A stretch of 17,337 bases of DNA. It comes from Candidatus Caldarchaeales archaeon (GTDB lineage Archaea > Thermoproteota > Nitrososphaeria_A > Caldarchaeales > Calditenuaceae). A model generated the notes under the pieces. It worked only from the letters and a program-made list of their open reading frames with translations, ran no database searches and was not told the DNA's origin. Each line of letters opens with the position of its first letter. Positions within the stretch are counted from its first letter, which is position 1. Location: positions 1 through 17,337 of the forward strand of contig JAVVGN010000040.1 of assembly GCA_032249095.1 (NCBI GenBank), written 5' to 3'. Below are positions 1-17,337 of this stretch, one piece after another. The translations under genes were made by a program, and so were the position numbers.

Positions 1-1
1 G

Positions 2-178
2 CTCAGGCTAACCATAGTTGAGTGCTCGAGCCGCCACGGAGTCGCTAAGTATGTGGACTACGACACCAGGAGGGTTGGTGAGAAGCTGCTTCTCATTCTT
101 GATCGGAAAGGCCGCGTATTAGCGTCCGCGCCTCTGTCGAAGCCCGTAGATGTTCAGATACTTATGCGGCTTAACTAA
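2..178 (+). CDS. 3' end of an unidentified protein-coding gene entering from the left edge (58 codons plus TAA)
   Basis: Frame 2 is open from the window edge to TAA at 176-178 (..LTIVECSSRHGVAKYVDYDTRRVGEKLLLILDRKGRVLASAPLSKPVDVQILMRLN*). Composition looks protein-like and a T5 run follows. No family recognised. Confidence 0.3.
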   Translation, partial: LRLTIVECSSRHGVAKYVDYDTRRVGEKLLLILDRKGRVLASAPLSKPVDVQILMRLN

Positions 179-233
179 AAACCACCGGCGAGCAGGGAGG
201 TGGATACTATGGCGGTAGAGTTGAGCCACCCCA

Positions 234-238
234 TTTTT
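234..238 (+). terminator. Oligo-T tract between two convergent genes, candidate archaeal terminator
   Basis: TTTTT at 234-238, downstream of the partial + gene and just outside the stop (242-244) of the convergent - gene. Confidence 0.2.
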
Positions 239-241
239 CGA

Positions 242-1135
242 TTAGCTGATCCTCAAGTCTGAAAAGCATTGTCCACAGACATAGTGCCCCCTCGCCACCA
301 TCTTCACCGCCGAGAACGGGGCCTTACAGACTGGGCACCGCAGCCCCGAGGACGCTTTTTTGAACGGTGTCCCACAACCTCCACATCGATCAGTGCCGAC
401 CGGTGCGCTCTCACCGCAGTTGCTGCAAAGCATGCTGTCGCTCCTGCTGATAATCTCTATTCGTATAAGTGGGCCTCTCAGCTTCATGGTTGCTTCTGTT
501 GGAGGGGTCTGGGCCGCGGCTTGGGGCCTTCTTACCGAGGCTTCTGACCTGCGGGGTCTGGGTACTGAGATACCTACGGCCTCTATCCCGCTTCCCAGCT
601 CCTTGGGGGTGGCTCTAAACTCCATGGTCTTTAAAGCCGTAATTATGGCTGAGGCCACAAGCATACCTGTGGCCACGAGTATCAGTGGGCTGGAGATCAG
701 TGGTGCGCCCCCGGCTGGGGCCGAGAGGATGCTGGAGGGCATTATGGCTATGGAGGCGATGATGGCTACGCCTACAAGGCTGACGGGTGAGAGGAAGAGT
801 GGCCTCGCCTTAAACGTCTTTGCAGCCCTGAGGTAGAGGAGAGACTCGGAGACGGAGTAGGCGGTCCAGCAGGCTAAAGCCAAGTAGACGCCGAAGTTGA
901 TGATCTCCCCAAGCTGGAGCAGTATCGCAGCATAGGTCGCGCCCCCGAGGACCCAGATGGGAAGGTAAAGCACTCCCCACGTGCCCAGCCTGCCGCGGAG
1001 AGATCTCCACCCATAGCCTCTTAGAAGTATTGAGGTGGGGTAGGAGGCGAGGGCCGGGTAGAGGAGGGGGATGGGGAAGGCGAAGACGAGGGCGTTTATC
1101 ACCGACAGGAAGTAGCCCACGGATAAGGCCCTCAA
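242..1135 (-). CDS. Hypothetical polytopic membrane protein with C-terminal double zinc-ribbon domain
   Basis: 297 aa ORF. The first ~180 aa are several hydrophobic segments (e.g. GYFLSVINALVFAFPIPLLYPAL, VLYLPIWVLGGATYAAILL, LVGVAIIASIAIM, LILVATGMLVASAIITAL). A charged P/A/R-rich linker follows, then CSNCG..x..CGGCG and CPVCK..x..CGQC (four CxxC pairs). Start is TTG at 1135 (GTG at 1120 is the alternative); there is no ATG near the N-terminus. Confidence 0.6.
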   Translation of the reverse strand: MRALSVGYFLSVINALVFAFPIPLLYPALASYPTSILLRGYGWRSLRGRLGTWGVLYLPIWVLGGATYAAILLQLGEIINFGVYLALACWTAYSVSESLLYLRAAKTFKARPLFLSPVSLVGVAIIASIAIMPSSILSAPAGGAPLISSPLILVATGMLVASAIITALKTMEFRATPKELGSGIEAVGISVPRPRRSEASVRRPQAAAQTPPTEATMKLRGPLIRIEIISRSDSMLCSNCGESAPVGTDRCGGCGTPFKKASSGLRCPVCKAPFSAVKMVARGHYVCGQCFSDLRIS

Positions 1136-1193
1136 AGCCGCGCTGGAGGGATTATCGTGGCTTGCAATAAATGCTTTTGTCCTCTTCGACCGG

Positions 1194-2117
1194 CTATCCG
1201 GTGAGCCGCTCTAGTAGCATCCCCTTGAACCACTCCCAGTCGGCGTCGACGCAGACCACGGCGTTTGGAGCCTCAGCTGGCCGGGGCCGCCTTGGCGCGG
1301 TCACCCCCCTCGCGACGTCGCCACATGTGAGCACCTCAACCATCATCTCCTTCCACTCGAGCATCGATGAGTCTACGGCTGCGGCCACCGCCACCACATC
1401 ATGTACCTCCATATGCCCGGCCCTCTCAACGTGGTACTGGACAAGCCTTGCCGCGAGGCGGGCCTTTACGCTTCCCGATCTCGAGAGCTTCTCGACCTCG
1501 CTGCTGCCCAGCCAGCCGGCAGGGTTAATCGTTACGTCTAGCCCGACGCAGTGGGGCCTGACCGCCGGGCTAATGACCATCTGGGCTGCCTCTGGGTCAT
1601 TATAGATGTTGAACTCGGCGATCGGGGTGACGTTGCCTCGTCCATAATGAGTTTGGAAGTAGGCTCCACCCATAATTATCAGCCCACCCAGCAGCCTAGG
1701 TATGTCTGGATACCTCGCGAAGAGTAGGGCGAGGTTTGTGAGAGGCCCCGTAGCTATAAGCATGACCTCGCCGGGGTCCTCGTAGACTTTGCCAGCGATG
1801 AACTCGACCGCACCCTCCCTCGGAGCCTCTCTCGGCGCTGATAGCTCCACTCCGCCGAGACCGTCGGAGCCGTGGACGTGCTCAGCAGTCACGAGGGTCC
1901 TCGCCAGGGGGCCTGAAGCACCTCTATAGACGGGCACCTCGCCCCTCCCCACGTGCTCCAAGACACGCCGAGCGTTAATGCTCGTGTTCTCGAGGGAGGT
2001 GTTGCCTGCTACAGTGGTCACGCCAAGCAACTCCAGCTCAGGCGACGAGAGGGCCAATAGAAGGGCCAGCGCATCATCAGTGCCTGGATCCATGTCAAGG
2101 ATAACCTTACGAGCCAC
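1194..2117 (-). CDS. Inosine/uridine-preferring nucleoside hydrolase family protein
   Basis: N-terminal ILDMDPGTDDALAL matches the DxDxxxDD calcium/ribose-binding fingerprint of the IUNH family. Length is 307 aa, with GTG start at 2117 and TAG stop at 1194-1196. Confidence 0.85.
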   Translation of the reverse strand: MARKVILDMDPGTDDALALLLALSSPELELLGVTTVAGNTSLENTSINARRVLEHVGRGEVPVYRGASGPLARTLVTAEHVHGSDGLGGVELSAPREAPREGAVEFIAGKVYEDPGEVMLIATGPLTNLALLFARYPDIPRLLGGLIIMGGAYFQTHYGRGNVTPIAEFNIYNDPEAAQMVISPAVRPHCVGLDVTINPAGWLGSSEVEKLSRSGSVKARLAARLVQYHVERAGHMEVHDVVAVAAAVDSSMLEWKEMMVEVLTCGDVARGVTAPRRPRPAEAPNAVVCVDADWEWFKGMLLERLTG

Positions 2118-2304
2118 GCCTAATAGGAGGGTGTAGAGCCAGTAGATAATGGTTAAATCCTCGGAGTAATTTGGGGGCTGCCGTCCTCCAGAGTCTTTGG
2201 GTTGAGGGACTGACGGATTAGTGGTGCTGTGTAGTGGGGTTTTGTGTGGATGTGGGAGTGCGCGGGGACGGTATTCCCGATGGTGTTCTGCCCAAGTATC
2301 AAGG

Positions 2305-2312
2305 TTTAAATC
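2305..2312 (+). promoter_or_regulatory. TATA-box-like element (TTTAAATC) predicted to drive the aro operon leader
   Basis: This is the only strong AT-rich box in the 358 nt intergenic region. It is centred ~29 nt upstream of the ATG at 2338, so the predicted TSS is ~2334-2337 and the uORF would be essentially leaderless. No other TATA-like box lies between here and asd. Confidence 0.4.
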
Positions 2313-2337
2313 AAAGTGCTAGGCGCATATTGATTGC

Positions 2338-2427
2338 ATGAGTAGGGGGAGGGGCATAGGTCGTAAGAGCATCCAACTCTTTGGTTGGACCGCGACCTAT
2401 GCCTATTTCTTTGGTCCCCGAGAGTAG
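2338..2427 (+). CDS. Candidate leader peptide / uORF, 29 codons, aromatic-rich (MSRGRGIGRKSIQLFGWTATYAYFFGPRE*)
   Basis: ATG at 2338, TAG at 2425-2427. F15, W17, Y21, Y23, F24 and F25 make 6 aromatic residues within residues 15-25. It lies 49 nt upstream of the first gene of the aromatic amino-acid pathway operon and inside a strongly paired leader. Too short to appear in the supplied ORF track. Confidence 0.35.
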   Translation: MSRGRGIGRKSIQLFGWTATYAYFFGPRE

Positions 2428-2453
2428 CTCTGGTTCTCCCCCCTCCCCCTGCT
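2341..2453 (+). promoter_or_regulatory. Structured 5' leader RNA element (nested helices) upstream of asd/aro operon
   Basis: Hand-checked pairings: outer helix 2341-2354 with 2440-2453 (14 bp, one G-U, core GGGGGAGGGG/CCCCTCCCCC); inner helix 2355-2363 with 2393-2401 (9 bp); apical hairpin 2372-2377 with 2384-2389 (6 bp). GGTGAG (2464-2469) and the asd ATG (2476) follow. Confidence 0.45.
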
Positions 2454-2475
2454 CTGCACGTGTGGTGAGTATGTT

Positions 2476-3528
2476 ATGGGTAAGTTAGGTGTAGCTATAC
2501 TGGGAGCCACGGGCATGGTCGGTCAGATCTATGTGCAGATGCTGAGCAGGCATCCATGGTTTGAGATAAGGGCTGTGACGGGTAACTCATCGGTGGGAAA
2601 GACCCTCGCGGAAGCCTATAGAGGTAGGGGGCATGTCCCGGAGAAGTATGCGAGTCTTGAGGTGCTACCCTCAGACCCCTCTAAGATCGATGCAGACCTA
2701 GTATTCAGCTGTCTTCCGACCAAGGCAGCGAGAGAGGTGGAGCCGCGATTCGCAGAGGCAGGGTTCCCAGTTGTCAGCGACTCGGCGGCCCACAGATATC
2801 AGCCCGATGTACCGCTGATAATCCCGGAGGTTAACCCGGAGCATCTAGGCCTGATAGAGACCCAGCGGAGGCAGAGGAGGTGGGACGGCTTCATAGTTAC
2901 TACGCCGAACTGCACCACGGTAGGATTCGCACTACCCCTTAAGCCACTGGTGGACCGATACGGCGTGCGATACGTCAACCTGGTGACTATGCAGTCGGTC
3001 TCTGGAGCAGGGTTCAACGGCGTCTCGTCCATGGCCATAATGTCTAACATCATACCATACATCGAGGGGGAGGAGGCTAAGGTCGCTGAAGAGCCGCGGA
3101 AAATCATGGGCACACTGCAGGACGGCGAGATAAGGCCCCTAGACATAGTTATCGACGCCATATGCACCAGAGTCCCGACGCTGGTAGGCCACCTAGAGGT
3201 AGTGCAGGCCGAGCTCGCCAGAGAAGCCACGGTTGAGGAGATCGCCGAGACCCTCGGAGGATTCATTGGCCTCCCCCAGCAGCTGGAGCTTCCTACTGCT
3301 CCGCGGAGACCCATCAACGTCGCGCAGGAGGAGGACAGGCCACAACCGAGGATCGACACAGACGCGGGCAGCATCCCCGGGATGACGGTGACTGTTGGGA
3401 GGATCAGGCGGGGAAGGCGGCCAAACACGGTTACCTTCGTGTCTCTGAGCAACAACTTGGTGCGAGGAGCCGCTGGGTCGGCGATCCTTACGGGGGAGCT
3501 TCTTCATGTTACAGGATGGCTGGGGTGA
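2476..3528 (+). CDS. asd: Aspartate-semialdehyde dehydrogenase
   Basis: 350 aa. N-terminal Rossmann motif VAILGATGMVGQ and an archaeal-type ASADH-like body with the presumed active-site Cys in TPNCTTV. GGTGAG lies 7 nt upstream of the ATG. Confidence 0.9.
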   Translation: MGKLGVAILGATGMVGQIYVQMLSRHPWFEIRAVTGNSSVGKTLAEAYRGRGHVPEKYASLEVLPSDPSKIDADLVFSCLPTKAAREVEPRFAEAGFPVVSDSAAHRYQPDVPLIIPEVNPEHLGLIETQRRQRRWDGFIVTTPNCTTVGFALPLKPLVDRYGVRYVNLVTMQSVSGAGFNGVSSMAIMSNIIPYIEGEEAKVAEEPRKIMGTLQDGEIRPLDIVIDAICTRVPTLVGHLEVVQAELAREATVEEIAETLGGFIGLPQQLELPTAPRRPINVAQEEDRPQPRIDTDAGSIPGMTVTVGRIRRGRRPNTVTFVSLSNNLVRGAAGSAILTGELLHVTGWLG

Positions 3529-3534
3529 TGGTGG

Positions 3535-4323
3535 ATGGTTTGGGGAAAGCAGGTCAGGATGGGCCGGCTGACGGAGAGGGGAAGGATGCTATGCGTCCCG
3601 ATGGATCACGGGATAACCGCAGGCCCCATGAAGGGGCTCGACAAAATCTACAGGACGATAAGCGAGGTGGAGCGAGGAGGAGCCACGGCGTTTCTAGTCC
3701 ACAAGGGCATAGTCAAGCACATGCCGAGCCCGCCCAAGATAGGGTACATTATTCATGTCTCGGGAAGCACCTCACTCGGGCCTGACCCCAACTGGAAGGT
3801 GAGGGTGGGGGGTGCCCGCACGGCCATTAGACTCGGCGCGGACGGTCTATCTGTCCACATCAACATTGGGAGCAAGGCGGAGCCAGAAATGTTGAGGAAG
3901 CTCGGCGAGATCGCCGACGAGTGCGAGGAGTGGGGGATACCCCTCATAGCTATGATGTATCCACGGGGAGAGAACATTAAGGATCCCAACGACCCTGAGG
4001 TCCTGAGGCATGTCGCGCGGGTTGGGGCCGAGCTAGGCGCCGATATCGTCAAGGTGCCATACAGCGGGAGCATTGATACTTTTAGGAGGGTCGTCGAGTC
4101 TTGCCCCGCGCCAGTGGTTATGGCGGGGGGCCCTAAGATGGACAACGACCTCGCGGTCCTAAAGATGGCTAGGGAGGCTATGGACGCCGGCGCCATGGGG
4201 GTTACAATAGGGCGCAACATCTTCATGCATGAGAGGCCGGCATCAATCGTCAGGGCCCTCCGGAAGATAGTTGTGGATGATGGGTCTGTGGAGGATGCTC
4301 TAGCGGTTCTCGAGGGGGGCTAG
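3535..4323 (+). CDS. aroA': 2-amino-3,7-dideoxy-D-threo-hept-6-ulosonate (ADH) synthase, class I aldolase (DhnA/FbaB) family
   Basis: 262 aa. The stretch GKQVRMGRLTERGRMLCVPMDHGIT resembles the MJ0400-type N-terminus (..VIVPMDHG..). Other aldolase-like motifs are ADIVKVPY (presumed Schiff-base Lys region) and GVTIGRNIF. It sits between asd and dehydroquinate synthase II, 6 nt after the asd stop. Confidence 0.8.
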   Translation: MVWGKQVRMGRLTERGRMLCVPMDHGITAGPMKGLDKIYRTISEVERGGATAFLVHKGIVKHMPSPPKIGYIIHVSGSTSLGPDPNWKVRVGGARTAIRLGADGLSVHINIGSKAEPEMLRKLGEIADECEEWGIPLIAMMYPRGENIKDPNDPEVLRHVARVGAELGADIVKVPYSGSIDTFRRVVESCPAPVVMAGGPKMDNDLAVLKMAREAMDAGAMGVTIGRNIFMHERPASIVRALRKIVVDDGSVEDALAVLEGG

Positions 4324-4327
4324 CTGG

Positions 4328-5323
4328 TTGCCACAGACTAGAGAGAAGGAGATCATCGTTGAGGCGGAGTCGCCTGAGGAGGCGGAGGAGGCGGTAGCTG
4401 CAGGAGCCTCAGCCATCCTCGTCAAAGAAGCTGGAAAGGGGCCTCCGCGCGTCGGGGCAAAGATATACGTCCTGGGCGAGAACGTCGTCCCCGTTAAGGT
4501 TTCGCAGCCAACCGATATCGAGGAAGTTTACAGGATAGCTAGCTCGGGGGCCGAGGCCATACTCGTCGAGACGAGTGAAATGCGGATAATCCCTCTCGAG
4601 AACATTCTCGCGCGCCTCCAGGGGACCGGAGCGAAGGTCTTCACGAGGATAAGTAGCCTCGACGAGGCCGAAGCCTCCTTCGGGATCTTGGAGAAGGGTG
4701 TTGACGGAGTAATCTACCGCCCATCTAGCATTGCCGAGATAGGTGTTCTGGTCGACATGCTTAAGCGGGTTAAGAGCGTGGAGCTTAGGGCCGCGAAGGT
4801 TAGGGAAGTCTACGACGTGGGCATGGGGGAGAGGGCGTGCGTCGACACTATAGCGATGCTTAGATATGGCGAGGGGATGCTAGTAGGCAGCATGGCTCGG
4901 ATGCTCTTCCTAGTTCACAACGAGTCCATAGGCTCAAAGTTCACCCCTCCCAGACCCTTCAGGGTCAACGCAGGAGCCGTCCACCTCTACACACTCTCAC
5001 CAACCGGCAAGACCCTCTATCTCTCGGAGCTCCGTGCAGGGACAAGGATCCTGACGGTCTCGAAGGATGGATCCACGCGCGTCGTTACGGTGGGGAGGGT
5101 TAAGATCGAGCGAAGACCCATGGTTCAAGTAAATGCTGAGGTTGATGGCGTGCTGGGGGCGGCGACACTCCAAAAGGCCGAGACCATCAGGCTCGTCACA
5201 CCCAAGGGAGAGGTCGTTGACGTCACCTCGCTCAGCCCAGGGGACGAGGTCTTGTGCTGGCTCTCCCCCAAGGCGGCCAGACATATGGGCATGGAGGTAG
5301 ACGAGTACATAGATGAAGTCTAG
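4328..5323 (+). CDS. aroB': 3-dehydroquinate synthase II (archaeal type, MJ1249-like)
   Basis: 331 aa. Long stretches match my recollection of the MJ1249 family: IIPLENILA, LDEAEASFGILEKGVDGV, GEGMLVGSMARMLFLVHNES, RPFRVNAGAVHLY, YLSELRAGTRIL, VGRVKIERRPM, AETIRLV. TTG start lies 4 nt after the upstream stop. Confidence 0.9.
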   Translation: MPQTREKEIIVEAESPEEAEEAVAAGASAILVKEAGKGPPRVGAKIYVLGENVVPVKVSQPTDIEEVYRIASSGAEAILVETSEMRIIPLENILARLQGTGAKVFTRISSLDEAEASFGILEKGVDGVIYRPSSIAEIGVLVDMLKRVKSVELRAAKVREVYDVGMGERACVDTIAMLRYGEGMLVGSMARMLFLVHNESIGSKFTPPRPFRVNAGAVHLYTLSPTGKTLYLSELRAGTRILTVSKDGSTRVVTVGRVKIERRPMVQVNAEVDGVLGAATLQKAETIRLVTPKGEVVDVTSLSPGDEVLCWLSPKAARHMGMEVDEYIDEV

Positions 5324-6023
5324 CGTGGCGCGGAGGATATGCGTCTCGCTTCTGGCAAGGACCCCTGAGGAGATGCGGAGCTTGGCGGAGGCCGCGGCGG
5401 AGCTTGGGGCAAGGATGGTGGAGCTTAGGCTTGACGGACTCGAGCGGGGACGCATCCTAGAGGGGCTGCATCTCACGGGCGACCTCGGCCTCAGCCGCGT
5501 GGTGACGATAAGGCCGGAGTGGGAGGGCGGTCTCTACTCTGGGTCTGAGGAGGAGCGGATCAGCCTCTTGGAGAGGGCGGCTGGCTCCGCAGACTTCGTC
5601 GACCTAGAGTATGGCGCGGTCGTGGAGAATGGAGGCGTTGTCGAAGAGCTGCGGGAGGGTGGGTGCAAGCTCATTCTGTCGCGTCACTACGTGTCCGACA
5701 GCCCTCCCTCCGAGTGGATCCGCTCGGAGGCCGAGAGGATGGCGAGGCTCGCGGATATAGTAAAGATAGTCAACAAGCCCAGCAACGTGGCGGAGGCGGT
5801 CCAGCTGCTCTCACTCTACTCAGCCCCCTGGACGCCCGGCAGACTCGTCTGCTTCAGCATAGGCGAGGCCTGGTCCTTGACGAGGATACTGTGTGTCGCG
5901 CTAGGCTCACCCTTCACCTACGCCAGCCTTCCAGGCCGAGCCGTGGCTCCGGGCCAGCCTACCTTCACCGAGGCGCTGGATGCTTTGGAGGCCGCGCTGA
6001 GGATATGGAGCTCCTCGCCGTGA
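5313..6023 (+). CDS. aroD: 3-dehydroquinate dehydratase, type I
   Basis: 236 aa. Motifs VELRLDGL, ILSRHYVSDSPP (His region) and ADIVKIV (Schiff-base Lys region) are typical of type I DHQase. The ATG overlaps the upstream gene by 11 nt. Confidence 0.85.
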   Translation: MKSSVARRICVSLLARTPEEMRSLAEAAAELGARMVELRLDGLERGRILEGLHLTGDLGLSRVVTIRPEWEGGLYSGSEEERISLLERAAGSADFVDLEYGAVVENGGVVEELREGGCKLILSRHYVSDSPPSEWIRSEAERMARLADIVKIVNKPSNVAEAVQLLSLYSAPWTPGRLVCFSIGEAWSLTRILCVALGSPFTYASLPGRAVAPGQPTFTEALDALEAALRIWSSSP

Positions 6024-6847
6024 TAGGCTACCCTATATCCCACTCCGCGTCGCCCATCATGTACAACGCGCTCTTCAGGGTTAGGGATCTTCCGCACAGA
6101 TACATCGCGGTCGAGGTTCCTCCAGAGAATCTCGGCGAAACACTTAGGTCCCTCCACAGGCTGGGCTTCAAGGGTCTCAACATCACGATTCCGCACAAGG
6201 AGGTCGCAGCCATCGAGGCCGTAGGGCTGACCGAGGAGGCGGAGGCTGTTGGGGCGGTAAACACTCTTTCGCGCGAGAGGGAGGGCTGGGTGGGACACAA
6301 CACCGACGTGGCGGGCGTTGTCGGATGCCTTTACAGCCACATCTCAGGCCGGGACTGTAAGGCCCTAGTGCTGGGCGCGGGCGGCAGTGCTGCCGCAGCC
6401 CTCTACGCCCTTGGGAAGATGGGGGTAAGGCGGGCCTACATAGCCAACCGGACAATAGGCCGGGCTGAGAGGCTGGCTGAGAGGGCTGGGAGGCTGTTTG
6501 GGCTCAGTTGTGAGGTTGTGGAGCTCGGCCGCGCTCCCGAGGCTGCGTCGCGTGTGGAGATAATCGTCAACGCAACCCCGCTAGGCCTCACCTACAGCGA
6601 GGCTCCGATTGGGGAGAGGGATTTGACCCCTAGCCACGTAGTCCTAGACATGGTATACTCCCATAGGCCAACACCGATGAGGCTGGCCGCGGAGGCCGCG
6701 GGAGCGACCTACGTTGACGGAGTCAGGATGCTTGTAGAGCAGGGCGCAGCCTCGGTGAGGATACTTCTAGGCATCGAGCCGGACAAGAGGGTTATGGAAG
6801 GCGCGGTGCGGAGCTGGCTGAGAAGAAGGGGGGAGGCGTGGTCTTGA
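6005..6847 (+). CDS. aroE: Shikimate 5-dehydrogenase
   Basis: The track ORF 5663..6847 is an out-of-frame N-terminal extension through aroD. The real start is the ATG at 6005 (MELLAVIGYPISHSASPIMYNALF = G.PI.HS.SP..HN motif). Also present are NITIPHK, the NTD motif (GHNTDVAG) and the GAGG nucleotide-binding loop (VLGAGGSAAA). It overlaps aroD by 19 nt. Confidence 0.9.
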   Translation: MELLAVIGYPISHSASPIMYNALFRVRDLPHRYIAVEVPPENLGETLRSLHRLGFKGLNITIPHKEVAAIEAVGLTEEAEAVGAVNTLSREREGWVGHNTDVAGVVGCLYSHISGRDCKALVLGAGGSAAAALYALGKMGVRRAYIANRTIGRAERLAERAGRLFGLSCEVVELGRAPEAASRVEIIVNATPLGLTYSEAPIGERDLTPSHVVLDMVYSHRPTPMRLAAEAAGATYVDGVRMLVEQGAASVRILLGIEPDKRVMEGAVRSWLRRRGEAWS

Positions 6848-8115
6848 GGGTCAGAATAACTGGGGCGGAGCTACGCGGAGAAGTGAAGGCGCCTCCGAGC
6901 AAGAGCTACACTCACAGGGCGGTCACCGCGGCCCTCCTTTCCGAGGGCTATTCCACAGTGCTTAACCCTCTGCGCTCCCGAGACACGGAGGCGACCATCA
7001 ACGCCGCGAGGCTGTTCGGGGCCGCAGTCGAGGAGGACGAGGATCGACTCGCCGTCAGGGGTAGGAGCAGGCCACTGACCCCCAGCAACGTGATCGATGC
7101 GATGAATTCTGGGACGACCCTGAGGATAATGACGGCTGTGGCGGGCCTCGTGGAGAGGGGATACACGGTGCTCACGGGCGATGAGAGTCTTAGGCGCAGA
7201 CCGATGCAGCCCCTCCTCGACGCTCTCCGCGACCTTGGGGTTCGAGCGTGGTCCACCAAGATGGACGGCACTGCGCCGATAGTGGTGGAGGCAGGTAAGA
7301 TGGGTGGAGTGTGCAGGATAAGGGGAGACGTGAGCAGCCAGTTTGTGTCGGCCCTCCTCATGGCTGGGGCGGCAGCCGAGCGAGAGGTAGCCGTGAAAGT
7401 TGACGGGGAGCCCGTCTCGAGACCATACATAGACTCTACAATAGCCGTCATGGAGGAGTTTGGAGCACGGGTTTGGAGGGAGGGATACACCTATTTTCAG
7501 ACCGAGCCGTCCGGCTACAGGCCGTCAAGCTTCACGGTACCTGGCGACTATGGGCTTGCAGGATTCGTCATGGCAGCCCCCCTATTGGCTGGTGGAAAAG
7601 TCCGGGTCACGGGCCTCAACCCGCGGTACCCCCAGGCAGACAGCACCATCCTCGAAATCTTAGCCAAGATGGGGGCGAAGGTTCGGGTGATCCCCGACGC
7701 GGTTGAGGTTGAGTGGGCGCCCCTGAGGGGGCTGGAGGTCGATTTAAGAGACTCTCCAGACCTACTGCCGATAGTCGCGGTTCTCGGCGCATTGTCCGCG
7801 GGAGAGACGCGGATAACCGGCGTCCAACACGCCAGACATAAAGAGAGCGACAGGATACATGTCCTAGCCTCTGAGCTTGCTAAAGTCTCGATAGAGGTGA
7901 GGGAGGAGCCCGACGGGCTCAGGATAAAAGGGGGAAAGCCAAGCCAGTCGGTCCTCGACCCCCATGGCGACCACAGACTCTTCATGGCCTTCGCGCTTCT
8001 CTCTCTATCAGTCAAAGGGGGGCTGGAGGTCATGGACCCCCAGTCAGCCTCAATCTCCTATCCCGGCTTTCTAGACGACCTGCGCGCGATAGGCTGCGAG
8101 GTGAGCTTCGCGTGA
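6838..8115 (+). CDS. aroA: 3-phosphoshikimate 1-carboxyvinyltransferase (EPSP synthase)
   Basis: 425 aa. Contains APPSKSYTHRAV (P.SKS..HR motif), GTTLR, and HARHKESDRI (the conserved ..KE.DR. stretch). GTG start overlaps aroE by 10 nt. Confidence 0.9.
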   Translation: MVLRVRITGAELRGEVKAPPSKSYTHRAVTAALLSEGYSTVLNPLRSRDTEATINAARLFGAAVEEDEDRLAVRGRSRPLTPSNVIDAMNSGTTLRIMTAVAGLVERGYTVLTGDESLRRRPMQPLLDALRDLGVRAWSTKMDGTAPIVVEAGKMGGVCRIRGDVSSQFVSALLMAGAAAEREVAVKVDGEPVSRPYIDSTIAVMEEFGARVWREGYTYFQTEPSGYRPSSFTVPGDYGLAGFVMAAPLLAGGKVRVTGLNPRYPQADSTILEILAKMGAKVRVIPDAVEVEWAPLRGLEVDLRDSPDLLPIVAVLGALSAGETRITGVQHARHKESDRIHVLASELAKVSIEVREEPDGLRIKGGKPSQSVLDPHGDHRLFMAFALLSLSVKGGLEVMDPQSASISYPGFLDDLRAIGCEVSFA

Positions 8116-9224
8116 CGGGGAACATTCTGGGGAAGAGGTTTGTCGTGGTGAGCTTCGGCGAGAGCCACGGGAGATGCGTCGGCGCGGTAGTGGACGGATG
8201 TCCAGCCGGACTCCCCCTCTCCGAGCAAGATATCCAACCACTACTAGACCTACGGAGGCCGGGCCAATCCCTCGTAACGACCCAGAGGCGCGAGGAGGAT
8301 AAGGTCGAGATAATCAGCGGAGTGTTCGAGGGCTATACCACCGGAGCGCCAATCGCTATGCTCACCTGGAACAGGGACGTTGCCTCAAAAGACTATCAGA
8401 TGGTCTTGGACACGCCTAGGCCCGGTCACGCCGACTACTTCGCCAGGCTGAAGTACGGTGGATTCAACGACTATAGGGGAGGGGGGCGCTTCTCGGGCAG
8501 GATTACAGCCGGATACGTTATGGCGGGCGCAGTCGCGCTCAAGCTTCTAAGGGAGACACTTGGCGTAGAAGTCCTAGCCTACACGAAGAGGATAGCGGGC
8601 GTGGAGGCCCGTCAGCTAGACATCGAGACAATCAGGAGGGGCAGGTGGCTTAACGTTGTAAGATGCCCGGACCAAGAGGCGGCTAAGGAGATGGAGGAGA
8701 CGATCCTGAGGGCTAGAAAGAACGGAGACTCCGTCGGTGGTGTCGTCGAGTGTATAGCCCTGAACATCCCCCCAGGCCTCGGCGAGCCTGTCTTCGACGC
8801 GCTCGACGCAGACATCGCCAAAGCCCTCTTCACCATCCCGGCGGTTAAGGGAGTCGAGTTCGGCGCGGGGTTCAGAGCCGCAGAGATGAGCGGGTCCCAG
8901 CACAACGACCCACTCGGATTAGTAAACGGGAAAATAATGCCCCTGACGAACAACGCCGGTGGCATAGTCGGAGGACTCTCAACGGGGAGAGAAATAGTCG
9001 TCAGGGCCGTCTTTAAGCCAGCATCATCGATCAGCAAGCCCCAACTCACTTTAAATGTCGCTAAGAGGGAGATGGAGGAGGTCGTTGTGACAGGGCGGCA
9101 CGACCCCTCTGTCGTCCCTAGGGCCGTCCCAGTGGTGGAGGCGGTCGTGGGAATAGTGTTGGCAGACCACGCGATAAGAGCAGGGTTAATAGGCCCCGTA
9201 ATATCTAAGAGAGATAGATCGTAG
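8112..9224 (+). CDS. aroC: Chorismate synthase
   Basis: 370 aa. Contains FGESHG, RPGHADY, GGGRFSGR and GRHDPSVVPRA, all chorismate synthase signatures. The GTG start shares GTGA with the aroA stop (4 nt overlap). Confidence 0.95.
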   Translation: MTGNILGKRFVVVSFGESHGRCVGAVVDGCPAGLPLSEQDIQPLLDLRRPGQSLVTTQRREEDKVEIISGVFEGYTTGAPIAMLTWNRDVASKDYQMVLDTPRPGHADYFARLKYGGFNDYRGGGRFSGRITAGYVMAGAVALKLLRETLGVEVLAYTKRIAGVEARQLDIETIRRGRWLNVVRCPDQEAAKEMEETILRARKNGDSVGGVVECIALNIPPGLGEPVFDALDADIAKALFTIPAVKGVEFGAGFRAAEMSGSQHNDPLGLVNGKIMPLTNNAGGIVGGLSTGREIVVRAVFKPASSISKPQLTLNVAKREMEEVVVTGRHDPSVVPRAVPVVEAVVGIVLADHAIRAGLIGPVISKRDRS

Positions 9225-9320
9225 GGTATCCGTATAGTGTTGTTTGTCCTTTTCTCTTGAATATTACCTCGTTTCCCCATAGGTCTAGCTATATAGGGAT
9301 ATTTCCGTGTTCTATGCCTA
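9225..9320. repeat. Repeat X, copy A (paired with 16749-16845)
   Basis: Hand alignment of 9241-9320 against 16766-16845 gives 71/80 identical positions in the same orientation, and similarity extends ~16 nt further left. On the minus strand it reads LGIEHGNIPI*LDLWGNEVIFKRKGQTTLYG, with TAG where copy B has CAG. Confidence 0.8.
9241..9259 (+). terminator. T-rich tract (TGTTTGTCCTTTTCTCTTG) after aroC, candidate operon terminator
   Basis: Pyrimidine/T-rich run beginning 17 nt after the aroC stop. Archaeal intrinsic termination uses oligo-T tracts. The tract also lies inside repeat X. Confidence 0.3.
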
Positions 9321-9686
9321 AGGGAGACATAAAGGCATTGATGAGTATTGAGGAGAGGTGGTTCAGGAGGGTTACCGAGGATTTCCTAGTTATGCGTAGA
9401 ATGATATTGGCCTGATAGGTCTCTTCTGAAGACTCATCAACAACTGGCCAATAAAGCCAAATCTTTGTCGGAGAGTGAGAGGATTACACTAAATTGCTGA
9501 GGAGGCTGGGAAAAGATATCAGGCCTATAATAGGCTAGTTGGTGAGATGGGTATTTGTGGGAATATTAAGGCTCAGGAGGCTCTGGCCGAGTTGATAGCG
9601 TACCTAGATTCATCTAAGGGGTTCAGGAAGACTAGGAATTTACTGGGGCTGTTTAAACCGATTCGCGAAAGTAAGGAAGATCTATA
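9316..9686 (+). pseudogene. Fragmented copy of a small-ORF family (repeat Y copy A at ~9377-9516), broken by a stop, a 1-nt indel and a ~50 nt deletion
   Basis: Three pieces in different frames: MPKGDIKALMSIEERWFRRVTEDFLVMRRMILA* (9316-9414); then RSLLKTHQQLANKAKSLSESERITLNC*; then IAEEAGKRYQAYNRLVGEMGICGNIKAQEALAELIAYLDSSKGFRKTRNLLGLFKPIRESKEDL* (stop at 9684-9686). The pieces align with the intact 16455-16685 ORF (EDLLVMRRMILAHRSLLRTHQQLLNKYRALSDVER...ITEEAGKRH). Confidence 0.45.
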
Positions 9687-9994
9687 GCGGGCACTTGAGG
9701 CGAGCATTGAAGAGGCTGACGGCTTCAACAAACAACATCAGAACGCGTCAAATAACCATGAAGATGGAGAAGGAGGTGCTCGCGAGGATCTGGAGGATGG
9801 ATAGACAGGAAGTCCTGGGGAGGCCGGTATGACAGGCTTGTTAACGCGCACCCCGCTGTCGGGTGCTGTGATGAGGTATTTAACGTTCGGCCTCCTCTAG
9901 GGTTTCCTAGATGTTGCACGGATGGTCAGCCAAGCCCCTCCCCTTTCTTCCCGCCCGCTTGTGTTTTGTTAGTCGGTGTTAAAAAGACGAGGTT

Positions 9995-10002
9995 GTATAA
10001 GA
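9995..10002 (+). promoter_or_regulatory. TATA-like box (TGTATAAG) upstream of the chorismate mutase-aminotransferase gene
   Basis: AT-rich box ~40 nt upstream of the GTG at 10041. GGTGA at 10028-10032 could serve as a Shine-Dalgarno. A second AT box, CTTTAATA, sits at 10007-10014. Confidence 0.3.
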
Positions 10003-10040
10003 TTTGCTTTAATACCTCCAGTGCTCAGGGTGAAAGAGAA

Positions 10041-11447
10041 GTGACTGCGGAGGAGAATCTTAGGAGGTATAGAGAGGAGATCCGCGTGGTAACTGAGGAT
10101 ATCCTCCGAAAAATAGTCCTGAGGAGGGAGCTTGCGAGGAGGCTAGGAGAGACTAAGCGGGCTCTAGGCCTGAGCCTTGTGGACTACGAGGCGGAGGCTG
10201 AGCTGAGGCAACATGTGGCGCGAGTTGCGGCCGATCTAGGCTTAGACCCAGCACATGCACAGAAATTGCTCACACTCCTGATAGATGACGCCGTAAAGAT
10301 TCAAAGCTCCTCCACAAAGCCGCGGATAACGCACATGGACATATTCAGGAAGGCCAAGCAGATCGAGATGAGTGGCGAGAAGGTTTATCACCTCGAGGTC
10401 GGGGAGCCTGACTTCGGAGCCCCATCTCCGGTCGCGGAGGAATTGACGAGGGCGGCGCTTAACGGATACGCAGCTTACGGCGAGGCGAAGGGTAGGCCCG
10501 AGCTCCGTAAAGCGATAAGAGACTCGCTGCGGGAGAGGTTTAGAGTCGATGTCCACGAGGAGCAGATTGTGGTAACACCCGGTGGAAGGTTCGCGGTCTA
10601 CACAGCAGCCGCCTCGGTATTAAGCCCCGGGGATCAGGCAGTCGTGATCGATCCCTCCTGGCCACTCTACAAGCAGGTTGTCGAAATGATGCATGCTAGG
10701 CCCCTAGTTGTCAGGACCAGCCTGGAGGGTGGCTGGATACCCAGCATCGAGGAGCTTGAGAAAAAACTCGGCCAAGGGTGCCGCGCCCTCTTCATCAACT
10801 ACCCAAACAATCCCACAGGTATAGTCTTAAGCAGGAAAGACCTCACCGCGGTGATAGAGGCTGCCCAGCAGGTCAACTGCTACCTGATCAGCGACGAGGT
10901 ATACATGGACTACTGCTTCGCCCACTACGCATCCGCCCTCGAATCAGGCTACGAGAACGTGATAGTAGTGAACTCTTTCTCAAAGAGCTGGGGTATGACC
11001 GGCTACCGGATAGGGTATTTGGTGGCCAAGCGGGAGGTGGCTGACAGGGCCGCCAGAATAGTCTCCCAGCTCATTACCTGTGTACCAGAGTTCGTACAGA
11101 TGGCTGCACTAAAGGCTCTCCTCGACGGTGAGACGCCGCGGAGATACAGCCAAGTGATTAGAGAGAGGATAGAGCTCATCTGCAGGGAGCTAGACCGGAT
11201 TGGCGCAAGATACGTGAAACCCCTCGGGGCGATGTATGTATTTCCCCGCATAGGTGGAGACGGCTTCGACTCAGCCGAGATGGCCCTTAGGCTACTCGAG
11301 AAGAGGAGGGTTGCCGTGGCGCCGGGTACGGCGTTCGGAGACTACCCGGAGTTCATCAGGCTTTCCGCCGGCACATCGAAGGAGGAGCTGTTAACCGGTC
11401 TTAGGCTGCTAGAAGAGGAGCTCAAGAGCATGGATAGGACGAAGTAG
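10041..11447 (+). CDS. Bifunctional-looking fusion: N-terminal AroQ-type chorismate mutase domain plus class I (aspartate/aromatic/prephenate-type) PLP aminotransferase
   Basis: Residues ~1-90 (from the GTG at 10041): NLRRYREEIRVVTEDILRKIVLRRELARRLGETKRALGLSLVDYEAEAELRQHV...LLIDDAVKIQ follows the three-helix AroQ pattern (LR..I..iD..il.Ll..R..la..v...K...). The remainder is a class I aminotransferase with HLEVGEPDF, INYPNNPTG and the PLP-lysine motif NSFSKSWGMTGYRIGY. The track ORF begins at TTG 9966. I prefer GTG 10041 because it leaves ~6 aa before the CM helix and has GGTGA upstream, but the start is uncertain. Confidence 0.85.
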   Translation: MTAEENLRRYREEIRVVTEDILRKIVLRRELARRLGETKRALGLSLVDYEAEAELRQHVARVAADLGLDPAHAQKLLTLLIDDAVKIQSSSTKPRITHMDIFRKAKQIEMSGEKVYHLEVGEPDFGAPSPVAEELTRAALNGYAAYGEAKGRPELRKAIRDSLRERFRVDVHEEQIVVTPGGRFAVYTAAASVLSPGDQAVVIDPSWPLYKQVVEMMHARPLVVRTSLEGGWIPSIEELEKKLGQGCRALFINYPNNPTGIVLSRKDLTAVIEAAQQVNCYLISDEVYMDYCFAHYASALESGYENVIVVNSFSKSWGMTGYRIGYLVAKREVADRAARIVSQLITCVPEFVQMAALKALLDGETPRRYSQVIRERIELICRELDRIGARYVKPLGAMYVFPRIGGDGFDSAEMALRLLEKRRVAVAPGTAFGDYPEFIRLSAGTSKEELLTGLRLLEEELKSMDRTK

Positions 11448-12539
11448 CTATACTATCAGCTCCTCGGTCCCAGCGTCGAATATGTGTAGCTTACCAGTTT
11501 CGAACGCGACCCAGACCTTATCTCCGATGGAGAGCGGCATGGGCTGTGAGACAGCCTTTATGATTTCCGAGTCTATCTTAAGGTCGACCACCATGTTCGC
11601 GCCCTGATGCTCCAACACATAGACCTCTGACATGAAGACAGAGTTTGGCTGCTTCTCGGCCGAGATCCTGAGATCCTCCGGCCTGACGCCTAGGTATACC
11701 TCGGAGGAGCGGAGCTTAGCCGCCACCATCTCTGAATAGTCCGCGGGCAGTGTATAGCGGAACGACCCAGCGTCAAGCTGGACCAGCGCGCCCTCCCTCA
11801 TAACCGACGCCTTAATCATGTTCATCGGCGGGCTGCCTATGAAGGTCGCCACGAACGTGTTTGAGGGCTTGTTATAAATGTTTGAGGGCTCGTCATACTG
11901 CAGGACTTTCCCCTTGTTCATTACCGCTATTTTGTCCGCCATAGCCATAGCCTCGGCCTGGTCGTGGGTAACATAGACCGTCGTGGTCTTGAGCTCCTTC
12001 TGAAGCCTCTTGAGCTCAGCTCTCATGAAGAGTCTCAGCTTAGCGTCCAAGTTGCTCAGAGGCTCGTCCATGAGGTATACCCTAGGCTGCCTGACTATCG
12101 CCCTACCGAGCGCCACTCTCTGCTGCTCACCACCGCTAAGCTGCCTTGGTTTCCTGTCAAGGAGGTGCTTTATCCCGAGAAGCTCAGCGGTCTCCTTCAC
12201 TCTACGGTCGATCTCGTCTTTGGGAATCTTCCTCATCCTTAACGGGAACGCTATATTGTCATAGACCTTCATGTGTGGGTATAGGGCATAATTCTGGAAC
12301 ACCATGGCCACATCCCTGTCCTTAGGCGGCAGATCATTCACCACGCTATCTCCTATCCACACCTCTCCCGAGTCGGGAACCTCCAGGCCGGCTATGCAGC
12401 GCAGAGTCGTCGTCTTGCCGCACCCCGATGGGCCCAGCAGAACCACGAATGAGCCGTCGGCTATCTCAAGGGACACACCGTCAACGGCTACCACCTTGTC
12501 GAATCTCTTGTAAAGGTTGACTAGCCTGACGGTAGCCAT
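11448..12539 (-). CDS. ABC transporter ATP-binding protein, MalK/GlcV/UgpC-like (sugar-type) with C-terminal regulatory/TOBE-like domain
   Basis: Walker A GPSGCGKTT, Q-loop MVFQNYALYPH, signature LSGGEQQR, Walker B VYLMDEPLSNLD, H-loop VTHDQ, plus a ~130 aa C-terminal beta-rich extension. I prefer the ATG at 12539 (MATVRLVNLYKRF) over the track's upstream start at 12608, whose 23 extra residues are not ABC-like. A TATA box sits ~30 nt upstream of 12539. Confidence 0.9.
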   Translation of the reverse strand: MATVRLVNLYKRFDKVVAVDGVSLEIADGSFVVLLGPSGCGKTTTLRCIAGLEVPDSGEVWIGDSVVNDLPPKDRDVAMVFQNYALYPHMKVYDNIAFPLRMRKIPKDEIDRRVKETAELLGIKHLLDRKPRQLSGGEQQRVALGRAIVRQPRVYLMDEPLSNLDAKLRLFMRAELKRLQKELKTTTVYVTHDQAEAMAMADKIAVMNKGKVLQYDEPSNIYNKPSNTFVATFIGSPPMNMIKASVMREGALVQLDAGSFRYTLPADYSEMVAAKLRSSEVYLGVRPEDLRISAEKQPNSVFMSEVYVLEHQGANMVVDLKIDSEIIKAVSQPMPLSIGDKVWVAFETGKLHIFDAGTEELIV

Positions 12540-12565
12540 CTTCGGAAACTGTACGTGGGTTAAAA

Positions 12566-12573
12566 GATATAAA
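12566..12573 (-). promoter_or_regulatory. TATA box (minus-strand TTTATATC) for the ABC ATPase gene, near-leaderless
   Basis: The minus strand reads CTTTTATATCTTTT, centred ~31 nt upstream of the ATG at 12539. Confidence 0.4.
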
Positions 12574-12646
12574 AGTTTTCCTAAACAACAAATAGGATCG
12601 AGCCTCAAATTTTTTATCCATTTAAGAGTTTTAGATGACTCTTTGA

Positions 12647-13387
12647 TTAGGGCGCCCCCGCTTCGCTTTTTGCGAGGTTGTTAACTAGAGTTAAGGCTTC
12701 GCGCGGCGTCAGCTCGTAGACCCGCTTGTTGGCTAGGTGTGGCGGATTCGGAGTGTAGCCGAGCTTGCCTAGTATCTTTCCAAGTTTGTGTCTTCTGTCG
12801 GTGAAGATCTGCTTGAGTATTTTGAAGTAGCAGGGCTCGGGTGGTGGTACATTGTTCCGGCTCATAGTCGCTATGCAGGACACTACCTTGGGGGGTGGTC
12901 TGAATGAGGCTGGGCTGACCCTCTCGTGTAGCTCCACATCGTAGAGCATCTGGGATACGAGGCTGATGAAGAGGTAATTGCTACTCCCGGGCGGGGCCAC
13001 CAGCTTCTCGGCGAACTCCTTCTGCAGAACTAGCACGATCTTCCTAGGCATCGCCTCGGTTATGAGCCACTCTATCAGCCTCCTCGAGAGATAGTAGGGT
13101 GGGCTTCCTACACTCATGGTGAATCCACGTGGCTTGATCTTGAGGAGGTCTCCCCGAATAATTGTGACGTTTTTCCACCCGCTAAGCCTTCTGGAGGCCT
13201 CCTCAAATAATGTCGGATCTATCTCGACGCTGATAACCCTGCAGCCCTTCCGTACGAGGAGCTCTGTGAGGCGACCGTCCCCGCAGCCTGGCTCCAATAC
13301 TACGTCGTCGGAGGTTGGTGCTGCCAGCTCAACTAGCCTATTCAAGACCCGCGAGTCAACCGTTATGTGCTGTCCCAGCCTAGCCAT
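12647..13387 (-). CDS. ksgA: 16S/18S rRNA (adenine-N6,N6)-dimethyltransferase KsgA/Dim1 (RsmA)
   Basis: LGQHITVD (the LGQHFL motif), SAM-binding VLEPGCGDGRLT, and the SPPY motif (SVGSPPYYLS). The ATG at 13387 overlaps the upstream DUF655 stop as ATGGCTAG, suggesting translational coupling. The alternative ATG at 13432 would add 15 aa. Confidence 0.9.
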   Translation of the reverse strand: MARLGQHITVDSRVLNRLVELAAPTSDDVVLEPGCGDGRLTELLVRKGCRVISVEIDPTLFEEASRRLSGWKNVTIIRGDLLKIKPRGFTMSVGSPPYYLSRRLIEWLITEAMPRKIVLVLQKEFAEKLVAPPGSSNYLFISLVSQMLYDVELHERVSPASFRPPPKVVSCIATMSRNNVPPPEPCYFKILKQIFTDRRHKLGKILGKLGYTPNPPHLANKRVYELTPREALTLVNNLAKSEAGAP

Positions 13388-13979
13388 AGCTAGTAGGATG
13401 AGGGGGCCGAGTGAAGAGCCAATACTTTGCATTAGGGTCTGATAATTCCTCGATTATCCTCTTGATGATCATCTTGTCGAAGTTCTGGATCCCGGCCCGC
13501 TCCTCAATGTCCTTGAAGCTGGTGAAGGGTGCCTTGCTTCTCTCCTCGATCAGCCTCATAGAAATTTTTTTCCCAACGCCTGGGAGTGCTTCTAACGCGT
13601 GTAGCCTAGGTGTTAAGGGGCCGCAGGTGTTGATGAACTCTACCAGCTCCGCTTCACGCTCCTTAACTATTTCCTCCACCACCTTCTCTAACGTGAACTT
13701 CGCGTTTTCTGTGAGCTCCTGATAACTAATTCTCCTCAAAATTCTGACTAGCTGCCGCGGGACATCCTTGCCTATGTACAGCCTCAATCCCGGTTTTGGG
13801 TTTAGGCTCTGATTTATGGCTGCCTCTAGCAAAGTAAAGTACTCCCAGCCGACCATCTGGGCCACAACCATGCCCCTCTCGACATGCTGACCTCTTTCGA
13901 GCTTCGCAGATGGGACAATGTCTAGGATAGTTGCCTCATCCTCGTATATCTTTTGAGGCGCCCGCTTCATGTCCTTCAC
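13380..13979 (-). CDS. DUF655-family putative RNA/nucleotide-binding protein with helix-hairpin-helix motif
   Basis: 199 aa. The pattern EDEATILDIVP...MVVAQMVGWEYFTLLEA, then LHALEALPGVGKKISMRLIEER (HhH), matches my recollection of the archaeal DUF655 family. Its position between rpoF and ksgA is the conserved archaeal arrangement. Start is GTG at 13979 or ATG at 13970. Confidence 0.75.
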   Translation of the reverse strand: MKDMKRAPQKIYEDEATILDIVPSAKLERGQHVERGMVVAQMVGWEYFTLLEAAINQSLNPKPGLRLYIGKDVPRQLVRILRRISYQELTENAKFTLEKVVEEIVKEREAELVEFINTCGPLTPRLHALEALPGVGKKISMRLIEERSKAPFTSFKDIEERAGIQNFDKMIIKRIIEELSDPNAKYWLFTRPPHPTSYG

Positions 13980-13980
13980 G

Positions 13981-14349
13981 TTAATCGCTTATCCTCTCAG
14001 CCTCCTCACCGACGTAAGACTCGATCGTCTGGACAATCTCAGATAGCTTTTGGTCAGAAAAAAGGATGCTGGAGATTAGCCTCTTATACCCCGCGATGAC
14101 TGCTCTGAGCTCGTTGATGTCGCGCGGGCATATGTTAACTATCTGGCACGCCTCCTCACGTTCTAATCCGAATCTCTGCTGAAGCTCCTCCACAAGCATT
14201 TGCGCCTTATCGGCGGGTAGCTTCCGGAATGTGTTCGCATACTCGTAGACCCTCTGCTGGAGTGGTGTTAAGTTGGGATAACGCTGTTTGAGGAGATCAG
14301 CCGCCTCCGAGATAGTTATAGGCTTTAGTGAGACCACTTTCCGCGGCAT
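13981..14349 (-). CDS. rpoF: DNA-directed RNA polymerase subunit F (Rpo4)
   Basis: 122 aa. The features ISEAADLLKQR..., LQQRVYEYANTFRKL, and a helical HRDC-like C-terminal half resemble RpoF/Rpo4. It lies immediately downstream of L21e, as in many archaea. Confidence 0.8.
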   Translation of the reverse strand: MPRKVVSLKPITISEAADLLKQRYPNLTPLQQRVYEYANTFRKLPADKAQMLVEELQQRFGLEREEACQIVNICPRDINELRAVIAGYKRLISSILFSDQKLSEIVQTIESYVGEEAERISD

Positions 14350-14353
14350 GGCT

Positions 14354-14656
14354 CTAGATCACCGGTGATTCGGCCGGCCTGAGGTGTTCGGGGAGAACAG
14401 AGAGTTTCCTCAGCTTCGAGCCTATTTGAACAGCCACGACGTAGCCCCGGCCCCTCTTCTCGACGATACGCCCTACTCTTCCATGGTACCGGCGGTGTGG
14501 CATCCCCTTATGTGATGCGGGATCTACAAGGATCACGACCTTGGCGCCGGGTTCGAGCTCTGAGAGATATACCTCTGGTCGGGGGCCGCTCCTCGACCCT
14601 AAATCTTTTCGAAGAAGCCGCCTCGTCCTTTTCCTACTACCACTATGCCTCGTCAT
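14354..14656 (-). CDS. rpl21e: 50S ribosomal protein L21e
   Basis: 100 aa. MTRHSGSRKRTRRLL..., VVILVDPASHKGMPHRRYHGRVGRIVEKRGRGYVV is the typical L21e SH3-like core. Confidence 0.9.
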   Translation of the reverse strand: MTRHSGSRKRTRRLLRKDLGSRSGPRPEVYLSELEPGAKVVILVDPASHKGMPHRRYHGRVGRIVEKRGRGYVVAVQIGSKLRKLSVLPEHLRPAESPVI

Positions 14657-14693
14657 GGGTCTAGACCGCCTGCATTATTTGGGATTTGCCATG

Positions 14694-14701
14694 TATAAAA
14701 A
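14694..14701 (-). promoter_or_regulatory. TATA box (minus-strand TTTTTATA) for the L21e-rpoF-DUF655-ksgA operon; may double as oligo-U terminator of the upstream ncRNA
   Basis: The minus strand reads CCTTTTTATACAT, centred ~41 nt upstream of the L21e ATG (14656). Confidence 0.4.
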
Positions 14702-14709
14702 GGTGTTTT

Positions 14710-15030
14710 GAGGCGGCTCGACATCAGGAATAAGGACCAAGACTATGGGGAGGGGATGGAGCCTTCCCCGAAAGGGGTTTTGCCTTCGGCCTTCCCTTGG
14801 CCCGGCGTAGGCCGGTGAATAGTCTTTCCATAGAGGCGTAGGGGACGAGAGAGGGGTTGCAGGGGCCACCCGATTCCTGCTCTAAACGCCTCTCTTCGCG
14901 CCTCAACCCGGAGCACCCTGGCCATGGGGAAGGTCGAGCCGGCCATAGACACAGAAGTATTGAAATAGAGGTGTGGAGCTTTCCTCCTCACACTCGCGGG
15001 CACTTGTTCGGCCCTAGGATCAGCCGGTCG
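14710..15030 (-). ncRNA. Structured non-coding RNA, best guess RNase P RNA (type A-like); identity and ends uncertain
   Basis: A 450 nt gap between L21e and pus10 contains only mutually overlapping, low-complexity ORFs. The minus strand has RNase P-like motifs in canonical order: GAGGAGGAAAGCUCC (14975-14989, CR-I-like GAGGAAAGUCC); CCAGGGUGCUCCGGG (14907-14921, like AGGGUGCCAGG); CAGGAAUCGGGUGGCC; and near the 3' end CCAUAGUCUUGGUCCUUAU (like ACAGAACCCGGCUUAU). The 5' and 3' ends pair (GGCU 15022-15025 with AGCC 14715-14718; UAGGGCC with GGUCCUUA). Several tight hairpins are present (CCGGC-CUAC-GCCGG, CCCC-UUUC-GGGG). A TATA-like GGCATAAACC (minus strand, 15083-15092) lies upstream. I could not draw a clean P4 helix by hand. 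Confidence 0.45.
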
Positions 15031-15107
15031 CATGCAGGATGAGGGGGAGCGGTGGGGGCCGTCCTGTCCAAGATCTAGGCCAGGTTTATGCCTACCAACC
15101 CCACCAG

Positions 15108-16484
15108 CTACATCTCTCTAGAGGGCATTCGCTTTGAGACGCCTAAGAACTCGAGTCTTATCTCTAAGGGCTTATTCGCCAGTATCTCGGCGAAGCTCGG
15201 CTTTGTCCTGCCGCCATCGCCATGGATCAGCTCCTTCACGTAAAGGCCCCCATCAGCCACTATGAGAAATTCTACTAGATGGGGATCCTTGAGGCTCGCA
15301 GTGACGCTGTACACCCTTTTCTTTCTAAGCCTGTCGGCCCTTCTCCTGAGGACCCTTGTAGGGGTCATCTGGTCGATTATGGCGCCCCTGAGGATGGACT
15401 CCAACCTCTCTAGGTCGTCCTGCACTATAGGTGACTCGAACCTTACGATGGCTCGGTACCTCTTACTTCCGCCCTCAACCTCTGATTTCAACAACTTCAA
15501 ATCCTTGGAATCCGCGAAGGAGAGATTCTCGACACTTACGTTCCCCTTAGAGTATTCCGTTATCTGTTGCTTAAGGAGCGAGAGATCGATCCTTCTGCGG
15601 GAGGGCTGAATCAGCTCGAGGATGAAGGGCCTACCTTCTCCACCCACTTGGACGTCAACGTCCTCCCGGCCCGCCGCGTGGAACTTATATCCGATCGCGC
15701 CGGCAAGCTTCACAGCAGGCCCAGCTATGTACTCCGCAACCGAGTCGGGGTAAATGCGTCCAGTGAATCCGCACAGCTTGCAGCCGGCACCCCAGCACTT
15801 TGAGCAAAACCACGGCGTCTGGGGCATGTGGGGCTGGTGCTTAAAGTACTGCCCCCTGATGTAGAGTGGGGAGGCATTAACCTCGACTTCTCTCATGAAG
15901 ATGTCTACCTTGAAGATTATGTCAGGGCTTGTGAAGCTGACGGTCTTTCCGGTCAGTTCCTCCAGCCTGCGGCCCAGCTCGCTTGATATATCCTTACGGA
16001 GAGTCCTAGACTCTGTTAGCGCAATCTCAGAGAAGATCCTCTCCTCTATTGAAGCGATGTGACTGGGCACGTGGGCTCCTACTAAAAAGCTGTAGAACTC
16101 GTATCCCAACGACTTTTGGACAGCCTTATGAGCAAGCTCCTCTATTACGGCCTCGTTGAACCGCCCTAGACAGACGACGCATGGTATCCTGATTTCTGGC
16201 CGCGCGCCGATTTGTTCGGCCAGTTGTATGGCTTCTCGATGCCCAGTGGAGGAGAGGTTCTTCAGGATTTGGTAGGCCTCCTCTATGCGGTGTTCCTCTA
16301 ACATTAGCTTTGCCTCTCTTAGAAGCTGGGACTTGATCTCGGCACCGCGTTCACTGCTGTTCCCCCAGGCGCCTGCACCGCCGATGAGCCTTCCTAGGCA
16401 GTTATCGCAGAGCGGATACTTCTCTAAGAGTCTCCTAGCCCTCGAGAGGACCTCTTGGTCATGCGGAGGATGATTCTGGCCCAC
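15108..16484 (-). CDS. pus10: tRNA pseudouridine synthase Pus10 (archaeal Psi54/55 synthase)
   Basis: 458 aa. It has the N-terminal zinc-ribbon motif EKYPLCDNCLGRL with a later CVVCLGR, a THUMP-like middle region, a second Cys cluster CSKCWGAGCKLCGFTG, and the catalytic FHAAGREDVDV motif. The only possible start is the GTG at 16484, because an in-frame stop lies 3 codons upstream. Confidence 0.9.
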   Translation of the reverse strand: MGQNHPPHDQEVLSRARRLLEKYPLCDNCLGRLIGGAGAWGNSSERGAEIKSQLLREAKLMLEEHRIEEAYQILKNLSSTGHREAIQLAEQIGARPEIRIPCVVCLGRFNEAVIEELAHKAVQKSLGYEFYSFLVGAHVPSHIASIEERIFSEIALTESRTLRKDISSELGRRLEELTGKTVSFTSPDIIFKVDIFMREVEVNASPLYIRGQYFKHQPHMPQTPWFCSKCWGAGCKLCGFTGRIYPDSVAEYIAGPAVKLAGAIGYKFHAAGREDVDVQVGGEGRPFILELIQPSRRRIDLSLLKQQITEYSKGNVSVENLSFADSKDLKLLKSEVEGGSKRYRAIVRFESPIVQDDLERLESILRGAIIDQMTPTRVLRRRADRLRKKRVYSVTASLKDPHLVEFLIVADGGLYVKELIHGDGGRTKPSFAEILANKPLEIRLEFLGVSKRMPSREM

Positions 16485-16685
16485 AGGTCTCTATTGAGGA
16501 CGCATCAACAACTACTAAATAAATACAGGGCTTTGTCGGATGTTGAGAGGGAGGTTCTGAAGCCAGCTATCTCCTCCATGGAGAAGCAGACGGTGGAGAT
16601 GGCGAAAAAGATAACTGAGGAGGCTGGTAAGAGGCACCCCCACTTCCTCAGCAAGCCTGAGAATCCTCCTTCCGCCTACTCATAG
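16461..16685 (+). CDS. Small hypothetical protein (~74 aa), intact member of the Y repeat family (repeat Y copy B ~16446-16634)
   Basis: ORF MRRMILAHRSLLRTHQQLLNKYRALSDVEREVLKPAISSMEKQTVEMAKKITEEAGKRHPHFLSKPENPPSAYS. Across the 22 aligned codons 16485-16550 versus 9417-9482, 11 are identical, 4 differ only synonymously (ctt/cta, ctg/ttg, act/acg, ctg/cta), and 3 of the 7 replacements are K/R or E/D. That pattern favours a real or recently real coding frame. It overlaps the pus10 5' end divergently by ~24-30 nt. Start is ATG 16461 or TTG 16455. Confidence 0.35.
   Translation: MRRMILAHRSLLRTHQQLLNKYRALSDVEREVLKPAISSMEKQTVEMAKKITEEAGKRHPHFLSKPENPPSAYS
16515..16526 (-). promoter_or_regulatory. 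TATA-like box (minus-strand GTATTTATTTAG) for pus10
   Basis: Centred ~36 nt upstream of the pus10 GTG. It lies inside the plus-strand small ORF 16455-16685. Confidence 0.35.
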
Positions 16686-16687
16686 TC

Positions 16688-16696
16688 CCTTTTTAA
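16688..16696 (+). terminator. Oligo-T tract (CCCTTTTTA) after the small ORF
   Basis: T5 run 6 nt after the TAG at 16683-16685, in the gap between two convergent small ORFs. Confidence 0.25.
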
Positions 16697-16741
16697 GTCT
16701 TTATCTACTCCCCTACCCTCCACCCAATATTTAGGTCTTAA

Positions 16742-17025
16742 CTATCTTGGATGTCCATATAGCGTTAGTTGTCCTTTTCCCCTGAATATTACCTCGTTTC
16801 CCCACAGGTCTAGCTGTATGGGGATGTTTCCTTGTTCTATGCCTAGCATGTGTCTTAGCTTAGATTTCTCCTTCTTTACTACTCCTATCTCCTTCTCTAA
16901 GCCCTTAATGTTTGTAGTGCATTGTATATTTCTCTTGGTAGTGTTAGTCCCTTTGAGGTTTTTATGTATCCTGGTAGTAGTTTCTTGGCGCTCTCTGTGA
17001 GGTATAGTAGGATGTTTCGAGCCAT
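16742..17025 (-). pseudogene. Small minus-strand ORF split by a -1 frame change (42-codon N-part plus ~50-codon C-part)
   Basis: The ATG at 17025 gives MARNILLYLTESAKKLLPGYIKTSKGLTLPREIYNALQTLRA*, with stop at 16897-16899. Shifting one base gives an open frame, LEKEIGVVKKEKSKLRHMLGIEQGNIPIQLDLWGNEVIFRGKGQLTLYGHPR*, with stop at 16742-16744. GAGGAGGATGA lies upstream of the ATG. No family recognised. Confidence 0.3.
16749..16845. repeat. Repeat X, copy B (paired with 9225-9320)
   Basis: See copy A: 71/80 identities over the core. On the minus strand it encodes the C-terminus MLGIEQGNIPIQLDLWGNEVIFRGKGQLTLYGHPR*. Confidence 0.8.
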
Positions 17026-17337
17026 CTCCAAATCATCCTCCTCAATATGGGGTTTGGGGTGATTCTTATGGATGGTTTGTCCAGGTCGTAGCGCGCCCAG
17101 CTCAGGAATTTTTCCTACTGTTAGAGCCGACTCTCCCTAACTTTTTCTAGTAGCTTGCTTACTGTCTGTTGCGACTGGGGTAGGCCAAGCCTTTAGACAT
17201 AAGTTTCTTCCTAGCTAGTGGTCTAACCGGCCTATTGGGGCCACCACTCTTTATATGTGGGGCCGGTGGAGGGTCTTATCCGAACGGGTGATGGAGATAG
17301 GTTGGTGATGGCTTATCTGTGGATGAGGCTTAGGGAT

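Follow-up and report, generated by a model that had tools for sequence, protein, structure and literature searches.

A candidate ribosome-sensed leader peptide upstream of the asd-aro operon of Calditenuaceae archaea

The asd-aro operon, its promoter and its leader

We analysed a stretch of 17,337 nucleotides (the window) from a Calditenuaceae archaeon of the order Caldarchaeales. Its plus strand carries the operon asd, aroA′, aroB′, aroD, aroE, aroA and aroC at 2476–9224, assigned by Pfam matches, in which aroA′ encodes a DeoC-type ADH synthase, aroB′ a DHQ synthase II and aroA an EPSP synthase; chorismate is the product of the operon. The segment at 2305–2475 is the promoter and 5′ leader of this Calditenuaceae operon, and all loci that bear the leader have an identical asd-aro gene order, at least as far as aroE. 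The promoter's TATA box, TTTAAATC (2305–2312, plus strand), lies about 30 nt 5′ of a short upstream open reading frame (uORF) that opens at an ATG at 2338; both are present as an earlier note on this DNA had claimed. That note also took the box to be the only TATA-like one in the intergenic region, but we found a second TATA-like motif, GGTTAAATCC, at 2152–2161, which probably serves the divergent nucleoside-hydrolase gene. In all four Calditenuaceae subgroups, a long leader helix, P1, begins about 30 nt downstream of a TATA-like box. The predicted transcription start (2335–2338, plus strand), at the base of P1, is inferred from TATA spacing only; with such a start, 0–3 nt ahead of the ATG, the uORF of the window's subgroup would be leaderless.

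The uORF (2338–2427, plus strand) has 29 codons and a stop, with the translation MSRGRGIGRKSIQLFGWTATYAYFFGPRE. We confirmed its aromatic residues F15, W17, Y21, Y23, F24 and F25, which make up 6 of 11 positions. Its core sensor codons, TAT GCC TAT TTC TTT (Y A Y F F), occupy 2398–2412 of the plus strand, the last three in an unpaired junction. Against a background of 5.8% aromatic codons (4,796 codons in the genes of the window), at least 6 aromatic residues in 11 has a binomial P of 1.3 × 10−5. A density of at least 6 aromatic residues in 9 was reached by only 21 of 5,175 small ORFs in the 397 kb of sequence examined, and 16 of these 21 are the same leader in other genomes. We conclude that the aromatic enrichment of the uORF exceeds chance, and that the leader has one of the defining features of the trpL/pheL type, a short ORF enriched in end-product codons on the leader of a biosynthetic operon.

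Searches for comparable elements nearby were negative. The chorismate mutase–aminotransferase gene (at about 10041) has no second aromatic leader upstream and looks leaderless itself; no other convincing amino-acid-biased leader ORF emerged at any of the loci examined, which covered asd and ask neighbourhoods only; and the source-genome contigs surrounding the window hold no further amino-acid operons. The leader hairpin has no second copy within the window. In a metagenome pattern scan, 18 of 19 matches lay upstream of asd, the remaining one being a chance match in a coding region. We rejected a mobile element or repeat on the grounds of this single copy in the window and the confinement of the metagenome matches to asd upstream regions.

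Conservation of the uORF in Caldarchaeales

The earlier note had proposed that orthologous leaders be aligned. Doing so, we found both the aromatic-rich uORF conserved and compensatory changes in the helices, over a wider range of organisms than expected. The uORF is present at 17 of 17 Calditenuaceae species loci, even those that nhmmer could not align to the leader of the window. Its frame is free of stops in all 22 distinct Calditenuaceae leaders, and the other two forward frames are closed in 20 and 16 of them; the antisense frames show no conservation. An aromatic core, [FT][TA][TA]Y.YF[YF], is common to the 22 leaders, and substitutions in it are synonymous or exchange Tyr and Phe. Position 1 of the sensor codons is an invariant T, position 2 is A or T (Tyr or Phe) and position 3 is T or C; variation in the unpaired sensor codons is three-periodic. 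In the Tyr codons, the second-position A pairs poorly with G, which fits a coding constraint. Beside the block of Tyr, Phe and sometimes Trp codons there are always one to three Thr codons. Indels in the uORF keep the frame, and differences in the length of the variable loop come to 3 nt.

The start codon occupies one of two alternative in-frame positions, both conserved. Subgroups X, Y and Z have an ATG or GTG behind a G-tract, at a distance of 4–8 nt. Subgroup W has ATA or GTA at that position and an in-frame ATG six codons upstream; in the window, the ATA at 2356–2358 takes the place of the ATG or GTG of the other subgroups. As judged from these alignments, the start codon has moved between subgroups, and the uORF is under coding-type selection across the 22 distinct Calditenuaceae leaders.

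The earlier note had left room for a chance ORF, here one arising within a GC-rich inverted repeat. Short ORFs are indeed common, and 13 of at least 20 amino acids overlap this intergenic region. The comparative data contradict such an origin, however, through the open frame, the relocated start, the period-three variation and the rarity of the aromatic density, and the hairpin is neither repeated nor mobile in the window, with its metagenome matches 18 to 1 upstream of asd. We give a chance origin almost no credence.

Comparable uORFs with aromatic and Thr codons precede the aspartate kinase gene (ask), which heads the operon, in Caldarchaeum, Pelearchaeum, Terraquivivens and HR01. They lie 26–60 nt upstream of ask in leaders L022, L024, L029 and L054–L061. 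In the two Caldarchaeum leaders, L022 and L054, the frame lacks a canonical start codon and offers only ATA/GTA or ACG.

Conservation of the frame and of the aromatic core across the whole order could also be read as the mark of a small aromatic protein acting in trans, such as a membrane- or enzyme-associated micropeptide or a precursor peptide. The length (14–29 amino acids), the N-terminus and the C-terminus of the peptide are not conserved, however, and the aromatic/Thr composition alone is kept. The ORF is also always confined to the leader of the operon itself, where its sequence takes part in pairing with its own start region, and six representative uORF peptides matched no Pfam or NCBIfam family at E-values up to 10. 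We regard a trans-acting product as quite unlikely. In our assessment the uORF is, with good probability, a translated sensor ORF that acts in cis, although both its translation and the transcription start are inferred.

Leader structure and possible competition for the Shine–Dalgarno sequence

The minimum-free-energy (MFE) fold of 2335–2480 has an energy of −64.9 kcal/mol, compared with a mean of −49.3 (s.d. 4.0) for shuffled sequences (z = −3.95), and none of 200 shuffles folded as stably. All three nested helices described in the earlier note appear in the MFE fold, on the plus strand. P1 pairs 2335–2353 with 2441–2458 and joins the 5′ G-tract to a C-tract past the uORF stop. The core of its 5′ arm is the G-tract GGGGGAGGGG (2345–2354), whose homologue is the Shine–Dalgarno (SD) sequence of the uORF in subgroups X, Y and Z. 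P2 pairs 2354–2364 with 2392–2402, that is, the start region of the uORF with its Thr/Tyr codons. Its 5′ arm (2354–2364) is homologous to the start-codon region of the uORF in the other subgroups, and its 3′ arm (2392–2402), identified from the fold and from alignment A4, contains the codons GCG ACC TAT GCC. P3, an apical hairpin at 2372–2389 (2372–2378 with 2383–2389), varies in sequence and keeps its length modulo 3. A further small hairpin, P4 (2418–2433, plus strand), forms in the fold at 75 °C and holds the uORF stop codon (2425–2427) in its loop.

P1, P2 and P4 recur in every subgroup, and a stop-codon-holding hairpin equivalent to P4 occurs in other groups. In L007-type leaders the P4 arms change in a compensatory manner (GGACC/GGTCC, GGGCC/GGCCC and GGCCC/GGGCT), and L061 has a perfect 8-bp version. 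We counted pair conservation on two subgroup alignments, A4 and A5. In A4, 87.8% of cells pair, compared with 38–51% in slid registers; seven pairs changed on both sides, a number not above that in shuffles, and the covariation score was reached by 1 of 500 shuffles. In A5, 84% of cells pair (44–57% in slid registers) and covariation was not significant. Individual changes include pair 24/68 of A4, in P2, which is A–U, G–U or G–C depending on the leader, and a compensatory change in L032, which has GAACAG/CTGTTC for GAGTAG/CTGCTC in the window. Compared with W and X, subgroups Y and Z have each P1 arm lengthened by a 2-bp insertion. Covariation is modest because most stem positions are invariant and the stems double as coding or SD sequence. 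On this comparative evidence, helices P1 and P2 are conserved, with a few compensatory changes.

A very stable, conserved fold might mean that the leader is a structured RNA element, such as a riboswitch, a protein-binding operator or a 5′ stabilizing hairpin, whose G-rich and pyrimidine-rich pairing produces the ORF as a by-product. Like a protective 5′ stem-loop, P1 starts where the transcript is predicted to begin; pyrimidine tracts complementary to a G-tract are prone to specify Phe, Ser, Leu or Pro; and two leaders lack a canonical start codon. Yet the most conserved unpaired segment varies with period three and encodes Tyr and Phe only, never Ser, Leu or Pro, the loss of a start codon is compensated by an in-frame ATG, and indels are multiples of three in a loop without conserved structure. 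Aromatic uORFs recur, moreover, in other genera with different nucleotide sequences and helices. Rfam 15 gave no match at the gathering score anywhere in the window, and at E-values up to 10 it returned only chance-level matches (four miRNA precursors and RsaE, E ≥ 0.77), so that no RNA family supports this reading; no tRNA or tmRNA genes were found. An RNA element of this kind, with the ORF as its by-product, therefore seems improbable to us.

The asd gene has the SD sequence GGTGAG at 2464–2469 and its start codon at 2476–2478 (together 2464–2478, plus strand). Just upstream, the C-tract, an anti-SD-like pyrimidine tract at 2436–2458 of the plus strand, forms the 3′ arm of P1 (2441–2458). 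The next start codon follows the base of P1 by 10–26 nt in most of 21 leaders, with three Y/Z leaders giving unreliable values. When the 5′ arm of P1 was masked, the C-tract paired partly with the downstream SD, and the unpaired probability of the SD at 75 °C fell from 0.70 to 0.46; it was lower in 20 of the 21 leaders. In a transcript that ends before the C-tract, the G-tract is predicted to pair with the aromatic codons. The predicted alternatives of the G-tract are thus the aromatic codons or the C-tract, and the C-tract can also pair with the SD. A second possible partner of the G-tract named in the earlier note, TCCCC at 2415–2419, is not conserved in relatives.

At equilibrium, only subgroup Z was bistable. 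P1 of the window's subgroup persisted at 37 and 75 °C with a ribosome on the aromatic codons, with one at the stop and with none. Folding constrained by a stalled ribosome, which the earlier note had proposed, left the ribosome-binding site of asd unchanged in this subgroup: neither stall nor stop masks altered the accessibility of its SD and AUG. In the predicted ground state of the window's subgroup the asd SD is mostly open (about 0.7 unpaired at 75 °C), and an ‘off’ state must consequently be kinetic or involve factors that were not modelled. By folding, the window's subgroup does not have a downstream ribosome-binding site that is sequestered and then released by a stalled ribosome, and folding of subgroups W, X and Y at 37 and 75 °C gave no sign that stalling flips the asd ribosome-binding site at equilibrium in the manner of a riboswitch. 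The anti-anti-SD/anti-SD/SD arrangement put forward in the earlier note gains partial support from the loss of SD accessibility on masking of the 5′ arm (20/21) and from the pairing of pyrimidine tract and SD predicted for relatives in other genera, but none from any equilibrium switch in the window's subgroup. Folding parameters at 70–75 °C are extrapolations.

Termination was considered as an output as well. In Archaea, the RNA polymerase resembles that of eukaryotes and hairpin-dependent terminators are absent. The earlier note had suggested that the T-rich junction TATTTCTTT (2404–2412) might terminate transcription, but it is not conserved in relatives. We rejected it as an archaeal oligo-T terminator, as the tract consists of Tyr/Phe codons and subgroup Z has TACTTCTACTTC, without a T-run. 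A terminator scan of 2000–2600 found no intrinsic-terminator-like site (a G+C hairpin followed by a U-run), and subgroups W, Y and Z contain no conserved T-run. U-rich tracts after the pyrimidine tract are present in the Caldarchaeum, Pelearchaeum and X-subgroup leaders.

How the switch is predicted to work varies in its details by lineage. The predicted ground state of the Pelearchaeum, HR01 and Terraquivivens-type leaders has the SD paired to the pyrimidine tract. In the ground state at 37 °C, the SD is 0.02–0.16 unpaired in L024, L029, L056, L059 and L060; in L024, L029 and L056 it is predicted to rise to 0.22–0.50 with a ribosome on the aromatic run or at the stop. For these last three leaders, sequestration and release of the ribosome-binding site is met in silico.

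The proximity of the conserved block to the stop raises the possibility that the uORF encodes an arrest peptide comparable to TnaC or the fungal arginine attenuator peptide, for which the signal would be free aromatic amino acids (or chorismate or prephenate) in the ribosome tunnel and not tRNA charging. The block lies within the last 5–12 residues before the stop and ends only one or two codons before it in Pelearchaeum and Caldarchaeum, the loop of a conserved hairpin holds the stop codon, and a ribosome held at the stop is predicted to open the ask SD in L024, L029, L059 and L060. Against arrest, Tyr and Phe swap freely and their order is shuffled (YAYFF, YAFYF, YAYFYAW, YTYFYFW, FSYYYRW and FFTFWSYFYF), so that composition is conserved whereas spacing varies and there is no fixed peptide sequence; ligand-sensing arrest peptides are marked by critical residues at fixed distances from the arrest site. 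An arrest that opened the SD under plentiful amino acid would also switch a biosynthetic operon on at the wrong time. We hold sensing by arrest to be improbable too.

A model for the leader and its relation to known attenuators

Taken together, we favour the reading that the leader at 2305–2475 contains a ribosome-sensed leader peptide, an attenuator-type element, with a probability of roughly 0.7; this assessment is computational only and there are no experimental data. The initiation region of the uORF folds against the sensor codons, through P2 and, in the nascent transcript, also through pairing of the G-tract with Phe/Tyr codons. We propose that, during transcription of the leader, a ribosome would load on the uORF and, under a shortage of charged tRNA for Tyr, Phe or Trp (and possibly Thr), would park on the sensor codons. 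Its position would then set which partners the G-tract and the pyrimidine tract take, and this choice would in turn determine whether the SD of the first structural gene is accessible. For the Pelearchaeum and HR01 leaders this would mean an ask SD that is hidden in the ground state by the pyrimidine tract and exposed once a ribosome occupies the C-terminal aromatic run. In the window's subgroup, the SD-like G-tract of the uORF would capture the pyrimidine tract instead, creating a three-way competition between G-tract, C-tract and asd SD.

For the output step, we tentatively favour translational control by competition between SD and anti-SD, which rests on predicted folds and to which we would not give even odds. 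Premature termination or polarity is a weaker possibility, and an effect on RNA stability or something else is an equally weak one. For the family as a whole, we consider it slightly better than an even bet that Caldarchaeales-wide uORFs with Tyr/Phe/Trp (and Thr) codons exert ribosome-mediated control of entry into the aspartate-semialdehyde/DKFP aromatic pathway, with an SD-decoy architecture that has no bacterial counterpart. In such an architecture the uORF's own SD would serve as a decoy for the anti-SD tract that otherwise masks the structural gene.

Attenuation by leader peptides is a textbook bacterial mechanism. E. coli trpL, pheL, hisL, thrL and ilvL likewise consist of a short leader ORF enriched in end-product codons, and the thr and ilv leaders share the multivalent enrichment seen here (Tyr, Phe, Trp and perhaps Thr). 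Shared with the classical bacterial attenuators are the location of the sensor codons inside alternative pairings, predicted in the present case, and the conserved position of the stop relative to the next RNA segment. The leader differs from them in its archaeal host, in the absence of an intrinsic terminator before the first gene in the window's subgroup, and in having no sequence similarity to any leader-peptide family. Its pairing scheme is also 1:2, 1:3, 3:4, whereas that of the classical attenuators is 1:2, 2:3, 3:4. Unlike theirs, segment 1 is the uORF's own SD or 5′ end, and the folded leader would therefore shut off its own uORF.

Translational attenuators of other kinds offer closer parallels in part. 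The leaderless poly-Cys short ORFs of mycobacteria act as translational attenuators, in which ribosomes stalled on the cognate codons block an mRNA structure by which the ribosome-binding site downstream is otherwise occluded (Canestrari et al., bioRxiv 10.1101/834739). These are, as inferred here, leaderless sensory first cistrons without a terminator, and their logic matches what folding predicts for the Pelearchaeum and HR01 relatives. In the window's subgroup, by contrast, the anti-SD tract is out of reach of a stalled ribosome and the predicted ground state leaves the ribosome-binding site open. The mycobacterial system also belongs to another domain of life, concerns a different amino acid and has nothing that corresponds to the decoy helix P1. 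ermC/cat translational attenuation resembles the present case in a leader ORF set among nested hairpins and, if our model holds, in that the position of the ribosome picks the segment that pairs with the SD. Stalling there is drug-induced and nascent-peptide-dependent, whereas the conserved feature here is a codon composition for the pathway products. In E. coli pyrBI, the leader ORF runs into a regulatory hairpin whose formation is physically prevented by the ribosome; it has no sensor codons and senses UTP via polymerase pausing, and its terminator is a canonical bacterial one. A pyrBI-like reading is possible for P2, and also for the Caldarchaeum and Pelearchaeum leaders, which have U-rich tracts after P1 or the pyrimidine tract.

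A full-text literature search found no description of an archaeal amino-acid-sensing leader peptide, and we know of none. As far as we could find, then, what is new is that the data point to an amino-acid-sensing leader-peptide switch in Archaea, a device otherwise described only in bacteria. A Calditenuis species has recently been cultured (PMC12979851), making the prediction directly testable. If it is correct, Archaea too would use the translating ribosome as a metabolite sensor, and these leaders would be the first natural case of archaeal co-transcriptional translation serving metabolic sensing, as well as a concrete and conserved test case for transcription–translation coupling and SD/anti-SD control in Archaea. 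It would also show where regulation enters the archaeal DKFP pathway for aromatic amino acids, at ask or asd, with threonine and the aromatic amino acids perhaps acting together.

Promoter, leader fold and gene neighbourhood

The operon behind the leader runs from 2476 to 9224 of the window (56.6% G+C) and encodes asd, a DeoC-type aldolase (aroA′), DHQ synthase II (aroB′), aroD, aroE, EPSP synthase and, after EPSP synthase, chorismate synthase (8112-9224). It represents the DKFP pathway, the archaeal chorismate route that starts from aspartate semialdehyde. Hot-spring metagenome contigs carry identical copies of the locus, and a scan covering one genome per species assigns it to the Calditenuaceae, in the order Caldarchaeales. 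The TATA box TTTAAATC (2305-2312), the ATG at 2338 and the 29-codon leader ORF (uORF, 2338-2427) with its peptide are as the earlier note gave them. That note called this TATA-like box the only one in the intergenic region, which does not hold: a second motif, GGTTAAATCC, lies at 2152-2161, roughly 35-45 nt away from the GTG (2117) that starts the divergent nucleoside hydrolase gene (1194-2117), and is probably the promoter of that gene.

RNA spanning 2335-2480 folds at −64.9 kcal/mol, whereas dinucleotide shuffles average −49.3 (s.d. 4.0; z = −3.95), none of 200 being as good. The predicted fold comprises helices P1 (2335-2353 with 2441-2458), P2 (2354-2364 with 2392-2402) and P3 (2372-2378 with 2383-2389), together with P4, a small hairpin predicted at 75 °C (2418-2433) whose loop contains the stop codon. 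In all subgroups of related leaders the first P1 nucleotide follows the TATA box by about 30 nt, a spacing from which we infer that the transcript should start at the base of P1. Searches of the leader region for Rfam families, tRNA genes and terminator-like sites gave none, and the leader hairpin has no second copy within the window.

Two direct repeat families (9224-9320 and 16749-16845, 97 nt, 87% identity; 9417-9482 and 16485-16550, 66 nt, 76%) bracket a 7.3-kb housekeeping block encoding a chorismate mutase-aminotransferase fusion, an ABC ATPase, KsgA, DUF655, RpoF, L21e and Pus10. The right copy overlaps a 76-aa ORF (16455-16685) and continues past it, and the left copy has a shortened version of this ORF (9257-9415, ending ..FLVMRRMILA before the stop); the pair looks like a partial duplication or rearrangement scar. 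In L052 (14363-17070), another contig with an identical Asd protein, EPSP synthase is followed by RraA-like and other unrelated genes, with no chorismate synthase there, a difference from the window that shows strain-level rearrangement at the operon 3′ end, near the repeat at 9224. Some 8 kb upstream of asd, L052 also has a GHMP-kinase gene (1533-2399, minus strand) that is likely the archaeal-type shikimate kinase, the single pathway step absent from the operon; lying outside, it would escape control by the leader. The fusion gene of the window (9966-11447) contains a GTG at 10041, about 30 nt past a TATA-like CTTTAATAC, that is likely its true start. It would then be leaderless and without a uORF, which would make the aromatic leader a feature of the entry operon alone.

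Coding-type selection on the uORF and conservation of its fold

We compared regions upstream of asd from 24 species-representative genomes, plus distinct variants from a metagenome pattern scan. The uORF was present in 17 of 17 Calditenuaceae loci, only 10 of which nhmmer aligned to the window leader. Among the 22 distinct leaders we distinguish four subgroups: W, which includes the window (example peptide MSRGRGIGRK..TATYAYFFGPRE), X (MGSKNFKLIGFATYAYFYAWIS), Y (MGRATSVTFGFTAYTYFYFWEG) and Z (MVLSSVNAFWFTTYPYFYFGN), the X and Z examples having a GTG start written as M. The uORF frame is free of stops in all 22; stops close the remaining two sense frames in 20 and 16 leaders, and the antisense frames are not kept open across the leaders. 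Between W and the other three subgroups there is a length difference of exactly 3 nt, in an otherwise unconserved apical region. In X, Y and Z, an ATG or GTG start lies 4-8 nt downstream of the G-tract, which is therefore the uORF Shine-Dalgarno sequence (SD) there. The homologous codon in W is ATA or GTA, and six codons before it is an in-frame ATG, at 0-3 nt from where the transcript is predicted to begin; on sequence evidence, the start codon has turned over and W has gained the upstream ATG.

In the unpaired junction, the three aromatic codons have an invariant T at position 1, A or T (Tyr/Phe) at position 2 and T or C at position 3. Ser, Leu or Pro codons are absent from these positions in all leaders, despite their better pairing with the G-tract. 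The non-coding C-tract, unlike the junction, is nearly pure C, which fits a junction composition set by coding rather than by pairing. Aromatic enrichment of this kind is rare against background. Five observations thus point to a uORF that is translated and under coding-type selection, as far as sequence comparison can tell. The proposal that a conserved aromatic uORF acts as a leader-peptide element, for which the earlier note had named ortholog comparison as a test, is supported by that comparison.

The fold is conserved as well. Standard pairs occupy 87.8% of cells in the W+X alignment (38-51% with slid 3′ partners), with both-side changes in seven pairs and a covariation score reached by only 1 of 500 shuffles; the Y+Z alignment, which varies little, gave 84% (44-57% slid). 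Clear compensatory changes include GAACAG/CTGTTC in locus L032 against GAGTAG/CTGCTC in the window, pair 24/68 of the W+X alignment (A-U, G-U or G-C), pair 24/65 of the Y+Z alignment (A-U to G-C), lengthening of both P1 arms by a 2-bp insertion in Y and Z, and P4 variants GGACC/GGTCC, GGGCC/GGCCC and GGCCC/GGGCT. The next start codon follows P1 by 10-26 nt in most leaders. In subgroup X (L014, 2957-3004; L016, L035, L020) the stretch from P1 to asd is longer by about 60 nt, and the additional nucleotides contain another small ORF, 15-17 codons long. This ORF opens with ATGTCT (TTGTCT in L020) directly after P1, behind GAGGTG, contains T4-T5 runs and overlaps the asd start at its end (ATGA in L014). 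Its first codons are similar to the asd start of W, so it may be a relic that now gives translational coupling.

Leaders of aspartate kinase genes

In Caldarchaeum subterraneum and Pelearchaeum, an aspartate kinase gene (ask) precedes asd, and an aromatic uORF lies upstream of ask behind a TATA box. Among eight further ask loci, picked irrespective of their leaders, seven have a clearly aromatic uORF ending 26-60 nt before ask; the eighth, L057, has a weak version (MVSTTNVFRFTCYS). The peptides are ..AKAFTYYWPFGYTTFSFFYYRG in Ca. Caldarchaeum subterraneum (L022), ..AKAFTYYRSFGFTTFSFYYWG in a Caldarchaeum-type locus (L054), MVRA.GLT.TGFS.FTTFSYYYRW in Ca. Pelearchaeum (L024/L029), MKAAHFYRFSGYTYYRI in archaeon HR01 (L056), MTANLLSPRYRATFYRYY in L058, MRDCLFLT..Y..YRYSELDASL in Aigarchaeota archaeon/Terraquivivens (L059/L060) and MRSRENKTKVVFFTFWSYFYFALA in a further Aigarchaeota archaeon (L061), Aigarchaeota being the former name of Caldarchaeales. 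The leaders of L022 (approximately 1625-1700) and L054 (approximately 95-170) keep the aromatic frame, including across an in-frame 3-nt length difference, and, past the in-frame stop that lies upstream, have no ATG, GTG or TTG. Behind the SD-like tract, L022 has the codon ATA and L054 has GTA, the same pair found at the homologous position in W; this could reflect non-canonical initiation or an unrecognised start.

Predicted switching and output, and what may be sensed

P2 is predicted to pair the uORF initiation region with the sensor codons. For transcripts ending before the C-tract, folding at 37 °C predicts, in every subgroup, G-U-rich pairing of the G-tract to the Phe/Tyr codons; the C-tract, once made, captures the G-tract as P1 in these predictions. 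In the proposed mechanism, a ribosome would load co-transcriptionally on the uORF and park at hungry Tyr, Phe or Trp codons, setting the partners of the G-tract and pyrimidine tract, and this choice would make initiation of the first structural gene possible or not.

Ribosome-controlled asd initiation through anti-SD/SD pairing, as originally suggested, gained partial support. Masking the 5′ arm in the model lets the C-tract pair in part with the SD downstream; at 75 °C this SD goes from a mean unpaired probability of 0.70 to 0.46, with a decrease in 20 of 21 leaders. Against this, the asd SD is predicted to be always open in W, and folding with and without a ribosome constraint left P1 formed in every modelled state of that subgroup. 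The 'off' state in W must therefore be one of four options: a kinetic state in which the G-tract would pair with the sensor codons and the C-tract with the SD, in order of synthesis; ribosome queues that would prevent exposure of the 5′ arm; the position of the rigid P1 helix right next to the ribosome-binding site; or altered termination or decay. Directly 3′ of the pyrimidine tract, the Caldarchaeum, Pelearchaeum and X leaders have U-rich tracts, so premature termination remains possible in those lineages; W, Y and Z have no such tract directly after it. In Pelearchaeum, HR01 and Terraquivivens-type leaders, the pyrimidine tract pairs with the ask SD in the predicted ground state (0.02-0.16 unpaired at 37 °C); modelling a ribosome at the stop or over the aromatic run at the C-terminus increases this value to 0.22-0.50 for L024, L029 and L056.

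The leader works like a leader-peptide attenuator, although ribosome parking is inferred. Having no intrinsic terminator that we could find, it falls outside the classical bacterial class. Translational attenuators such as ermC and Cys-sORF sequester the ribosome-binding site in the uninduced fold, a feature that W lacks but some relatives meet in silico. The predicted behaviour of L024, L029 and L056 matches the published logic of mycobacterial leaderless Cys ORFs, in which a ribosome on the ORF frees a sequestered downstream ribosome-binding site (bioRxiv 10.1101/834739). The uORF peptides matched no Pfam or NCBIfam family, and our literature search found no description of an archaeal amino-acid leader peptide, only a general statement in a tool paper that archaeal genes are regulated by uORFs. 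The leader is best classed as ribosome-mediated attenuation of an archaeal type, in which the sensor is well supported and the output step unresolved.

Directly next to the aromatic codons, all leaders have one to three Thr codons, often two or three (2389-2397 in the window), in the residue contexts TAT, TTT, FTT, YTT, STT, RAT, FLT and FFT. The first gene after the leader is always asd or ask, whose products also supply threonine synthesis, so joint sensing is possible and the leader may be multivalent, responding to Thr as well as to aromatic amino acids. This is inference only, since the Thr codons of the window also form the 3′ arm of P2. The uORF is absent from two Caldarchaeum sp. asd operons (L023, L025), one Nitrososphaeria genome that is AT-rich, and two further genomes that do not belong to the order. 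The L023 and L025 asd-aro operons look leaderless, and ask sits elsewhere in that lineage. The aromatic uORF also accompanies ask without aro genes, in HR01 (ask-asd followed by adh_short) and in the Caldarchaeum sp. loci L057 and L058 (ask alone). Together with the leaderless L023 and L025 operons, this indicates that control appears tied to the first enzyme of the branch.
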